Assembly: GCA_049519355.1 (NCBI GenBank)
Contig: JBEKQV010000001.1
Coordinates: forward strand, 220,491-284,490
Length of the DNA stretch: 64,000 nt
Direction of reading: 5' to 3'
DNA from: Candidatus Microgenomates bacterium
GTDB taxonomy: Bacteria > Patescibacteriota > Microgenomatia > UBA8517
The position numbers and the translations under genes are program-made. Within the stretch, counting starts at the first letter, position 1. Each line of letters starts with the position of its first letter. Positions 1 through 64,000 of this stretch are shown in pieces. The notes under the pieces were generated by a model. That model was not told where the DNA came from and ran no database searches. It worked only from the letters and a program-made list of their open reading frames with translations.

Positions 1-1379
1 CGGGGTGCGGGGGGAATTCCATCCAGAGTAAAAGTTCCGAGGGTTTTATTGTCGGCGCTCATCGGACGTTCTCCTTGTGTTACGACGATTTGTACTTGAG
101 TCTGATTATCACTGGCGGTTGAGAAGACTTCGGTTTTACTTGTAGGAACAGTGGTGTTTCTGGGAATCATCGGGGTTGCAATATTTCCCATGGTTTCTAT
201 AGCCAAGGTTAGAGGCGTCACATCAAGAAGAAGTATGTCTTTGACTTCGCCTCCCAAGACTCCGCCCTGAATCGCGGCTCCAACCGCAACAACCTCATCC
301 GGGTTAACCGACTGGTTAGGATCCTTACCGAAGAAATTCTTAACAACCTCAACAACTTTCGGCATTCTGGTCATGCCTCCAACCATTATTATTTCATCAA
401 GATCATGGGCATCAAGTTTGGCGTCCTTCAAACAGTTCTCTACCGGTTTGATTGTTTTCTGGATCAGGTCGTCAACCAAACTTTCCATCTTGGCACGGGT
501 GAGCTTCATGGTTAAGTGGAGAGGTTGGCCATCGTGTTGGGTAATATATGGCTGATTTATTTCAACCTCATTGGCTGCGGAAAGTTCAATCTTGGCTTTT
601 TCGGCGGCATCTCTGACTCTCTGAAGGGCTTGGGCATCGGCTTTGAGATCAACTCCGTTTTCTTTTTTGAATTCCGAAACAATGTAATCGACGATTACAG
701 CATCAAAATCATCGCCGCCAAGATGGGTATCACCATTTGTTGCCTTAACCTCAATTACCCCGTCGCCAATATCGAGAATGGAAATATCAAATGTTCCGCC
801 CCCAAGATCGTAGACGGCAATCTTTTCGGATTTCTTTTTATCCATCCCGTAGGCCAAGGCGCTCGCGGTAGGCTCATTAATAATGCGCTCAACTTTAAGT
901 CCTGCAATTTCTCCGGCCTGCCTGGTTGCCTGGCGCTGGGCATCGTCAAAATATGCCGGGACCGTGATAACCGCCTGGTCAATTTTTTCACCGATGTGGG
1001 CTTCGGCATCTTTTTTAAGCTTCATTAGAACCCTGGCGCCGATTTCCTGAGGAGTGTAATTCTTGCCTTCGATTTCGATATCGGCCATTCCGTTTTTACC
1101 TTCAACAATCTTGTAAGGAACCATTTCAATAGTCCTTTTGACTTCTTTATCCGTAAATCTCCTACCCATCAATCGTTTCGCGGAATAGACCGTGTTTTTG
1201 GCATTAAGAATCATTTGCCTCTTGGCAACATCTCCAACCAGATTTTTAACCGGTTCCACAACTGAAGGAGTGGTATTCTTGCCGGTATCAATTGCCGAAA
1301 TAACCACGGGTCTTCCTGCCTCCATAACGGCAACGCATGAATTTGTTGTTCCTAAATCAATACCAATTATTTTTCCCAT
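1..1379 (-). CDS. dnaK: Molecular chaperone DnaK (Hsp70), N-terminal part; C-terminus lies beyond the window start
   Basis: Reverse-strand translation from the ATG at 1377-1379 gives [27 protein letters not shown]..., followed by IINEPTAAALAYG and DLGGGTFD. These are canonical Hsp70 ATPase motifs. The ORF runs off the window edge, so it is absent from the ORF track. Confidence 0.95.
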
Positions 1380-1387
1380 ATGTTTTT

Positions 1388-1840
1388 TTAGTTACTTACT
1401 TTAAAAACCTTAACCTTCGCCGGTCTAATTATGAACTCTTGATCTTTAATTTTCCAGCCTATTTGCACTACTTCTGCAACTGTATTTTCTTTTCCTCCGG
1501 CGACCATCTCTATAGCCTCTTCTTCCAGAGGATTAAATTCATCCCCAACTGCCACCCGAATTTCTTCAACCCCCAAGTCCTGAATTGATTTCCTAAATTC
1601 CCCTATCACTATTTCCAGTCCCGCGTCTTTAAGATGCTCCTGGGCATCTAAAAGCATATCAAAAACAGGAAGCAGTCCCGAAATGGCCCTTGTCGCCGCT
1701 ATCTGCTCCCAAGCAATCTTTTCGGATTCAACTCTTTTTCTTAGGTTATCATAATCCGCCAAAGCCCTGGCGAGCTGCCCCTTTAAAAGTTCGACTTCCT
1801 GATTATTTTTTTTCGATTTAGCCATTTGCAACTTCTTCAA
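1388..1840 (-). CDS. grpE: Nucleotide exchange factor GrpE
   Basis: 150 aa with an N-terminal coiled-coil and C-terminal beta-domain pattern. It sits between hrcA and dnaK in the classical operon order. Confidence 0.88.
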
Positions 1841-2555
1841 TTAAATTTCCAAAATATCTTAAGATTGGGATCACGGTCCCGTAGTTTGACCTTGCCGGCC
1901 CAATCACTCCCAAAGCTCCCGGCTTTCCTTTTATCGTAAAGTGCGTGGCAATTACTCCTGCTGGTGCGAGCTCCGGCCAACCGAGTTCCTCGCCGAATAA
2001 TACTTCGAGGGGGGAGGCGGATGCTGTCATGCCAAAAAATAATCTGTCCATTTTGTCAAATTCATCAAAGATCGAAAATAAACTTTGGCAGGCTTCCATC
2101 TCTGCAAATTCGGGGTTGTTAAAAAGGTAAGATTGTCCCGCCTGCCAAAATCTGTCCTTTTTGTCTTTAATAGCTGCAACAGCCAAAGACCTTGTCCTTG
2201 TGGCCAACGCATGTGTTGCTTCATCCATCAGTTCGTCAATATCATCCCTGGAGTCCCAAACTTCCTCTTTGGCTTTGACCTCATCAACAAGACTCATTTG
2301 TTTCTCCTCCATCAGTTGGTTTATGTAAAACTTCATGGCAACCGGTGTCGGAATTCTTCCGGCTGAAGCGTGCGGCTGTTTCAAATAACCAGCCTTTGTC
2401 AATGCAACCATTTCGTTTCTAATCGTCGCCGGGGAAACTCCAAGGTTGTATTTTTTATCCATCGCCTCCGAACCGACAGGCTCGGCTGTCGTGATATATT
2501 CATCAACTATAGTTTTAAGAATCTGCGTCTGTCTTGATGTAAGTCCGTCTGCCAT
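1818..2555 (-). CDS. hrcA: Heat-inducible transcription repressor HrcA (short form)
   Basis: 245 aa with an N-terminal winged-helix region (LTSRQTQILKTIVDEYITTAEPVGS). It is the first gene of the hrcA-grpE-dnaK operon and a CIRCE element lies immediately upstream. Confidence 0.8.
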   Translation of the reverse strand: MADGLTSRQTQILKTIVDEYITTAEPVGSEAMDKKYNLGVSPATIRNEMVALTKAGYLKQPHASAGRIPTPVAMKFYINQLMEEKQMSLVDEVKAKEEVWDSRDDIDELMDEATHALATRTRSLAVAAIKDKKDRFWQAGQSYLFNNPEFAEMEACQSLFSIFDEFDKMDRLFFGMTASASPLEVLFGEELGWPELAPAGVIATHFTIKGKPGALGVIGPARSNYGTVIPILRYFGNLIEEVANG

Positions 2556-2562
2556 ATCTATA

Positions 2563-2589
2563 TTAGCAGTAACTTATCACGAGTGCTAA
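2563..2589 (-). promoter_or_regulatory. CIRCE operator (HrcA binding site) upstream of hrcA
   Basis: On the gene strand the site reads TTAGCACTC-GTGATAAGT-TACTGCTAA, against the consensus TTAGCACTC-N9-GAGTGCTAA. The left half is perfect and the right half matches 7/9. It lies 8-34 nt upstream of the hrcA start. Confidence 0.7.
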
Positions 2590-2599
2590 ATGTTGTCAA
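2571..2599 (-). promoter_or_regulatory. Putative sigma70-type promoter of the hrcA operon (-35 TTGACA, 17-nt spacer, -10 TAAGTT) overlapping CIRCE
   Basis: The reverse complement of 2594-2599 is TTGACA. The reverse complement of 2571-2576 is TAAGTT, with a 17-nt spacer. The -10 element lies inside the CIRCE site. Confidence 0.4.
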
Positions 2600-2609
2600 T
2601 ACCCCTTTT

Positions 2610-4334
2610 CTATTGTGCCTGGGTGCCAGTGGTTGGAGTAATTGGTTCCTGCTCCTTCGGGGGTATAGGGGGAAGCATCCTCTTAACAATCAACTTCTTC
2701 GCAGCATTTAAAAAATAGCTTGCCTCATCAATCCTAAGAAGAAGCGATAAAAGGGTATAAACAATTGCTCCAACAAGGAATGTCATTCCGGTCAAAATTA
2801 TTACGTTTCCGGTATAGCGGGTATCAAGCATAAATCTCTGAAACGGAAAGGTTGAAGTGACATCGACTCCATTTAAGAAAGATAATCTCTTTACCCAAAC
2901 GGATTTATCAAAGACCTTAAGAATAAAATACATTGCACCGCCGGAAACGACGGTAGCAATTAGAATCTTAAGAATATGAATCAGGAATTTGGAATTAATC
3001 AGATCCCCAACCTTTTTGTTTATTAAAATCAATAAGGTTACCGCCTCAACAATTGTGCTGGCCGCAAAAGAAGCCGCCAGGGCCCAGACATCAAAGTGGA
3101 ATCCTTTTACCAGTGTAAAATCCCCAACCACCAGAATAAAAAGCCCGACAAACGAAACTATTACCGGAGTCTTTGTGTCCCTGAGGGCAAAAAAAGCCCT
3201 GGCAAGAACCGACATTAATGTTTGAAATACTATAGAGACTGCAAAAACCGAAAGAACGGTTCCTGTTTCAATTGTTGATTCCCAGTCAAAGATTTTTGTT
3301 CCATAAACCAACCGGACCGCAGGAATTCTGAGAGCAATCAGAGCCGCCGAAAGCGGCAGGGTAAAAAACATTGCCTGATAAACCGCAACCAAAAGAATTT
3401 TCCTGTATTCTTTCCAGTTTCCCTCAACATGCGAAAGCATTGGCAGAACCGCCTTAGCTAAAGATGTTCCAAAAAGCGTTACGGGAAGAAGTTGAAGAGA
3501 GTTGGCAAAAGTGTAGTAAGTGTAGGACGCTTGAGAAATAATTGATGAAAGGAAAAGCTCCGTACTTTGACCAATCTGGTCAAAGGCAAGATCAATTACC
3601 CGCGGAAGTGCCAATTTCCCTATACTTTTTACTCCCTCGTCCGGTTTTATGTCTGTCGTAAACTTAAAGCCAAGTTTTCGGGAAAGAGGATACTGAATCA
3701 GAAAATGGGCAAACGCCCCAATTACAACTCCAACAGCCGGCGCGGTTAACCCCAAGTAAGGCGTCAGGACCACCGTACCGAAAATTATTCCCAGGTTATA
3801 GAAAATCGGCGCAAGTGCCGGAACGAGAAACCTTCTGAGAGATTCCAAAACACCCGTTAAAACATAACTGACAACAAAAAAACCTTGAGCCGCAAAAAGG
3901 ATCCTAGCAAGAAACGCAATTTCAGCGGTTCCGGCAGGTCCGTAACCCGGGGCAATAACCGAATAAATTTTAACGGCACCGAATCCGAATATGGCGGCGG
4001 CAAAAAGGAATATCGCAAGGCCTATAGAAACGACTTTACCGGCCAATAGCCAGGCTTTACCTTCACCTTCGCGGAGAGTCTTAGTAAAAACCGGAATAAA
4101 AGCGGATGAAAAAGTTCCAAAAACCAAAATCTGAAATATCGCATCGGGGAGCCTAAATGCCGCAAAAAAAAGTGAAAGTGAATCGGGCGTAAAATAGCCT
4201 GCCAGAACACGATTACTTATCAAACCTAAAACCATCGACACTCCGATCATCAGCATAATGAGGCTGGCGGCGGACAGAACCGAGTTTTGCTGAGAGTTAA
4301 TAATCTTTTTTCCCCGTGCGATTAGATCTTCCAT
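2610..4334 (-). CDS. murJ: Lipid II flippase MurJ (MviN family); the ORF extends to 4379 but the start is more likely the MEDLIARGKK Met
   Basis: A polytopic protein of about 14 TM helices with the MviN/MurJ length and hydrophobicity pattern. The longer ORF would overlap the divergent rpsT start. Confidence 0.75.
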   Translation of the reverse strand: MEDLIARGKKIINSQQNSVLSAASLIMLMIGVSMVLGLISNRVLAGYFTPDSLSLFFAAFRLPDAIFQILVFGTFSSAFIPVFTKTLREGEGKAWLLAGKVVSIGLAIFLFAAAIFGFGAVKIYSVIAPGYGPAGTAEIAFLARILFAAQGFFVVSYVLTGVLESLRRFLVPALAPIFYNLGIIFGTVVLTPYLGLTAPAVGVVIGAFAHFLIQYPLSRKLGFKFTTDIKPDEGVKSIGKLALPRVIDLAFDQIGQSTELFLSSIISQASYTYYTFANSLQLLPVTLFGTSLAKAVLPMLSHVEGNWKEYRKILLVAVYQAMFFTLPLSAALIALRIPAVRLVYGTKIFDWESTIETGTVLSVFAVSIVFQTLMSVLARAFFALRDTKTPVIVSFVGLFILVVGDFTLVKGFHFDVWALAASFAASTIVEAVTLLILINKKVGDLINSKFLIHILKILIATVVSGGAMYFILKVFDKSVWVKRLSFLNGVDVTSTFPFQRFMLDTRYTGNVIILTGMTFLVGAIVYTLLSLLLRIDEASYFLNAAKKLIVKRMLPPIPPKEQEPITPTTGTQAQ

Positions 4335-4363
4335 TTTAGCTTTGTTTCGATTATACTCACTAC

Positions 4364-4627
4364 ATGCCTGTAACGACAACAGCCAAAAGAGCGTTGAGGA
4401 GTTCCAAAAATAAAGAGTTTGTGAACAAGCTTATCTTAAAAAAGCTTGAGGTTGCAGTGAGAATTGCAAAAAGGAGTAAAGGAACCGAAAAAATTTTAGC
4501 TGCAGTTTCGATGGCTGATCGGGCGGCAAAGAAAAAGGTAATCCACAAAAATAAAGCCGCAAGAATTAAATCGCAACTGGCTAAACTCTTACCCAAGATT
4601 TCAAAAAAAGCCACAAAAAAGAATTAG
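4364..4627 (+). CDS. rpsT: 30S ribosomal protein S20
   Basis: 87 aa and very basic. The motif VIHKNKAARIKSQLAKL matches the conserved S20 motif IHKNKAARHKSRL. Confidence 0.85.
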   Translation: MPVTTTAKRALRSSKNKEFVNKLILKKLEVAVRIAKRSKGTEKILAAVSMADRAAKKKVIHKNKAARIKSQLAKLLPKISKKATKKN

Positions 4628-4684
4628 CTTCTTTCACGCTCTGACTTATGCTATATTGATTTAACTTAAGGTTACTGTGCCGTC

Positions 4685-5218
4685 ATGCCCAAAAATAACG
4701 CCATAAATTTATTGCCCGGAGAGGAATTTGAAGTCTCAACTTTAGGCCGCATATTGCACTGGGCCATGGGTACTTTTCGTATTATCGTTATTGTTACCGA
4801 GATGATTGTTATGGGAGCGTTTCTGTCACGTTTTTGGTTAGACGCGCAGAACTCCGATCTTAATGACTCGATTAACATTAAGGTTGCACAAATTTCGGCA
4901 CAAAGTTCAATTGAAAGTCAATTCAGGGGGCTACAAACAAAGTTAGCGATATTCACTCAAATTGCCCAAAACCCAACACCTTCTCAAAAAGTTGCAAATA
5001 TTACGTCAAAAATTCCCCCTGACGTAACCCTTTCAGGTCTTACAATTTCAGATGCCTCAATTGCAATTAACGGAGTTTCAAATTCGGAAGCCGGTATCTC
5101 ACAGTTCATTTCAAATTTGGAGGCGGACAAAACTTTTAAGACAGTAAACTTGGGCCAACTGAATTCGTCTGAAATTAATCCGTCACAAACTAATTTTTCT
5201 ATAAACATTACATACTAA
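4685..5218 (+). CDS. Type IV pilus assembly protein PilN-like
   Basis: N-terminal INLLP motif followed by a single TM helix, as in the PilN (fimbrial assembly) family. Confidence 0.5.
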   Translation: MPKNNAINLLPGEEFEVSTLGRILHWAMGTFRIIVIVTEMIVMGAFLSRFWLDAQNSDLNDSINIKVAQISAQSSIESQFRGLQTKLAIFTQIAQNPTPSQKVANITSKIPPDVTLSGLTISDASIAINGVSNSEAGISQFISNLEADKTFKTVNLGQLNSSEINPSQTNFSINITY

Positions 5219-5222
5219 AACT

Positions 5223-5876
5223 ATGGCACTTGGTTGGAGAGAATCATATTACAGATACAGAGGGTTTTTCCTGAATATCGCCGCCCTATATAAACAAAAG
5301 GCCGATCTACGGGCTTTTTTGGAAATCGTCCTTTCGATAACAACCGTTATTGTTTTTTTGCTGTTCGCCTTAAAACCCACCGCTCTGACTATAATTAATC
5401 TTCTTCAGCAAATAAATGAAAAGAAACAAACACTCGTAGGATTAACCCAAAAGGTAAATGATCTGCAAACAGTAAACGGTATTCTTGACCAAGACCAAAA
5501 TTTAATTCCGTCTATTGATGCGGCGGTTCCAAACGTACCCAACCCCGATATCCTATCGGAGCAAGCGGAGGGGCTCGCATCAAAAGATGCTGTAGAAATA
5601 CTCGGAATTTCCGTCAATCAAGTAACTCTTCTTGGTGCCAACTCCACAAAGAAAATAACCGGGGTAACACCTCTTCCGCAAGGAGCATACGAAATGCCAT
5701 TTTCGCTTAGTATCGAAGGTCCCTACACAAACTTAATTGCTTTCGTTAACGACTTCGAAAATCTGGGGCTGGCATCAAGAATCGACAGTCTCACAATTAG
5801 TTCTTCCGTAACCGATAAAGGAAGAGTTATAGTTGCAGTAATTTCCGGCAGGATACCGTTTTTAGGTAGTCAATAA
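5223..5876 (+). CDS. PilO-like pilus assembly / membrane-anchored coiled-coil protein
   Basis: N-terminal TM helix, then a coiled-coil segment and a periplasmic domain. It sits immediately downstream of the PilN-like gene. Confidence 0.4.
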   Translation: MALGWRESYYRYRGFFLNIAALYKQKADLRAFLEIVLSITTVIVFLLFALKPTALTIINLLQQINEKKQTLVGLTQKVNDLQTVNGILDQDQNLIPSIDAAVPNVPNPDILSEQAEGLASKDAVEILGISVNQVTLLGANSTKKITGVTPLPQGAYEMPFSLSIEGPYTNLIAFVNDFENLGLASRIDSLTISSSVTDKGRVIVAVISGRIPFLGSQ

Positions 5877-5877
5877 T

Positions 5878-6216
5878 ATGGAGAAAGAAAAGTTACCAAA
5901 TCCAATCTTGATTTTAATACTGACACTTATCACCGCCTTTATCTGGGTTTCCTTAAATATCTACCGTGCCATATCTACCAAGCCGACAGCTAGTGTTCCG
6001 CAGGCAATTTCTCAACCTTTGACACCGTTGCTGGATCCAAACGCTATCAAAAAAATTCAATCATCGATTCTTTTAAATAGTTCGCAAATCCCGCAAAATA
6101 TTATCACCCCCGCAGGAACTAATGCGCCGGCCGTTTTACCAACACTTTTACCGGTTGCTACTCCAATTGCCTCGCCAAGTTCATTACCAACCGCCAGCCC
6201 AAGCGCAACACCATGA
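5878..6216 (+). CDS. Small membrane-anchored Pro/Ala-rich protein (hypothetical)
   Basis: An N-terminal TM helix (ILILILTLITAFIWVSL) followed by a low-complexity P/A/S-rich tail. It has the same strand and tight spacing as its neighbours. Confidence 0.3.
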   Translation: MEKEKLPNPILILILTLITAFIWVSLNIYRAISTKPTASVPQAISQPLTPLLDPNAIKKIQSSILLNSSQIPQNIITPAGTNAPAVLPTLLPVATPIASPSSLPTASPSATP

Positions 6217-6240
6217 GGAGACAGTCCGAAACTATAAAAC

Positions 6241-7593
6241 ATGATTAAAAGAAGTAAAATTCCAACAATCTTAGGTATAGTAGTACTTCTTGTAGGAACA
6301 TTTGCGGGAGTATTTTTCCTGGGAAGAAATCAAGTTTTTAGGATCGGCGCCAATCCAACTTCAACTCCAAAAGATGTCAGGGTAAGCAATCTCTCGGATA
6401 TTTCAGCCACCGTTTCCTGGACAACGGGAGGCCAGACATCTGACTTTCTAAACTGGGGAACCACACAAAATGTAGGCAGTATTGAAAATGAAAGCCAAAC
6501 CAATGAAAAGTTCTTCAACCACAGTATTACATTAAGCGGGTTAAAAGCTTCAACCACATATTTTTATAAAATTAACTCTGAAGGAACAACTTTCGATAAT
6601 AACGGCGTTCCCTGGCAATTTACCACAGGGTCGACACTTGCAGCAAATCAAAACTCTATGCCTATTTCAGGCTCTGTCATCACGGCATCAAGCCAACCCT
6701 CAGCCAGAGCAATTGTTTACGTAACGGTAAACGGATACCTTCTTTCGACTTTGACATCTGATTCGGGTAGTTTTGTCATACAACTGGCACAAGTGCGCAC
6801 TTCGGACCTAACTTCCTATGCCGTAGTTGATCCCGCCACTACCCTTTTGGAAATATCCGTAGAAGCCGAAGACGGCGAAACTTCTTCAGCTCAAATATTT
6901 CCCCAATCCGCCAATCCAATTCCCACCCTTATCCTGGGGCAAACCCAAGATTACAGAAGTCTACAGCCGCAACAATCCGGCCAAAATCCCAGCGCCAATT
7001 TAAATTTGCCGGCCACGGCAACTCAAGAATCAAAAATCAACATTGGCACAACCTCGGCAACCCCCGCTCCAACAAGTGTAATTCTGGAAAGCTTAACCGA
7101 GGGAGAAACAGTAACAAGCAACCAACCCCAATTCTTTGGTAAGGGTCCGGGAGGGGAAACGATTACGGTCACCGTTCACTCACAGGATGTAGTTTCGGGA
7201 ACCGTCAAAATTCCTACCAATGGCTCCTGGAGTTGGAGTCCTCCTTCAACCCTTTCCGCGGGATCTCATTCAATTACAATTTCCTGGATAGACACCTCCG
7301 GAATCACAAGAACATTAACCCGGGATTTTATTGTTCAAGCGGGTGAGGCGCCAGCTTTTGTTGCCTCCCCCTCGGGCACTCCAATTTCCACATCAACCAT
7401 CTCTCCAAGTCCTGTCCCGACTCTTGTGCCTGTTTCTACGGCAACTCCAACCGCAATTCCTACTGAAATATCCTCTCCAACCGCGGAACCTGTACCAGTT
7501 ACTGGTGACTTGACTCCCACGTTCCTACTATCTATCATGGGATTAGCAATTCTTGCTTTCAGCGTTTTTGTGTGGAGATTTTCAGAAAAATAA
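6241..7593 (+). CDS. Cell-surface protein with an N-terminal signal anchor, a fibronectin type III-like domain, a Pro/Thr-rich stalk and a C-terminal TM anchor
   Basis: The FN3-like segment reads VRVSNLSDISATVSWTTGG...STTYFYKI. A long PT-rich linker follows. The C-terminus reads VPVTGD, then a hydrophobic helix, then WRFSEK, which looks like a sorting signal. Confidence 0.5.
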   Translation: MIKRSKIPTILGIVVLLVGTFAGVFFLGRNQVFRIGANPTSTPKDVRVSNLSDISATVSWTTGGQTSDFLNWGTTQNVGSIENESQTNEKFFNHSITLSGLKASTTYFYKINSEGTTFDNNGVPWQFTTGSTLAANQNSMPISGSVITASSQPSARAIVYVTVNGYLLSTLTSDSGSFVIQLAQVRTSDLTSYAVVDPATTLLEISVEAEDGETSSAQIFPQSANPIPTLILGQTQDYRSLQPQQSGQNPSANLNLPATATQESKINIGTTSATPAPTSVILESLTEGETVTSNQPQFFGKGPGGETITVTVHSQDVVSGTVKIPTNGSWSWSPPSTLSAGSHSITISWIDTSGITRTLTRDFIVQAGEAPAFVASPSGTPISTSTISPSPVPTLVPVSTATPTAIPTEISSPTAEPVPVTGDLTPTFLLSIMGLAILAFSVFVWRFSEK

Positions 7594-7599
7594 TTTTAC

Positions 7600-9117
7600 A
7601 TGCCCAATCAAAACGACCCTACCCAAAACCCAACCCCAGTAAATCCTGTTCCTCCGGTTATCTCTCCCCAGGCAGACCTCCCGCCGCTTCCTCCCGCATT
7701 TCAAAATCTTAATAATCCAACACCTCCTGTCGCGGCCTCGGAAAAAGAAAATACATCACCTCCTTCCGACAACGGTTCGGCAGCCCCTCCCGATATTTCT
7801 TCCGTTACCTCAAAACCCAAGAAAAAATTCGGGGGAGGAAGAATAATTGCAACGATATTGGGATTATTCCTCTTGGTTGGGGGAGTTGGCGCGGGAATAG
7901 TTTTAACTCAGCAACCCCAGCTTCTTCAACAAAAAGCATCCACTATTTGTCCTGTCACGGCTCCAGATCTTTGTAAGTGTTACAATTGTGACGGCAGTGT
8001 CAGAGGAAGTGGTTGCCTTCCTGCTTCTGAATCCTGCGATGCATACTGTGGCGGAAGTAGTACTCCAACAAACTGCAACAGTCAAACCTGTACACCAAAT
8101 ACCAGTACAAAATCGTGTACAGAATCAAATGGTTGCGCAGGAACTGAAACCTGTAACTCATCAGGAACTGGCTATGGAAGCTGTGTACAAAATGATTCCA
8201 GTTGTGGAAAATCCTCAGGAGGGGCTTCTTGTAGCGGAGGAATCGCCGATGGAAAAATCGGCTGCCTGGATAGTGCCACGGGGGTTGTCTGCAATAACGG
8301 TGCGTTCAGTCAAACTAAACAGTATTGTCCTCAAGGAACAAAGTGTGTAAATGGTTCCAGTCCGGGCAGTTTTTGTTCAGCTTGTTCACCCGCTACTAGT
8401 TGTTGTTTCGCTAATTCGACCGTTCCGTCCTCACCAGTCTGTACGGTAAGTCATAAGTATCTATGCTCGAACGGAAGCTGTATCGAAAACGACACCAACG
8501 GAACTTTCACATCAAATACTTGTGGAGGAACCTGTAGTGGAACTCCGAACCCGAACGTAGCAGACTGCGGAAGTGCGGCAGTCGGCGGGGCCTGCACAAC
8601 TGGAAGCGATTGCCATTGCCAGGGTGGGGACGCTTGCACAAGTCTTTTGTGTCAGCCGGATCAGCATCAATCCTGTCTTAGCCAAAGTAGAGCCTGGTGT
8701 GTAAACATGACAGGAAAGGGCATGACCTGTTGTGCTGCAGGATATGTCTGCGCCGTGGGTGTTAACGGATGTGTCTCTGGACCTTCGGCTCCGCCATCCA
8801 GCCCGCCGAATAATCCCACTGCTCCTTCCTGTGTGGCTGTCACGGCATACACCCCAACATGGACCGCTCTGACTTCTGCCCAACTTTCGGCACTAACCAC
8901 TGGGGCACAGATCAATTTCTGTGTTAGCGGTTCAAACGGTACGTTCGATCAGGCAGACTTCAAGATCAACTCAACAGTTGAGGCGGCAACTACTACCAAG
9001 AGGCCGAGTTCTAGTGATTTCTGCCAGTTATACACAATTCAGGCATCAGACACAACTATATCGGTTTCGGCGAAGATTCACGATACTACAAAGGGCTGGG
9101 TAGGAGAAAGTTTTTAA
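7600..9117 (+). CDS. Cysteine-rich extracellular protein with a Pro-rich cytoplasmic N-terminus and a single TM anchor
   Basis: The N-terminus is PTPVNPVPPVISP..., then one TM helix (IIATILGLFLLVGGVGAGIVL). The remaining roughly 380 aa are dominated by C/G/S/T with many CxxC and CxxxC spacings. Confidence 0.5.
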   Translation: MPNQNDPTQNPTPVNPVPPVISPQADLPPLPPAFQNLNNPTPPVAASEKENTSPPSDNGSAAPPDISSVTSKPKKKFGGGRIIATILGLFLLVGGVGAGIVLTQQPQLLQQKASTICPVTAPDLCKCYNCDGSVRGSGCLPASESCDAYCGGSSTPTNCNSQTCTPNTSTKSCTESNGCAGTETCNSSGTGYGSCVQNDSSCGKSSGGASCSGGIADGKIGCLDSATGVVCNNGAFSQTKQYCPQGTKCVNGSSPGSFCSACSPATSCCFANSTVPSSPVCTVSHKYLCSNGSCIENDTNGTFTSNTCGGTCSGTPNPNVADCGSAAVGGACTTGSDCHCQGGDACTSLLCQPDQHQSCLSQSRAWCVNMTGKGMTCCAAGYVCAVGVNGCVSGPSAPPSSPPNNPTAPSCVAVTAYTPTWTALTSAQLSALTTGAQINFCVSGSNGTFDQADFKINSTVEAATTTKRPSSSDFCQLYTIQASDTTISVSAKIHDTTKGWVGESF

Positions 9118-9126
9118 TTATAAATT

Positions 9127-9708
9127 ATGAAAAATTTTATGAAAGGTAAGTTGGGAACAGTTGTAGTTTTGATTTTCACCGTTATCTTAGCCGGAGTTGC
9201 CGTATTCACAGCCATTAGACTTTATCAGCTCAGACAGCAACCGGTTGCGCCAAATGTTCCCTCAAGTATTCCCCACGCTGCAGGAGTAACTTCCTGCACA
9301 CTTACTTTTACATTGGCTACGGCGACATCGACTGCAACCGCAACTGCAACAGCTACCGCAACTGCCACGGCAACAGCCACTGCTACAGCTACGGCAACAG
9401 CCACACCCACAGGAACTCCAGGACCAACCGGAACTCCTAATACCTGTGGAGGAACTTGCGGCAGCAACATTAACTGCGCAAGCGGCTACTATTGTAATAC
9501 GAGTGTTGGCTTTTGCCGAAATCCTTCTTGCCCAAGCCAGACAGACTGTAATTGTCCGGGTTCAACACCAACTCCTACTGGAACTAGTCACCCGACACCA
9601 ACCCCAACAGCTCCCGCTCTTCCCAGCTCTGGGACGGATTGGCCAACAATTGCAGGGGCAGGACTTGGTATATTTGTTGTAATCGGCTCGCTTCTCTTGG
9701 CTCTTTAG
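9127..9708 (+). CDS. Cysteine-rich surface protein with an (Ala-Thr)n low-complexity tract and a C-terminal hydrophobic anchor
   Basis: An N-terminal TM helix is followed by about 17 Ala-Thr dipeptides. A Cys-rich module (TCGGTCGSNINCASGYYCNTSVGFCRNPSCPSQTDCNCPG) shares the CGGTC motif with the upstream Cys-rich gene. The C-terminus is LPSSG plus a TM helix. Confidence 0.5.
   Translation: MKNFMKGKLGTVVVLIFTVILAGVAVFTAIRLYQLRQQPVAPNVPSSIPHAAGVTSCTLTFTLATATSTATATATATATATATATATATATATPTGTPGPTGTPNTCGGTCGSNINCASGYYCNTSVGFCRNPSCPSQTDCNCPGSTPTPTGTSHPTPTPTAPALPSSGTDWPTIAGAGLGIFVVIGSLLLAL
9304..9415 (+). repeat. Hexanucleotide tandem repeat (GCN-ACN)n encoding (Ala-Thr)n inside the CDS at 9127..9708
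   Basis: Directly visible as acggcgacatcgactgcaaccgcaactgcaacagctaccgca... It is in frame and lies within a coding region. Confidence 0.8.
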
Positions 9709-9717
9709 TTCTAAGTT

Positions 9718-10005
9718 GTGGACACACTAATTTCCTTAACAAAACCTCTCCTAAATTTTATCCACGCAAATTTTGTAAATATCCTTGTGGCAATAGGTAT
9801 TATTATAGTTTCCTATTTGGGTTTTCTGGCAACAACAGCTTCTCTCAGAAAATTGAAGGTAAAAGTTTACTCATATTACCCGTTCGACCAATTTTTCCCA
9901 CAAGCCGGAAAATGGTCTATCATTTATTTCTTAATAGTAATTCTTTTACTCGGAGCTCTTATATATTTCCTGGGGAAGGGAGGATTCTATTTAAGCCCAG
10001 CTTAA
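9718..10005 (+). CDS. Small two-TM membrane protein (hypothetical)
   Basis: A 95-aa ORF with two hydrophobic helices and no recognisable domain. Confidence 0.3.
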   Translation: MDTLISLTKPLLNFIHANFVNILVAIGIIIVSYLGFLATTASLRKLKVKVYSYYPFDQFFPQAGKWSIIYFLIVILLLGALIYFLGKGGFYLSPA

Positions 10006-10020
10006 GGTCAAGTTTTGTTT

Positions 10021-12468
10021 TTATCTCCAGCTTGAAAACCAGTAATAACTTTTATCCAGCCAAAGGGGAATGGAAAGCCCCGCCCAGTGAGGATAAAAAT
10101 AAATAAATAAAAGTCCCCCGGCAACAAAAAATGGGATTATCAACTTCGGAGTTCTTCTTAAAATATATCCTGTTGCAATCGTCAAAAACGGAATCGCAGG
10201 AAGATAGTGGTACAAAAACATAATCCGGGGAGAAAGCGCCCAGGGAACAAACATTACTAAATAACTGAAAACCACAAGACCAAGTTTTTTATTACGTTCA
10301 ACAAAAGCAACCATCGCGGAGACCACAACCGATGCAAATCCGAACCAAAAAACCAGCGGATTGCCAAAGGCATAAATTCTTGCAACCATTCCGCTTACCT
10401 CATCGCTTGTGTAAAGATAAATCGGCCGGATTAAAAATGGCCAGCTCCACCAAAGAGAGCTATACGGATGAGTAGCCCGAAGTCCAGTGTGATACCACCA
10501 CATTTGCTCCTGCATTCCCCACCAAACTGTAAGATTGTGACCGGTTAAAAACATGTCCGTATAGCTTAGGAGATAAACCGCAGCCGGCAAAATTAAAAAC
10601 CAAAGAATCGACTTGGTAAATTTCTTTTTCCTCCATAACCATAAAACTCCCAAAATCGGAATCGCCCAAACGGCCGACCATTTTGAAGCAAGAGCAAGAC
10701 CCAAAGATATCGCCGACCAGAAGTCGTGCTTCTTCATAAAAAGATAAATTGATAAAAGAGCAAAGAAAAGAATATAGCTATCGTTCATTCCAATTCTGCT
10801 CATAACCAGTGCAAGCCCATCAAGAGAAAATATTCCCGCGGACAGAAGTCCTATTGCCTCATCGTCAAAAATTTCTTTTCCCAAAAAATAAACCAAAAAC
10901 ACCGACCCGACTCCCAAAAGCGCACCCGGGATTCTCCAGCCAAATGAATTTTGCCCGAATATTGTCATTCCCAAAACCATTCCCAGTTTGGCCAAAGGCG
11001 GATGTGTCCACTCATATGCAAAACCGGGTGGGGGCGTGTTCCACCATTCCCAGGCCTTAGCCGCATCGGGGCCCATAATCACTTTTGCGGTAAAGGCGTG
11101 ATAGACCTCATCAAAATACATTGTGGAAGGGGAACTTAAATTAAAAACTCGGGTAATAAACGCAAAAGCCAATACGATAATCAGAAAAATCCTTGCCTTT
11201 TGTTTAGACAGGTGAATCTTGGGAATAACTTCTTCAGTTTTAACAGTCGGCTTGTTTCTACTGTCAATAAAACGATTTATAGCTGCAAACATTTTGCTCC
11301 ATTCCGATTTTAGGCCTTTATAAGCTAGGTAAAAAATATAAATTACAAAAGAAATATTTACTACCGCAAAAAATTTAACAACCATATATGAAAAAACTTC
11401 TTTGAAGTTGTCCGTTATCCAAATATAAGAGTAATAAAGATTAGCGCTATATGTCACGGAAAAACCAATGTACGGAATTAAAAAAAGAGGATTTTCAACC
11501 GCAATTATGGCCAAAGGCGCAAAAACCGGTAAAAGATGCCTTTCGTGCATTCTTGTAAAAAACATAAAACTTGATGCGAAAACAAAAGCAATCAAGTAAT
11601 AAGGTGCGTTTTTTATCTTTGATAACTTAAAACAAAGAAGTACCGTCACGCCAAGAACCACCAGATATCCGAATAGTTGAAAATAAATATTGTCGGGCTT
11701 CCAAAATCCGAAAAGGCTCCAAAAGTTGAAAGCGTTGAGTGATGTATACGGATATTGATTTAAGGAAATCCCCAGCCGCGAAAAAATAAATCCGATTAAG
11801 TTTCCAGAATTCCAAAACGGCACAAAACCGATTATGAAAACCGCAAGTGAAGTTAATGAATAAATTAAAAACTTAGAAAACTTCCATTTATCCCTTATCA
11901 TCACAAACAAAATCACCGGTAAAATAAATGCCGTTTGCGGTTTAATTAGAGTCCCCAAAGAAAGGATTGCCGCTGAAGCCAAATAAGAAGTATCCATAAG
12001 ATACACCGCCAAAACCGAAGTTAAGGCAGTTAGTGAGTCTACCTGCCCCCAAAGAGCTGAGTTTGCAAGGATAGCCGGATTAAATATGTAAATGCAGGCC
12101 CCGATTATGCCCCACCTCTCACCCTTGGATTTTTTGAGAATCTTGTAAATGAAAAGGCCCGTCAATAGATCCGAAAGTGTTGCCGGAATTTTATATAAAA
12201 CCACCTGAGGGAAAATGCCAAGAACGTTGATCTTTCCGAGTAACCATAAAAAATAAAGATACCCGGGTAGATAGTCACTCCAACTGTTATAAAAACTTTT
12301 GAGTCCATAATTAGCCAGGGATGTACTCCAGGCAATAAAGGTTCCCTGATCAAGGTGAAGTGTTCCAAAAAAAGAAAGAATAAATCTGACGATGAGACCG
12401 ATAACCAAAACGTATACAATATTGGGTATGAAGAAATTTCTGGGTTTGGCTTTTATTTTTTCTTTCAT
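10021..12468 (-). CDS. Large polytopic GT-C glycosyltransferase; the C-terminal half is PMT/GT39-like with a DE(V)YHA motif and the N-terminal half is a second GT-C-like membrane domain
   Basis: 815 aa. The motif FDEVYHAFTAKVIMG matches the DE motif of the first loop in protein O-mannosyltransferase (GT39) and ArnT-like enzymes. More than 20 predicted TM helices. Confidence 0.6.
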   Translation of the reverse strand: MKEKIKAKPRNFFIPNIVYVLVIGLIVRFILSFFGTLHLDQGTFIAWSTSLANYGLKSFYNSWSDYLPGYLYFLWLLGKINVLGIFPQVVLYKIPATLSDLLTGLFIYKILKKSKGERWGIIGACIYIFNPAILANSALWGQVDSLTALTSVLAVYLMDTSYLASAAILSLGTLIKPQTAFILPVILFVMIRDKWKFSKFLIYSLTSLAVFIIGFVPFWNSGNLIGFIFSRLGISLNQYPYTSLNAFNFWSLFGFWKPDNIYFQLFGYLVVLGVTVLLCFKLSKIKNAPYYLIAFVFASSFMFFTRMHERHLLPVFAPLAIIAVENPLFLIPYIGFSVTYSANLYYSYIWITDNFKEVFSYMVVKFFAVVNISFVIYIFYLAYKGLKSEWSKMFAAINRFIDSRNKPTVKTEEVIPKIHLSKQKARIFLIIVLAFAFITRVFNLSSPSTMYFDEVYHAFTAKVIMGPDAAKAWEWWNTPPPGFAYEWTHPPLAKLGMVLGMTIFGQNSFGWRIPGALLGVGSVFLVYFLGKEIFDDEAIGLLSAGIFSLDGLALVMSRIGMNDSYILFFALLSIYLFMKKHDFWSAISLGLALASKWSAVWAIPILGVLWLWRKKKFTKSILWFLILPAAVYLLSYTDMFLTGHNLTVWWGMQEQMWWYHTGLRATHPYSSLWWSWPFLIRPIYLYTSDEVSGMVARIYAFGNPLVFWFGFASVVVSAMVAFVERNKKLGLVVFSYLVMFVPWALSPRIMFLYHYLPAIPFLTIATGYILRRTPKLIIPFFVAGGLLFIYFYPHWAGLSIPLWLDKSYYWFSSWR

Positions 12469-13573
12469 TGTCTATTTACTTACTTCGGCAGGACGAACCC
12501 CTTATGACTATTTTACTCGACTTTCAGATTCTTTTTTACAGGGAAAGTTGTACCTGACCCAAAATCCGCCATGGCTTAACGAACTGATTCCGGCAGGACC
12601 AAACAAATTTTACGTAGTTTATCCCCCTATGCCGGCAATCTTGGCCATGCCTTTCAGATTAATTTTTGGGCAACTGTTTGAACAGCAATATCTGGCTCAA
12701 CTCCTAGGGGCCGGAATTGTGATTCTGACCATGTGTATATCATTTTCTATCAAAAAGGACAAAAAACTCGCCATTTGGGCTGGGTTTTTGGCGGGTTTCG
12801 GAACTATTATCTGGTTTTTGGCGGCAACCGGTTCGGCATGGTATCTTAGCCAAGTTAGCGCCGCTTTTTTTATGAGCGCCGCAATACTCGAATCTCTAAA
12901 TAAAAAAAGACCAATCTTAATTGGCGTACTTCTTGGCGCGGCATATCTAAGCAGAATTGAGATAATTTTATCTCTACCCTTTTTTCTATACATTCTTTGG
13001 GACAAAAATTGGTTAAAAAACTATTTAAAAATGGCAATGGGCCTTGCTCCTTTTATTTTCACCGACTTTCTTTATAACTTTTTAAGGTTTGGTGTCGTTT
13101 GGGACAAATCTTACATTTTAATTCCGGGGGTACTTAACGAAAGCTGGTATCAAAACGGACTTTTCAGTCCACTTAATATCCCCAATCATTTAAAAATAAT
13201 ATTTCTGGCCCTTCCAAAATTTATTCCCCAATTTCCTTATATCGAACCTTCGTGGGCAGGGCTCGCCATTTGGATTACGACACCCGCTTTTATTTATGCA
13301 TTAATAGCCAACATCAAAGAAAAGATTATACGGTTTTCCTGGCTTTCAATACTCTTAATTTCACTTTTGATTTTCAGTCATGGTACCACCGGCTTCTCCC
13401 AGTTCGGTTACAGATTTGCCGTAGATTTTTATCCGATTTTGATATTCCTAACAATAAAAGGCGCGGCCAAAACCGGACTAAAGTGGCACCACTATCTACT
13501 CCTAACTCTTTCAATTCTGGTTAACCTTTGGGGTGTAACTTGGATTAATAAATTTGGCTGGGTGAGTTTTTAA
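12428..13573 (+). CDS. Integral membrane GT-C-fold glycosyltransferase-like protein (start taken at MKKFLG; the ORF opens at 12392)
   Basis: About 380 aa and polytopic. The first extracytoplasmic loop (VVYPPMPAILAMPF) is typical of mannosyl/glucosyl GT-C transferases. The gene is divergent from the 10021..12468 gene with overlapping 5' ends. Confidence 0.45.
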   Translation: MKKFLGLAFIFSFIVYLLTSAGRTPYDYFTRLSDSFLQGKLYLTQNPPWLNELIPAGPNKFYVVYPPMPAILAMPFRLIFGQLFEQQYLAQLLGAGIVILTMCISFSIKKDKKLAIWAGFLAGFGTIIWFLAATGSAWYLSQVSAAFFMSAAILESLNKKRPILIGVLLGAAYLSRIEIILSLPFFLYILWDKNWLKNYLKMAMGLAPFIFTDFLYNFLRFGVVWDKSYILIPGVLNESWYQNGLFSPLNIPNHLKIIFLALPKFIPQFPYIEPSWAGLAIWITTPAFIYALIANIKEKIIRFSWLSILLISLLIFSHGTTGFSQFGYRFAVDFYPILIFLTIKGAAKTGLKWHHYLLLTLSILVNLWGVTWINKFGWVSF

Positions 13574-13575
13574 TA

Positions 13576-15063
13576 ATGAAAAGAAACATAATCTTTCTTG
13601 TAATTCTTCCCCTTACGGCTATTGGATTATTACTCCGTGTGTGGAATTTGAAATCCAACCCTCCGGAACTCTTTAGTGACGAAATTAGAGGAATCCTTTC
13701 CGCAAAAAGCATGATTGAAAGCGGCAAAGATATCAATGGAAAACCCGAACTTTATTTCTACAACCGGCTCGAACTTTACCCACCGGTCTACGGATACTTA
13801 GCTGCCTTAACTTCATATGCCATCGGTAATGACACGTTGGCGGTCCGTCTGCCTGCGGCAATTTCAGGAACTATTACAATAGCCCTTGTCTTCTACCTAA
13901 CCCTGTTGTTATTTAAGAACACTATTGTTGCCGCAACTTCCGCGTTTGTCATTACCTTTGCTCCCTGGGCAATACACTTCAGCCGTGTTGGCTGGGAACC
14001 GGGGATTTTCCTTCCGTTTATTATTCTTCCCATAATTTTATTCTTCCTTTTTTTGCATAAGAAGAAGAACATTTTTCTATTTTTATCTTTTATTTTCTTT
14101 GCTTTTGCGGTTTACACGACAAGATCTTCGGAATTCCTCTCGCCTTTATTTATGGTCATTTTACTCGCTCTCAACTTCCGCGAAATTAAGAAACACTACG
14201 TCCCGGTAGTTGCGAGTCTTGCAATTTTTTCTATTTTGATCATTCCTTACCTGTATATTTCCGCCACTCAACCTCTAATGCATGAAAGAGCGGATAGGAT
14301 TTTTACGTTCGCTGGCGGTGTTAATAAAACCACACTAGGGATTTTTGTCAGAAATTATTATTCTCACCTAACCCCTTCATTTCTATTTATAAACGGCGAT
14401 CCAAATCTTAGACAAGGGGCAGGAACTGGAGTTTTATTTTGGAGTTTCCTTCCGTTAATTATTCTTGGACTCGTTGAAACCTTCAAAAACATACCAAAAA
14501 AAGAATATAAATTTTTACTTTTGTGGTTCTTGGTTTTCCCTTTGGGAGGAAGTTTAACAAATGACGGAGTTCCTCACGCAACCAGAACGCTTATCGGCGT
14601 TGTAGCTTTTGCAATTCTTGCGGGACTCGGGGCAAGATTAATTTGGGAAAAAGGCCAAAAACTCTTCATAATATTCTCAATCATTTTATTCATTGCTTTC
14701 TCCCTCGAACTTTCAAGATTTTTGACAATTTATTTTAAAGATTATCCCATAAATTCCCAGGCTTGGTGGGAGTATGGACAAAGCCAAATATTTTCAATAA
14801 TTAAAACCAACACAAAAGGAGGTGAAAGTCTTTGTCTTTTAAACACCGATTACTGGCACGAAGAAACTTTGACAAAATATTACTTGGGCATAAATAATAA
14901 CTATAAAATTATTTACGACCCCAATAATCCCGACTGTTTTTCATCTCAAATCCTGGTTCTAAAACCCCAAGTTACTCCGCCTTTGGAATATGTTTCCATT
15001 AAAACAGTTAACAGCCTTGAGGGAAACCCAATTTGGACCGTTTACTCTTCATTGAAGAACTGA
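13576..15063 (+). CDS. ArnT/PMT-family (GT39/GT83) polyprenyl-phosphate-sugar dependent glycosyltransferase
   Basis: The N-terminus reads LLRVWNLKSNPPELFSDEIRGILSAKSM..., which is the ArnT/PMT signature DE-like loop plus a YPP motif. Polytopic. Confidence 0.65.
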   Translation: MKRNIIFLVILPLTAIGLLLRVWNLKSNPPELFSDEIRGILSAKSMIESGKDINGKPELYFYNRLELYPPVYGYLAALTSYAIGNDTLAVRLPAAISGTITIALVFYLTLLLFKNTIVAATSAFVITFAPWAIHFSRVGWEPGIFLPFIILPIILFFLFLHKKKNIFLFLSFIFFAFAVYTTRSSEFLSPLFMVILLALNFREIKKHYVPVVASLAIFSILIIPYLYISATQPLMHERADRIFTFAGGVNKTTLGIFVRNYYSHLTPSFLFINGDPNLRQGAGTGVLFWSFLPLIILGLVETFKNIPKKEYKFLLLWFLVFPLGGSLTNDGVPHATRTLIGVVAFAILAGLGARLIWEKGQKLFIIFSIILFIAFSLELSRFLTIYFKDYPINSQAWWEYGQSQIFSIIKTNTKGGESLCLLNTDYWHEETLTKYYLGINNNYKIIYDPNNPDCFSSQILVLKPQVTPPLEYVSIKTVNSLEGNPIWTVYSSLKN

Positions 15064-16209
15064 TAAAAACCATTGATTAATATCTTGCCATTTTCCGTTT
15101 CCGGCTTTTGGAATAAACACCGACTGTTGATCATAAACCGCATTTACCGGCGGGTTAATCAAAAGTTCCTGGGGGATAAGGTACTGCTTTATGTCTTTGT
15201 CATCCTCCAAGGCCTTTCTTGCCAATATCCCGGCTGTCGGCAAATTTAAGTCCGTCTCAACATATTTTTTGATAACTCCCAACATTGCCAGATCAATCTT
15301 CGGTGAAAGAAAAACTTTCGGCTGCATAATTTTAGTTTTAATTGCATCAATAACCAGTTGTTGTCGTGCCTCTCTTGCAATATCCGTTCCTTCAATCCCT
15401 GCGGCGTGGCGGGAGCGGACAAACTCCAAAGCTGTATCACCATTCATTGTCTGAGAACCGGCATTAAAGCTAACTGTCTGATACCTGCAGGCAAGAGTCG
15501 GGTCACCACCGCAAGTATCGTTTTCCTTACCGGCAACCGGATAAAGATTATCCGTAAAACTATTTTGAACATTTACCTGAATGCCGCCGAGGGCATCAAC
15601 AATATCCTTAAAGGCCGAAAAATCAATTACTACTCCATATTGAATCGGCTCTCCGACAACTTCAGCAGTAATTGTTTTTGCAAAACCAATTTTTCCTCCA
15701 GGATAACCCGAGTTATTAAAATATGGAGTAGTTTGATCGCCCCAATAGTAAGCCGAGTTTATTTTCGCGCGGATATCGGGAATCCAAAGATCTCTTGGAA
15801 TTGAAACAATCACCAAATCCGGCTTTGTCAGGGAAACCGAAACCAGAATCATCGTGTCCGTTAAATCTGGGCTATCTTCGGGCCTTGCCCCACCGGCCTT
15901 TCCCATTACTAAAATATTCACCCGGCCATTTGTTGAAGCTATTTGTCCTTCCGGAACAGCCAAAAAATTATAAGCGGATTTTATGTATGTAGAAAGACCA
16001 ACGGCACGCGCCCAAATACAAAATGAAAACAACAAACCCAAAACAACTACCAAAATAACCCATTTTAACCAAGCGTGTTTATTTTTCTTTAGAGGAGTAT
16101 TTTCCAACACTTCAGGTGTCTTTTGCGTAATAGAAATTCCTTCAGAATTTATAGCACCACGTTCCCGTCCCCTGGAATGTGTTGTAGAATTATCAGACAT
16201 GTCAGACAT
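15049..16209 (-). CDS. LytR-CpsA-Psr (LCP) family cell-wall glycopolymer ligase
   Basis: An N-terminal TM helix, then NILVMGKAGGARPEDSPDLTDTMILVSVSL, which is the LCP core motif. About 386 aa. Confidence 0.8.
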   Translation of the reverse strand: MSDMSDNSTTHSRGRERGAINSEGISITQKTPEVLENTPLKKNKHAWLKWVILVVVLGLLFSFCIWARAVGLSTYIKSAYNFLAVPEGQIASTNGRVNILVMGKAGGARPEDSPDLTDTMILVSVSLTKPDLVIVSIPRDLWIPDIRAKINSAYYWGDQTTPYFNNSGYPGGKIGFAKTITAEVVGEPIQYGVVIDFSAFKDIVDALGGIQVNVQNSFTDNLYPVAGKENDTCGGDPTLACRYQTVSFNAGSQTMNGDTALEFVRSRHAAGIEGTDIAREARQQLVIDAIKTKIMQPKVFLSPKIDLAMLGVIKKYVETDLNLPTAGILARKALEDDKDIKQYLIPQELLINPPVNAVYDQQSVFIPKAGNGKWQDINQWFLSVLQ

Positions 16210-18118
16210 AAGTATAACAGCTTCTAAAGCTGGTTCGACATATGATGTCGTAGCTGGTTTAAACGAACAACAAAAACAAGCAGTAACTTACACGGGAGGG
16301 CCACTTTTGGTTTTAGCAGGAGCCGGTAGCGGAAAAACCAAAGTTCTGACCCACCGCGTAGCTTACTTTATTTCCCGGGGCTTAATTAAACCTGAGAATG
16401 CTCTCTTACTCACTTTTACAAATAAAGCAGCGGGCGAAATGAAGGAAAGAATCTCGGCTCTCACAAACGGCAATCCGCCGTTCTCCGGAACTTTTCATTC
16501 CTTTTGCGCTAAGGTTTTAAGAATCGACGGCAGACAAATAGGCATCCCCATAAACTTCATTATTTATGACGAACAGGACCAGAAAGACGTAGTTAAACAG
16601 ATTCTTGAAAAAATGGATCTCTCTACGGATCAATACAACCCAGCCGCAATCCTATCCGGCATTTCTGAAGCCAAAAACCAGATGCTTAATCCCGAAGAAT
16701 ATAAAGAATTTATTAGAAGCGAGTGGCAGGAAATTGTCGCAAAAGTTTATAGCGAATACGAAAAGATGTTAAAAGAAATCGGGGCATTGGACTTTGACGA
16801 TTTGTTGATCAGGACCGTAAAACTTTTCAGGGAAGTGCCGGAGGTTCTGGAAAAATGGCAAAGAACTCTAACTCATATATTTGTCGATGAGTGGCAGGAC
16901 ACAAATAAAATTCAGTATGCTTTGACAAAACTCTTGGTGGGAAAAACAAAAAACATTACTGCAGTTGGGGATGCAAGCCAAAGTATTTATAGCTGGCGTG
17001 GGGCGGATTACAGAAACATTAATTATTTGATACGTGATTATCCCGATATAAAAGTAATAAATCTCGAGCAAAACTACCGCTCTACCCAAAATATTCTGGA
17101 CGCTGCAAATCTCGTCATCTCAAAAAACACAACACACCCGATTCTTAAACTCTGGACGGAAAAATCTGCCGGGGCAAAAATTAAACTTTACGCCGCCAGA
17201 AACGGTTTTGATGAAGCCGATTTTGTTGTCTCGGAAACCGAGTCGCTTTTATCGCAATCCCGAAAATATAGTGATATTGCCGTACTCTACAGGACCAATG
17301 CCCAATCCCGGGTTTTGGAAGAAGCCCTATTGCATGCCGGAATTCCTTACACCCTAGTCGGCGGAGTTAGATTTTACGACCGCAAAGAAATTAAAGATGT
17401 CATCAGCTATATTAAATATCTGGTCAATCCGAAAGACTCCGTCTCCAGAAAAAGAATTGAAAAAATAGGACTCCGGAGATTTGAAAAGTTAAAAGAAATG
17501 GGCACGATCGAAGGGATGACAACCCTTGATATTTTGGATGCAGTAATTCAAAAAACTGATTATCTGAGCCTTTTCCAACGTGAGAGTGAAGAAAATCTTG
17601 CACGGCTTGAAAACATAAAAGAACTTAGGAGTGTTGCCACCGAATTCCCCAACATCAACGAATTCTTGGAGAACGTTGCCTTGGTTGAAGCCCAACAGGA
17701 TTCCAAAAAACATATTGGCCTAAATATGCAAAAAGATGCCGTAACTTTAATGACACTTCATGCAGCCAAAGGTCTTGAGTTTCCGATTGTTTTTATTGTA
17801 GGAATGGAAGAAGGGCTTTTCCCTCATTCCCGAAGTTTAATGGATACAAATCAACTTGAAGAGGAGCGCCGCCTTGCCTACGTCGGGATTACCCGTGCCA
17901 AAGAACTCCTATACCTTACCTATGCCGCTTCCCGCCTCTATTTCGGAGAAAAAATCAGTAACCCTCCCAGTAGGTTCATTATGGATATTCCTGAAGATCT
18001 GATCGAAAACCTGGGGGAAAATAGTTTTTCCGCAGCGGGTGATTTAAAATTGGACTCAGTCGGGGACATTAAAGGAACTTTTGACGACATTATTGAGAAA
18101 TACCTAGACCATGAATAA
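16199..18118 (+). CDS. pcrA: ATP-dependent DNA helicase PcrA/UvrD (start taken at the MSDISIT Met; the ORF opens at 15983)
   Basis: Walker A (AGAGSGKTKVLTHR), a DEWQD-type motif (FVDEWQDTN), and the QNYRST and GITRAK motifs of the UvrD superfamily 1A helicases. Confidence 0.85.
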   Translation: MSDISITASKAGSTYDVVAGLNEQQKQAVTYTGGPLLVLAGAGSGKTKVLTHRVAYFISRGLIKPENALLLTFTNKAAGEMKERISALTNGNPPFSGTFHSFCAKVLRIDGRQIGIPINFIIYDEQDQKDVVKQILEKMDLSTDQYNPAAILSGISEAKNQMLNPEEYKEFIRSEWQEIVAKVYSEYEKMLKEIGALDFDDLLIRTVKLFREVPEVLEKWQRTLTHIFVDEWQDTNKIQYALTKLLVGKTKNITAVGDASQSIYSWRGADYRNINYLIRDYPDIKVINLEQNYRSTQNILDAANLVISKNTTHPILKLWTEKSAGAKIKLYAARNGFDEADFVVSETESLLSQSRKYSDIAVLYRTNAQSRVLEEALLHAGIPYTLVGGVRFYDRKEIKDVISYIKYLVNPKDSVSRKRIEKIGLRRFEKLKEMGTIEGMTTLDILDAVIQKTDYLSLFQRESEENLARLENIKELRSVATEFPNINEFLENVALVEAQQDSKKHIGLNMQKDAVTLMTLHAAKGLEFPIVFIVGMEEGLFPHSRSLMDTNQLEEERRLAYVGITRAKELLYLTYAASRLYFGEKISNPPSRFIMDIPEDLIENLGENSFSAAGDLKLDSVGDIKGTFDDIIEKYLDHE

Positions 18119-18122
18119 ATAA

Positions 18123-18749
18123 TTAGCTTTCAGGTATCGGGATTGGCTGCATAATTCCACTCATTGATTTGGCCTGTTCTTTACCTTCTTCTTTCTCCGA
18201 TTTTCCGGGTTTCCAAACTTCTATCTCTTTCGTGACATGACCCGAAGGTTCCGTCAGAACTTTAGCTCTCAAAAAGGTCCTAGCAAAATTTGTTGCATCA
18301 AGTTGAGTCTTAAACATATAAGGTATTAAACGAACTTCTGAAAATTCTGTACCCCCTTTACCGCTGGATCCTTCATTCGCTATATAGATAAATGGCAAAC
18401 CCCATTTTTTGTCCTTCTCAGTTGAAATCCAGCAGTAAGTTCTTCTTATTCTTTCTGAGCCATCAGCTGTCAATGTCGAACTACTTTTTTCAACGACAAT
18501 TGAATCTAAAGCAAATGGTTCGGCACCAAAATTAAAACTTTCACCATCTCTTTTATAATCCCTTACTTTAGTCCAAGAGGTTTCGGTCGCATCTTGTCTT
18601 CCAGTAACATTCTTACCCATAAATTCCCTAAAAGCTCGAATTCTCCTCTCAGCCGTAACTCTAAGCGAATCTATTTTGTCCAACTTTTCCGTTGCAGGCC
18701 AACCATGCCGAGATATTTCCGAGCGTATAACAGAGCTTACTTCAACCAT
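18123..18749 (-). CDS. Hypothetical protein (no recognisable domain), convergent with pcrA
   Basis: A 208-aa ORF with coding-like composition and an acidic/lysine-rich C-terminus. It does not resemble any family recognisable by eye. Confidence 0.4.
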   Translation of the reverse strand: MVEVSSVIRSEISRHGWPATEKLDKIDSLRVTAERRIRAFREFMGKNVTGRQDATETSWTKVRDYKRDGESFNFGAEPFALDSIVVEKSSSTLTADGSERIRRTYCWISTEKDKKWGLPFIYIANEGSSGKGGTEFSEVRLIPYMFKTQLDATNFARTFLRAKVLTEPSGHVTKEIEVWKPGKSEKEEGKEQAKSMSGIMQPIPIPES

Positions 18750-18785
18750 ATTTCAAATATACACCAAAGCCAATTTGTTTGAATG

Positions 18786-18791
18786 TATAAT
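18786..18791 (+). promoter_or_regulatory. Possible extended -10 element (TGTATAAT) 8 nt upstream of the fem operon start codon, implying a leaderless or near-leaderless transcript
   Basis: The sequence reads tttgtttgaaTGTATAATacaaattaATG. There is no Shine-Dalgarno sequence between the box and the ATG at 18800. Confidence 0.25.
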
Positions 18792-18799
18792 ACAAATTA

Positions 18800-19744
18800 A
18801 TGAATAACTTAGATAAAATCGCTACGCACCCTTTGCAAACCTCGGCCTGGGAGGAATTTCGTCGGGAGTGGGGGAACGAGATACTTGAAACGAAATATGG
18901 AATTTTGACTCTTCACAAAATCCCCCATACGAACTACAAAATTGCTATGTTTGAAAAAGGACCAATTCCAACTAAAGAGATGCTAATGGACCTGAAAAAA
19001 ATTGGCCACGAAAATAATTTGATTTTTATTAAACTCGAACCAAATTGTCCCAAAAGCGACAAACTCGTTAAGTTAATGCAGTCCGAAGGAGCAATTCATG
19101 GCCGCAGACTTTTCACCCCGACAACTTTTTGGATTGACCTAACCCCAAGCGAAGAAAACTTGATGAAAAGTTTCTCAAGTAAAACCCGCTACAATATCCA
19201 CCTTGCAGAAAGAAAAGGAGTTATTATAAAAGAAGATAGCTCCGACAAAGCCTTCGATAGGTACCTGGAATTAACACGCGAAACAATAGCAAGACAGGGT
19301 TTTTATGCCCATTCCGAAAGGTATCACCGCCTAATGTGGAAGATTCTTAGAAAAGCCAGAATCGCTCATCTAATGACCGCCACATATGAAGGAGAAATTA
19401 TTACCACCTGGATCCTTTTCGCCTGGAAAAAATTTCTTTACTATCCTTATGGCGCTTCAACCGAAAAACATAAAGAAGTTATGGCCAATAATTTAATGAT
19501 GTGGGAAGCCATAAGATTCGGCAAAAAATTAGGACTTACCACCTTCGACCTTTGGGGAAGGGAAGAGGGTAAAGGATTTACTAAATTCAAAGAAGGTTAT
19601 AACCCTAAAGTAATTGAATTCCTAGGAACATGGGACCTGATTATAAATAAACCGCTTTACGCTTTTTATAAAATCGGCGAATGGATCCGGTGGCCATCAT
19701 TAAAGTTGGCAGCTCAATTCGGACTCTCAAAACACAGATTTTAA
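18800..19744 (+). CDS. FemAB-family peptidyl transferase (peptidoglycan interpeptide bridge formation), paralog 1
   Basis: 314 aa with the FemABX GNAT-like pattern (SSKTRYNIHLAERKG...FAHSERYHRLMWKI...LFAWKKFLYYPYGAS). Confidence 0.7.
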   Translation: MNNLDKIATHPLQTSAWEEFRREWGNEILETKYGILTLHKIPHTNYKIAMFEKGPIPTKEMLMDLKKIGHENNLIFIKLEPNCPKSDKLVKLMQSEGAIHGRRLFTPTTFWIDLTPSEENLMKSFSSKTRYNIHLAERKGVIIKEDSSDKAFDRYLELTRETIARQGFYAHSERYHRLMWKILRKARIAHLMTATYEGEIITTWILFAWKKFLYYPYGASTEKHKEVMANNLMMWEAIRFGKKLGLTTFDLWGREEGKGFTKFKEGYNPKVIEFLGTWDLIINKPLYAFYKIGEWIRWPSLKLAAQFGLSKHRF

Positions 19745-19747
19745 ATT

Positions 19748-20581
19748 ATGGCAGATATCCGCCAATCCATCCATTTTGCCAATTATCTCAAAAGACAAGG
19801 CTGGACGGTAGAAAGAATCGGGGAAATCAACTACTTCATCAAAAAATTTCCCATTATTGGATCAATTCTAAAAGTTCAGCGGCCCGAAGAAATACAAATT
19901 GATATAGTACGCAAATTAATCCGAAAATACCGCATATTCCAGATAATTATTGAACCAAAAACCGAACTAGATGCCAAGTTCCTGGCCTCTATTGGCTTCA
20001 GACTGAGTAAATCGCCATACCTGCCATCAAAAACCCTCCAAATTGACCTGACACAACCCCGAAAAAAGATTTTTGCTCACATTAAGAAAGACGCTAGGTA
20101 TTCCATTAAAAGGGGAGAGTCATTATTAATTAAGTCCTATTCGACCCCCGATGAAATCAGAACGTGGCGTGAGGCGTGGAAAAATTCGGTTAATTATAAA
20201 AGATATGTGCCGCCGGTCCAACAATTAATTAATCTACGCAAAAGTTTTCCCAGCACTTACTCCCTTTTCCTTGCGTCGCACAATATATCTGGCAGAATTA
20301 TAGGTGGAGTGCTTTTCACGCGTTCTTCACACGACTTTGCATATTATTGGTACGGATTTACAAATTCCGAAGGGCGCACTTCCCTCGCCCAGTATTCACT
20401 CCTCTATCAGGGAATACTATGGGCTGAAAAGATGGGTTGTAAGATTTTTGACTTTGAAGGAGTCTATGATTCCCGCTTCCCCAACAAAAGCTGGCTAGGT
20501 TTTTCTCACTTCAAACGCTCTTTTGGTGGATACGAAGTTGAATATCCCGGGTGTTTCATTCAGAATAGACTTCCTATATGA
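19748..20581 (+). CDS. FemAB-family peptidyl transferase, paralog 2
   Basis: 277 aa with a FemABX-like core (ARYSIKRGE...YYWYGF...LLYQGILWAEKMGCKIFDFEG). It is translationally coupled to the gene at 20578. Confidence 0.65.
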   Translation: MADIRQSIHFANYLKRQGWTVERIGEINYFIKKFPIIGSILKVQRPEEIQIDIVRKLIRKYRIFQIIIEPKTELDAKFLASIGFRLSKSPYLPSKTLQIDLTQPRKKIFAHIKKDARYSIKRGESLLIKSYSTPDEIRTWREAWKNSVNYKRYVPPVQQLINLRKSFPSTYSLFLASHNISGRIIGGVLFTRSSHDFAYYWYGFTNSEGRTSLAQYSLLYQGILWAEKMGCKIFDFEGVYDSRFPNKSWLGFSHFKRSFGGYEVEYPGCFIQNRLPI

Positions 20582-20838
20582 AAATACGTAAGAAAACCTG
20601 GAATGACGCATTTGAAAAAATACTTTCCGGAGAAAAAACTTTTGATGCCCGCTTAGCCAACTTTGATTGCAAACCCGGCGATATTTTAATTTTGGAGGAA
20701 TATGATCCAAAGTTAAAGAAATATACGGGTAGAAAAATCGAAAAAGAAGTTACCTTTGTCCTAAACACTAAGGAGCAAAAATACTGGTCTCAAAGCGACA
20801 TAGCAAAAACCGGCCTTCAAATAATTGGGTTTAAATAA
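20578..20838 (+). CDS. DUF3850 / ASCH-like small domain protein
   Basis: 86 aa. The pattern W..AFE.I.SG.KTF..R....D...GDILIL.EYDP....YTGR matches DUF3850 (the ASCH superfamily). It overlaps the upstream gene as ATGA. Confidence 0.55.
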   Translation: MKIRKKTWNDAFEKILSGEKTFDARLANFDCKPGDILILEEYDPKLKKYTGRKIEKEVTFVLNTKEQKYWSQSDIAKTGLQIIGFK

Positions 20839-23706
20839 TTAATCGCTTTTGCAAAATAGTGAGAACTCACAACCCACTTTGCAAAACATATGGCCGCTAC
20901 ACTCAAAGTCCGACTTTTCTATTTCATCACGTACTTCAAATATTTTCTTCGCCGCTTCTTCCAATTGCTTGGCCGTACGCGTTGTAGAAAGTTTTTGCTG
21001 TTGATCCAAATAATATAGAGAGAGTTTGATTTTATCCGGAGCTTTTCCGAACGGCGGCGACGGGATTTTTGTTGCGGCTAAAGCGTAAAAACTTAATTGT
21101 AGGTTTTTATCGACTTCTCTTTGCGACGGAATTGTTGCGCCGGTTTTATAATCAATAATTTCAATTTCCCCGCCACCGATATCATCAACTCTGTCAAGTC
21201 TTCCACCGATTTTCAGATCTTTGCCTAAAGGAACCGTAAACGGCTGTTCCAAAGCAATAGCTGGAATCTTAGGATTAAATCCCTGTTTTAAAAATCCCGA
21301 AAGGTAAAGTTTTCCCTTTCCAAAAAAATCTTCCTCATGTTTTTTGCTTATATAACCCTCACTAACCCAGTTTGTCTCAAGTAAATCGTAAAGCAATTTA
21401 TCTGTTGGTTTCTTACCTGATGCAACTTCTTCAAAAAAGTTTTTAAGTACACCGTGCATTGCAGTCCCAAAACTTTGCGATGCGGAAGGAGGCGTCGGAA
21501 CTTTATAAACATAGTGAAGTTTGTAATGCATCGGACAAGTTTGGAAAGTTTCTATTTGAGAGTAGGATAGGTAATCAATGTGTAACGATTGTTTCTTGGT
21601 GGAACTTACCGAATCGACAGGTTTGTAGTCAAGAAAAGATAATTGGTCAACCTTTATGGAAGGTTTCTCTTTTAATGCAGTCTTTTCCCCTAAGGCTTCA
21701 AAAATAAACGGCGAAAGTTTCTTTTCGCGTTTACCTTCTCCATAATAATCCGCGGCGGTAAATATTAACTTTTCTTTTGCCCGGGTCATTCCGACATAAA
21801 ATAGTCTACGCTCTTCTTCGGTGTGATAATCCCCTACCGGCAAAACTTCTTTTATAAGTTTATCGGGAATCGGAATCTGTTCACGCCGCTCCATACTGGG
21901 AAATCTTTGCCCGACTAAATTTACAATGAACACCACCGGAAACTCCAATCCCTTAGCGGAATGTACTGTCAAAATATTTACCGCGTTTATATCACTCCAG
22001 TCGCTGTCCGTTGCCAATGGACTTTCTCCAAGTTCCATGGAAAGATTTAACCAATCAACAACAGCAGCAACAGAAGCATCTTCGTGAGAGGCTTCATAAC
22101 TCTTTAACTTGTCAAAAAGTTTAGAAATATTTTTGGCTCTATTCTCTGCCTCGACCGATTCGGGAGATAAAAGCTTCTGTAATAGCCCCGTAGTTTCCAA
22201 GAAAGAATAAAGAAGCTGTCCTGCCGATTCTTTGGAAACCTTATCAAATTGTTTGTTAATAATATCCGTTAAACTCTTAACTTTCTCGCTACCAATTTTT
22301 TCCGCCGCCTCAAATAAACTAACATTATTTTTTCTGGCATAATTCCCCAGTTCGGCAAGTTCCCTCCCTGCAATTTCAAAATGATCAATGCAAAGGAGAC
22401 GGTAAAAAGAAACTGAATCGGTAAAATCATAAAGAACTTTAAGGTAGGAAATTAAATCAATTATTTCCGGTTGTTTAAAAAGTCGGCCCGGTCCCAAAAA
22501 CTGGTATGGAATCCCATTTCTTCCAAGTGCTCTCATGATCGGTTCCGAATGGTTATTGGCACGGACTAAGACAGCGAAATCTTTATACAAATATTTTTCC
22601 TCCTTTTGAAGTTCCAATATTCTTTTTGCAATTCTGTCGGATTCGTTTTCGACCCTGTCTGAATGAATAAATTCGATTTCCTTACCGTCCTTAGTTATTT
22701 GAGACTTAAGACTTTTATCAATCTTCTCAACTACTTCTAATCTGTCGGGGTTGTTGTGTTCAATCAGATCATGACTTCTATCCAAAATTTCCTGAGTACT
22801 TCTATAATTCTTTGTTAAAACAATAACTTTTGTTTTGGGAAAACTTTTTCTGAATAAAATAATGTTGCTTACTGCCGCTCCTCTAAATTTGTAAACGCTT
22901 TGGTCGTCATCCCCCACTACATTTATGTTCCCGTTTTTACCTACCAAAAGTTTTATCAACTCATTTTGGGCATAGTTGGTATCTTGGAATTCATCAACAA
23001 GCAAATATTTAAACTGTTTTTGATATTCCCTAAGAATGTTTGGTCTGTCTCTAAAAAGTTTTAAGGTTTTAACTATCACATCACCAAAATCCATCATGCC
23101 CTCCCTGACTTTTATTTCATCGTATGCCTTGTAGGCTTTAGAAAGCTCACGCCATTTGTCAATTTCGATTTTTTCTTCAGGCACCACCACTTTTTGCTTC
23201 TTTACCCAGGCTTCATATTCGGTAGGAGAAACGTCTTCATCCTGAAGACGCGAAAAGTGTTGAAGCATTCCGCTCAAAAATTTATCGGGATTCCCAAGCG
23301 GTCGAAAATAATTTAGATCAAGTTTAAAAAGATTTTTTCGAAGCAGCTGTACCGACTCCGCCTCCGACATTAATATGTATTTCGGATCAAGCCCGATATG
23401 AAGTGCTTCGCGACGCAATATCTTGTCACAGAAAGAATGAAAGGTCATTATCCACATTTGTGTATAACCGTAAGGCATGGCAATATCTACCCGCTCCTCC
23501 ATTTCCCTTGCCGCTTTTTCCGTAAATGTTAGGGCCAAAATTTCCGAAGTTTTTGCCTTTTTGGAAAAAATTAAATACTTTATGCGCTCAGTTATAACTG
23601 TGGTTTTTCCGGTTCCCGCCCCAGCAATAATAAGAAGTGACCCCGGCCCAAATTTAATTGCGTCCTGTTGCTCTTTGTTTAACCTGAGATTTGAAGTTTT
23701 ATCCAC
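20839..23706 (-). CDS. UvrD/PcrA-like SF1 helicase fused to a C-terminal PD-(D/E)XK (RecB/Cas4/AddB-type) nuclease domain with a 4-Cys cluster
   Basis: Walker A GAGTGKTTVI, then LVDEFQDTN and KNYRSTQ motifs. The C-terminus carries QTCPMHYKL...IIDYKTG...LSLYY and a terminal C-x5-C-x3-C-x5-C arrangement typical of Fe-S containing RecB-family nucleases. Confidence 0.75.
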   Translation of the reverse strand: MDKTSNLRLNKEQQDAIKFGPGSLLIIAGAGTGKTTVITERIKYLIFSKKAKTSEILALTFTEKAAREMEERVDIAMPYGYTQMWIMTFHSFCDKILRREALHIGLDPKYILMSEAESVQLLRKNLFKLDLNYFRPLGNPDKFLSGMLQHFSRLQDEDVSPTEYEAWVKKQKVVVPEEKIEIDKWRELSKAYKAYDEIKVREGMMDFGDVIVKTLKLFRDRPNILREYQKQFKYLLVDEFQDTNYAQNELIKLLVGKNGNINVVGDDDQSVYKFRGAAVSNIILFRKSFPKTKVIVLTKNYRSTQEILDRSHDLIEHNNPDRLEVVEKIDKSLKSQITKDGKEIEFIHSDRVENESDRIAKRILELQKEEKYLYKDFAVLVRANNHSEPIMRALGRNGIPYQFLGPGRLFKQPEIIDLISYLKVLYDFTDSVSFYRLLCIDHFEIAGRELAELGNYARKNNVSLFEAAEKIGSEKVKSLTDIINKQFDKVSKESAGQLLYSFLETTGLLQKLLSPESVEAENRAKNISKLFDKLKSYEASHEDASVAAVVDWLNLSMELGESPLATDSDWSDINAVNILTVHSAKGLEFPVVFIVNLVGQRFPSMERREQIPIPDKLIKEVLPVGDYHTEEERRLFYVGMTRAKEKLIFTAADYYGEGKREKKLSPFIFEALGEKTALKEKPSIKVDQLSFLDYKPVDSVSSTKKQSLHIDYLSYSQIETFQTCPMHYKLHYVYKVPTPPSASQSFGTAMHGVLKNFFEEVASGKKPTDKLLYDLLETNWVSEGYISKKHEEDFFGKGKLYLSGFLKQGFNPKIPAIALEQPFTVPLGKDLKIGGRLDRVDDIGGGEIEIIDYKTGATIPSQREVDKNLQLSFYALAATKIPSPPFGKAPDKIKLSLYYLDQQQKLSTTRTAKQLEEAAKKIFEVRDEIEKSDFECSGHMFCKVGCEFSLFCKSD

Positions 23707-23710
23707 GAAG

Positions 23711-24703
23711 CTATTCTAACACTTTCTTTTTCTCAACACCGCTTCCTAAATTTTGCGTAGAACTAATTTTTTGACCCAGATTGGCAAAAGATGTAGAAAC
23801 ATTCCCCATCGTATTATGTGCATTCGTTAAATGCTTCTGCAAAACACCCAAGTTTTCCTCAACTTTGCCGTAATCGGATTTTATGGCCCTGAGGGATGCT
23901 AGGATTTCTTTTGCCTGGTCTTCAATCTTCTGCCCCTCAAAACTCATTAGGATTGCTTTAAGGTATGCGTAAAAAGTTGTCGGGGAAACCGGGAGAACTC
24001 GCTGCTCTCCCGCATAGTCAAAAAGTGCCTGGTTATTTACAATCTCGTAGTAAATCGATTCTGAAGGAATATACATCAAGGCATAATCGATTGTCCCCTC
24101 TTCCGTCAGAATATATTTTCTGGCAATGTCATCAATATGTTTTTTAACATCGCGTTCGAAGTCTTTGGCTGCAATTTTTTTGGAAGATTCATCCCCCTCC
24201 CCCGACATCTTTCTGAAGTTTTCCATCGGGAATTTGGAATCAACTGGAATAATGCCGCCTGAAGTTTTTATAGCAGCATCAACTTTTTCCCCAGATTTAA
24301 ATGTATATTGAAGATTAAAAGATTCCTTGGGCAAAAACTGCTTAAGCAGTTCCTTCAAAACTTGTTCGCCAATATTTCCCCTGAGTTTTGGAGAACTTAA
24401 AAATTCCTGCAGGTCTTTCATTCCCCGTCCGATTTCAGAAAATTCTCCGATATTTTTCTGCACGCCAGAAATAACTCTTGCCGCATTATCAAGCCGTTCG
24501 TTTAAATTCCTCGTTGACTCGGAAAGGGTGCGTGTAAAGTTTTTGTTTTGTTCATCAAGCCGTGTATTGGTTGTCTTCAAATATTCAAGAAGTTCGTCGG
24601 AAGGTTTTTGTGCATCCTTCAAATCGGTTAATTTCTTGTTGATAAAAACGGCTACAATAACCAAAGCCGCCAGGACTATAATTAGGATAATTACGGGGTC
24701 CAT
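23711..24703 (-). CDS. rmuC: DNA recombination protein RmuC (start taken at MDPVIIL; the ORF opens at 24757)
   Basis: An N-terminal TM helix, a long coiled-coil and a C-terminal RmuC nuclease-like domain (DYALMYIPSESIYYEIV). It lies 4 nt upstream of the helicase-nuclease gene on the same strand. Confidence 0.75.
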   Translation of the reverse strand: MDPVIILIIVLAALVIVAVFINKKLTDLKDAQKPSDELLEYLKTTNTRLDEQNKNFTRTLSESTRNLNERLDNAARVISGVQKNIGEFSEIGRGMKDLQEFLSSPKLRGNIGEQVLKELLKQFLPKESFNLQYTFKSGEKVDAAIKTSGGIIPVDSKFPMENFRKMSGEGDESSKKIAAKDFERDVKKHIDDIARKYILTEEGTIDYALMYIPSESIYYEIVNNQALFDYAGEQRVLPVSPTTFYAYLKAILMSFEGQKIEDQAKEILASLRAIKSDYGKVEENLGVLQKHLTNAHNTMGNVSTSFANLGQKISSTQNLGSGVEKKKVLE

Positions 24704-24730
24704 ATTCAAAGGTATTGTAGCATAGGGAAA

Positions 24731-25066
24731 ATGAAAAAGAATTCGCACAAACAACAAATTTTAAAAAGAAAAAACTTTTTGCCAACCCTCCTATTAACAA
24801 TTTTTCTTTGGGGACTCCTAGCCGGGCTTATTTATTTTATCGACCCTGCTTCCTTTGGCGTGGTTCCGCTTTTCTTTATTCTTGTTTTTTTCTGCCTTCT
24901 TTTTACCTTCTCGTTAATTTTTGCCAATAGCCGGAGGGGAATGGTGGCAACAGTTGCAACAACTTTTTTCCTTTTTCTTACATATCTGGGCGTAGGAAAC
25001 ATCCTTAATTTGATTCTCATCCTTGCAATTGCTCTCTGCATCGAGTTATATTTCAGCTTGAAATGA
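24731..25066 (+). CDS. Small polytopic membrane protein (hypothetical)
   Basis: 111 aa with three to four hydrophobic helices. It is divergent from rmuC. Confidence 0.3.
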   Translation: MKKNSHKQQILKRKNFLPTLLLTIFLWGLLAGLIYFIDPASFGVVPLFFILVFFCLLFTFSLIFANSRRGMVATVATTFFLFLTYLGVGNILNLILILAIALCIELYFSLK

Positions 25067-25401
25067 ATTCCTCACTAAAACGGCAACTACTCCGGACTTT
25101 TGCTCAAATGATGGACGATTTGAAAGATAAAAAAGAAATTGAAAAATTTTTGACGGATTTTTTTGATGACGCGGAGCTTGAAAAATACATTAAGAGGTTA
25201 GCAATTGCTTACTGGCTAAAAAAGGGCAGGGACAATGAAAACATCAAAAGAAATTTAAAGGCAACCCCCAAAGAAATCTCTGAAGCACAAAAATCTCTCA
25301 AGAAAGATGGAATCAAACTCGCACTCAAAAAAATCGAGGCGGAAGAATGGGCTAATCAATGGAGTGAAAAAATCAAAAATATTACGAAAACTAATAAATA
25401 G
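25063..25401 (+). CDS. TrpR-like YerC/YecD-family small DNA-binding protein (putative)
   Basis: The segment FLTDFFDDAELEKYIKRLAIAYWLKKG...KEISEAQKSL resembles the FFDDLCT...RLQVAKMIKQG...ATISRVKRSL core of YerC/YecD. Confidence 0.45.
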   Translation: MNSSLKRQLLRTFAQMMDDLKDKKEIEKFLTDFFDDAELEKYIKRLAIAYWLKKGRDNENIKRNLKATPKEISEAQKSLKKDGIKLALKKIEAEEWANQWSEKIKNITKTNK

Positions 25402-26476
25402 CTCGCTAATCATAATCCTGGTCGTTCTTTTTACCAAGATATCTCTTTTACAAAGAATCTTTTTCCAAAAAACTCCACTCTACGATTTTGATTTGTATTA
25501 TTCTCTTATCAACAGTATAAAACACGGAATTAACCCCTATTCGCCGGGTCTGACTTTTTCTCTTGGGCCACCGTTGGTTTTTTTATATTTTTTCCCTTTT
25601 TCTTTTCTTGCGTTAGAAAAAGCAAGAGTGGTAGCAACCTTAATAAACATTACCTCAGGATTCGTTCTTTGTTTCTTGCTTGCGAAAAAGTTTAACAAAA
25701 AATATTTATTAACCACATTTCTTGTCCTGGTTATTGTGTTCTTCTCCGCCTTTTTGCCACGATATTCCCTGGGGATGGGACAACCGTCTATTCTACTCAC
25801 ATTGTTTATCACCTACATAATTTGCAGCAAAAACAGTGTTTTGAAAGGAATATCTTTAGCTATTGCTTCTTCTTTGAAAACAATCTTACTTTTCCCAATT
25901 TTGGCATTTATCAAAAACAAGAAGTTCCTTATTGTCTTTCTATTAACACTGGTCCTATTAACACTTCTGTCATTAACTTTTATCAAGGTGGATTGGTATA
26001 AATATTATTTTCAAAATATATTTATCAGTCTTAATAATTCACCATTAGCCTCTTCCGGGATAGACTCTTACAACCAATCTTTAAAAAGCACCCTTTTTAG
26101 ATTTGGACTATTTGATTTATACAAAATAATATTTATCCCGGTATTAATCATCGCCTCTTTATTTATTGCCATTACCGCCAATTTCGAATTGTCTGTCATA
26201 ACCGCAATACTCCTTTCCCCTATTTCCTGGCAACACTACTTCGTCGTTTTATTCCCAATCTTTGTTGCCGCCGTTTTTAAAATGAAGTGGAATTTTAAAA
26301 ATTTATCAATATTTACCGTTTCGTTCATTTTGTGGTTTGTCCAATTTCCCTGGCTTAATTCTTCAAAGGTAGGTTTAGTAACCAGTATTCTTGCCTCACA
26401 CTTCTTTATTTCGGGTCTCATGCTTTTTTACCTCATCTGGAATAACAGAAATACGAAACTAGGCAAGAAGGACTAG
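25307..26476 (+). CDS. Polytopic membrane protein, probable GT-C-type glycosyltransferase (GT87/DUF2029-like); the start is uncertain and the ORF overlaps the preceding gene by 95 nt
   Basis: About 10-11 TM helices with a basic N-terminus before the first helix. No ATG occurs between 25307 and the first TM helix. Confidence 0.35.
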   Translation: MESNSHSKKSRRKNGLINGVKKSKILRKLINSSLIIILVVLFTKISLLQRIFFQKTPLYDFDLYYSLINSIKHGINPYSPGLTFSLGPPLVFLYFFPFSFLALEKARVVATLINITSGFVLCFLLAKKFNKKYLLTTFLVLVIVFFSAFLPRYSLGMGQPSILLTLFITYIICSKNSVLKGISLAIASSLKTILLFPILAFIKNKKFLIVFLLTLVLLTLLSLTFIKVDWYKYYFQNIFISLNNSPLASSGIDSYNQSLKSTLFRFGLFDLYKIIFIPVLIIASLFIAITANFELSVITAILLSPISWQHYFVVLFPIFVAAVFKMKWNFKNLSIFTVSFILWFVQFPWLNSSKVGLVTSILASHFFISGLMLFYLIWNNRNTKLGKKD

Positions 26477-26494
26477 CCACAGTATAATAGTGGC

Positions 26495-27910
26495 ATGGCA
26501 GACAAATTCTATATAACCACCACCCTTCCCTATGTTAACGCTGAGCCGCACATTGGCTTTGCTTTGGAAATTGTGCAGGCAGATGCAATTGCCAGATTCC
26601 ATGGACTTTCCGGAGAGGAAATATTTTTTAACTTTGGCACCGACGAGCACGGCCAAAAAATATACCAAAAAGCCAAAGAGCTGGGACGTGACCCCCAGGA
26701 ATATTGTGATGAATACGCCGCAAAATTTGACGAGCTTAAAACCGCTCTTAATCTAAGCTACAACCACTTTATCCGTACAACCGATCCGCATCACATTGCC
26801 GCGGCACAAGAATTCTGGAAATTATGCGATAAAAATGGAGATATTTATAAAAAACTCTATAAAACCAAATATTGCGTCGGCTGTGAGTTGGAAAAAACCG
26901 ATTCCGAACTTGTCGATGGTCATTGTCCGCTCCATCCCAAACTCGAAATCGAAATTATCGAGGAGGAAAACTATTTCTTCAAATTTAGTAAATACGAAAA
27001 AGTCCTATTAGATTTTTATGAAAAAAATCCGGACTTCGTGATCCCGTCCGGCAAATTTAACGAAATAAAGACTTTTGTCAAAGACGGCTTGCAGGATTTT
27101 TCGATTTCCCGTCTCAAAAGCAAGATGCCATGGGGAATTGATGTCCCCGGGGATGATACTCACGTAATGTACGTTTGGTTTGACGCTCTTATTAATTACA
27201 TTTCAACTTTGGGTTGGCCCGGAGACAAAAAGACGTTTACCGACTTTTGGCCGGGAGTTCAGGTTGCGGGAAAGGACAATTTACGCCAACAAACGGCAAT
27301 TTGGCAAGCGATGCTTCTATCCGCCGGACTCCCGAATTCAAAACAAGTATTTATTCACGGATTTATTACCGTTAACGGACAAAAAATAAGTAAAAGTCTG
27401 GGGAACACTATTAATCCGGTTAGCGTAACCGAAAAATACGGAACCGACGCTCTCCGTTATTATCTTTTGGCCAAAATTAATCCTTATGAAGATTCCGATT
27501 TCACTTTTGAAAAATTTGAGAATGCCTATTCCGGCGAGCTTGCCGACGGACTTGGGAATCTCGTTTCCCGAACTGCCAAACTTTGCGAAAATTCCGGTTT
27601 TGAATTTGCCCCAACCAAGGTTACCTTAGATAAAAATATTGAAAATGCGTTAAAGGAATATAAATTCGATGTAGCATTAAAAACCATTTGGGAAGAGGTT
27701 GGTGAAACCGACCAATTTATAAACAAGGAAGAACCTTGGACTCTCAAAGGAGAGGAACTCAAAAAAGTATTAACTCACCTTGTTGACCATCTACGTTCGA
27801 TCGCATACAACTTAAAACCGTTTCTTCCGAAAACTGCAGAAAAAATCGAAAGACAATTCGGTTCGGCGAAAATTAAAGCAGGATCCCCGCTTTTCCCCCG
27901 TTTGAGTTAA
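26495..27910 (+). CDS. metG: Methionine--tRNA ligase (short form without the C-terminal tRNA-binding domain)
   Basis: A class I HIGH region (PYVNAEPHIGFAL), a zinc knuckle (CVGCELEKTDSELVDGHCPLH) and a KMSKS motif (KISKSLGN). Confidence 0.9.
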   Translation: MADKFYITTTLPYVNAEPHIGFALEIVQADAIARFHGLSGEEIFFNFGTDEHGQKIYQKAKELGRDPQEYCDEYAAKFDELKTALNLSYNHFIRTTDPHHIAAAQEFWKLCDKNGDIYKKLYKTKYCVGCELEKTDSELVDGHCPLHPKLEIEIIEEENYFFKFSKYEKVLLDFYEKNPDFVIPSGKFNEIKTFVKDGLQDFSISRLKSKMPWGIDVPGDDTHVMYVWFDALINYISTLGWPGDKKTFTDFWPGVQVAGKDNLRQQTAIWQAMLLSAGLPNSKQVFIHGFITVNGQKISKSLGNTINPVSVTEKYGTDALRYYLLAKINPYEDSDFTFEKFENAYSGELADGLGNLVSRTAKLCENSGFEFAPTKVTLDKNIENALKEYKFDVALKTIWEEVGETDQFINKEEPWTLKGEELKKVLTHLVDHLRSIAYNLKPFLPKTAEKIERQFGSAKIKAGSPLFPRLS

Positions 27911-27920
27911 AATACAAGCT

Positions 27921-29411
27921 ATGCGCGACTATATTATTAAGCATGAAAAAGGAATTTTGCGGATTTTGGAAATTCTTCCAGGTTTTGTTTCCTGGAATTT
28001 GATTTTACTTCCCTACTGGGGAATTTTCGTTTTCCCGGTTTTTGTTGCTTACTTCATTCTGTTTTTTAACATTTATTGGTTTTACCAATCTCTTCAAATC
28101 GCTGTTTCTTCAATTATCTCGCATACCCGGATACAGGCCGCCAAAGTTTACGACTGGATGGGAGATGTCAAAGGTTTCCCCGATTGGCAAAAAGTACGGC
28201 ATGTTGTAATTATTCCCACCTACAAAGAGCCCCTTCATATTCTTGAAAGAACACTTGATTCTCTTGCGGCCCAAGAATTTCCGACAAAATTTATAATTCC
28301 GGTTTTGGCTATGGAAGAAAAGGAACAAGCCGCCGATAGAAACGCAAAATGGGAAGCGCTAAAAAACAAATACGGAAAAGTTTTCGGACATCTGTTCATG
28401 ACGGTCCACAAGCTTGAAATCGGAGAGGTTGCCGGCAAAGCTTCAAACGAGAGATTCGCGGCAATTTGGGTTAAGGAAAATTTTATCGACCCCAACAAAT
28501 TGGACATAGATTACTTTACGGTTACATCCTGCGATGCCGACCATAAGTTTCACCCCAAGCACTTTGCTAACTTAACTTATAAATTTCTGGACAACCCGAA
28601 TCGTTTCAAAATGTTTTGGCAACCTTCAGTTATGTTTTACAACAATATTTGGGAAATTCCGGCAATTACCAGAGTTCCCAATACTTTGATGACAATCTGG
28701 AATCTTTCCCAGCTTCCCAGAAAGGACCGTTTAATCAATGCTCAAAATTATTCCCTATCTTTCAAACTTCTTGATGAAGTCGGATATTGGGATGCGGATA
28801 AAATTCCCGAGGATTGGGGAATATTCTTTAAGGCCTTTTATAAAAAGGGTGGCGGAATTGAGGTTGACCCGATTTATCTGCCTCTAATGGCCGACGCGGC
28901 GCAATCCACCTCCTTCTGGAAAACCATAATGAGCCAGTACCAACAAATCCAAAGATGGGCCTGGGGTGTAAGCGATGATCCATGGATAATTAAAAGCTAC
29001 TTCTTGGCCCGGGACATTCCTTTTTGGGACAAAACAACCAGACTCATGCAAGTCATTTGGGCTCATTTTCTCTGGCCGGTCAATTGGTTTTTTATTACCT
29101 TGGGTCTTACCATCCCGACACTTCTAAACCCCGCTTTTGGTAGAACGGTTTTGGGTTACACTGTTCCCAAACTTTCATCTTTCGTTCTAACAATTTCTTT
29201 AGGATTCCTCGTCATAATGATTGCAATAGATAGCATGCATAAACCCAAAAGACCGAACAAGGTTTCCCTTTTCAGAACAATTTTAACTCCATTTGAATTT
29301 GTCCTAATGCCGATTGCGGGTTTTTTCTTTTCTGCTCTTCCGGGCATTGATGCCCACACCAGATTAATGTTGGGAAAATATATAGAGTATCGGGTTACGG
29401 AGAAAGTTTAG
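27921..29411 (+). CDS. Membrane-bound GT2 processive beta-glycosyltransferase (cellulose/chitin-synthase-like)
   Basis: N-terminal TM helices, a GT2 core with a DAD motif (TSCDADHKF) and a QxxRW motif (QQIQRWAWG), then C-terminal TM helices. Confidence 0.7.
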   Translation: MRDYIIKHEKGILRILEILPGFVSWNLILLPYWGIFVFPVFVAYFILFFNIYWFYQSLQIAVSSIISHTRIQAAKVYDWMGDVKGFPDWQKVRHVVIIPTYKEPLHILERTLDSLAAQEFPTKFIIPVLAMEEKEQAADRNAKWEALKNKYGKVFGHLFMTVHKLEIGEVAGKASNERFAAIWVKENFIDPNKLDIDYFTVTSCDADHKFHPKHFANLTYKFLDNPNRFKMFWQPSVMFYNNIWEIPAITRVPNTLMTIWNLSQLPRKDRLINAQNYSLSFKLLDEVGYWDADKIPEDWGIFFKAFYKKGGGIEVDPIYLPLMADAAQSTSFWKTIMSQYQQIQRWAWGVSDDPWIIKSYFLARDIPFWDKTTRLMQVIWAHFLWPVNWFFITLGLTIPTLLNPAFGRTVLGYTVPKLSSFVLTISLGFLVIMIAIDSMHKPKRPNKVSLFRTILTPFEFVLMPIAGFFFSALPGIDAHTRLMLGKYIEYRVTEKV

Positions 29412-30352
29412 AGAGATTTGTAGTACTCGATTGTTTTTTGAAGCCCTTCATCCAAACTCACTTTAGGTTCCCAGTCCAAAACTTTTTTGGCTTTTGAAAT
29501 ATCGGGCTGTCTCCTCATTGGATCGTCTTTCCTAAAAGTTCCCATATATTTTATTTCCGATTTTGAACCAGTCAATTTAATAATTTTTTCAGCTAAATAT
29601 TTTATTGTGTATTCATCTGAATTTCCCAAATTAAATATTTCTCCTTTTGTATTATCCGAAAACATTGCTGCACATATCCCCGTGATCATATCTGATATGT
29701 AGCAAAAAGATCTCGTTTGAGTTCCGTCCCCGTCAATGTTGATGGAATTATCCGCTAATGATTCGTTTATGAAATTACTTACCACACGCCCGTCGTCTTT
29801 CTTCATCCTGGGGCCATATGTATTAAAAATTCTGATTACCCTTGCATCGACTCCGTACTTGTGCAAATAAACATAAGTTGCGGCCTCGGCGAATCTTTTA
29901 CTTTCGTCATAACAACTCCTGGGCCCGAAAGTATTCACATTTCCGTAATACGACTCTTTTTGAGGATGCTCCAAGGGATCTCCATATATTTCCGAAGTTG
30001 AGGCAATAAGTATTTTAGCTCCGATTTTCTTTGCCAATTTAAGCATCTCAATTGTTCCCATAGAATTGGTTAAAAGTGTTTCTTCCGAGTAATTTTGATA
30101 ATCAATAGGAGATGCGGGGGATGCAAGGTGAAATATATAATCAACTTGTTTACCCTTCAGTTTATCGAGCGGTTTCGTCACGTCCATATCAATAAACTCA
30201 AAGTTTGGGTTTTTCAAAAGCTCCCCAATATTCCCCTTGGAGCCCGTCAGAAGATTATCCAGACAAAGTACCTTGTAATCCTTTCCAATCAAATAGTCAC
30301 AAAGATTACTCCCGATGAATCCCGCCCCGCCGGTGACCAAAATACTTTGCAT
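29408..30352 (-). CDS. UDP-glucuronate decarboxylase / UDP-xylose synthase (NAD-dependent epimerase/dehydratase family)
   Basis: The segment ILVTGGAGFIGSNLCDYLIGKDYKVLCLDNLLTG, plus YDESKRFAE (YxxxK), resembles UXS/ArnA-decarboxylase-type SDR enzymes. Confidence 0.8.
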   Translation of the reverse strand: MQSILVTGGAGFIGSNLCDYLIGKDYKVLCLDNLLTGSKGNIGELLKNPNFEFIDMDVTKPLDKLKGKQVDYIFHLASPASPIDYQNYSEETLLTNSMGTIEMLKLAKKIGAKILIASTSEIYGDPLEHPQKESYYGNVNTFGPRSCYDESKRFAEAATYVYLHKYGVDARVIRIFNTYGPRMKKDDGRVVSNFINESLADNSINIDGDGTQTRSFCYISDMITGICAAMFSDNTKGEIFNLGNSDEYTIKYLAEKIIKLTGSKSEIKYMGTFRKDDPMRRQPDISKAKKVLDWEPKVSLDEGLQKTIEYYKSL

Positions 30353-30383
30353 ATGGCCAAATTATACCTTAAACTGATTTTAT

Positions 30384-31892
30384 ATGAAATCCTTTTGGCA
30401 GAAACTTCATATAATCTCGGACAAACTTCACCTTCCCTCCCTCCCCAACTGGCTTGTTGGGATTCTTGCTTTGGTTTTTATTCTCCGAATTCCGTCTTTT
30501 TTTGAACCATACTATTACGGCGATGAAATGGTTTATCTGACACTTGGACAGGGAATCCGACAAGGACTCACTCTTTATAAAAATATCTACGACAACAAAC
30601 CACCCCTCCTTTATATAACCGCAGCTGTCGCCGGAAATCTTTTCTGGTTTAAAGTGATTTTGGCTTTTTGGAATTTAGTTACGATTGTCATTTTTTATAA
30701 ACTTGCAAAAAAGCTGTTTGAGAATAACCCCAAAACACAAAAGCTCTCCACTTTACTTTTTGGTCTTTTAACAACTCTTCCTCTACTGGAAGGACAAACC
30801 GTTAACTCTGAACTTTTCATGATAGCTTTTACAATCCTCGCACTTTTGATACTTCTCGAAAAGAATCTAAGCTCCAAGAAGGTCTTTTTTGCAGGTATCC
30901 TTTTTGGACTCGGAACTCTTTTTAAAGTCCCCGCAGCATTTGATGCCCCTGTAATTGTTTTTTACTGGTTTATAACCCAAGGCTTTGGCAATTGGAAAAA
31001 AATAATTAAAGATTCAGTTATTCTCGGAGCCGGATTTATATTGCCGTTATTTTTAACATTTATTTGGTATTTTTTCAAAGGAGCGCTTCCGCAGTATATC
31101 AATGCAGCATTCCTGCAAAATGTCGGTTATTTGAGCAGTTTTAGACCGGGAGATATCCAAAAACCGTTCCTCATTAGAAATGCACCGCTTCTTATCCGCG
31201 GACTAATTGTTCTTGCCGGTTCGGCAGCCCTCTTTTTATTCCGAAAAAAGCTTTCAGGCAAATTCATTCTCATTACCCTCTGGACTCTCTTTGCTCTTTT
31301 TGCCATAGCACTTTCCGAAAGACCATACCCTCACTACTTTGTCCAGGCGGTGGCTCCGATCTCATTTCTTTTGGCCATGCTTTTTACCGAAAAAAATCTT
31401 GAGCAATCCCTTACGGTCATACCCCTGGCCATAACACTTTTCGTACCCGTTTATTACAAATTCTGGTATTACCCAACCGTCAGTTATTACACACGCTTTA
31501 TCAACTTTGCCATGCATAGCGAAACTAAGGAGCAGTATTTTACCCAATTCTCTCCCACGGTAAACAGGGACTATGAATTGGCTCAATTTTTGGTAATGTC
31601 GAGTACACCGGCCGACCGGGTATTTATGTGGGACCCGGACTCCGCAACAGTCTATGCGCTAAGCAAGCGTCTTCCCCCGATCAAATATGTTGTAAATTAC
31701 CATATATTGGATTATTCAACGACGGCCCAGGAAGCAAAAAATATTGCGTTGAACCCTCCAAAATTCATTATACTGACTGACGGTAACCCCTACCCGGAAC
31801 TTACCCCACTGATAAAAGAAAGGTACGTCCTTGTTAACCGGATAGACGACGCCAGTGTTTATGCCAGGTTAGATTTTGCCCCAGCCAAGTAA
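30384..31892 (+). CDS. ArnT/PMT-family (GT39/GT83) membrane glycosyltransferase
   Basis: YYYGDEMVYLTLGQG...NKPPLLY is the signature loop-1 DE motif. 502 aa and polytopic. Confidence 0.65.
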   Translation: MKSFWQKLHIISDKLHLPSLPNWLVGILALVFILRIPSFFEPYYYGDEMVYLTLGQGIRQGLTLYKNIYDNKPPLLYITAAVAGNLFWFKVILAFWNLVTIVIFYKLAKKLFENNPKTQKLSTLLFGLLTTLPLLEGQTVNSELFMIAFTILALLILLEKNLSSKKVFFAGILFGLGTLFKVPAAFDAPVIVFYWFITQGFGNWKKIIKDSVILGAGFILPLFLTFIWYFFKGALPQYINAAFLQNVGYLSSFRPGDIQKPFLIRNAPLLIRGLIVLAGSAALFLFRKKLSGKFILITLWTLFALFAIALSERPYPHYFVQAVAPISFLLAMLFTEKNLEQSLTVIPLAITLFVPVYYKFWYYPTVSYYTRFINFAMHSETKEQYFTQFSPTVNRDYELAQFLVMSSTPADRVFMWDPDSATVYALSKRLPPIKYVVNYHILDYSTTAQEAKNIALNPPKFIILTDGNPYPELTPLIKERYVLVNRIDDASVYARLDFAPAK

Positions 31893-31914
31893 TATCGTAC
31901 AATAAGGCTACTGG

Positions 31915-32247
31915 ATGTGGAAAAAGATTGTTTTTAACAACTATTTTCTGGCGGCCTTTATTCTAAATGCAATTTCTCTGTTGGTACCTATTGTACTAAG
32001 GAGTTTCCTTCCCCCCGTAGTTCCTCTATTCTACGGACGTCCCGTGGGTGAAGGCCAGCTTACTACTTCCCTAGGTCTTGTCATAGCTCCCGCCGTTTCC
32101 ATCCTCATTACAATAATCAATCTGTTCTTAAATCTTTGGACAAAAGACGTTTTCCTTAAAAGGGTTCTCGCCGCTTCAGCTCTTGTTATTTCAGTTGTAA
32201 CGGTAATTACTGTTATAAAAATAGTTCTTTTGGTCGGATTTTTTTAA
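31915..32247 (+). CDS. Small three-TM membrane protein (hypothetical)
   Basis: 110 aa and hydrophobic. It sits immediately upstream of the WecA-like gene. Confidence 0.3.
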   Translation: MWKKIVFNNYFLAAFILNAISLLVPIVLRSFLPPVVPLFYGRPVGEGQLTTSLGLVIAPAVSILITIINLFLNLWTKDVFLKRVLAASALVISVVTVITVIKIVLLVGFF

Positions 32248-32248
32248 T

Positions 32249-33340
32249 ATGAATAATCTGCGCAGTCTTTTCTTAATCCCCTGGATAACATCGGCTATTT
32301 TGGCTTTTTTAGCCACACCTCTTGTCATCAAACTTGCCGGCAAACTCGGAATAATTGACGACCCGAGAAAAAATAAGCATCCGAAAGTAATTCATACTTA
32401 CCCTGTACCAAGAGGAGGAGGAATTCCGATTTTCATTGCTCTTCTTGTTAGTTCTTTACTATTTCTTCCCCTAGATAAACAAATCATCGGAATTTTAATA
32501 GGAGCCGTACTTCTGGTTGTCATGGGAACGCTTGACGATAGATATAACCTTAACCCATATCTAAGACTGGCCTTGGGCTTTCTTGCGGCCGCGGCCCCAA
32601 TTGCGGCGGGAATCGGCATTTCGTTTATATCAAACCCGCTGGGTGGAATATTTGATCTTAGCCATCCCCAAATAAGTTTTGTACTTTTCGGGGCAACGCA
32701 TAGTATCTGGATTCTTTCCGACTTATTTGCCCTTATCTGGATTACGTTTCTTATGAATATGGTAAATATGGGGGCGAAAGGAGTCGACGGACAACTTAGC
32801 GGCGTGACCGTTATTGCCGCACTAACCATTGCCTTCCTATCCCTGAAATTTTCGGCGGATATCACCCAGTGGCCAGTGATAATTTTGGCAGCAATCACGG
32901 CCGGTGCTTATTTGGGCTTTTTGCCCTGGCATATATTTCCACAAAAAATTATGCCCGGCTATGGCGGAAGCACGCTTGCCGGTTACCTTCTGGCAATTCT
33001 CTCAATTCTTTCTACCACAAAAGTCGGGGCGTTGATGGTTGTTCTGGGTGTTCCTTTAATCGATACCGGTTACACAATTGTCCGCCGTTTAATCAATCAT
33101 AAATCTCCCGTTTGGGGAGACCGCGGGCATTTGCATCACAGGCTATTGGACGCCGGGCTAACTAAAAGACAAGTGGCTTATTTCTACTGGGGAGTCACAG
33201 CCATCCTTGGGTTTCTGGCAATAAATTTGAATACCGCCTCCAAGCTCTATACAATGATAGGTATTGTTGCCTTTATTGGAGGTCTTATTTTATGGCTAAC
33301 CTACAGGCCGAAAAACCGGAACGAACAAAAGATAATTTGA
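32249..33340 (+). CDS. Polyprenyl-phosphate N-acetylhexosamine-1-phosphate transferase (MraY/WecA/TagO family, GT4)
   Basis: Polytopic, with DDRYNL (the DDxxN Mg-binding motif), NMVNMGAKGVDG (corresponding to NxxNxxDGIDGL) and a C-terminal VPLIDTGYTIVRR. Confidence 0.75.
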   Translation: MNNLRSLFLIPWITSAILAFLATPLVIKLAGKLGIIDDPRKNKHPKVIHTYPVPRGGGIPIFIALLVSSLLFLPLDKQIIGILIGAVLLVVMGTLDDRYNLNPYLRLALGFLAAAAPIAAGIGISFISNPLGGIFDLSHPQISFVLFGATHSIWILSDLFALIWITFLMNMVNMGAKGVDGQLSGVTVIAALTIAFLSLKFSADITQWPVIILAAITAGAYLGFLPWHIFPQKIMPGYGGSTLAGYLLAILSILSTTKVGALMVVLGVPLIDTGYTIVRRLINHKSPVWGDRGHLHHRLLDAGLTKRQVAYFYWGVTAILGFLAINLNTASKLYTMIGIVAFIGGLILWLTYRPKNRNEQKII

Positions 33341-34266
33341 TAATCGCCGCCTTCAAGGCAATGCGACCGGTCCATTGGATCAAAAACATTTCCCTGTTTG
33401 CTGCAATTTTCCTTACAGGATTTCTTTTCGACCAAGGACAATTTACAAAAGTCCTGTGGGCTTTCGTGGCCTTTTGTTTAACCACCTCAGCCACCTATGT
33501 ATTTAACGATATCTTGGATATCAAATCCGACAAACTTCATCCTATGAAAAAGTTTCGGCCTGTTGCCTCGGGAGCACTTCCAGTACGGGTCGCTGTCGTT
33601 GAATCGGCAATCTTGATTATTGCCTCAATCTTGATAGCTGTCGCGGGGGGGTTAAATTCGCTTTTTATAACAATTTTAATTGCATATCTTGTCATGCAGT
33701 TTTTCTACAGTCTTGGACTTAAAAATGTTGCCATCATTGATATCATAATCATTGCAGCGGGGTTTGTTTTTAGGGTCTATGCAGGTGCATTTGCGATCGA
33801 TGCTCACCTTTCCGTTTGGTTTTTGCTTTGTGTAATCTCGGCCGCACTTTTCCTTGCCTCGGGTAAACGAAGGGCTGAAATCAATATTGCCGAAAACCTG
33901 GATTTTGGAACAAGAAAAAGCCTGGGAACGTACAAGAAGGAGCTTTTAAACTCCTATGTAACAATGTTTGGAAACGCATCGTGGATGTCTTGGGCTTTGT
34001 TTACTTTTTTCGAAAGCCCAAGGGCATCTGTTCCTTTCTGGTTGGTCCTGGCGGAAATTTCCAAAACCACAACCATTACCAAACTTCTTATGCTGACTAT
34101 TCCCGTTACAATTTTTGGGGTAATGAGATATGAATCACTGATTTTCGAAGGTAAAACTGAAACGCCGGAAAAACTCCTTTTAACCGATAAAATGCTTATT
34201 GCGACGGTACTTATTTGGATAGGCCTCATTTATTGGGTCCTCTATGGTGGAATTGCCGCAATATAA
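33292..34266 (+). CDS. UbiA-superfamily prenyl-phosphate phosphoribosyltransferase-like protein (decaprenyl-phosphate 5-phosphoribosyltransferase/DPPR synthase-like)
   Basis: NDILDIKSDKLHPMKKFRPVASG closely matches the NDxxDxxxD...KRFRPIAAG motif of Rv3806c-type UbiA enzymes. About nine TM helices. Confidence 0.7.
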   Translation: MANLQAEKPERTKDNLIIAAFKAMRPVHWIKNISLFAAIFLTGFLFDQGQFTKVLWAFVAFCLTTSATYVFNDILDIKSDKLHPMKKFRPVASGALPVRVAVVESAILIIASILIAVAGGLNSLFITILIAYLVMQFFYSLGLKNVAIIDIIIIAAGFVFRVYAGAFAIDAHLSVWFLLCVISAALFLASGKRRAEINIAENLDFGTRKSLGTYKKELLNSYVTMFGNASWMSWALFTFFESPRASVPFWLVLAEISKTTTITKLLMLTIPVTIFGVMRYESLIFEGKTETPEKLLLTDKMLIATVLIWIGLIYWVLYGGIAAI

Positions 34267-34267
34267 A

Positions 34268-35164
34268 TTAAGGTATGAGAGCGGGAGTCGCGCTCGGAGT
34301 CGATATTAAGGGTTGAGGAATTTTTTGAGCAAACTGGCCTGAAACCCAACCTGTTACTCCACCTGGGACTGCCGATGATGAGGCTTCATATTGAATTTCC
34401 AGCCAACCGGTTGCAGCATCTATATCAATATACGGGTAAACACTTCCGGGCTTGGCTTCACCTATTTCTTTTCCCGCCGCCCCGGGAAGGGTTCTCACTC
34501 TTAAAAAGCCAGTAGGAGTATTTCCTATCTGAACATAAGGTTCCGGGGTTGGCGACGGTGATGGGTTCGATAGAGAAGATTCATCCGACGAAACGCCTTT
34601 TGCCAGCTTTGCAAAGACGGTAAGTCTATAACCAACCAAGGTCTTAATTGACATAACTCTGTCGGCATATCCGGGGGCTTTAACCGTGATCTGGTGCTGA
34701 GCCGGTGAAATTGTAGATGTCTCATAGGGGGCAAAACCTTGTGTTACACCGTCAACCGAAACCTGGGCATTATCCGGCGTAGAAACAACGACCATGCCGG
34801 CAGTAGTCCCTGCTTGCGTTTCAAATGAAATAACGTCTCCCGACGAAGCATCCTCGCTACTTCCGAATTCTCTTCGTACAACCGTCTGTATTTCGGAGAC
34901 CAATGTTATTTGAGTCTCATAAGGGGTTAGTGTAGTGTTCGTGGCATTTGGCACAAGTTTTAGAGTAATTTGTCCTGCTTTATAAAAACCTTGATACGGG
35001 GTAGTACCTACTAAATTTCCGTTAATATAAACGCTTGCGGGAGGACTGGTGTCAACCAAAATTCCGCCGGGTTTGGGCTTAAAATAACCGATTAAAAAAA
35101 GTGCTGCTGCAACAAGTGAGGCCAAAGAAACAATTGAAATTAGTATTATATTGACAGTCTTCAT
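34268..35164 (-). CDS. PEGA-domain surface protein (start taken at MKTVNIILI; the ORF opens at 35263)
   Basis: An N-terminal signal anchor and two PEGA-like repeats (VYINGNLVGTTPYQ and VSVDGVTQGFAPYE), then a C-terminal beta-rich domain. Confidence 0.6.
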   Translation of the reverse strand: MKTVNIILISIVSLASLVAAALFLIGYFKPKPGGILVDTSPPASVYINGNLVGTTPYQGFYKAGQITLKLVPNATNTTLTPYETQITLVSEIQTVVRREFGSSEDASSGDVISFETQAGTTAGMVVVSTPDNAQVSVDGVTQGFAPYETSTISPAQHQITVKAPGYADRVMSIKTLVGYRLTVFAKLAKGVSSDESSLSNPSPSPTPEPYVQIGNTPTGFLRVRTLPGAAGKEIGEAKPGSVYPYIDIDAATGWLEIQYEASSSAVPGGVTGWVSGQFAQKIPQPLISTPSATPALIP

Positions 35165-35265
35165 TGTGTCCGAGTTTAACACATGGCAAGTAAAGCTTGC
35201 CACTCGGCTAAATACAAGCCTCGTGGTACGCAAAGCTGACACTGCGTGATAAAATACAAGCATCC

Positions 35266-35337
35266 GGCCGGATGGCGAAGAGGAAACGCAGCGGTCTGCA
35301 AAACCGTTATGCGCGGGTTCGATTCCCGCTCCGGCCT
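35266..35337 (+). tRNA. tRNA-Cys (anticodon GCA)
   Basis: A manually folded cloverleaf. The acceptor stem pairs GGCCGGA with TCCGGCC. The anticodon stem GCGGT/ACCGT encloses the loop CT-GCA-AA. The T-arm is GCGGG-TTCGATT-CCCGC. The discriminator is U, a tRNA-Cys identity element. CCA is not encoded. Confidence 0.85.
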
Positions 35338-35387
35338 CATCTCAAACTTGACTTTAGCCGTTTTCATACGGTAAACTAACGGCTCAT

Positions 35388-35409
35388 CCCGCACAAAGCG
35401 GGATTTTTT
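35388..35409 (+). terminator. Rho-independent terminator downstream of tRNA-Cys
   Basis: A CCCGC-acaaa-GCGGG stem-loop followed by ATTTTTT. Confidence 0.7.
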
Positions 35410-35415
35410 GTGCCT

Positions 35416-36096
35416 ATGAAAAAAATCAGCCTTGAACTACCTGTATACCGCTTACAGTTTGATATGAAACTGGTCAAAAGGCGGAAGCCTCTCTTGGATA
35501 AAACTCTTGTCCCCACCCGATCAGTTGTAAACAAAAAATACAGAAGCGGGACCTTTACGGGGAGACTTGTCAGGTACTTTGCAGACCACAAAAGCATAAG
35601 GAAGATCTTTGCTTCCAGCTTTGCCGTTCTTGCGATATCTGCAAGTTTTATTCCCCAAACCTCGAGCGTACGTGCACAAAGTGACGATGCTATTATTCAA
35701 ACCCAAACCAACCTTGTAACCGAAACGAGCATGAAATACCCAGTTGAGCCCGTACTTATTAACCAGAACTACAGCTTCCTTCATCCAGCCATAGATTTTG
35801 GAGGAGAACTGGGAGAATCTATTAAACCTGTCATGGCCGGAATTGTTACTTATGCCGGCTGGGACTATTCCGGATACGGAAACTTGGTGGTAATTGGCTC
35901 AAAAACCGCCGATGACACTTATGAAATATACTACGCTCATCTTTCAAAGATAGAGGTCAAAACCGGACAAACAATTGATGTAAATACCGAAATCGGTAAA
36001 TTGGGAGAAACGGGTCATGCCACGGGTCCTCACCTTCACCTAGAAATCTACCAAAACGGAGTTCACCTTAATCCCCTAACTGTCTTGTCCCAATAA
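35416..36096 (+). CDS. M23-family (LytM-type) metallopeptidase
   Basis: An N-terminal signal/TM region, then HPAIDFGG and GHATGPHLHLE, which are the HxxxD and HxH zinc-binding motifs of M23 peptidases. Confidence 0.75.
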   Translation: MKKISLELPVYRLQFDMKLVKRRKPLLDKTLVPTRSVVNKKYRSGTFTGRLVRYFADHKSIRKIFASSFAVLAISASFIPQTSSVRAQSDDAIIQTQTNLVTETSMKYPVEPVLINQNYSFLHPAIDFGGELGESIKPVMAGIVTYAGWDYSGYGNLVVIGSKTADDTYEIYYAHLSKIEVKTGQTIDVNTEIGKLGETGHATGPHLHLEIYQNGVHLNPLTVLSQ

Positions 36097-36522
36097 ATAC
36101 TGCTGGGCAAGTAAAACTACATACTTAGAATCTGCAAAAGGCAACATTTCTGAAGCTTTATCGACATCAACCCATATGTGGTTTGACTTTCCTTCGACAT
36201 TCTTTATTTCACCATCATAACCGGTTACAAAATAAGCGGAAATATCATAAAGGTGATTACTGATAGAAGTACATAAAAATCTGTCCAGGCAAATAAATTC
36301 AGTAATTTCGACACCGCACTCTTCCCTAACTTCTCTTTTTAATGCCTCCTCATGACTTTCATTTGTTGACTTTTCCACCTTACCTCCGGGAATAATTGTG
36401 TATCCGTAATATGCTTTTTCGGGGGTTTTCCTTTCTTCAAGAAGAACTTTGCCGCTTTTATATATTAAAAAGTAGACGCCTTCCCTTTCCGGTAGTCTTT
36501 GTTCCTTCACTTCAACCGACAT
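36076..36522 (-). CDS. NUDIX hydrolase
   Basis: The Nudix box reads GGKVEKSTNESHEEALKREVREECGVEI (GX5EX7REUXEEXGU). Confidence 0.75.
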   Translation of the reverse strand: MSVEVKEQRLPEREGVYFLIYKSGKVLLEERKTPEKAYYGYTIIPGGKVEKSTNESHEEALKREVREECGVEITEFICLDRFLCTSISNHLYDISAYFVTGYDGEIKNVEGKSNHIWVDVDKASEMLPFADSKYVVLLAQQYLLGQDS

Positions 36523-36569
36523 TCGAGGAATATTTACACAAAAACTGATTTTTTACAAGCAACTGGAGT

Positions 36570-38488
<1,919 letters not shown>

Positions 38489-38490
38489 TT

Positions 38491-38523
38491 TAGCGAAAAA
38501 AGAATGCTAATCGCTTAGCATTC
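38491..38523 (-). repeat. Extra CIRCE half-site forming a perfect 9-bp hairpin (GAATGCTAA-gcga-TTAGCATTC) followed by a T6 tract on the gene strand, immediately 5' of the groES start
   Basis: The inverted repeat at 38502-38523 is directly visible. On the minus strand it is followed by TTTTTTCGCTAAAATG (groES ATG). Confidence 0.5.
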
Positions 38524-38541
38524 ATACCATACGAGTGCTAT
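38515..38541 (-). promoter_or_regulatory. CIRCE operator upstream of groES
   Basis: The plus strand reads TTAGCATTC-ATACCATAC-GAGTGCTAT, against the consensus TTAGCACTC-N9-GAGTGCTAA. Each half matches 8/9 and the spacer is 9 nt. It lies 27-53 nt upstream of the groES ATG. Confidence 0.65.
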
Positions 38542-38569
38542 TGTAAATTAGTGTCGAAGCTGTTGTCAA
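38540..38569 (-). promoter_or_regulatory. Putative sigma70-type promoter of groES-groEL (-35 TTGACA, 18-nt spacer, -10 TACAAT) abutting CIRCE
   Basis: The reverse complement of 38564-38569 is TTGACA. The reverse complement of 38540-38545 is TACAAT. The element lies in the 3' end of the upstream nucleotidyltransferase gene. Confidence 0.4.
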
Positions 38570-39420
38570 GTGCTAAGCCTGGATAAAACCACCTTACCCC
38601 AGTCATTGGGGTGGAAAATAGCCCGCGTTCTTGTAATTATCTCGCGGGTGAGTTTTCCCTTCATATGAAGATATTGAAAACGGAATGCCAAAATTTCAAA
38701 AATGTTTTGTCTTGAGTGCATTTTTCGAGTTCTAAGCTTGGGGCTTTTGATCTTTACGGAGTTTGGCCAATATTTTAATATCCATCTGTTTTTAGACAAA
38801 AACTCTTCGTAGGTTTCCTTTTTATTCACAAGCGGAACAATTTGAGCAATCTCGTGAGCTGTATAAATATTTCTTGGATTTCTCCATATTAAATCGCTCT
38901 CATCCATCCACATATTTAAACAAAGCTTGTCTTTTTGGCTTGAATCATTTGACCTTCTGGCACTAAAACCAAATAGACTAATAACAATATAAGCAAACAA
39001 ACGTGTTGACCAAAGATGACCACTTTTAGTAATTATTAGAAAATCAATATCACTTTCCTCGCCCGAATTTGCCATAGCCAATGAACCGGTAACGCCAATC
39101 ATCTTAATGCCTTGTAAACGAGATAGAACCTTTGCCGCATTCTTGGCAATTTCCATCTTTTGGGAGGAAATCCGTTCGCGAAGTGCCCTTTTATAAACCA
39201 GACCTTCTTTTTTCTTCAAAACAAAATAACCGTTTTTACAAACCACAGAAAGATTTCGTTTTGAAGTTCGATATGCACTCCCAACATTCCACTTAATGAG
39301 ATCAGCAAAAGTCAAAGGATAATCGAAGATGTCGTGATAATAAACACTGAGCTTCTCGCCTTCCCCTAACGCTTCCTTGGGGTCTCCGTTTTTGTCTGAA
39401 ATTGCATAAAAATCTAGCAT
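38566..39420 (-). CDS. Nucleotidyltransferase-domain protein (Pol-beta superfamily) (start taken at MLDFYAISDK)
   Basis: GVTGSLAMANSGEESDIDFLIIT is the GS...DxD minimal nucleotidyltransferase motif. Its start codon overlaps the stop of the upstream gene (TAATG). Confidence 0.55.
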   Translation of the reverse strand: MLDFYAISDKNGDPKEALGEGEKLSVYYHDIFDYPLTFADLIKWNVGSAYRTSKRNLSVVCKNGYFVLKKKEGLVYKRALRERISSQKMEIAKNAAKVLSRLQGIKMIGVTGSLAMANSGEESDIDFLIITKSGHLWSTRLFAYIVISLFGFSARRSNDSSQKDKLCLNMWMDESDLIWRNPRNIYTAHEIAQIVPLVNKKETYEEFLSKNRWILKYWPNSVKIKSPKLRTRKMHSRQNIFEILAFRFQYLHMKGKLTREIITRTRAIFHPNDWGKVVLSRLST

Positions 39421-40844
39421 TATTTCGCGACCAGTCCGTATTGGGCAAGAACCTGTGCTACACCTTGTGCACAAGTGGCAAGAGCTTCGGTCGCCGTCTC
39501 ACTTCCGTTAGCAACCGCGTTGACTGCATCTCCAAAATAATTTATGAGTTGCGAGTTCATTCCTGTGGGTCCGTCAAAAGTTCTACTATCAAGATACCAG
39601 CTTTCCGCTCCGGGTGCCTGGGCCACAATCGAACCGAGGATTGGATGGTTTGTGAGAAGTGATGCCATATCGGGTCTGGGATAGGGTTCACCAAAAGACC
39701 TCTCTACCGATTCGTTCTGAAACATCTTTTGCAGGGAATCTTGAGTACTTAAAAATTTGAGAAAATCCCAGGCAACAGCTTTGTTGGTGCTTTTTGACCA
39801 AACCCCCTGTGCCCAATATGTAGCGTAGGTTATATCCGGCTGATTTGGATTATCTTTAGGGAGTTGAGGAATCGGGACTGTTTTGAACTTAAGGTTTGGG
39901 TTCGCCTGCTGTACCTGAAAAGCCTCCCAACTCGGTCCGATGTACATTGCCAAATTTCCTGCAGCAAACATCTGTGTGGACGGAGGAAGCGTCGCATCCC
40001 AAACCCCGTCGATTGTGGAAAAAACGGTAAAGAAGGTCAAGGCATCTTCGGCCGGCTTCCCTGTTGGGTTATTTAAATCAACCCCATTTTGCAACATAAG
40101 AAGTGCCAAAATCTCCGGCCAATTATCAACATTCTCGGTCCTTCCCAGTGCCACTCCGGATTGGGTAATTACTCCCTGATCATTTTTAATGGTCAACTCC
40201 CTGGCGGTGGTCCGCAGATCGTCCCATGTAGTCGGGGGTGTTTTTCCGGCTGCATTGAAAATATCCTCATTGATAAAAAGTGTGAGGCCATCATATTCAA
40301 GCGGAATCCCGACAATCGAACTCCCGTTCGTTAAATCCGATGAGGCAATCGGATAAAATGTCTTGGAATATTCATCTGCGCCCATTACGGATGCTGGCAA
40401 ACTGTCCAAATCATCCTTAAACATCGGAACCCAAGAATTATGAAATGCAAAAATGTCCGGCCCCGTCCCTTTCGCCAGAGAATTTGTTAATCTTTCCCTG
40501 TAATCCTGGTCGGATTGTGCCACGTAGGTAATCTTAACTCCGGGATGCGCCGATTCATAGGCCGATATTAATGGCGAAACAATAGAAGAATCTTCCCAAA
40601 GTCCCCACCATGTAATTTGTCCTGAAGGAGAACTTTTTTTGCTTAAAATCCTACCGACCAAAAGTGCCAGGACCAAAATTAAAACCACTGCGCCGGCAAT
40701 TATGAGAATAGTTGGAATTCTTTTTTTTGGTAAAGGAGGAATAATTGGCTGTGGCACGGCGGATTGGGGCGGTGGTACCTGGACTTGACCTGCCGGTTGC
40801 GAAGCGGCAGAGTTTGTATTTACGTAAATATCCTTGGGTGGCAT
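39420..40844 (-). CDS. Extracellular solute-binding protein (ABC transporter family 1, sugar-type) with a Pro-rich cytoplasmic N-terminus and a TM anchor
   Basis: After the TM helix the protein reads ITWWGLWEDSSIVSPLISAYESAHPGVKITYV...GPDIFAFHNSWVPMF, a typical maltose/oligosaccharide SBP fold signature. Confidence 0.65.
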   Translation of the reverse strand: MPPKDIYVNTNSAASQPAGQVQVPPPQSAVPQPIIPPLPKKRIPTILIIAGAVVLILVLALLVGRILSKKSSPSGQITWWGLWEDSSIVSPLISAYESAHPGVKITYVAQSDQDYRERLTNSLAKGTGPDIFAFHNSWVPMFKDDLDSLPASVMGADEYSKTFYPIASSDLTNGSSIVGIPLEYDGLTLFINEDIFNAAGKTPPTTWDDLRTTARELTIKNDQGVITQSGVALGRTENVDNWPEILALLMLQNGVDLNNPTGKPAEDALTFFTVFSTIDGVWDATLPPSTQMFAAGNLAMYIGPSWEAFQVQQANPNLKFKTVPIPQLPKDNPNQPDITYATYWAQGVWSKSTNKAVAWDFLKFLSTQDSLQKMFQNESVERSFGEPYPRPDMASLLTNHPILGSIVAQAPGAESWYLDSRTFDGPTGMNSQLINYFGDAVNAVANGSETATEALATCAQGVAQVLAQYGLVAK

Positions 40845-40877
40845 TTTTTGTTTTTGCTGAGTCTAAATCTTAACTAA

Positions 40878-42686
40878 ATGGTATCATATGCGGGGAATAT
40901 GGCAAAGCAACATAATCTCAAGCGTACAAAGAAAGTTTTCCGCCAAGTAAGTAAAATAAAGTTCTCGCGACTCATTACACCGCTTCTTTTTGTTCTTGCA
41001 ATTATTCTGGGTTCATTTGCGTCATATCTCATCGCCTATTACGGAAAGATCTATCCCAATACAAAGATTGCCGGTTTGGATATTAGCGGAAGAAGCCCGA
41101 CCGATTCAATAACTTTACTAAACCAGTACATAGTTCCTCCCGAAGAATTAACACTATATTACCAAGGCCATCTTTATAATATAAAGACTAATGATATTGA
41201 CTTTTCCTACGATTTCGCCGTCTCAGCCGAGACGGCTTATGAATATACCCGGACTGGGTTTATCTTAAAAGATCTCGTCAACCGTCTCGATATCATTGTC
41301 CACCCCAAAGATTTTCCCCTGGTGACAAATATCAATAATGATAAATTAAATAAAATTCTCTCTTCCATTTCAGGACAGATTTCTGTCAAACCAGTCAACC
41401 CGACAATTAATCTTGTCGACGGCAAGATAATTATTAACAAAGGGTCTCCCGGCATAGAAGTTAATCAGGAAGCCCTAACCGCGTTGATCGAAAAAAACCT
41501 GGCAACGGCTAAAACGGCAGAAATAGAAATTCCCGTAAGTATAACCGACAATACACTAAGTCAAACCGAGGCGGATTCCCTTCAGTCACGCGCGGCAAAA
41601 TATCTCGGCAAAAACATTCAAATGAAGTTTGAGTACAACACATTAGTACTTAATGATAGCGATATACTCAAACTTCTGGATCCGGAATCCGGATACAACG
41701 AGCAAGCTATTACGGATTTTATTCAAAAAACTGCAACTTCCGTTGATCGGAATCCTGTAAATCCAAAGTTTGTTTTTACCGGCGGAAAAGTAACCGAATT
41801 TCAGCCGGCCCTGGACGGGATCAAAACCGACCAAGAAAGTTTTAAAAACCAACTTACCGCTTCACTCGACAAACTCGAATCCACCGCAGATTTGTCCGAA
41901 ACTTTCGACATTCCTGTTGCTAAAAACCTACCCGAAGTTTCAACTGATGAAGTGAACAATCTTGGTATTAAGGAGCTTATCGGTAGAGGCGTTTCGACTT
42001 ATTTCCATTCGGCCGACTCCCGCGTCCACAACGTCGTCCTTGCTGCCTCCAGAATAAACGGCACATTGGTTAAACCTGGCGACACTTTTTCTTTTAATAC
42101 TACACTCGGTGACGTTTCTGCCTTTACAGGATACCAGCAAGCTTACATTATTTCTGAAGGAAGAACGGTTCTCGGTGACGGAGGAGGTGTTTGCCAGGTT
42201 TCTACCACTCTTTTCAGAGCAATCTTAAATGCCGGTCTCCCTGTAATCGAAAGGACAGCACACGCGTACAGAGTTGGTTACTACGAGCAGGATTCGCCCC
42301 CGGGATTCGACGCAACTGTTTACGGGCCTGAGCCGGACCTGAAGTTCAAAAACGATACTCCGGCATACATACTAATAGAGGCCCAGGACGATCCGAAAAA
42401 CTACTCTCTTACCTTTGAACTTTACGGCACCAGTGACGGAAGAGTCGCAAATACCTCTAAACCTGTTGTTTCCAATATTACCCCTGCTCCCCCAGCCTTA
42501 TATCAAGATGACCCAACGCTACCGGCAGGAACAATTAAACAAACCGATTTTGCGGCATCCGGTGCAAAAGTTGTATTTAATTATTCGGTAACAAGAGACG
42601 GAAAACAAATTTATCAAAAAACCTTTGTCAGTAATTATCAACCCTGGCAGGCGGTTTATTTACGAGGAACAGGGCCAGCAATTTAG
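40878..42686 (+). CDS. VanW-family protein (peptidoglycan-binding plus VanW domain)
   Basis: An N-terminal TM helix and a C-terminal VanW core (GRGVSTYFHS...GGGVCQVSTTLFRAILNAGLPVIERTAHAYRVGYY). Confidence 0.7.
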   Translation: MVSYAGNMAKQHNLKRTKKVFRQVSKIKFSRLITPLLFVLAIILGSFASYLIAYYGKIYPNTKIAGLDISGRSPTDSITLLNQYIVPPEELTLYYQGHLYNIKTNDIDFSYDFAVSAETAYEYTRTGFILKDLVNRLDIIVHPKDFPLVTNINNDKLNKILSSISGQISVKPVNPTINLVDGKIIINKGSPGIEVNQEALTALIEKNLATAKTAEIEIPVSITDNTLSQTEADSLQSRAAKYLGKNIQMKFEYNTLVLNDSDILKLLDPESGYNEQAITDFIQKTATSVDRNPVNPKFVFTGGKVTEFQPALDGIKTDQESFKNQLTASLDKLESTADLSETFDIPVAKNLPEVSTDEVNNLGIKELIGRGVSTYFHSADSRVHNVVLAASRINGTLVKPGDTFSFNTTLGDVSAFTGYQQAYIISEGRTVLGDGGGVCQVSTTLFRAILNAGLPVIERTAHAYRVGYYEQDSPPGFDATVYGPEPDLKFKNDTPAYILIEAQDDPKNYSLTFELYGTSDGRVANTSKPVVSNITPAPPALYQDDPTLPAGTIKQTDFAASGAKVVFNYSVTRDGKQIYQKTFVSNYQPWQAVYLRGTGPAI

Positions 42687-42710
42687 CTTCAAAATTGGTA
42701 CAATAGCCTC

Positions 42711-43769
42711 ATGCAGGTAATTAAATTAAAAGGTAAAGCCGTCGGAGCTGCGGTAGAAATTTTGAAAAAGGGCGGACTTATTGTTTATCCGACCGAAACT
42801 CTTTATGGCATCGGGGCCGATGCAACTAATTCTCAGGCTATTAAAAAACTGACAGAATACAAAAATCGGCCTTTTGGAAAACCTTATTCTATTGCCGTAA
42901 CCGACCGAAAAATGGCTGAGGATTATGTTGAACTAAACGAAACCGCCAGTAATCTCTACAAAGAATTTCTTCCCGGCCCTTTAACCGTAATATCTAAAGG
43001 AAAACACAAAGTGTCCACGGGTGTTGAAAGCGAGGACGGAACTTTAGGAATACGTATCCCCGACTATAAATTGGTAATAGAAATTGTAAAAAAATTTGGG
43101 AAACCCATCACCTCGACTTCCGCAAATGCAAGTTATAAAAAACGTCCTTATAAAATTTCCGACATACTTGAAAATATTAGCGCAAAGCAAAAAAAACTGG
43201 TTGATTTAATTATTGATGCGGGAACTCTTCCACACAATGAACCTTCGACAGTAATTGATACGACGCTGGACAATCCAGTAACTTTGCGCCAAGGGAAAAT
43301 TAAATTAACCGATAAAAACGAGGTACTAACCAGAAGTGAGGAAAACACTGAAAATCTTGCAAAAGAAATCTGGCAAAAATACGAAATGCATATAGGAAAA
43401 CGCGCAATTATTTTTGCTCTTCAAGGAAAAATGGGTACCGGCAAAACTATTTTTACCAAAGGCCTCGCGCGTGCTATGGGAATAAGTGAACTGGTTACCT
43501 CCCCCACTTTCGCACTCGAAAATGAATACGAAACCGGTAAGAAAAAATTATTTCATTTTGATGCTTGGAGACTCGATAAATCGACTGAACTAAGAGCCCT
43601 AGGGTTTGAAAATCTTATTAAAAACAGGTCTGTCGTTTCAATCGAGTGGGCCGAAAGGGTTGCCGACATTATTCGTGAGTTCGACGACGAGGCAATAATC
43701 ATTTGGATAAAACTGGAGTTTGGGAAAAAGGAAAACGAAAGAAAAATTTCTTGGGGGGTTACACAATGA
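42711..43769 (+). CDS. Fusion protein: L-threonylcarbamoyladenylate synthase TsaC/YrdC domain (N-terminal) plus t6A P-loop ATPase TsaE/YjeE domain (C-terminal)
   Basis: The N-terminus reads LIVYPTETLYGIGADATNSQAIKKLTEYKNRPFGKPYSIAV (YrdC fold). The C-terminus reads ALQGKMGTGKTIFTKGLARAMGI..VTSPTFALENEY...HFDAWRL (TsaE Walker A plus SPTF motif). Confidence 0.7.
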   Translation: MQVIKLKGKAVGAAVEILKKGGLIVYPTETLYGIGADATNSQAIKKLTEYKNRPFGKPYSIAVTDRKMAEDYVELNETASNLYKEFLPGPLTVISKGKHKVSTGVESEDGTLGIRIPDYKLVIEIVKKFGKPITSTSANASYKKRPYKISDILENISAKQKKLVDLIIDAGTLPHNEPSTVIDTTLDNPVTLRQGKIKLTDKNEVLTRSEENTENLAKEIWQKYEMHIGKRAIIFALQGKMGTGKTIFTKGLARAMGISELVTSPTFALENEYETGKKKLFHFDAWRLDKSTELRALGFENLIKNRSVVSIEWAERVADIIREFDDEAIIIWIKLEFGKKENERKISWGVTQ

Positions 43770-44794
43770 AAATTTTGGCAATTGATACAAGTTGCGATGA
43801 AACAGCCGCCGCGGTAACTGAAGGAACAAACATCACATCAAACGTGATTTGGTCTCAGGCCTCGGCTCATGCGAAATTCGGTGGAGTCATGCCATCTCTT
43901 GCACAACGCATGCATGAGGAAAGAATCGATTGGGTTATCGATAGAGCACTGGGAAAAGATTATAAAAACCTGAACGGAATTGATGCTATTGCGGTAACGG
44001 TTGGCCCCGGACTTTCGATTGCACTTGGTGTTGGAATCGACAGAGCCAAAAAGCAGGCAATAAAACACAATATAAAAATAATCGCCATAAACCATCTAGA
44101 GGGCCATGTGTTAAGTCCGCTGGCAAATAATAAAAAAGTCAGTGATATTGTCTTCCCCGCACTGGGACTAGTGATTTCCGGTGGCAATACACTATTCATC
44201 AAAATTAAAAAAATCGGTTCCTACCAAATTTTGGCGCAAACTACAGATGATGCTCTAGGAGAAGCTCTTGACAAGGGTGCACGAATGATGGGCCTCGGCT
44301 ACCCGGGCGGCGCGGTTTTGGAACGGATGGCAAGACTTGGAAACTCCAAAAAATATAAATTGCCCATTCCGATCGTCGGACAAGAAGCACGCAGAATGTT
44401 CACCTATTCCGGTTTAAAAACGGCAATGTACCGTCTGGTGGAATCAGAAAAACCTCTAACAAAGCGAAAGATTTACGATCTCGCCGCTTGTTTTCAGGAT
44501 GTAGCTTTTTCCCACTTAACCAGAACCATCAAATATATTCTTAGAAATGATTTTGCGGTAAAACCAGGCACTCTTTTGGTCGGAGGCGGAGTTGCCGCCA
44601 ACGTGGAAGTCCGCAAAAGATTAAGAAAACTCGGAAAAGAGTTCGGAATTAAAGTCCTATTTCCGTATTCAAAAAAAATCACGGGTGATAACGCCGCCAT
44701 GATTGGAGTTGCCGCATCTTTTAAATATGAATGTCAAGAATTTGCAAAAACCGAAAGTGTCGATAGAAAACCAAACGCAAAGATAACCGATTGA
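43766..44794 (+). CDS. tsaD: tRNA N6-adenosine threonylcarbamoyltransferase TsaD (Kae1/YgjD) (start taken at MKILAIDTS)
   Basis: MKILAIDTSCDETAAAV, HLEGH (a metal-binding His pair) and GGGVAAN motifs. It overlaps the tsaC-tsaE stop as ATGA. Confidence 0.85.
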   Translation: MKILAIDTSCDETAAAVTEGTNITSNVIWSQASAHAKFGGVMPSLAQRMHEERIDWVIDRALGKDYKNLNGIDAIAVTVGPGLSIALGVGIDRAKKQAIKHNIKIIAINHLEGHVLSPLANNKKVSDIVFPALGLVISGGNTLFIKIKKIGSYQILAQTTDDALGEALDKGARMMGLGYPGGAVLERMARLGNSKKYKLPIPIVGQEARRMFTYSGLKTAMYRLVESEKPLTKRKIYDLAACFQDVAFSHLTRTIKYILRNDFAVKPGTLLVGGGVAANVEVRKRLRKLGKEFGIKVLFPYSKKITGDNAAMIGVAASFKYECQEFAKTESVDRKPNAKITD

Positions 44795-44810
44795 TGTTAC
44801 AATTGTAGCC

Positions 44811-46925
44811 ATGGACCCCCAATACAACCACCAAAGATACGAAACGGATATTTATAAAAAATGGGAGGATTCAGGTGCTTTCTCCCCTGCTAAAAATGAT
44901 AAAACTCCTTTTACTATTATTATGCCTCCCCCCAACGCAAACGACCCGCTCCATATTGGCCACGCTAGGTTTATTGCAATTGAAGACGTTCTAATCCGCT
45001 ACCATAGAATGCTTGGTGAGCCGACACTTTGGCTCCCCGGAAGTGATCACGCCGGAATTGAAACCCAGTTTATGTTTGAAAAAAAGCTGGATAAGGAAGG
45101 CAAAAGCAGATTCGACTATGGCCGTGATACGCTTTACAAAATGATCTGGGACTTTGTCCAGGAGAATACAGGAACAATGGAGTCCCAACTCAAAAGACTG
45201 GGCGCTTCCTGCGATTGGACAAGGTTTAAATTCACACTGGATCCCAAAATAATAAAAATTATTTACCAAACATTCAAAAAACTCTATGACGACGGTCTAG
45301 TTTACAGGGGTGAAAGGATCGTAAATTATTGCACAAAATGCGGAACCGCCTATTCTCAACTCGAAGTTGATTATGTGGAACGCGACGACAAACTCTATTA
45401 TTTAGACTACGGACCGATTACGATCGCAACAACACGCCCCGAAACTATTTTCGCCGACGTGGCCGTTGCCGTAAACCCCGCGGACAAAAAGTATGCAAAG
45501 TTGGTAGGATTAACCGCAAAAATCCCGCTTATTAACCGCGAAGTTCCGGTAATTGAGGATAAGTTGGTGGATATAAGCTTCGGAACAGGGGCCCTGAAAA
45601 TTACACCGGCACATGACGCAACCGATTTCGAGATCGGACGGGCTCATAATTTACCAACAATTTCCGTAATCGATGAAAACGGGCGTATGACTGGCACTCC
45701 GAGCAAATATATCGGTATGAAAGCGGCAACTGCACGCGATGAGGTTGTCAAAGATTTAATTGCCGCGGGCAAGATTGTAAAAACAGAATCAATCCACCAC
45801 CCCGTGGGAACATGTTATAAGGACCACTCAACCATTGAACCGATGGTTTCCAAACAATGGTTTCTGAAAGTTGAGCCGCTGGTCAAGAAATCCCTTGAGG
45901 CAATGAAAAAGGGTGAAGTCAAATTCACAGCCGAGAAATTTGAAAAAATCGCCAAGAACTGGTTTAAAAACTTAAGGGATTGGAATATCAGCCGTCAAAT
46001 TGTTTGGGGCATAAGAATCCCCGCCTGGAGATGCGAAAAGTGTCTTGAGTGGACAATTACAGACGGAGAAGAACCATTAAAATGCGAAAAATGCGGACAC
46101 GGCAAATTAACACAGGATAATGATACTTTTGACACTTGGTTTTCCTCAGGGCAGTGGCCGTTTGCAACTCTTAAGACAACAAAAGCAGAAGATTTTGAAA
46201 GATTTTATCCAACAACAGTTATGGAAACCGCATATGACATACTCCCCTTCTGGGTAATAAGAATGATCATGCTGGGAATTTATGCAACAGGCAAGGTACC
46301 GTTTAAAGAAGTACTCATCCACGGACTCGTCCGTGATCGTGAGGGGCAAAAAATCAGTAAATCGAAGGGAAATGTAATTAACCCCATTGAGATGGCGGAT
46401 AAATATGGAGCGGATGCCCTGAGGATGGGACTTTTGTGGGGGGCACTCGTTGAAAACGACGTTGCACTTTCCGAGGAAAACATCAATGCACAGAGAAAAT
46501 TTGCCAACAAGATTTGGAATGCAGCACGTTATCTAATTCTAGAACCGATAGATGAAATACAGGATGTTGGCCTTGTTTCCAGAAAGTTCTCGGGCGTTGA
46601 CATTAAAGAAGACACCAAGAAAGCTTATTTGGAAGAGGCTAAGCAAAGAATGGCTAAAAACATTAGAGAAATATCAAAACATTTAAAGAATCTTGATATT
46701 ACATTTGCCACTGAAAAGGTTTACTCCGAATTTTGGCATTGGTATTGTGATGAGTTAATTGAAAAGTGTAAAGACAATATTATTGAAAAACGAGAAATAA
46801 AGAAGATGTTTCTTGACTTCCTTAAGCTTCTTCATCCTTTCATGCCTTTCCTGACGGAGCAAGTTTGGCACGAGATGGGAGAGGAAGGACTTCTAATAAA
46901 CGCTTCTTGGCCAAAAGCTTACTAA
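44811..46925 (+). CDS. valS: Valine--tRNA ligase (short form, class I aminoacyl-tRNA synthetase with editing domain)
   Basis: PPPNANDPLHIGHA (the ValS-type HIGH region), KISKSKGN (KMSKS), a Zn-knuckle (CEKCLEW...CEKCGHG) and WFSSGQWPF. Confidence 0.75.
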   Translation: MDPQYNHQRYETDIYKKWEDSGAFSPAKNDKTPFTIIMPPPNANDPLHIGHARFIAIEDVLIRYHRMLGEPTLWLPGSDHAGIETQFMFEKKLDKEGKSRFDYGRDTLYKMIWDFVQENTGTMESQLKRLGASCDWTRFKFTLDPKIIKIIYQTFKKLYDDGLVYRGERIVNYCTKCGTAYSQLEVDYVERDDKLYYLDYGPITIATTRPETIFADVAVAVNPADKKYAKLVGLTAKIPLINREVPVIEDKLVDISFGTGALKITPAHDATDFEIGRAHNLPTISVIDENGRMTGTPSKYIGMKAATARDEVVKDLIAAGKIVKTESIHHPVGTCYKDHSTIEPMVSKQWFLKVEPLVKKSLEAMKKGEVKFTAEKFEKIAKNWFKNLRDWNISRQIVWGIRIPAWRCEKCLEWTITDGEEPLKCEKCGHGKLTQDNDTFDTWFSSGQWPFATLKTTKAEDFERFYPTTVMETAYDILPFWVIRMIMLGIYATGKVPFKEVLIHGLVRDREGQKISKSKGNVINPIEMADKYGADALRMGLLWGALVENDVALSEENINAQRKFANKIWNAARYLILEPIDEIQDVGLVSRKFSGVDIKEDTKKAYLEEAKQRMAKNIREISKHLKNLDITFATEKVYSEFWHWYCDELIEKCKDNIIEKREIKKMFLDFLKLLHPFMPFLTEQVWHEMGEEGLLINASWPKAY

Positions 46926-46942
46926 TTTGATTAGCCCGAAGG

Positions 46943-47431
46943 TCAATACCCGGCAGGTGATGCTGAAGGAGAAACTAATGGCAAAGCCGACGGAATTGCC
47001 GAAGGCGAAGCACTAGCCACCGGAGTTCCTGAGCCGGTTGCCGCCGGAGTTTCGGTAGGAATTACAGTCGGGAGCGGTGCAATCGTTGTTATCGGAGTTG
47101 GAACGGGTTGTGGCGAAAGAAGTTTCGCCCCGAAAACATATGCAACAACCGCCAGTACTGCAATTACAGCAAGAATTATCGCAACCACCATTAAAGGTGA
47201 ACCTTTCTTCGGGCTTTCGGGAAGTGGAGTGCTCGGTTCAACCGGAGCAGCGGGGGGTGCGGCAGGTATATCCTCAACAACAGATTGAACAGTAGGTGTT
47301 TGAACAGGTGGAGGTGGCGGGGCTACCGGCTGTTGAGTAGCCGCAGCTTTTACGGAAAGGTTTTGCAAATCTTCTTCCAGCTTCTTTACCGCTTCTCCAT
47401 CCCCTTGCGGCTGTGGTGTGTTTGGGTCCAT
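46943..47431 (-). CDS. Proline-rich single-pass membrane protein (hypothetical)
   Basis: A 162-aa ORF with a Pro-rich N-terminus, one TM helix (LMVVAIILAVIAVLAVVAYVF) and a Pro/Thr/Ser-rich extracellular tail. Confidence 0.35.
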   Translation of the reverse strand: MDPNTPQPQGDGEAVKKLEEDLQNLSVKAAATQQPVAPPPPPVQTPTVQSVVEDIPAAPPAAPVEPSTPLPESPKKGSPLMVVAIILAVIAVLAVVAYVFGAKLLSPQPVPTPITTIAPLPTVIPTETPAATGSGTPVASASPSAIPSALPLVSPSASPAGY

Positions 47432-47446
47432 AATTTAGAATATCAT

Positions 47447-47707
47447 ATGTCTGCCAAAACGGTCAACAGGGCCGCAATAGATTTACTTATTTTTGTAGCA
47501 ATCCTCTTTGTTTTACTTTTAACTTCCGTAAATATTGATAACTATTTGGCTCCCAAAAAAGTACTTGGCATTGAAACACAAGTTGGCTCGAATGAAAAAT
47601 TCTGGGAAGATTTTCTAAATAAAAACCCCAACTATATTCCGGGGTGGATAGAAATTGGAAGAACCGACAAAATGAAAGAAATTGATCCGAACTACATTAG
47701 GCCTTAG
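47447..47707 (+). CDS. Small membrane-anchored protein (hypothetical)
   Basis: 86 aa (start at MSAKTVN) with one TM helix. Its 3' end overlaps rplY convergently. Confidence 0.3.
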   Translation: MSAKTVNRAAIDLLIFVAILFVLLLTSVNIDNYLAPKKVLGIETQVGSNEKFWEDFLNKNPNYIPGWIEIGRTDKMKEIDPNYIRP

Positions 47708-48389
47708 GTTCTTCTTTTGGAGCTGTGCCTTCTGCCGGTTGTCCCTCGGCAGGTGTTTCACCTTCTGCAGGAACCGCACCTTCCGCGGGAACTTCACCCT
47801 CAGCCGAGGCCGGAGGTGCAACAACTTCCTCCTTTTGAGGGGGTTCAACTTTGACAACAATTTCGTCAGCCCCTGTTTTGACATCAACTTTGCTCCTGTC
47901 AACTTTCAAATCCTTGACAAGTATTGCTTGATCAACTTCAGCAAGGGCCGACATATCGACCGTAAACTTTTCCGGTAAGTCCATTGGAAGCGCTTCAACT
48001 TTAATTTCGTTTATATATTGGACAACGGTGCCGATCGCCTGTTTTTCCGCCGGGGACTCTCCCGTTAGCTCGACAGGTACTTCTGCTTCAACCTTCTCTT
48101 TAAGGTCTACCTGCAAAAAATCGACATGGACGGGGGCATCGCTAACCGGGTTTACCTGAAGGTTATGAACCAAAACGGGCTTTTCGTCTTTACCGATTAC
48201 AAGAGTAAGCAAACCCGTCTCTCCAACTTCCTTATAGACTTTTTCAAAATCTTTAAGAACTACCTGAACCGCCTCTGATTTAATTTTTTTGCCAAAAATA
48301 TTTCCGGGTAAAATTCCTTCTTTTCGAAGATTTTTTACTTTCCGCCCTGAAATTTTTCTGACTTCAGCTTTTAATTCTTGTTTTTGCAT
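47697..48389 (-). CDS. rplY: 50S ribosomal protein L25 / general stress protein Ctc with an acidic repeat tail
   Basis: RKEGILPGNIFGK...HNLQVNPVSDAPVHVDF is the L25/Ctc core. The C-terminal tail carries five PAEGx repeats. Confidence 0.8.
   Translation of the reverse strand: MQKQELKAEVRKISGRKVKNLRKEGILPGNIFGKKIKSEAVQVVLKDFEKVYKEVGETGLLTLVIGKDEKPVLVHNLQVNPVSDAPVHVDFLQVDLKEKVEAEVPVELTGESPAEKQAIGTVVQYINEIKVEALPMDLPEKFTVDMSALAEVDQAILVKDLKVDRSKVDVKTGADEIVVKVEPPQKEEVVAPPASAEGEVPAEGAVPAEGETPAEGQPAEGTAPKEEPKA
47714..47837 (-). repeat. Tandem 15-nt repeats encoding (A/P)AEGx pentapeptides in the rplY C-terminal tail
   Basis: The plus strand shows ccttctgccgg / cctcggcaggtg / ccttctgcagga / ccttccgcggga / ccctcagccgag periodicity. 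Confidence 0.5.
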
Positions 48390-48393
48390 ATCT

Positions 48394-51027
48394 TTACCAG
48401 GAAAAACTTGAGAACAAATCCTGGGTCAAGGTTGTATTATAAAGGTAACTGCCGTCCTGGGTCAAGCTAAACCTCGGGTCTGTGTTTGAAGTAACACCAG
48501 GTAGCTTGATATTTAGTGTAACAGGGACGTCCCCAACACCCGCCTGTTTCCGAAGATACAAACCGTATGAGGTTACAGGAGAGTTCGCTTGTAACTGCGA
48601 TTTCCACTCAAAGGCGATGCTTTTTTCGTCGCCTTCCAAAACCGTAACCCAAACACCAATTTCCTTTATACCGTTTTCCTCAGTGACATCCACAGGAAGA
48701 CTCTCCTGGTCTTGACCGGAAATACTTTCAGCGCCAATCGCGGTTGCGTCGTCGGGAACTATAACTCTTATATAGTCTTTGTAGATACCGGATGGACCAA
48801 ATCCCACATTTGCCGTGTTCTTAAGGTTTAACTCCAGGGTTCTGTCGATTTCATAAGAACCTACGTTCACGGAGAGAGTCATGCTTCTCTGAATAAAATA
48901 GTCCGCCTTATTCACCCCGAGATTGGCTTCAACTAACCCCGCCAGGTCGGCGTAGCATGTTTGTCCGCAAGACGGGGTGTTAACAGAGCCGTCCCACCCC
49001 AGTAAATTAAGAGCGTTCTGGGACTCGGTGTCGTGTAAAAATGCTTGCACATGCCGTCCTTCAAGTGCCGTATAAAACACCTGTAAAACCGACATCTTTT
49101 GTTGAGAATCTAATTTACCCAGTTCTCCCAAAAGAGTTTGAGAAAGTCCCGTCAAAAAACTTGCCTTCTGATGTGTTCCCGGAAAGAAATTGTCTTGAAC
49201 TTCGGCCTGTGTTTCTTCATAAAGATTGTCCGTGGAGATATCAAGGTCGTAGTCCGACAGAAAAACTGGACCCGTATATTTTAAGATTTCCTTTATTGGC
49301 TCCAGGTCGATGGCCACCACTCCGTCTACTTGTTTTCCTATCTCTTTATCTAAAAACCATTCCGCCCTTTGCGCTGATGTCGGAAAATCCGGATCCCAGT
49401 TTGAATCCCTCAACCACCAATTGGCCTCTCCAAGATAATTCTTAATAGGTGCGGGTGGTTCAACATGACCATTGAGTTGTCCGTCTGCAGAATATACATC
49501 GTTTACGGTTAAGTCAGATAGTCTGCCGCTGTCGAACGTAAGAAGACCGTACGAACCGATAAAACCACCCGTGGGTCTTAATTCCATATTGTTTTCAAAA
49601 AGCACTAAGTAAGTTTTGCTTTGGTTTTCACCCAGAATCTCCGGAACCCTACTTGCAAGGATCTTTCCCTGGGAAACAAGGTTTTTGTATTTTTCAAAAT
49701 CAACCCGTGATAAAACGTTCTTTGCCAAGACAACGTTTTCGGAAGCCGCTATTTGGGTTGTTTTTTGAAGAAGAAGAATGTTGTCGTAAAGATTTGACAG
49801 GTTAGTCCCCAAACTTAAAGAAACTGCCGTGGGGTCGTAGGCCTGGTCTCCCAACATATTATTAAAAAGCGATGTTGTGTTTCTAACAACAGGAACCGCG
49901 TTTTCGGCGGCTAATGATAAATCTTTGGAAAGACTGGCACCATAATCCGTTTCTTTATAAAGACGTCCGACAACCGGAATATAACTTAAAACCTTACTTT
50001 CTTCACCTCCTGTAACCACAATTGTCTCAGCGATTAAAATTGTATTCCTTGCAACATCGTCTTTGCCGGAAAGAAACTCTTTGTAAGCCACAAACGACAT
50101 GCCGGCAAAAATCGAAAGGGTAAGGAAGGGAAAAATTAAAACTAAAAGTAAAAGCAAAACTGCTGTTTTTATCCTTCTGGAAACCCTCACGTTAAACCTG
50201 TGTACCGGCATCTTTGACCTTTTCAAAATTTTTCCGGAATTAACATATTTGTGCCAATTCTGACTAAGCCACCCATACGTTTCCGATAATGAAAATGCTG
50301 GGTCACGGTTAAGCCGCTGTATCTCAATCCCCCTCGGCAGCACCCGGTTTTCCATAGATTTGTCAATCTTCATGGAAATTTCACCTACAAGTCTCTTATT
50401 CTTTTCAAAGAATGTGGTTTCCGACATATCGGGACCAATTAGAAGAAGTTCTTTGCCGTATGGCCCAAAAGAAAACAACCACTTAATTAACAACCTAACC
50501 GCGTCGGGAGCAAACACAGGATAAAATATCTCTCCGACTCCCAAGGTCAAACTCCTCTTACCAACAATCTCTGAAATACAAGTTGGTAAAAATAAATCAC
50601 TTTGCAGATCTAGTCTGGGTCCAAGCAAATCCCCCACATAAATTACGGCGGAGTTATCATTTATTTTGATTTTGGCGGCATTTTTGACGTCGTAAATTTC
50701 AAATGGAAAAAGAACTAATGTCTTTGCCCTCTGCAAATTTACCGATAAAGAAAATTTTTCGTATTCTTGGTAGGCATTAGCCTTATTCAAAAAACCTCCG
50801 CAAAAAATTGTGTAATCATAAATTTGTTCAGAGTTAAAATTTTTCCGTGAAGTTATCCCAAATCTGTTTTTCACCGGAAGGCGTGAGGTGTTTTCTTCCC
50901 AGCCCTCTGTGTCGTCAGATATAATATTTACCAAACAGTTTTTGGAAAGTAAATTTTCCAAAATATTCAACGCAAAGAAATTGGCATCGGAAAAAAGACA
51001 GATAAATAGTTTACCCTCGGAGTTCAT
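48394..51027 (-). CDS. Large membrane-anchored DUF4012-like protein with an N-terminal cytoplasmic Rossmann-like domain
   Basis: 877 aa. One TM helix (TAVLLLLLVLIFPFLTLSIFAGM), then an extracellular region containing KTYLVLFENNMELRPTGGFIGSYGLLTF and NWWLRDSNWDPDFPTSAQ, which match my recollection of DUF4012 signature motifs. Confidence 0.45.
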   Translation of the reverse strand: MNSEGKLFICLFSDANFFALNILENLLSKNCLVNIISDDTEGWEENTSRLPVKNRFGITSRKNFNSEQIYDYTIFCGGFLNKANAYQEYEKFSLSVNLQRAKTLVLFPFEIYDVKNAAKIKINDNSAVIYVGDLLGPRLDLQSDLFLPTCISEIVGKRSLTLGVGEIFYPVFAPDAVRLLIKWLFSFGPYGKELLLIGPDMSETTFFEKNKRLVGEISMKIDKSMENRVLPRGIEIQRLNRDPAFSLSETYGWLSQNWHKYVNSGKILKRSKMPVHRFNVRVSRRIKTAVLLLLLVLIFPFLTLSIFAGMSFVAYKEFLSGKDDVARNTILIAETIVVTGGEESKVLSYIPVVGRLYKETDYGASLSKDLSLAAENAVPVVRNTTSLFNNMLGDQAYDPTAVSLSLGTNLSNLYDNILLLQKTTQIAASENVVLAKNVLSRVDFEKYKNLVSQGKILASRVPEILGENQSKTYLVLFENNMELRPTGGFIGSYGLLTFDSGRLSDLTVNDVYSADGQLNGHVEPPAPIKNYLGEANWWLRDSNWDPDFPTSAQRAEWFLDKEIGKQVDGVVAIDLEPIKEILKYTGPVFLSDYDLDISTDNLYEETQAEVQDNFFPGTHQKASFLTGLSQTLLGELGKLDSQQKMSVLQVFYTALEGRHVQAFLHDTESQNALNLLGWDGSVNTPSCGQTCYADLAGLVEANLGVNKADYFIQRSMTLSVNVGSYEIDRTLELNLKNTANVGFGPSGIYKDYIRVIVPDDATAIGAESISGQDQESLPVDVTEENGIKEIGVWVTVLEGDEKSIAFEWKSQLQANSPVTSYGLYLRKQAGVGDVPVTLNIKLPGVTSNTDPRFSLTQDGSYLYNTTLTQDLFSSFSW

Positions 51028-51122
51028 ATGGCGTAAATATTCCCCGCAAAAATAAATCTTTCAAATCTCGTCTAAATCCTAACTGCAACGTGAAATTTTC
51101 ACAGAAAAATTCCCGAAACACA

Positions 51123-51545
51123 TTAGTGGTTTTTGTCGAGTTCCTCATTAACCAATGCATCTGCAATTTTATTCTTGCCCCTTAGAACATGATTAAAAAC
51201 AATCTTTCTTTCCAAACTTCTTACTAATCCCATTACTTGAAGATTTAGACCGGCAAGAACTCTATTTTTAATTTTGTATACTCCGGTCAACTGCCTGACA
51301 ACTAACTCCGAGTCCAAAAAGAATGTTATGTCTTGACCTGAAAATTTTTCTTTGTTCTTATTAATCCATTCAAGAGCAAGAATCACTCCCTGGTACTCCG
51401 CAAAATTATTTGTTTTTATACCCAGATGTTTTGAAAGTTTAAAAAGTTCCGTCCCGTTTATTTCGGCGACAAAAGCGCAGGCGGCCGGCCCGGGATTTCC
51501 TCTTGCTCCCCCATCAGTATGAATTAAAAGTTCGCTTTGTTTCAT
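51123..51545 (-). CDS. rnhA: Ribonuclease HI (start taken at MKQSELLIHTDGG)
   Basis: HTDGGARGNPGPAACAFV...NNFAEYQGVILAL is the RNase H DEDD catalytic core pattern. Confidence 0.75.
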   Translation of the reverse strand: MKQSELLIHTDGGARGNPGPAACAFVAEINGTELFKLSKHLGIKTNNFAEYQGVILALEWINKNKEKFSGQDITFFLDSELVVRQLTGVYKIKNRVLAGLNLQVMGLVRSLERKIVFNHVLRGKNKIADALVNEELDKNH

Positions 51546-51565
51546 GGAACCAGTGTACCACAAAA

Positions 51566-52822
51566 TCAACTTTTGGCACTGAAGGAATTACCGGCAAGAA
51601 ACGCCAAAAGAAGGCTGTTTTGCTGAAGCGTTAACCAGTAATGATCAAAAAGCCCCGTGACCATTATAAAAAGGATGGCCAAAAAAAGTCCCGTTCGTTC
51701 ATGAATAAGTGCCCCGTTAATCATTTTGGAAAAAAGAATATACAAAAGCAAAACCCCACCAATTCCGGCTTCGCTCATCGCCAGTAAATAGATGTTATGA
51801 ACCGGTTGTAAAAGCCAAAGGTGAGAATTGGTAACTATTCCTTCCGCCTCGTTTATAACAAATGTATTTAAACCTGTGCCAATAAAAAACCTGCTAGAAA
51901 TTACGTTACCGGAAATCACAGCCAAATCTAAACGCTGACCTATGCTTTGATTAAAGTTGATCTGTAAAGAAAGCAAGTATTTGGAAATACCGGGAAGAAA
52001 CAGACTTAAAACAAAAAACAAAAGAACCAACACCGAAACCATATTCTTCCCTGCCGTCAGTTTGGTCATTATCAAATACAAGACCAAGCAGAAAACCGCT
52101 GCCACAAAAGCAGCAAGTGAAAACGTCAGGATAAGCGCCGCTAAGATAATTAGAAGCCCTATTGTTTTTACGGAAAACACTTTTTTAATATATACGCCGG
52201 ACAACATAAGAGTCCCGACCGCCAAAAAACCCGCCAAAGCATTAGGATGTGGAAGAGTAGAATATGCGCGCAAAAAAATTCTTCCTCCTATACTTATAAG
52301 TGCAATTCCCGGAGTTGAAAGATTAAAACTCCGCTCACCCAGATAATACATTATGCCACCGATTGTTTTACCCTCAAGAAACTGTACGACGCCGATTATC
52401 GAAAAGATTGTTAGGGAGAGAAAAAGAGACGTTTGAGCTGAACCGGACCCAAAAACCTCGCGTCTGACCCAAACGTAAAAAGCAAATAAACCAAACTCGG
52501 TCACTTTCGCCCATTCGTAAAGGGTTGGGAGGGGTGAAATGGAAAAAAAGATATTGGTAGAGGCAAACACAAGAAAAAAACCTATGTAAACCGCGTTCTT
52601 CTTTATCCAGGTCCAAAGCCTACTGCGTGTTTTTATTGCCCAAGGTACAAAAAGCAAAAAAAACAAGACATCCGTGGCGTAAATAGTGGGAGCCAGATAG
52701 TTTACCCTTATTCCGAAAACAAACGCAAACGGCGGCCAAAAATGCAATGCAAGTTGTGTAGGAAGCAAAAAAATCAGAAGGTAATTGAGAAACCTTTCTG
52801 CCTTAATGTAGCGGTCAATCAC
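51566..52822 (-). CDS. O-antigen ligase / Wzy-like polytopic membrane protein (putative)
   Basis: 418 aa with about 11 TM helices and a larger extracytoplasmic loop near the C-terminal third, as in the WaaL/Wzy_C family. Confidence 0.4.
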   Translation of the reverse strand: MIDRYIKAERFLNYLLIFLLPTQLALHFWPPFAFVFGIRVNYLAPTIYATDVLFFLLFVPWAIKTRSRLWTWIKKNAVYIGFFLVFASTNIFFSISPLPTLYEWAKVTEFGLFAFYVWVRREVFGSGSAQTSLFLSLTIFSIIGVVQFLEGKTIGGIMYYLGERSFNLSTPGIALISIGGRIFLRAYSTLPHPNALAGFLAVGTLMLSGVYIKKVFSVKTIGLLIILAALILTFSLAAFVAAVFCLVLYLIMTKLTAGKNMVSVLVLLFFVLSLFLPGISKYLLSLQINFNQSIGQRLDLAVISGNVISSRFFIGTGLNTFVINEAEGIVTNSHLWLLQPVHNIYLLAMSEAGIGGVLLLYILFSKMINGALIHERTGLFLAILFIMVTGLFDHYWLTLQQNSLLLAFLAGNSFSAKS

Positions 52823-53280
52823 TTTTTCAACTTAACTACCAAATATCTATCCTCACCCTCTCCAACCGATTCCGTAGTTAGATCTTTGTCTTCAGAAAGC
52901 GCAAGATGAATAACCCTTCTTTGCCAGGGCTTAAGGTTGTAAAGACTCTGTGGTTCGCCTGTCTCTTTGGCTCTTTGGGCGGTGGAAACGGCCAGACTGT
53001 TTAGATAGTCTTCTTCTTTTTCACGATAGTCCCCCACGTTCACCACTACCCTATTCCATTCATTTGTTTTTTGTTTAAATAAAATTCCCAAAACCGTTTG
53101 TATGCTCGAAAGAGTTTCCCCTTTTTTGCCTATCAGAAGACCTGTTTCATCCCCTGCTTCAATGTCCACAACATACGCTTCATTTTCTTTGTCGTAGGAA
53201 ACTTCAGCCTTTGCCCGACTGGTTGTCAGGCTCAAAAGTTCGTCAACCAGTTCTTGTAAGATTTTTATTTTATTTTTCAT
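52819..53280 (-). CDS. jag: Jag/KhpB-like RNA-binding protein (KH plus R3H domains)
   Basis: LLIGKKGETLSSIQ (KH GxxG loop) and WQRRVIHLAL (R3H). It sits directly downstream of yidC. Confidence 0.75.
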   Translation of the reverse strand: MKNKIKILQELVDELLSLTTSRAKAEVSYDKENEAYVVDIEAGDETGLLIGKKGETLSSIQTVLGILFKQKTNEWNRVVVNVGDYREKEEDYLNSLAVSTAQRAKETGEPQSLYNLKPWQRRVIHLALSEDKDLTTESVGEGEDRYLVVKLKK

Positions 53281-54110
53281 TTATTTCTTGTAAGTTTTGA
53301 TTTTACCAGATTAATAGCTGGCGTCAAACTTCCCCAACCCGACATTGAAACCTGTTGCCAGACGTTTACTACAGAGAAAACCAGCCAGTAAAGCGCAAGT
53401 CCTGACGGGAATCTCAATCCAAAAATGAGAGTCATAAGGGGAAGTGTATAGGTCATCGAACTCTGCATGGCAACCTGCATATCATCAACCCCCGACTTGG
53501 TCTTTTTGGCTAGTTTTTCCTCTTCGGATATGTAAGGTGTTGTAATTTTTACGGATAGAAACTGTGCGAGTGTAGCCAAAAGAAGGAAAAGACCAGGAAG
53601 CGCAAACGGTATTCCGTGAATATTGAACGTGTCCGGCTTACTTATATCCAAATACAAAAACTTTGTGTTTATTGCCTGGCCCTGTGCAAATTTTAACGGT
53701 GCATATAAAAGAGCATTAAGTTTACCTGAGGCTATATCGGCTCCCGATAACGCTGCCGTAAAAACCTGGAAAAGTGCTATCAGCACCACAAACTGCAAAA
53801 GGTAGGGGATACAGCCGGCGGTGGGATTAATTTTGTTCTGTTTATAAAGCTCCGCCTGAGCCTGTGACAGTCTCATTTTGTCTTTCCCAAACTTCTTCCT
53901 TAACTTTGCAAGTTGGGGTTCCATTTCCCTCATCTTCTTCATAGACTGAAGGTATGGCTTGGTCAGGGGCCGTAAAAGAAAAATTAAAGCAAGGCTGAAC
54001 ACAAGTATCGCAACCCCCAAGTTCTGCCCCAAAAATCTATAAAAAAGAACAAGGCCGTTTGTTAACGGCTGTGTCAGAATTATTGTAAAAATGTTTCCGA
54101 TACTTCCCAT
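53277..54110 (-). CDS. yidC: Membrane protein insertase YidC (short Gram-positive type)
   Basis: GVAILVFSLALIFLLRPLTKP...MREMEPQLAKLRKKFGKDK...NPTAGCIPYLLQFVVLIALF is the YidC/Oxa1 core. Confidence 0.85.
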   Translation of the reverse strand: MGSIGNIFTIILTQPLTNGLVLFYRFLGQNLGVAILVFSLALIFLLRPLTKPYLQSMKKMREMEPQLAKLRKKFGKDKMRLSQAQAELYKQNKINPTAGCIPYLLQFVVLIALFQVFTAALSGADIASGKLNALLYAPLKFAQGQAINTKFLYLDISKPDTFNIHGIPFALPGLFLLLATLAQFLSVKITTPYISEEEKLAKKTKSGVDDMQVAMQSSMTYTLPLMTLIFGLRFPSGLALYWLVFSVVNVWQQVSMSGWGSLTPAINLVKSKLTRNK

Positions 54111-54117
54111 TTGATGT

Positions 54118-54348
54118 TTATTTTAGCTCAGGAACAGGATCAAACCCCGAACTACCCCAAGGGTGGCATTTCGCCAATCTTTTAAAACCCAGGGTTAAAC
54201 CCGTAATCACTCCGTATTTACCCAAGGCTGTAATTGTATACTCAGAACAGGTTGGTGTAAACCTGCAAGCCCTGCCAAACATTGTCTCAAGAACCGGGGA
54301 AATAAATTTTTTATACGTTTTTAGCCCTGAAATCAAAAGTTTCTTCAT
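54118..54348 (-). CDS. yidD: Membrane protein insertion efficiency factor YidD
   Basis: CRFTPTCSEYTITALGKYGVITGLTLGFKRLAKCHPWG is the YidD signature. Confidence 0.85.
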   Translation of the reverse strand: MKKLLISGLKTYKKFISPVLETMFGRACRFTPTCSEYTITALGKYGVITGLTLGFKRLAKCHPWGSSGFDPVPELK

Positions 54349-54689
54349 TTTAGTAAACCACTGTCTTTAAGGGCCACGCGGACCTCTTTCATAACTTCGG
54401 ATGTTGGCACTCTTGCTATTGATGTTTTTGCCAAAAAAACAACATCATAACCGTTTTTCAAATCTATACTAGAAATCCTTACGGCCTCACTCATTGCACG
54501 CTTAAATCTGTTTCTGTCGACAGCGTCTTTTGCAATTTTTGTCGAAACAATAAAAGCAAACTTGCTGGGGGCTTCGTCATTCCTTGAGAAGCGCGCAATT
54601 CCAAAATTTGCGGATTGGTAAACCTTTCCGGCTTTCTGCACGCGATCAAAGTTCTTTACACCGGTAAGTTTAAATTTCTTTGCAAGCAT
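54345..54689 (-). CDS. rnpA: Ribonuclease P protein component
   Basis: 114 aa and basic. The RNR-like motif reads RNRFKRAMSEAVR. It sits between rpmH and yidD. Confidence 0.8.
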   Translation of the reverse strand: MLAKKFKLTGVKNFDRVQKAGKVYQSANFGIARFSRNDEAPSKFAFIVSTKIAKDAVDRNRFKRAMSEAVRISSIDLKNGYDVVFLAKTSIARVPTSEVMKEVRVALKDSGLLK

Positions 54690-54700
54690 AAATCAGGAGG

Positions 54701-54841
54701 CTAGACCGAAAGATGTTTTCTTCCTTTTTCTCTCCTTCTTTTCAAAACCCTTCTTCCGTCCTTTGACTGCATCCTCTTTCTAAAGCCGTGAACCCTTGCT
54801 CTTTTTATTTTACTGGGTTGATAAGTTCGTTTAGTACTCAT
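54701..54841 (-). CDS. rpmH: 50S ribosomal protein L34
   Basis: A 46-aa ORF found by manual translation (too short for the ORF track): [46 protein letters not shown]. This matches the L34 consensus [10 protein letters not shown]...HGFR.RM.T..GR.VL..RR.KGRK.L. Confidence 0.85.
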
Positions 54842-54899
54842 ACGGCTGTAATTATAACAGAACTAATAGCTATACCGCAATAATTGGCCCTTGACTGAT

Positions 54900-54908
54900 T
54901 GTGGATAA
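54900..54908 (-). promoter_or_regulatory. Perfect DnaA box (TTATCCACA, on the minus strand) in the rpmH-dnaA intergenic region
   Basis: The plus strand reads TGTGGATAA, 12 nt upstream of the dnaA ORF start. Confidence 0.55.
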
Positions 54909-54919
54909 CTTTGTAAATA

Positions 54920-56287
54920 GTGCAATACATGGACAACACTCAGGCGTGGAAAGATTCTCTGGAGATTATTAAGGTTTCTGTTTCTCCGGCTATTTTTTCA
55001 ACCTGGTTTTCCCAAACCCATCTTGCCTCGGTTACCGATGCGGGGGAGAGGGTGGTCGCCGAAGTGGGTTGCCCGACCTCCTTTGCCAAGAACACTATTG
55101 AGACAAGGTATTTCGGTCTTGTACAGGATTCTCTATCCAAAGTTCTGGGGAAAAACTGTGACTTAACTTTTATAGTTAAAGGAAACCCTGCAAAACTTGT
55201 GTCCAATCAAGACTCCGCAGCTCCTCTTTTCTCACCGGAAAAAGACGGTGACATGCTTGAGGTCTTACAAAGAGCTCGGCTTAGACCAAGTTTTACATTT
55301 GAAAACTTTGCAGTTTCTTCCTCGAACCAAATGGCCCATGCGGCAGCCGAAGCTGTATCGCAAAGTTTGGGTGACGCTTATAATCCTTTATTTATTTGGG
55401 GTGGGGTGGGGGTCGGAAAAACCCACCTTATGGTTTCTGTCGGTAACTACATTCTCAGAAACAATTCATCAAAGAAGGTCTTTTTTTGTACGGGTGAGGA
55501 TTTTACAAACGACATCGTCGAGGGAATAAGAAACAAAACCACGCAAGCGTTCAGGAATAAGTACAGAAAACTTGATTTGCTTCTAATCGACGATATTCAA
55601 TTTATTGCCGGCAAGGACACTGTCCAGGAAGAATTTTTCCACACATTTAATGCCGTAACCTCAGTCGGCGGACAAATAATCCTAACTTCCGATAGGCCCC
55701 CTTCAGAAATCTCAAAACTTGAGGAGAGACTCAGGAGCCGTTTTGAAGCGGGTTTAATTGTTGATGTAGCTCCGCCGGATTTTGAGCTGCGGTGTGCAAT
55801 AACTCAAATTAAAGCAAAAGAAAAAGGAATCGACCTAACTTCCGAGCAGGCCCAAATGATTGCGGCAAATTCCGAGTCGGCCAGAAAAATTGAAGGTCTT
55901 CTTACCAAACTCTTAACCGAGATCCATGTTAAAAAGGTTCCGATAACAAACGATCTTATTGAATCTTCCTTTGCAAAGAATTTGGAAAACGGGACAAGAA
56001 TCACAAAAAGCACACCCGACGAAGTTACGGAGGTTGTTTCCAAATATTACCAGGTAGGAAAAAGGCTTCTTCTGGGGGAAAGCCGAGCCCGCCCGATTGC
56101 CAGACCCCGACAAGTTCTTATGTATCTCCTTAGAACCCATCTTGGAATTCCGTTGGAAGAAGTGGGAAGGGTAGTGGGGGGGAGAGATCACACTACTGTT
56201 ATGCACGCTGTGGAAAAGATTACAGATTTGGCCATGCGCGATGTGCAAATCCGTGAGGATATTTTGAGGATAAAACAAAGCATTTGA
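54920..56287 (+). CDS. dnaA: Chromosomal replication initiator protein DnaA
   Basis: The AAA+ Walker A is NPLFIWGGVGVGKTHL and the Walker B is LLLIDDIQF. The C-terminal DnaA-box-binding HTH reads LGIPLEEVGRVVGGRDHTTVMHA. Confidence 0.9.
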   Translation: MQYMDNTQAWKDSLEIIKVSVSPAIFSTWFSQTHLASVTDAGERVVAEVGCPTSFAKNTIETRYFGLVQDSLSKVLGKNCDLTFIVKGNPAKLVSNQDSAAPLFSPEKDGDMLEVLQRARLRPSFTFENFAVSSSNQMAHAAAEAVSQSLGDAYNPLFIWGGVGVGKTHLMVSVGNYILRNNSSKKVFFCTGEDFTNDIVEGIRNKTTQAFRNKYRKLDLLLIDDIQFIAGKDTVQEEFFHTFNAVTSVGGQIILTSDRPPSEISKLEERLRSRFEAGLIVDVAPPDFELRCAITQIKAKEKGIDLTSEQAQMIAANSESARKIEGLLTKLLTEIHVKKVPITNDLIESSFAKNLENGTRITKSTPDEVTEVVSKYYQVGKRLLLGESRARPIARPRQVLMYLLRTHLGIPLEEVGRVVGGRDHTTVMHAVEKITDLAMRDVQIREDILRIKQSI

Positions 56288-56485
56288 GGACAAGTTTCGC
56301 AAATCAGTATTTATCAACAACCGCTTGAATGTTATCCACAAAATTATTCACATTTATTCACGCTCGTTATGAACACGAAGATGTCCCGAAACCCAAGTTT
56401 AATTTACAATTGTTTTCAACTTATCAACACCGCCTACTACTAGAACTACTAGTTAATATATGATAAGAAGAGAAAGATAAAATCA
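56288..56485 (+). promoter_or_regulatory. Putative oriC: a DnaA-box cluster plus an AT-rich unwinding region in the dnaA-dnaN intergenic space
   Basis: TTATCCACA lies at 56332-56340. TTATCAACA lies at 56311-56319 and at 56421-56429. TTATTCACA lies at 56344-56352 and TTATTCACG at 56354-56362. An AT-rich stretch (ttaatatatgataagaagagaaagataaaatca) precedes dnaN. Confidence 0.6.
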
Positions 56486-57601
56486 ATGAAATTACAAATA
56501 CTTCAGGAGAATTTGGAAAAGGCCGTAAGCATAACATCCCGCTTTGCCAGTGTAAAAGCACAACTTCCCATTTTGGGGAACATTCTTCTTTCAACACAAA
56601 AAAGTAAAATCTACATTTCCTCAACCAATTTGGAGATTTCAGCGTCGGTTCAAGTTGGAGCAAAAATAGACGAGGAAGGAGAAATAAGTATTCCTTCAAA
56701 AGTTATTTCTGAGCTGGTCGCGAACTTGCCCAAAGAGACCATATCTCTAACAGCAGAAAAGGAACAACTGAAAATTTCCGCTTCAGGTTTTTCATCGACC
56801 ATTCTGGGAATGAACTCGTCGGATTTTCCGAAAGTGATCAACTCATTAAGTAAAGAAAAGGCAATAGTTTTTTCTCAGGAAGAGTTGTCTAAGGCTTTGG
56901 GACAGGTTGTTTTTGCCACATCGACCGACGAAACTAGGCCGATTTTGACCGGGGTTCTTTTTTTGTTTGGAAAAAATTCGATATCGCTTGTGGCAACCGA
57001 CGGTTTCAGACTTTCGCGCAAGACGTTTTTGGTTAAAGAGGTTAAAGGAAGTGAAAATAGTGTAGTTATTCCGAAGGGTGTTTTGGGTGAGCTTTTAAGA
57101 ACGGTTTCGGAAAACGGAGAGATTCTTTTCGGGTTACAGGAGAAAGAAAAACAAGTTGTATTCAGTCTTGGAGATGTTGTGTTAACCTCAAGGCTTTTGG
57201 AAGGGGAGTATCCTGATTTTGAGAAAATCATTCCTAAGTCTTCCAACATAAAAATTCTTTTAGATAAAGAGGAATTAACAAGAGCGGTTAAACTCGCCTC
57301 TATTTTTGCAAGAGAATCTGCAAACATAGTTAAATTACAAATACTAAAAGACGAAATTAAAGTTTCCGCCGAAAGTTCCTCTGCAGGAAGTCAGGAGACG
57401 AGCGTTGAGGCAAAGATAGAATCCTCACAAAAAGATTTTGAGATAGCCTTTAATTACAGATTTTTAGAAGACTTTTTGCATTCCGTTCAAGGAGAAGAAG
57501 TAAAAATGGAATTTTCTGGGGTTTCTTCTGCTGGAGTGTTTACGGACACCTCTGACAATTCTTATCTTCATTTAATAATGCCGGTAAAAGTTCAAAGCTG
57601 A
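56486..57601 (+). CDS. dnaN: DNA polymerase III beta subunit (sliding clamp)
   Basis: 371 aa. It begins MKLQILQENLEKAVSITSRF and shows a three-domain clamp pattern. It sits immediately downstream of dnaA. Confidence 0.9.
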   Translation: MKLQILQENLEKAVSITSRFASVKAQLPILGNILLSTQKSKIYISSTNLEISASVQVGAKIDEEGEISIPSKVISELVANLPKETISLTAEKEQLKISASGFSSTILGMNSSDFPKVINSLSKEKAIVFSQEELSKALGQVVFATSTDETRPILTGVLFLFGKNSISLVATDGFRLSRKTFLVKEVKGSENSVVIPKGVLGELLRTVSENGEILFGLQEKEKQVVFSLGDVVLTSRLLEGEYPDFEKIIPKSSNIKILLDKEELTRAVKLASIFARESANIVKLQILKDEIKVSAESSSAGSQETSVEAKIESSQKDFEIAFNYRFLEDFLHSVQGEEVKMEFSGVSSAGVFTDTSDNSYLHLIMPVKVQS

Positions 57602-58014
57602 TTTCCGTTTAAATCAACCACATAATATTTGACGGGTGCCGGAACGCCAATTGCTTGCAAATCGAAAACGGCACCGGCAACAATACTTTTTTCCTGGGTG
57701 GCTGTCGCAGGAACTTTTAACCGGATTCTGAAAGACTGAGTGTTAAAATCGTAGACGGCTTCGTAGTTTGTTGTTTCCAGAGGAAGTTTTGAATACCATG
57801 GGTATTGTGTATTAAGAATCGTTAGAGCCTGACCATACTTGAGATCGTCAGGTAGCGCCGTACTGGTAACCAGGGGTGGAGTTGTTTCTGGAGTGGGGGA
57901 TGGTGTTAGAGAAGCGACCGGCTTCGGTGTGGGGTGTTGCAAGACAACAACCACAAGAATGATGATACAAATTAATGAAACAGCACCGAGCACAATTATA
58001 AGTTTTTTCTTCAT
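57592..58014 (-). CDS. Small signal-anchored secreted protein (hypothetical), last gene of the T4SS-like operon (start taken at MKKKLIIV)
   Basis: An N-terminal TM/signal (LIIVLGAVSLICIIILVVVVL) then a PT-rich linker and a roughly 90-aa beta-rich domain. It overlaps the 3' end of dnaN convergently. Confidence 0.4.
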   Translation of the reverse strand: MKKKLIIVLGAVSLICIIILVVVVLQHPTPKPVASLTPSPTPETTPPLVTSTALPDDLKYGQALTILNTQYPWYSKLPLETTNYEAVYDFNTQSFRIRLKVPATATQEKSIVAGAVFDLQAIGVPAPVKYYVVDLNGNQL

Positions 58015-58033
58015 ATTTAATTCTACTCCCCCC

Positions 58034-60361
58034 TTAGGGTTTACCGAACCCAATTATACTAATTGTAAAAGATTGTCCACTTGAAGTTTTTAACGGAATT
58101 GTTTCAAAGTGCCCCGAAGAATCCACTGAATAAAACCACCCCGGTTTATAAGGGGCATTCGATTCATATGTGTGGATACCTGCTGAGGATGAATCGGCAA
58201 CGACGCCAACATGGGAGATGGCGTCTGGGCCGTCAAGAGAATTGTTAAAAAAAATAGTGTCGCCGGCGCAGACGTCGTCGTAGGTGGCGGCATTACCTGG
58301 AACCCATTTTCCAGGTTCATTTTTGAAATAGTTTACCATTGTGGGAAGAGGAAATGGAATGTTTTCGTTGATTGCCAGGTAAGATTTTGTTGCCATGTAA
58401 TTGCACCAAAACATGTCTTGGCTGCCTATTACCGCTTCTTGATTAGGCGGGTTTGGGTTTTGTGCAAAAAGAGTGGCGTTCCAGAGATCTGGGTAATCGG
58501 AAGAGTGGTTATAGTATAGGTCAAACCCCAAAGAAAGGTTGTTGGCGATAACTTTTGCGCGGTTGGCAATTTCTGGAGAACAGCCGGCGGCACCACTAAG
58601 AGTGCCCGAACTCGCAGGTACAACATAAGCCCCGGAATTGATGACAAAAAGGATTAGTGCAACGGCAATTGGTAGGGAGAGGAGGGTTATTACAACTGGT
58701 ACGACAATGGTGTCAAGGTAAACACCCGCAAGTCCGGTAAAAAACCTTCCTAAGCCGGAACTCAAACCGGAAAGAGATGACCTTAGTCCCGGAATGCCCT
58801 CATTCCAGACAGTGGCACCACCGTAACCGATCAACCCAGCTGCGGCTGCGGTTACAACAGACCCTCCTGTTAGGAAAAAAGCCGCTATGGCCGCAACGAA
58901 CGCGATAGCAATTTTCCCGTATTTGGCTAAAACATCTTTGACTTTGCCAAGAATTTTTACCCCGACGACTTCGACAAAAAAGGCCACGACCGGACCCACA
59001 ATCGGCGCGAGAGGGCCGAGGACCGGCACAAGAGCCGCCGTAATAGTTGCCGAAAGGCTAAGCCCCGTTGCCCCCTCCAAACCCTTTTCGGCTGCAACCT
59101 GGACCACTTTTTTAATGCCGAAATCTACTCCCGTTTTTTCTCCAAGCCAACCCAAAACAGGTGCTAAGCCTGAACCAACGGCAAGCTTTCCAAGAAAAGA
59201 TCCCCCAACAGCTTCCCAAGCCACAGGCGACCCAAGTCCGGCGATTGGCAAAAGGGCATGTACAGCCTCATTGCTAAAAATGCTTTTAAGAGCGCTGTCT
59301 GCCGGCAGTTTTGTGATTTCTTGACTTAAAAAGGAGCCAACCTTAGAGAGAATATGAGCACGGACATTTTCTATGCCGAAATCGGTTAAGCCTTCTAGAA
59401 AAGAACCCTGCCGGCTCATCAGAGAAGAAAAACCCCTTGCGATTAGACTAAAACCAAGCTTATTAAACCCTTCTTTGGGAGAATTCGAGAGACTGATATT
59501 GAAGTCCGGCAGAAACTCTTTTTGGAAGGAGTCGCCGAAAGCGGCGCGGGTAACGGCCTGACTTATTTCCTGTCTGGTTGCTCCCTGGTCAGACAAAACC
59601 TGAACCCAGTTTTTTAGAGTATCTGCTGTGGTTTTACTTTTGATCGCGGCGTCAACCTGTCCAGGGTTTGCAGACATTGCTGAAAACAAAGATGTTTGAA
59701 CAGAGAGAGAATCTTCCGTTTGTGCATTTTGAACAATGTCCAATGCAGCTTGTTTTGCCGCTGTGTCGGGAATGTTAGAAATTCTTGCCTTTATCTCCCC
59801 TTCGATTACCTCCGCCGTTCTGGGACCGTCAGCTTTGGCAAGTTGTCTTAACTTTTCTCCTTGCACGGTTTTAACATCGGAGGTTTTTTTGGCTTGGTAA
59901 TAAAGCCCTTCATCTTTTAAATTGGCTTCCGCCTGTTTTGCTCTTGCTGCCGCCTTCTCGTAAAGTTCCTGTTGTATTTTAATTACGCGTTTTACTTCCG
60001 CTCCCGAATTTTCAATTGTTTTTTGTTCTTCGGCTTTGCTTTTTGCCGCTTTAGTTTTGAGCTCCTCGAGGTTTTTTGGGACTGTTTGTTGACCTTCGTT
60101 GTTGACGGGTGCAATAAGTGCCCACGAATCAAGAATTTTATTGGCACTGATTACATCGTTAGTCCCAGTGATGTGTTTTATATAATCTCCGAATTCTTTT
60201 GGAGTTTTCCAACTTAATCCGAGACCTTTTACAGACCAGGGTTTCGGTTTTACGCCCTCATATCCGCTTCCAAGAATTTCTTTCGGGAAAAAATTAGTGG
60301 CGGCTTCCTGGAGATCGAAAACAATTTCTTTTGTATATCCGAAGGGTAATTCTTTTGCCAT
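58034..60361 (-). CDS. T4SS-associated fusion protein: N-terminal soluble Lys/Ala-rich domain, central VirB6/TrbL-like polytopic membrane domain, C-terminal CHAP (Cys/His amidohydrolase-peptidase) peptidoglycan hydrolase domain
   Basis: Residues 1-430 are hydrophilic. Residues 430-630 hold six to seven Gly/Ala-rich TM helices. The C-terminus reads QDMFWCNYMATKS...GDTIFF...DAISHVGVV, which places the Cys and His of a CHAP domain. The stop lies 1 nt before the VirB4 gene. Confidence 0.55.
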   Translation of the reverse strand: MAKELPFGYTKEIVFDLQEAATNFFPKEILGSGYEGVKPKPWSVKGLGLSWKTPKEFGDYIKHITGTNDVISANKILDSWALIAPVNNEGQQTVPKNLEELKTKAAKSKAEEQKTIENSGAEVKRVIKIQQELYEKAAARAKQAEANLKDEGLYYQAKKTSDVKTVQGEKLRQLAKADGPRTAEVIEGEIKARISNIPDTAAKQAALDIVQNAQTEDSLSVQTSLFSAMSANPGQVDAAIKSKTTADTLKNWVQVLSDQGATRQEISQAVTRAAFGDSFQKEFLPDFNISLSNSPKEGFNKLGFSLIARGFSSLMSRQGSFLEGLTDFGIENVRAHILSKVGSFLSQEITKLPADSALKSIFSNEAVHALLPIAGLGSPVAWEAVGGSFLGKLAVGSGLAPVLGWLGEKTGVDFGIKKVVQVAAEKGLEGATGLSLSATITAALVPVLGPLAPIVGPVVAFFVEVVGVKILGKVKDVLAKYGKIAIAFVAAIAAFFLTGGSVVTAAAAGLIGYGGATVWNEGIPGLRSSLSGLSSGLGRFFTGLAGVYLDTIVVPVVITLLSLPIAVALILFVINSGAYVVPASSGTLSGAAGCSPEIANRAKVIANNLSLGFDLYYNHSSDYPDLWNATLFAQNPNPPNQEAVIGSQDMFWCNYMATKSYLAINENIPFPLPTMVNYFKNEPGKWVPGNAATYDDVCAGDTIFFNNSLDGPDAISHVGVVADSSSAGIHTYESNAPYKPGWFYSVDSSGHFETIPLKTSSGQSFTISIIGFGKP

Positions 60362-60362
60362 A

Positions 60363-62198
60363 TTATTTTACTTGGTACGGCCCGGTGTTGATTTTTACAA
60401 CCTCCTGCGGTTTAGTTGTAATAAGTTTATTTTCTTCTTCAGACGCAACAACACGGATGGGGGCGTGGTGTGGTCCGGCAAAAAATATTCCCTCACCAAC
60501 ATTTGCTGCCAATAAGAGCTGTTTTTCTCCTTGGCTCAGATAAAAGACCTCACCAATCTTGTCTATTGCCGCGGGCGACTGTTTTAAAAGGACCTGCATG
60601 GCGCTGTTTGTAACGATGGCCTTTCCAATGTCCTGTCCGAGGAAGTCTTCGACGTCCTGCGTTATTGTAGTGAGTCCCAGGAAGTATTTACGGGCCCTCT
60701 TGACAACACTCCAAAGAAATTGCGCCGTGTCAGGGTATCTCATCATGTGCCAGGCCTCATCTACGATTAAAATTCTTTTCTTCATGTCCTTTTTGACGCG
60801 GGTCCAAATGTAATCGAGAATAATAAACATAGCAATTGGTCTAAGTGCGTCTTGCAGATCCTTGACTGAAAAGACGGTAAACGGATTTGTGATATTAATA
60901 TTTGTTTGTTTATCAAAAATTCCGATGAAACTTCCCCTGACGAACTTTTCAATTCTTGCCGAGAGATCAAGCGCTTCAGGAACTTCCATTCCGATTAAGG
61001 TTTTATAAAGATCTTCCATAAGCGGCGGTTCTTTTCCTTGGGTGTCGGGATCCATTGTTATTCCCTTGGCTCGGTAGGTCATGACAAGCGCTCTATCGAG
61101 GAGGGCCTCCTGTATTGGGGTAATTGCTCCCATAATAACTTTCATTAAAGAGTGAAGAGAAAGAATCTTCAGGCCCAACTGATTTTCGCCTTCCTCTCGG
61201 ATTTGAGAGAGATCAAACGGATTTATTTTGGCGGTCGAGTTGTAGGCGAAGGAAATATATTCACCTCCAACGGCAGTTGCAAGAGGTTGGTATTCGCTTT
61301 CGGGATCGATTACTATTACCTCAACGCCCGTCATAAGAGAGCGTAGTGCCTCAAGTTTTACGAAGTAGGATTTTCCGGCACCTGATGTTGCAAAAATTGT
61401 CATGTTTGCGTTTTCAAGGCTGAAGCGGTCGAAAATTATAAAGGATTCGTTTTGGGAATTAATACCGTATAAAACTCCTCGGTCGCTTGAAAGCTCGGTT
61501 GAAGTTAAAGGAAATGTCGTGGCAACGCTCGTTGTATCCATATTCCTTGTTATATTTAATCTGTCCATTCCGAAAGGCGCAGTCGAAAGAAACCCTGACT
61601 CCTGATCAAGAAGGGCGTGTTTACTTACAATGAGGAGAGACCCGAGTTGGGACTCTACCTGTTTGGTTATTTGGTTTAGCTCCTCGACCGAGTTGGCAGG
61701 AATTGTGATATAAAAGCTGAATTCGTAAAATCTTTCAATACCTTTTACAAGTTGTTCCTGAAGGGCCTGGGCATCTTCGAGTTTTGCTTGGGTTGTGGGG
61801 TCAACTATTTTTCCGCGTTCGATGTCGGTTGACATTTCCGCCTCCATCTCTGCAATTTTCCGTCTGAGGTCGTCAAGAACGCTTTTACCGTCAACAGGGT
61901 AAACATAAAAAGCAATATCAAGTGAAGTGTCCATGTTGATTACGGGCTCAAGCCACCCCGGGGCGACAAAACGCGGATATCCTCCTACAAAAATTGTTCG
62001 GAAATAAATGTCGTTAATTTTTATATAATCGAAATCCTCTTCTATTGATTGGGGAGCTATGGCGTCAAGCAGGTTCATTCCTTGCGAAATGGCAAGGTTG
62101 GGGTTGATTACCTTAGGCTTTACCTCATTTGGTTGAGTGGCCGGAGCGGGGTTTATTGTTTGAACCTGTTTTTGTTTTTTTGTAAATAAATTAGGCAT
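60363..62198 (-). CDS. VirB4/TraE/TrbE-family conjugal-transfer-type ATPase
   Basis: Walker A reads NMTIFATSGAGKSYFVKL and Walker B reads KRILIVDEAWHMM. CagE/TrbE/VirB4-type N-terminal motifs are also present (YFRTIFVGGYPRFVAPGWL). Confidence 0.8.
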   Translation of the reverse strand: MPNLFTKKQKQVQTINPAPATQPNEVKPKVINPNLAISQGMNLLDAIAPQSIEEDFDYIKINDIYFRTIFVGGYPRFVAPGWLEPVINMDTSLDIAFYVYPVDGKSVLDDLRRKIAEMEAEMSTDIERGKIVDPTTQAKLEDAQALQEQLVKGIERFYEFSFYITIPANSVEELNQITKQVESQLGSLLIVSKHALLDQESGFLSTAPFGMDRLNITRNMDTTSVATTFPLTSTELSSDRGVLYGINSQNESFIIFDRFSLENANMTIFATSGAGKSYFVKLEALRSLMTGVEVIVIDPESEYQPLATAVGGEYISFAYNSTAKINPFDLSQIREEGENQLGLKILSLHSLMKVIMGAITPIQEALLDRALVMTYRAKGITMDPDTQGKEPPLMEDLYKTLIGMEVPEALDLSARIEKFVRGSFIGIFDKQTNINITNPFTVFSVKDLQDALRPIAMFIILDYIWTRVKKDMKKRILIVDEAWHMMRYPDTAQFLWSVVKRARKYFLGLTTITQDVEDFLGQDIGKAIVTNSAMQVLLKQSPAAIDKIGEVFYLSQGEKQLLLAANVGEGIFFAGPHHAPIRVVASEEENKLITTKPQEVVKINTGPYQVK

Positions 62199-62886
62199 TT
62201 GTTTGTGCGTGTTCCAGTGTTACCTCGGGTTCTTTTTTGACCGCGGGATGTTCGGGATTATAGACGGACCAGTAAAGATCAATTAAGTCTGCTGTTCCAA
62301 GTTGTTTGAATTTAATTCCAAGGCGGCCCGCCTGGCGGATTAAATGGTCCCGTCTTGGGTAGAGAGTTATTTTTGCTTTTTTGATGACATACGACTTGGG
62401 GAATGGCAATGGACCTCCGCGTTTTGTAATAGCTGCGACGGATTTTCCTATTCCGAGCTCAAGAGGTGATAAATATAAAACAATGAAAAACCTTTTTCCT
62501 AAGACATTTTTCTTTTTAACGGATTCCGTAATAAAACCCCGGTAGTCTTGCATAAGCTTGGCCAAAAGGGGGTGGGTGATTTTTTTGGCCTGTTCATCCA
62601 GAAAATTTAAATATGAGCTTACATCCTTCCTTTGTGTCAGAACGACTATTTGAACGGAGAAGGTAAGTGAATTAATCATGGCGGCGTAGGCGGCAATTAC
62701 CGCTTCCTGCTCTTTTTCCGAAAGAAGACCAAAGTTAAGTGAGGTAGACTCCATTACAAGAGCTGCACCTCCGTCCCGGTAAACAACAACGTCATTTGTG
62801 ATATCGGCAATAGGAAGATGCTCCTCGGTTGTTGCGGTTAAGGGTTTGTCGGGAATATTTAAATACGGAATTTTAGGTAATGCCAT
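62191..62886 (-). CDS. Hypothetical 231-aa protein overlapping the VirB4 start by 8 nt; possibly the detached N-terminal domain of a Gram-positive-type VirB4
   Basis: VVVYRDGGAALVMESTSLNFGLLSEKEQEAVIAAYAAMINSLTFSVQIVVLTQRKD resembles, from memory, the N-terminal region of long (about 800-aa) VirB4 homologs. It has no TM segment. Confidence 0.4.
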   Translation of the reverse strand: MALPKIPYLNIPDKPLTATTEEHLPIADITNDVVVYRDGGAALVMESTSLNFGLLSEKEQEAVIAAYAAMINSLTFSVQIVVLTQRKDVSSYLNFLDEQAKKITHPLLAKLMQDYRGFITESVKKKNVLGKRFFIVLYLSPLELGIGKSVAAITKRGGPLPFPKSYVIKKAKITLYPRRDHLIRQAGRLGIKFKQLGTADLIDLYWSVYNPEHPAVKKEPEVTLEHAQTNA

Positions 62887-62889
62887 TTT

Positions 62890-63972
62890 TTAAAATTGTG
62901 CCGCCGGTTGAGCACTAAATTGATTTATCGCTTGAACGGCGTTCTCGGTTGCCATAACCCTTCTTCCTTGAACGAGAATCGGAGGAACGAGAACTCCTGT
63001 TGCGTCAAAACTTACCGGTGCAAATTGATATCCGTCTTTTTCGGTCACGATGTCATATCTTCCGCTATCAAGAGGGGTAACTGTAATGAAATGCCCAACC
63101 TTATTGCTTCGGAGGGCTCTAACCGGCCGCCCCGTCTCGTCTTTTATTTCCATTATTGCCCCCTCGACGATCTTTCTTTGTTCGTCGACCACCTGTCCGA
63201 CCACCACATTTGGAGTGGTGGGGGGATTTGGGGGAGCGGCGTCAACCGAAAACATTGCCTGTTTGGTTGAAATCATTTCTTCACCTGCAACAATTGGTGC
63301 AACCTGTTGGGCAGTCATTTGGATTGTGGGGGTTCCGGATTGGGGTTTTTCTTCGACGACAAGATGAGGAGCTCCGGGGGAGGGAATTCTAACGGGTTCC
63401 ATAACCGGGATTTGCAGGTTTTTCTCTGCCTGCTGGATGGGAATGTTTGCAACCGGAGCCGTCGGGGAGGTTTGGGATAAGGCCGGTGCACCCTTTCCTG
63501 CAAGTCCTGCGAAAATTCCGCTTAAGGTTGACAGAAAACCTTCCTCGGCGCCTTCAAGTTTGGCAAAGGAACCGGAGGGGTTTTTTGTCGTTGAAAGGTA
63601 TGTTTTAAGGGCGGCTTCCTGTTCGGGTGAAGCAGTAGTCGGAGCCGGGCCCACTTCTTCGTTTTGGAAAAACTTTGGAGGGGTGGTTGTTTTTTTCCAG
63701 AAAAATTCGGTAGGGGTATAAATTGCTTTAAAAAATGCAAAAATCCAGCGTTCAAGAGGTCTTTCTTCTAGGGGCATAAAAGCTAAGGCTACGCCAAGAA
63801 TTACGGAGATTATTGCCAGCGGCCATTTAACTATTCCGATAATAGGAGCTGCGTAGAAAATGATTCCGGCCAAAATTCCTCCGGCAAGCTGGAAGAATTG
63901 TTTAAGAGTCATATCTCCCACAAGTCGGAATTGATACGAAGAAATTTGTTGCGGAATAGGATGTTGTTCCAT
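62890..63972 (-). CDS. PrgI/VirB3-like two-TM protein extended by a Pro-rich linker and a C-terminal beta-sandwich (carboxypeptidase-regulatory-like) domain
   Basis: The N-terminus reads MEQHPIPQQISSYQFRLVGDMTLKQF and is followed by two TM helices. The C-terminus reads GQVVDEQRKIVEGAIMEIKDETGRPVRALRSNKVGHFITVTPLDSGRYDIVTEKDGYQF, a prealbumin-like pattern. Confidence 0.4.
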   Translation of the reverse strand: MEQHPIPQQISSYQFRLVGDMTLKQFFQLAGGILAGIIFYAAPIIGIVKWPLAIISVILGVALAFMPLEERPLERWIFAFFKAIYTPTEFFWKKTTTPPKFFQNEEVGPAPTTASPEQEAALKTYLSTTKNPSGSFAKLEGAEEGFLSTLSGIFAGLAGKGAPALSQTSPTAPVANIPIQQAEKNLQIPVMEPVRIPSPGAPHLVVEEKPQSGTPTIQMTAQQVAPIVAGEEMISTKQAMFSVDAAPPNPPTTPNVVVGQVVDEQRKIVEGAIMEIKDETGRPVRALRSNKVGHFITVTPLDSGRYDIVTEKDGYQFAPVSFDATGVLVPPILVQGRRVMATENAVQAINQFSAQPAAQF

Positions 63973-64000
63973 AGGACAGTAAAAGCAGTGAACTCTACTC

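Follow-up and report, generated by a model that had tools for sequence, protein, structure and literature searches.

A TrsD-like protein and a VirB4-type ATPase are encoded by adjacent genes in a chromosomal T4SS-like cluster of a Microgenomates bacterium

In the stretch of DNA analyzed here (64 kb, "the window"), which belongs to a patescibacterial metagenome-assembled genome (MAG) of the Ca. Microgenomates/Woesebacteria type, two overlapping ORFs of 231 and 611 aa are very probably genuine, co-transcribed genes of a chromosomal T4SS-like cluster: a TrsD-like gene corresponding to the first ~200 residues of VirB4, and virB4 itself, corresponding to the rest. This split of VirB4 is real yet ordinary, and the two-gene arrangement has already been published (PMC12102498). 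An earlier note on this DNA had proposed four explanations for the two ORFs, namely a genuine two-subunit VirB4, a frameshifted pseudogene, a sequencing or assembly indel, and a slippage-controlled switch. Our analysis supports the first of them.

Organization of the gene cluster

The features discussed below are, in the coordinates of the window:

62890..63972, minus strand: PrgI-family (VirB3-like) membrane protein, 360 aa (Pfam PF12666), with a weak C-terminal CarboxypepD_reg-like region
62191..62886, minus strand: TrsD-like protein, a putative free-standing VirB4 N-terminal module, 231 aa
62191..62198, minus strand: stop/start overlap of 8 nt, ATGCCTAA (virB4 ATG at 62198-62196, trsD TAA at 62193-62191)
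62175..62181, minus strand: A7 run in virB4 codons 6-8 (ACA AAA AAA)
60363..62198, minus strand: VirB4-type T4SS ATPase, 611 aa (NCBIfam conju_CD1110, Pfam and PDB 4ag5 matches)
58034..60361, minus strand: 775-aa protein with hydrophobic segments, in the position of pSK41 trsF/trsG
57592..58053, minus strand: small ORF, 153 aa from a TTG start (140 aa as called elsewhere), the last of the cluster
56486-57601, plus strand: dnaN
54920-56287, plus strand: dnaA

As far as the cluster is seen in the window, it opens with the PrgI-like gene, which is followed after 3 nt by the TrsD-like gene. The PrgI-like product matches PF12666 (PrgI) over residues 5-87 (E 5.3e-6, 27.3 bits for a cut-off of 27), and PF13620 below the Pfam cut-off. 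Downstream of virB4, after 1 nt, begins the 775-aa ORF, which is kept as a neighbour in the four other metagenome assemblies carrying the same junction (L001-L004, see below). It matched no Pfam or NCBIfam model and was assigned to no family, and a comparison with pSK41 TrsG found no similarity. A CHAP/NlpC-like hydrolase domain considered at its C-terminus was dropped, as no Pfam match appeared there even at E values up to 10. The small ORF at 57592..58053, for which no Pfam match was found, is convergent with dnaN and dnaA. With a virB4 gene, adjacent TrsD and PrgI/VirB3 homologues and dnaA nearby, the locus displays the features by which a T4SS cluster of Patescibacteria is recognized.

Two proteins covering one VirB4

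Based on its sequence, the 611-aa ORF can be identified as a VirB4-type T4SS ATPase. It scores 372.8 bits against the NCBIfam model conju_CD1110 (NF045971, cut-off 325, E 3.4e-111, positions 181-735 of 752), matches VirB4_plasma at positions 292-893 of 894, carries the Walker A motif TSGAGKS as well as the Pfam domains P-loop_TraG, AAA_10 and DUF87 over residues 260-568, and matches the VirB4 C-terminal domain in the PDB (4ag5, E 5.5e-45). Its match to TIGR00929 begins at position 238 of 792, and the polypeptide is without a complete N-terminal domain, the first ~180 positions of the CD1110 HMM being missing.

This missing part is supplied by the upstream ORF, which matches the CD1110 HMM at positions 29-109 of 752 and VirB4_plasma at positions 132-234 of 894 (E 6.9e-7). 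Aligning both ORFs to full-length VirB4, as the earlier note had proposed, gave complementary HMM coordinates, the 231-aa protein accounting for the part of VirB4 that lies before the beginning of the 611-aa protein. The combined length, put at about 840 aa and thought typical of a full-length protein, is indeed 842 aa, versus 834 aa for a naturally fused relative (L038) and 752 positions for the CD1110 HMM. In this fused protein, residues 14-211 of the window's TrsD-like protein correspond to residues 4-201, and residues 37-601 of its VirB4 to residues 223-792, and the fusion gives one continuous match to CD1110 positions 26-732. Two further fused relatives are P0147 and L069, and the fusions include one of VirB3, TrsD and VirB4; among the 150 best representatives of 50%-identity clusters of the 231-aa homologues, only one has an ATPase part. 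These alignments show that the two products of the window are collinear with a full-length VirB4.

As to its family, the 231-aa protein is a remote TrsD homologue and no member by the NCBI threshold: it scores 26.6 bits against the NCBIfam TrsD/TraD model (NF041427, E 4.6e-6, profile positions 14-142 of 201) and does not reach the curated cut-off of 200 bits, versus 227.6 bits for pSK41 TrsD. A profile comparison with pSK41 TrsD (hhalign, alignment A1) gave a probability of 93.7% and an E of 2e-7 over 176 columns, aligning query residues 12-206 to residues 32-218 of 227 at 19% identity. We found 1591 homologues of the protein; the best 120 of these 1591 are all 225-244 aa long, and the closest relatives all come from Patescibacteria MAGs. 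Precomputed annotation assigns Pfam PF26593 ("TraC-like") to the exact window protein and to homologues; hmmscan against our local Pfam copy, which possibly does not contain that model, gave no PF26593 match.

The structure predicted by AF2 on the diverse alignment A1 (pLDDT 85.4) replaced an unusable model (pLDDT 42) built on a shallow alignment of only 42 sequences that share 78-90% identity. When compared to the PDB with Foldseek, its 13 best matches are all R388 TrwK/VirB4 chains (best match: E 1.4e-3, probability 1.00, TMq 0.47), and no other match exceeds a probability of 0.54; a phmmer search of PDB sequences with the 231-aa protein found nothing. We place the protein at the N-terminal part of VirB4 based on the HMM coordinates and the fusions, since the Foldseek output comes without aligned TrwK residues and TMq is ~0.47. 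Matches to the VirB4 HMM, to the fusion, to the TrwK fold and to pSK41 TrsD thus agree with the earlier description of the upstream ORF as VirB4-N-like.

The junction and the A7 run

The overlap of 8 nt between the two ORFs was confirmed in all its details, that is the ORF coordinates, the TAA, the ATG and the quoted junction on the gene strand. The A7 run said to lie beside it is also present, but it sits inside the virB4 ORF, downstream of the first stop, and does not join the two ORFs. It occupies 62181-62175 and encodes part of codons 6-8 (T-K-K) of VirB4, the Lys-Lys belonging to a short hydrophobic-basic motif at the N-terminus of the ATPase. The VirB4 frame is closed by its own TAA (62222-62220), eight codons upstream of the ATG. 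Because the A7 run comes after the first stop and the VirB4 frame is closed upstream, an indel in the run cannot join the ORFs. To fuse them, the frame would have to shift by +1 somewhere in the 26 nt from 62219 to 62194, where there is no homopolymer longer than AAA. Runs of at least seven A or T are in any case frequent in the window (51 observed versus ~16 expected from a mononucleotide shuffle, at 42% GC), which makes this one unremarkable. The A7 run is coding (Lys-Lys) and no element of the junction.

The same junction was found in four other metagenome assemblies from different samples (L001-L004: Logan SRR35179424, ENA ERZ27249994, JGI 3300018013 and Logan SRR5824232), which also contain the exact 231-aa protein, and the A7 run is identical in all five copies. 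In the close relatives L005-L012 the A-run is absent or different, and VirB4 N-termini of orthologues are K-rich, with other codons and run lengths. No Shine-Dalgarno motif was found before the virB4 ATG; such motifs are nearly absent upstream of genes in the window and in the genome, so that this is normal and uninformative. A scan for promoters and terminators around the junction gave matches at chance level only, none of them at the junction.

Conservation of the two-gene state

The comparison of orthologous loci that had been suggested gave a consistent picture: of the 79 species-level loci, about 75 encode the two proteins in separate ORFs that have a stop and a start of their own. By the refuting condition given in the earlier note, this outcome counts against the three readings other than a genuine two-subunit VirB4. 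The junction ranges from an overlap of 68 nt to a gap of 100 nt, the commonest form being a 4-nt ATGA overlap (20 loci), with -1, +5 and -8 among the others, and some loci keep a single frame for both genes, a stop lying between them. Manual inspection revealed a split with a stop followed 6 nt later by an ATG in L029, and ordinary overlapping starts in L065, L080 and L081; L041 has no canonical start within a short open stretch. The geometry of the junction thus drifts freely between species. For both genes, dN lies between 0.07 and 0.17 and dS exceeds 2 (saturated), giving dN/dS of at most 0.04 for the trsD-like gene and for virB4. These comparisons indicate an ancestral two-gene state in this lineage, on which strong purifying selection acts.

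Alternative explanations

It is extremely unlikely that a once-single virB4, split by an indel close to the junction, is now decaying. The two ORFs do add up to a full-length VirB4 and rare fused relatives exist (L038, L069, P0147), but a pseudogene fits poorly with a two-ORF state shared by ~75 of 79 species-level genomes and by all but one (149) of the 150 top-ranking cluster representatives, with dN/dS of at most 0.04 in both ORFs at saturated dS, and with a TrsD-like C-terminal tail (PAVKKEPEV.LEH) that shows conservation of its own near the C-terminus. The homologue in Ca. Southlakia epibionticum ML1 is moreover listed as essential (Wang et al., 2023, as cited in PMC12102498). We give practically no credence to a sequencing or assembly indel particular to this record, for instance in the A-run: some sequencing platforms do make errors in homopolymers, yet the exact 231-aa protein and the junction DNA recur in the four other assemblies, and no length of the A-run would fuse the ORFs.

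A programmed frameshift or phase-variable switch, in which slippage of the ribosome or polymerase would yield a fused VirB4 or a change in the A7 run would turn virB4 off, is highly improbable as well. The tract at codons 6-8 could in principle truncate VirB4 upon a change in length, but it follows the first stop, lacks conservation among orthologues, does not vary between the five copies and is one of 51 such runs in the window. The +1 shift needed for a fusion would fall in a stretch poor in homopolymers, and the variation of relative frame and spacing among orthologues, including same-frame loci with a stop, speaks against a conserved recoding signal. The remaining alternative supposes a VirB4 that is naturally short, with an unrelated accessory protein of 231 aa encoded upstream, and could draw on the weak TrsD and VirB4 HMM scores (26-27 bits, below the curated cut-offs). 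We consider it very unlikely in view of the complementary HMM coordinates, the collinear natural fusions, one of which gives a single uninterrupted match to a full-length VirB4 HMM, the restriction of structural matches to VirB4, and the hhalign match to pSK41 TrsD.

Putative role of the split and implications

With two genuine genes, the trsD-like gene would encode a canonical VirB4 up to about residue 200, and virB4 the remainder of the N-terminal domain together with the ATPase domain. The TrsD-like protein may bind VirB4 non-covalently, thereby completing its N-terminal domain, and, once bound, may link VirB4 to the VirB3-like membrane protein encoded upstream, as the N-terminal domain of VirB4 does in the R388 structure. 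The occasional, presumably secondary fusions, including one VirB3-TrsD-VirB4 fusion, support a putative physical VirB3/TrsD/VirB4 assembly. Judging only from the geometry of the 8-nt stop/start overlap, translation of virB4 could be coupled to that of trsD, which would lead to similar amounts of both proteins. Many orthologues have small gaps and not overlaps, an observation that speaks against coupling.

We see it as rather doubtful that the split is non-neutral, with the free VirB4 N-terminal module serving as an independent, exchangeable adaptor. This idea would apply mainly to relatives, because the protein in the window has a short tail only. TrsD-like proteins of many other lineages of Patescibacteria carry disordered tails of 100-500 residues whose extreme C-termini are conserved peptides (LPP[LI][PA]EI or PF[VI]VEEL.D), and VirB4 often has its own short hydrophobic-basic motif at the N-terminus. 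Tails and VirB4 motif would suit a role in tethering or recruitment that goes beyond completing the VirB4 N-terminal domain.

For annotation, we recommend the name TrsD-like (VirB4 N-terminal module) for the 231-aa "hypothetical protein" that precedes virB4 in Microgenomatia, and the trsD-like/virB4 pair should neither be flagged as a frameshifted pseudogene nor be merged into one gene. For the biology of these bacteria, our observations add only detail to the published picture, the break point being that of the pSK41/pGO1 conjugation system. The T4SS concerned is reported to be essential for their epibiotic lifestyle.

Comparison with known systems

TrsD homologues adjoin virB4 in 1,664 cases in Patescibacteria, where the cluster often lies near dnaA, most T4SS clusters are without a relaxase, and VirB3-VirB4 fusions were not encountered (Quiñonero-Coronel et al., 2025, PMC12102498); junction geometry and fused forms are not discussed in that study. 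The window agrees with this description, with TrsD-like, VirB4 and PrgI/VirB3-like proteins encoded next to dnaA/dnaN, and shows no difference of kind.

In several full-length systems, namely the CD1110 family, PrgJ, TcpF, the VirB4 of mycoplasma ICEs and R388 TrwK, VirB4 is a single polypeptide, whereas in the window its first ~200 residues are made as a chain of their own, whose predicted structure matches the fold of TrwK. Taken together, the two proteins of the window span the whole VirB4 HMM of full-length monoderm VirB4 ATPases. The closest parallel in layout is TrsD/TrsE of the Staphylococcus aureus plasmids pSK41 and pGO1, of the MPF-FATA subclass with pGO1 as its prototype, with which TraD/TraE of pIP501 are grouped by the NCBIfam family name "TrsD/TraD". 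As in the window, a protein of ~230 aa is encoded immediately upstream of a VirB4 ATPase of 610-670 aa (227 and 672 aa in pSK41, 231 and 611 aa here), and the break falls at the same place on the CD1110 HMM (position 183 for pSK41 TrsE, which matches 183-730, and 181 here). The order of genes in trsC-trsD-trsE is also common to both, with a VirB3-like protein (PrgI/TrsC), TrsD, VirB4 and a membrane protein, and pSK41 trsC likewise matches PrgI weakly in the position of our 360-aa gene. The two loci differ in their junction, a gap of 14 nt between trsD and trsE versus an overlap of 8 nt, and in their location, since the cluster of the window is chromosomal, beside dnaN and dnaA. A separate TrsD is thus as normal in the ultrasmall Patescibacteria as it is in the staphylococcal plasmid pSK41.

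Organization of the virB4 locus

The earlier note had described a virB4 gene apparently split across two ORFs that overlap by 8 nt near an A7 run, and all of these elements are present in the sequence as described. The relevant features of the window are:

62890-63972, minus strand, PrgI/VirB3-like membrane protein, unusually long (360 aa)
62191-62886, minus strand, TrsD-like ORF (231 aa), stop codon TAA at 62193-62191
60363-62198, minus strand, VirB4 ORF (611 aa), start codon ATG at 62198-62196
62181-62175, A7 run within codons 6-8 of the 611-aa ORF, downstream of the stop of the 231-aa ORF
58034-60361, minus strand, 775-aa protein with hydrophobic segments, directly downstream of virB4
54920-58053, region in which the minus-strand T4SS-like operon converges directly on dnaA (54920-56287) and dnaN (56486-57601)

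The cluster is tightly packed: its genes are separated by 3 nt or 1 nt, or overlap by 8 nt (ATGCCTAA, shared by the two ORFs) or 20 nt. The origin-proximal marker genes dnaA and dnaN accompany the same operon neighbourhood in the four other assemblies carrying this junction (L001-L004). The 775-aa protein, which stands where monoderm T4SS operons have VirB6-like or hydrolase genes, has no Pfam or NCBIfam match and no similarity to TrsG of the staphylococcal plasmid pSK41. The C-terminal region of the PrgI/VirB3-like protein weakly resembles a CarboxypepD_reg-like beta-sandwich (PF13620, E 1.7e-4, under cut-off).

Identity of the two products

Database matches identify the 611-aa ORF as a VirB4-type ATPase, with 372.8 bits against NCBIfam conju_CD1110 (cut-off 325) and further hits to the Pfam families P-loop_TraG, AAA_10 and DUF87 and to the VirB4 C-terminal domain in PDB 4ag5. 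Its matches to the full-length VirB4 HMMs begin at positions 181/752 (CD1110), 292/894 (VirB4_plasma) and 238/792 (TIGR00929). The 231-aa ORF covers preceding positions, weakly matching CD1110 29-109 and VirB4_plasma 132-234 (E 6.9e-7), both missing from the 611-aa ORF. It matches the TrsD/TraD family with an E-value of 4.6e-6 and a score far under the curated cut-off. When its homologues are combined into a profile, hhalign aligns 176 columns with pSK41 TrsD (probability 93.7%, E 2e-7). From a diverse alignment, AlphaFold2 models the 231-aa protein confidently (pLDDT 85.4, pTM 0.74). In a Foldseek search of the PDB, the top 13 hits of this model are without exception R388 T4SS chains of TrwK/VirB4 (best E 1.4e-3, probability 1.00, TMq ~0.47), with other proteins never above probability 0.54. 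The HMM, hhalign and Foldseek matches together bear out the VirB4-N-like character proposed for the upstream ORF, and identify the 231-aa protein as the counterpart of the VirB4 N-terminal part.

Many TrsD-like proteins of other lineages (among the homologues P0140-P0268) carry Q/N/P/S/T-rich tails of 100-500 residues, with a conserved extreme C-terminal peptide LPP[LI][PA]EI[KTE] or PF[VI]VEEL.D. In the window lineage the tail is short and contains a conserved PAVKKEPEV.LEH motif.

Conservation of the split and alternative readings

Several independent lines of sequence evidence indicate that the split into two genes is genuine. Homologues of the 231-aa protein number 1591 at the detection limit, the best 120 of which are all 225-244 aa long. 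In nearly all of the 150 best representatives of clusters at 50% identity, the domain is N-terminal; only one (P0147) contains an ATPase part, and the longer representatives inspected carry low-complexity tails instead. We scanned one genome per species and recovered 80 Microgenomatia loci (43-89% identity), 79 of them with both genes. Two of the 79 are fused (L038 and L069), L041 is unclassified, and in all the others the TrsD-like ORF ends at its own stop and virB4 begins at a separate start. The commonest junction is a 4-nt ATGA overlap (20 loci), followed by spacings of -1, +5, -8 and -14, with gaps reaching +100; in several loci the genes share a frame and are separated by a stop.

The earlier note had also considered a frameshifted pseudogene, a sequencing or assembly indel, and a slippage-controlled switch, and all three are rejected on the orthologues, the assemblies and the junction geometry. 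Neither a conserved recoding signal nor a recent disabling mutation is compatible with the drifting junction. Against the close relatives L005-L008, dN is 0.07-0.14 in both genes and dS is saturated (>2), so that dN/dS is at most 0.04 for each; this strong purifying selection likewise speaks against a pseudogene. An indel is contradicted by the four other assemblies, from different samples, in which the exact 231-aa protein and identical junction DNA recur and the genes are again called as 231 and 611 aa. Neither an indel nor a slip in the A-run could fuse the ORFs, because the run lies beyond the first stop and the second frame is closed upstream (TAA at 62222-62220, eight codons 5' of the ATG). 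Fusion would require a +1 shift within a 26-nt stretch whose longest repeat is AAA. A/T runs of at least 7 nt occur 51 times in the window (42% GC), and in the orthologue comparison the A-run is conserved in none of the close relatives L005-L012.

The A-run encodes the Lys-Lys of a short N-terminal hydrophobic-basic motif of VirB4 (NLFTKK in the window). Motifs of this type recur in many orthologues with differing codons; at split loci the VirB4 N-terminus (window 62150-62198, minus strand; L005-L084) often reads LPFF.KK, NLFK.K or KKF[LI]NPMP, and in many a disordered linker of variable length precedes the conserved 'IAP..IEVDFD' segment. The motif is lacking from the single-chain fusions L038 and P0147.

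Natural fusions

The two fused loci encode:

CAYIKF010000009.1, 1877-4381, single-chain TrsD-VirB4 of 834 aa (L038)
LCOA01000014.1 (Ca. Amesbacteria GW2011_GWA1_47_20), 3233-7987, one 1584-aa ORF joining PrgI/VirB3-like, TrsD-like and VirB4 parts (L069)

In these rare natural fusions the TrsD-like part precedes VirB4, as in the window. In L038, residues 14-211 of the window TrsD-like protein align to 4-201 and residues 37-601 of VirB4 to 223-792, and CD1110 positions 26-732 are matched in a single stretch. P0147 (787 aa) is another such fusion; the split form dominates the lineage of both single-chain proteins. The L069 ORF also holds an intein-like insert of ~520 aa within the Walker A motif (GSGKS/IFG...VHNS/YLVKLE). 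PMC12102498 reports that no VirB3-VirB4 fusions were found in Patescibacteria; L069 may be a true fusion or may result from errors in an early assembly. The collinear fusions, the conserved separate ORFs and the low dN/dS support the remaining reading of the earlier note, a genuine two-subunit VirB4.

Expression and proposed function

Our scan found no promoter-like or terminator-like sites at the junction, and no Shine-Dalgarno motif precedes the virB4 ATG. The latter is normal for this genome, since such motifs are absent from the 16 nt preceding the start of almost every window gene (e.g. those starting at 4685, 6241, 25307 and 62886); upstream regions are A/T-rich. Most likely the two genes are co-transcribed, with termination-reinitiation coupling at ATGCCTAA, which would yield similar amounts of both chains. 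Based on the conserved adjacency of the genes, their natural fusions and the architecture published for R388, we propose that the TrsD-like chain may bind VirB4, completing its N-terminal domain, and may bridge it to the upstream PrgI/VirB3-like membrane protein.

Comparison with known systems

The two-gene arrangement is already known. Quiñonero-Coronel et al. 2025 (PMC12102498) report TrsD from the pGO1 subclass of MPF-FATA and as the most abundant T4SS component in Patescibacteria (2,272 homologues, 1,664 adjoining virB4); they list the homologue of Ca. S. epibionticum ML1 as essential and describe the T4SS clusters as often near dnaA. The locus described here, from a Ca. Microgenomates MAG and abutting dnaN/dnaA, is a standard example of this arrangement, to which the shared pSK41 break point, the junction drift, the purifying selection, the TrwK structural match and the rare re-fusions are small additions. 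The pSK41 order (trsC, trsD, trsE, membrane protein, CHAP protein) is the same as that of the window: trsC gives a weak PrgI match, trsD encodes 227 aa, and trsE encodes 672 aa matching CD1110 positions 183-730, which places the break at CD1110 position 183 in pSK41 and 181 in the window.
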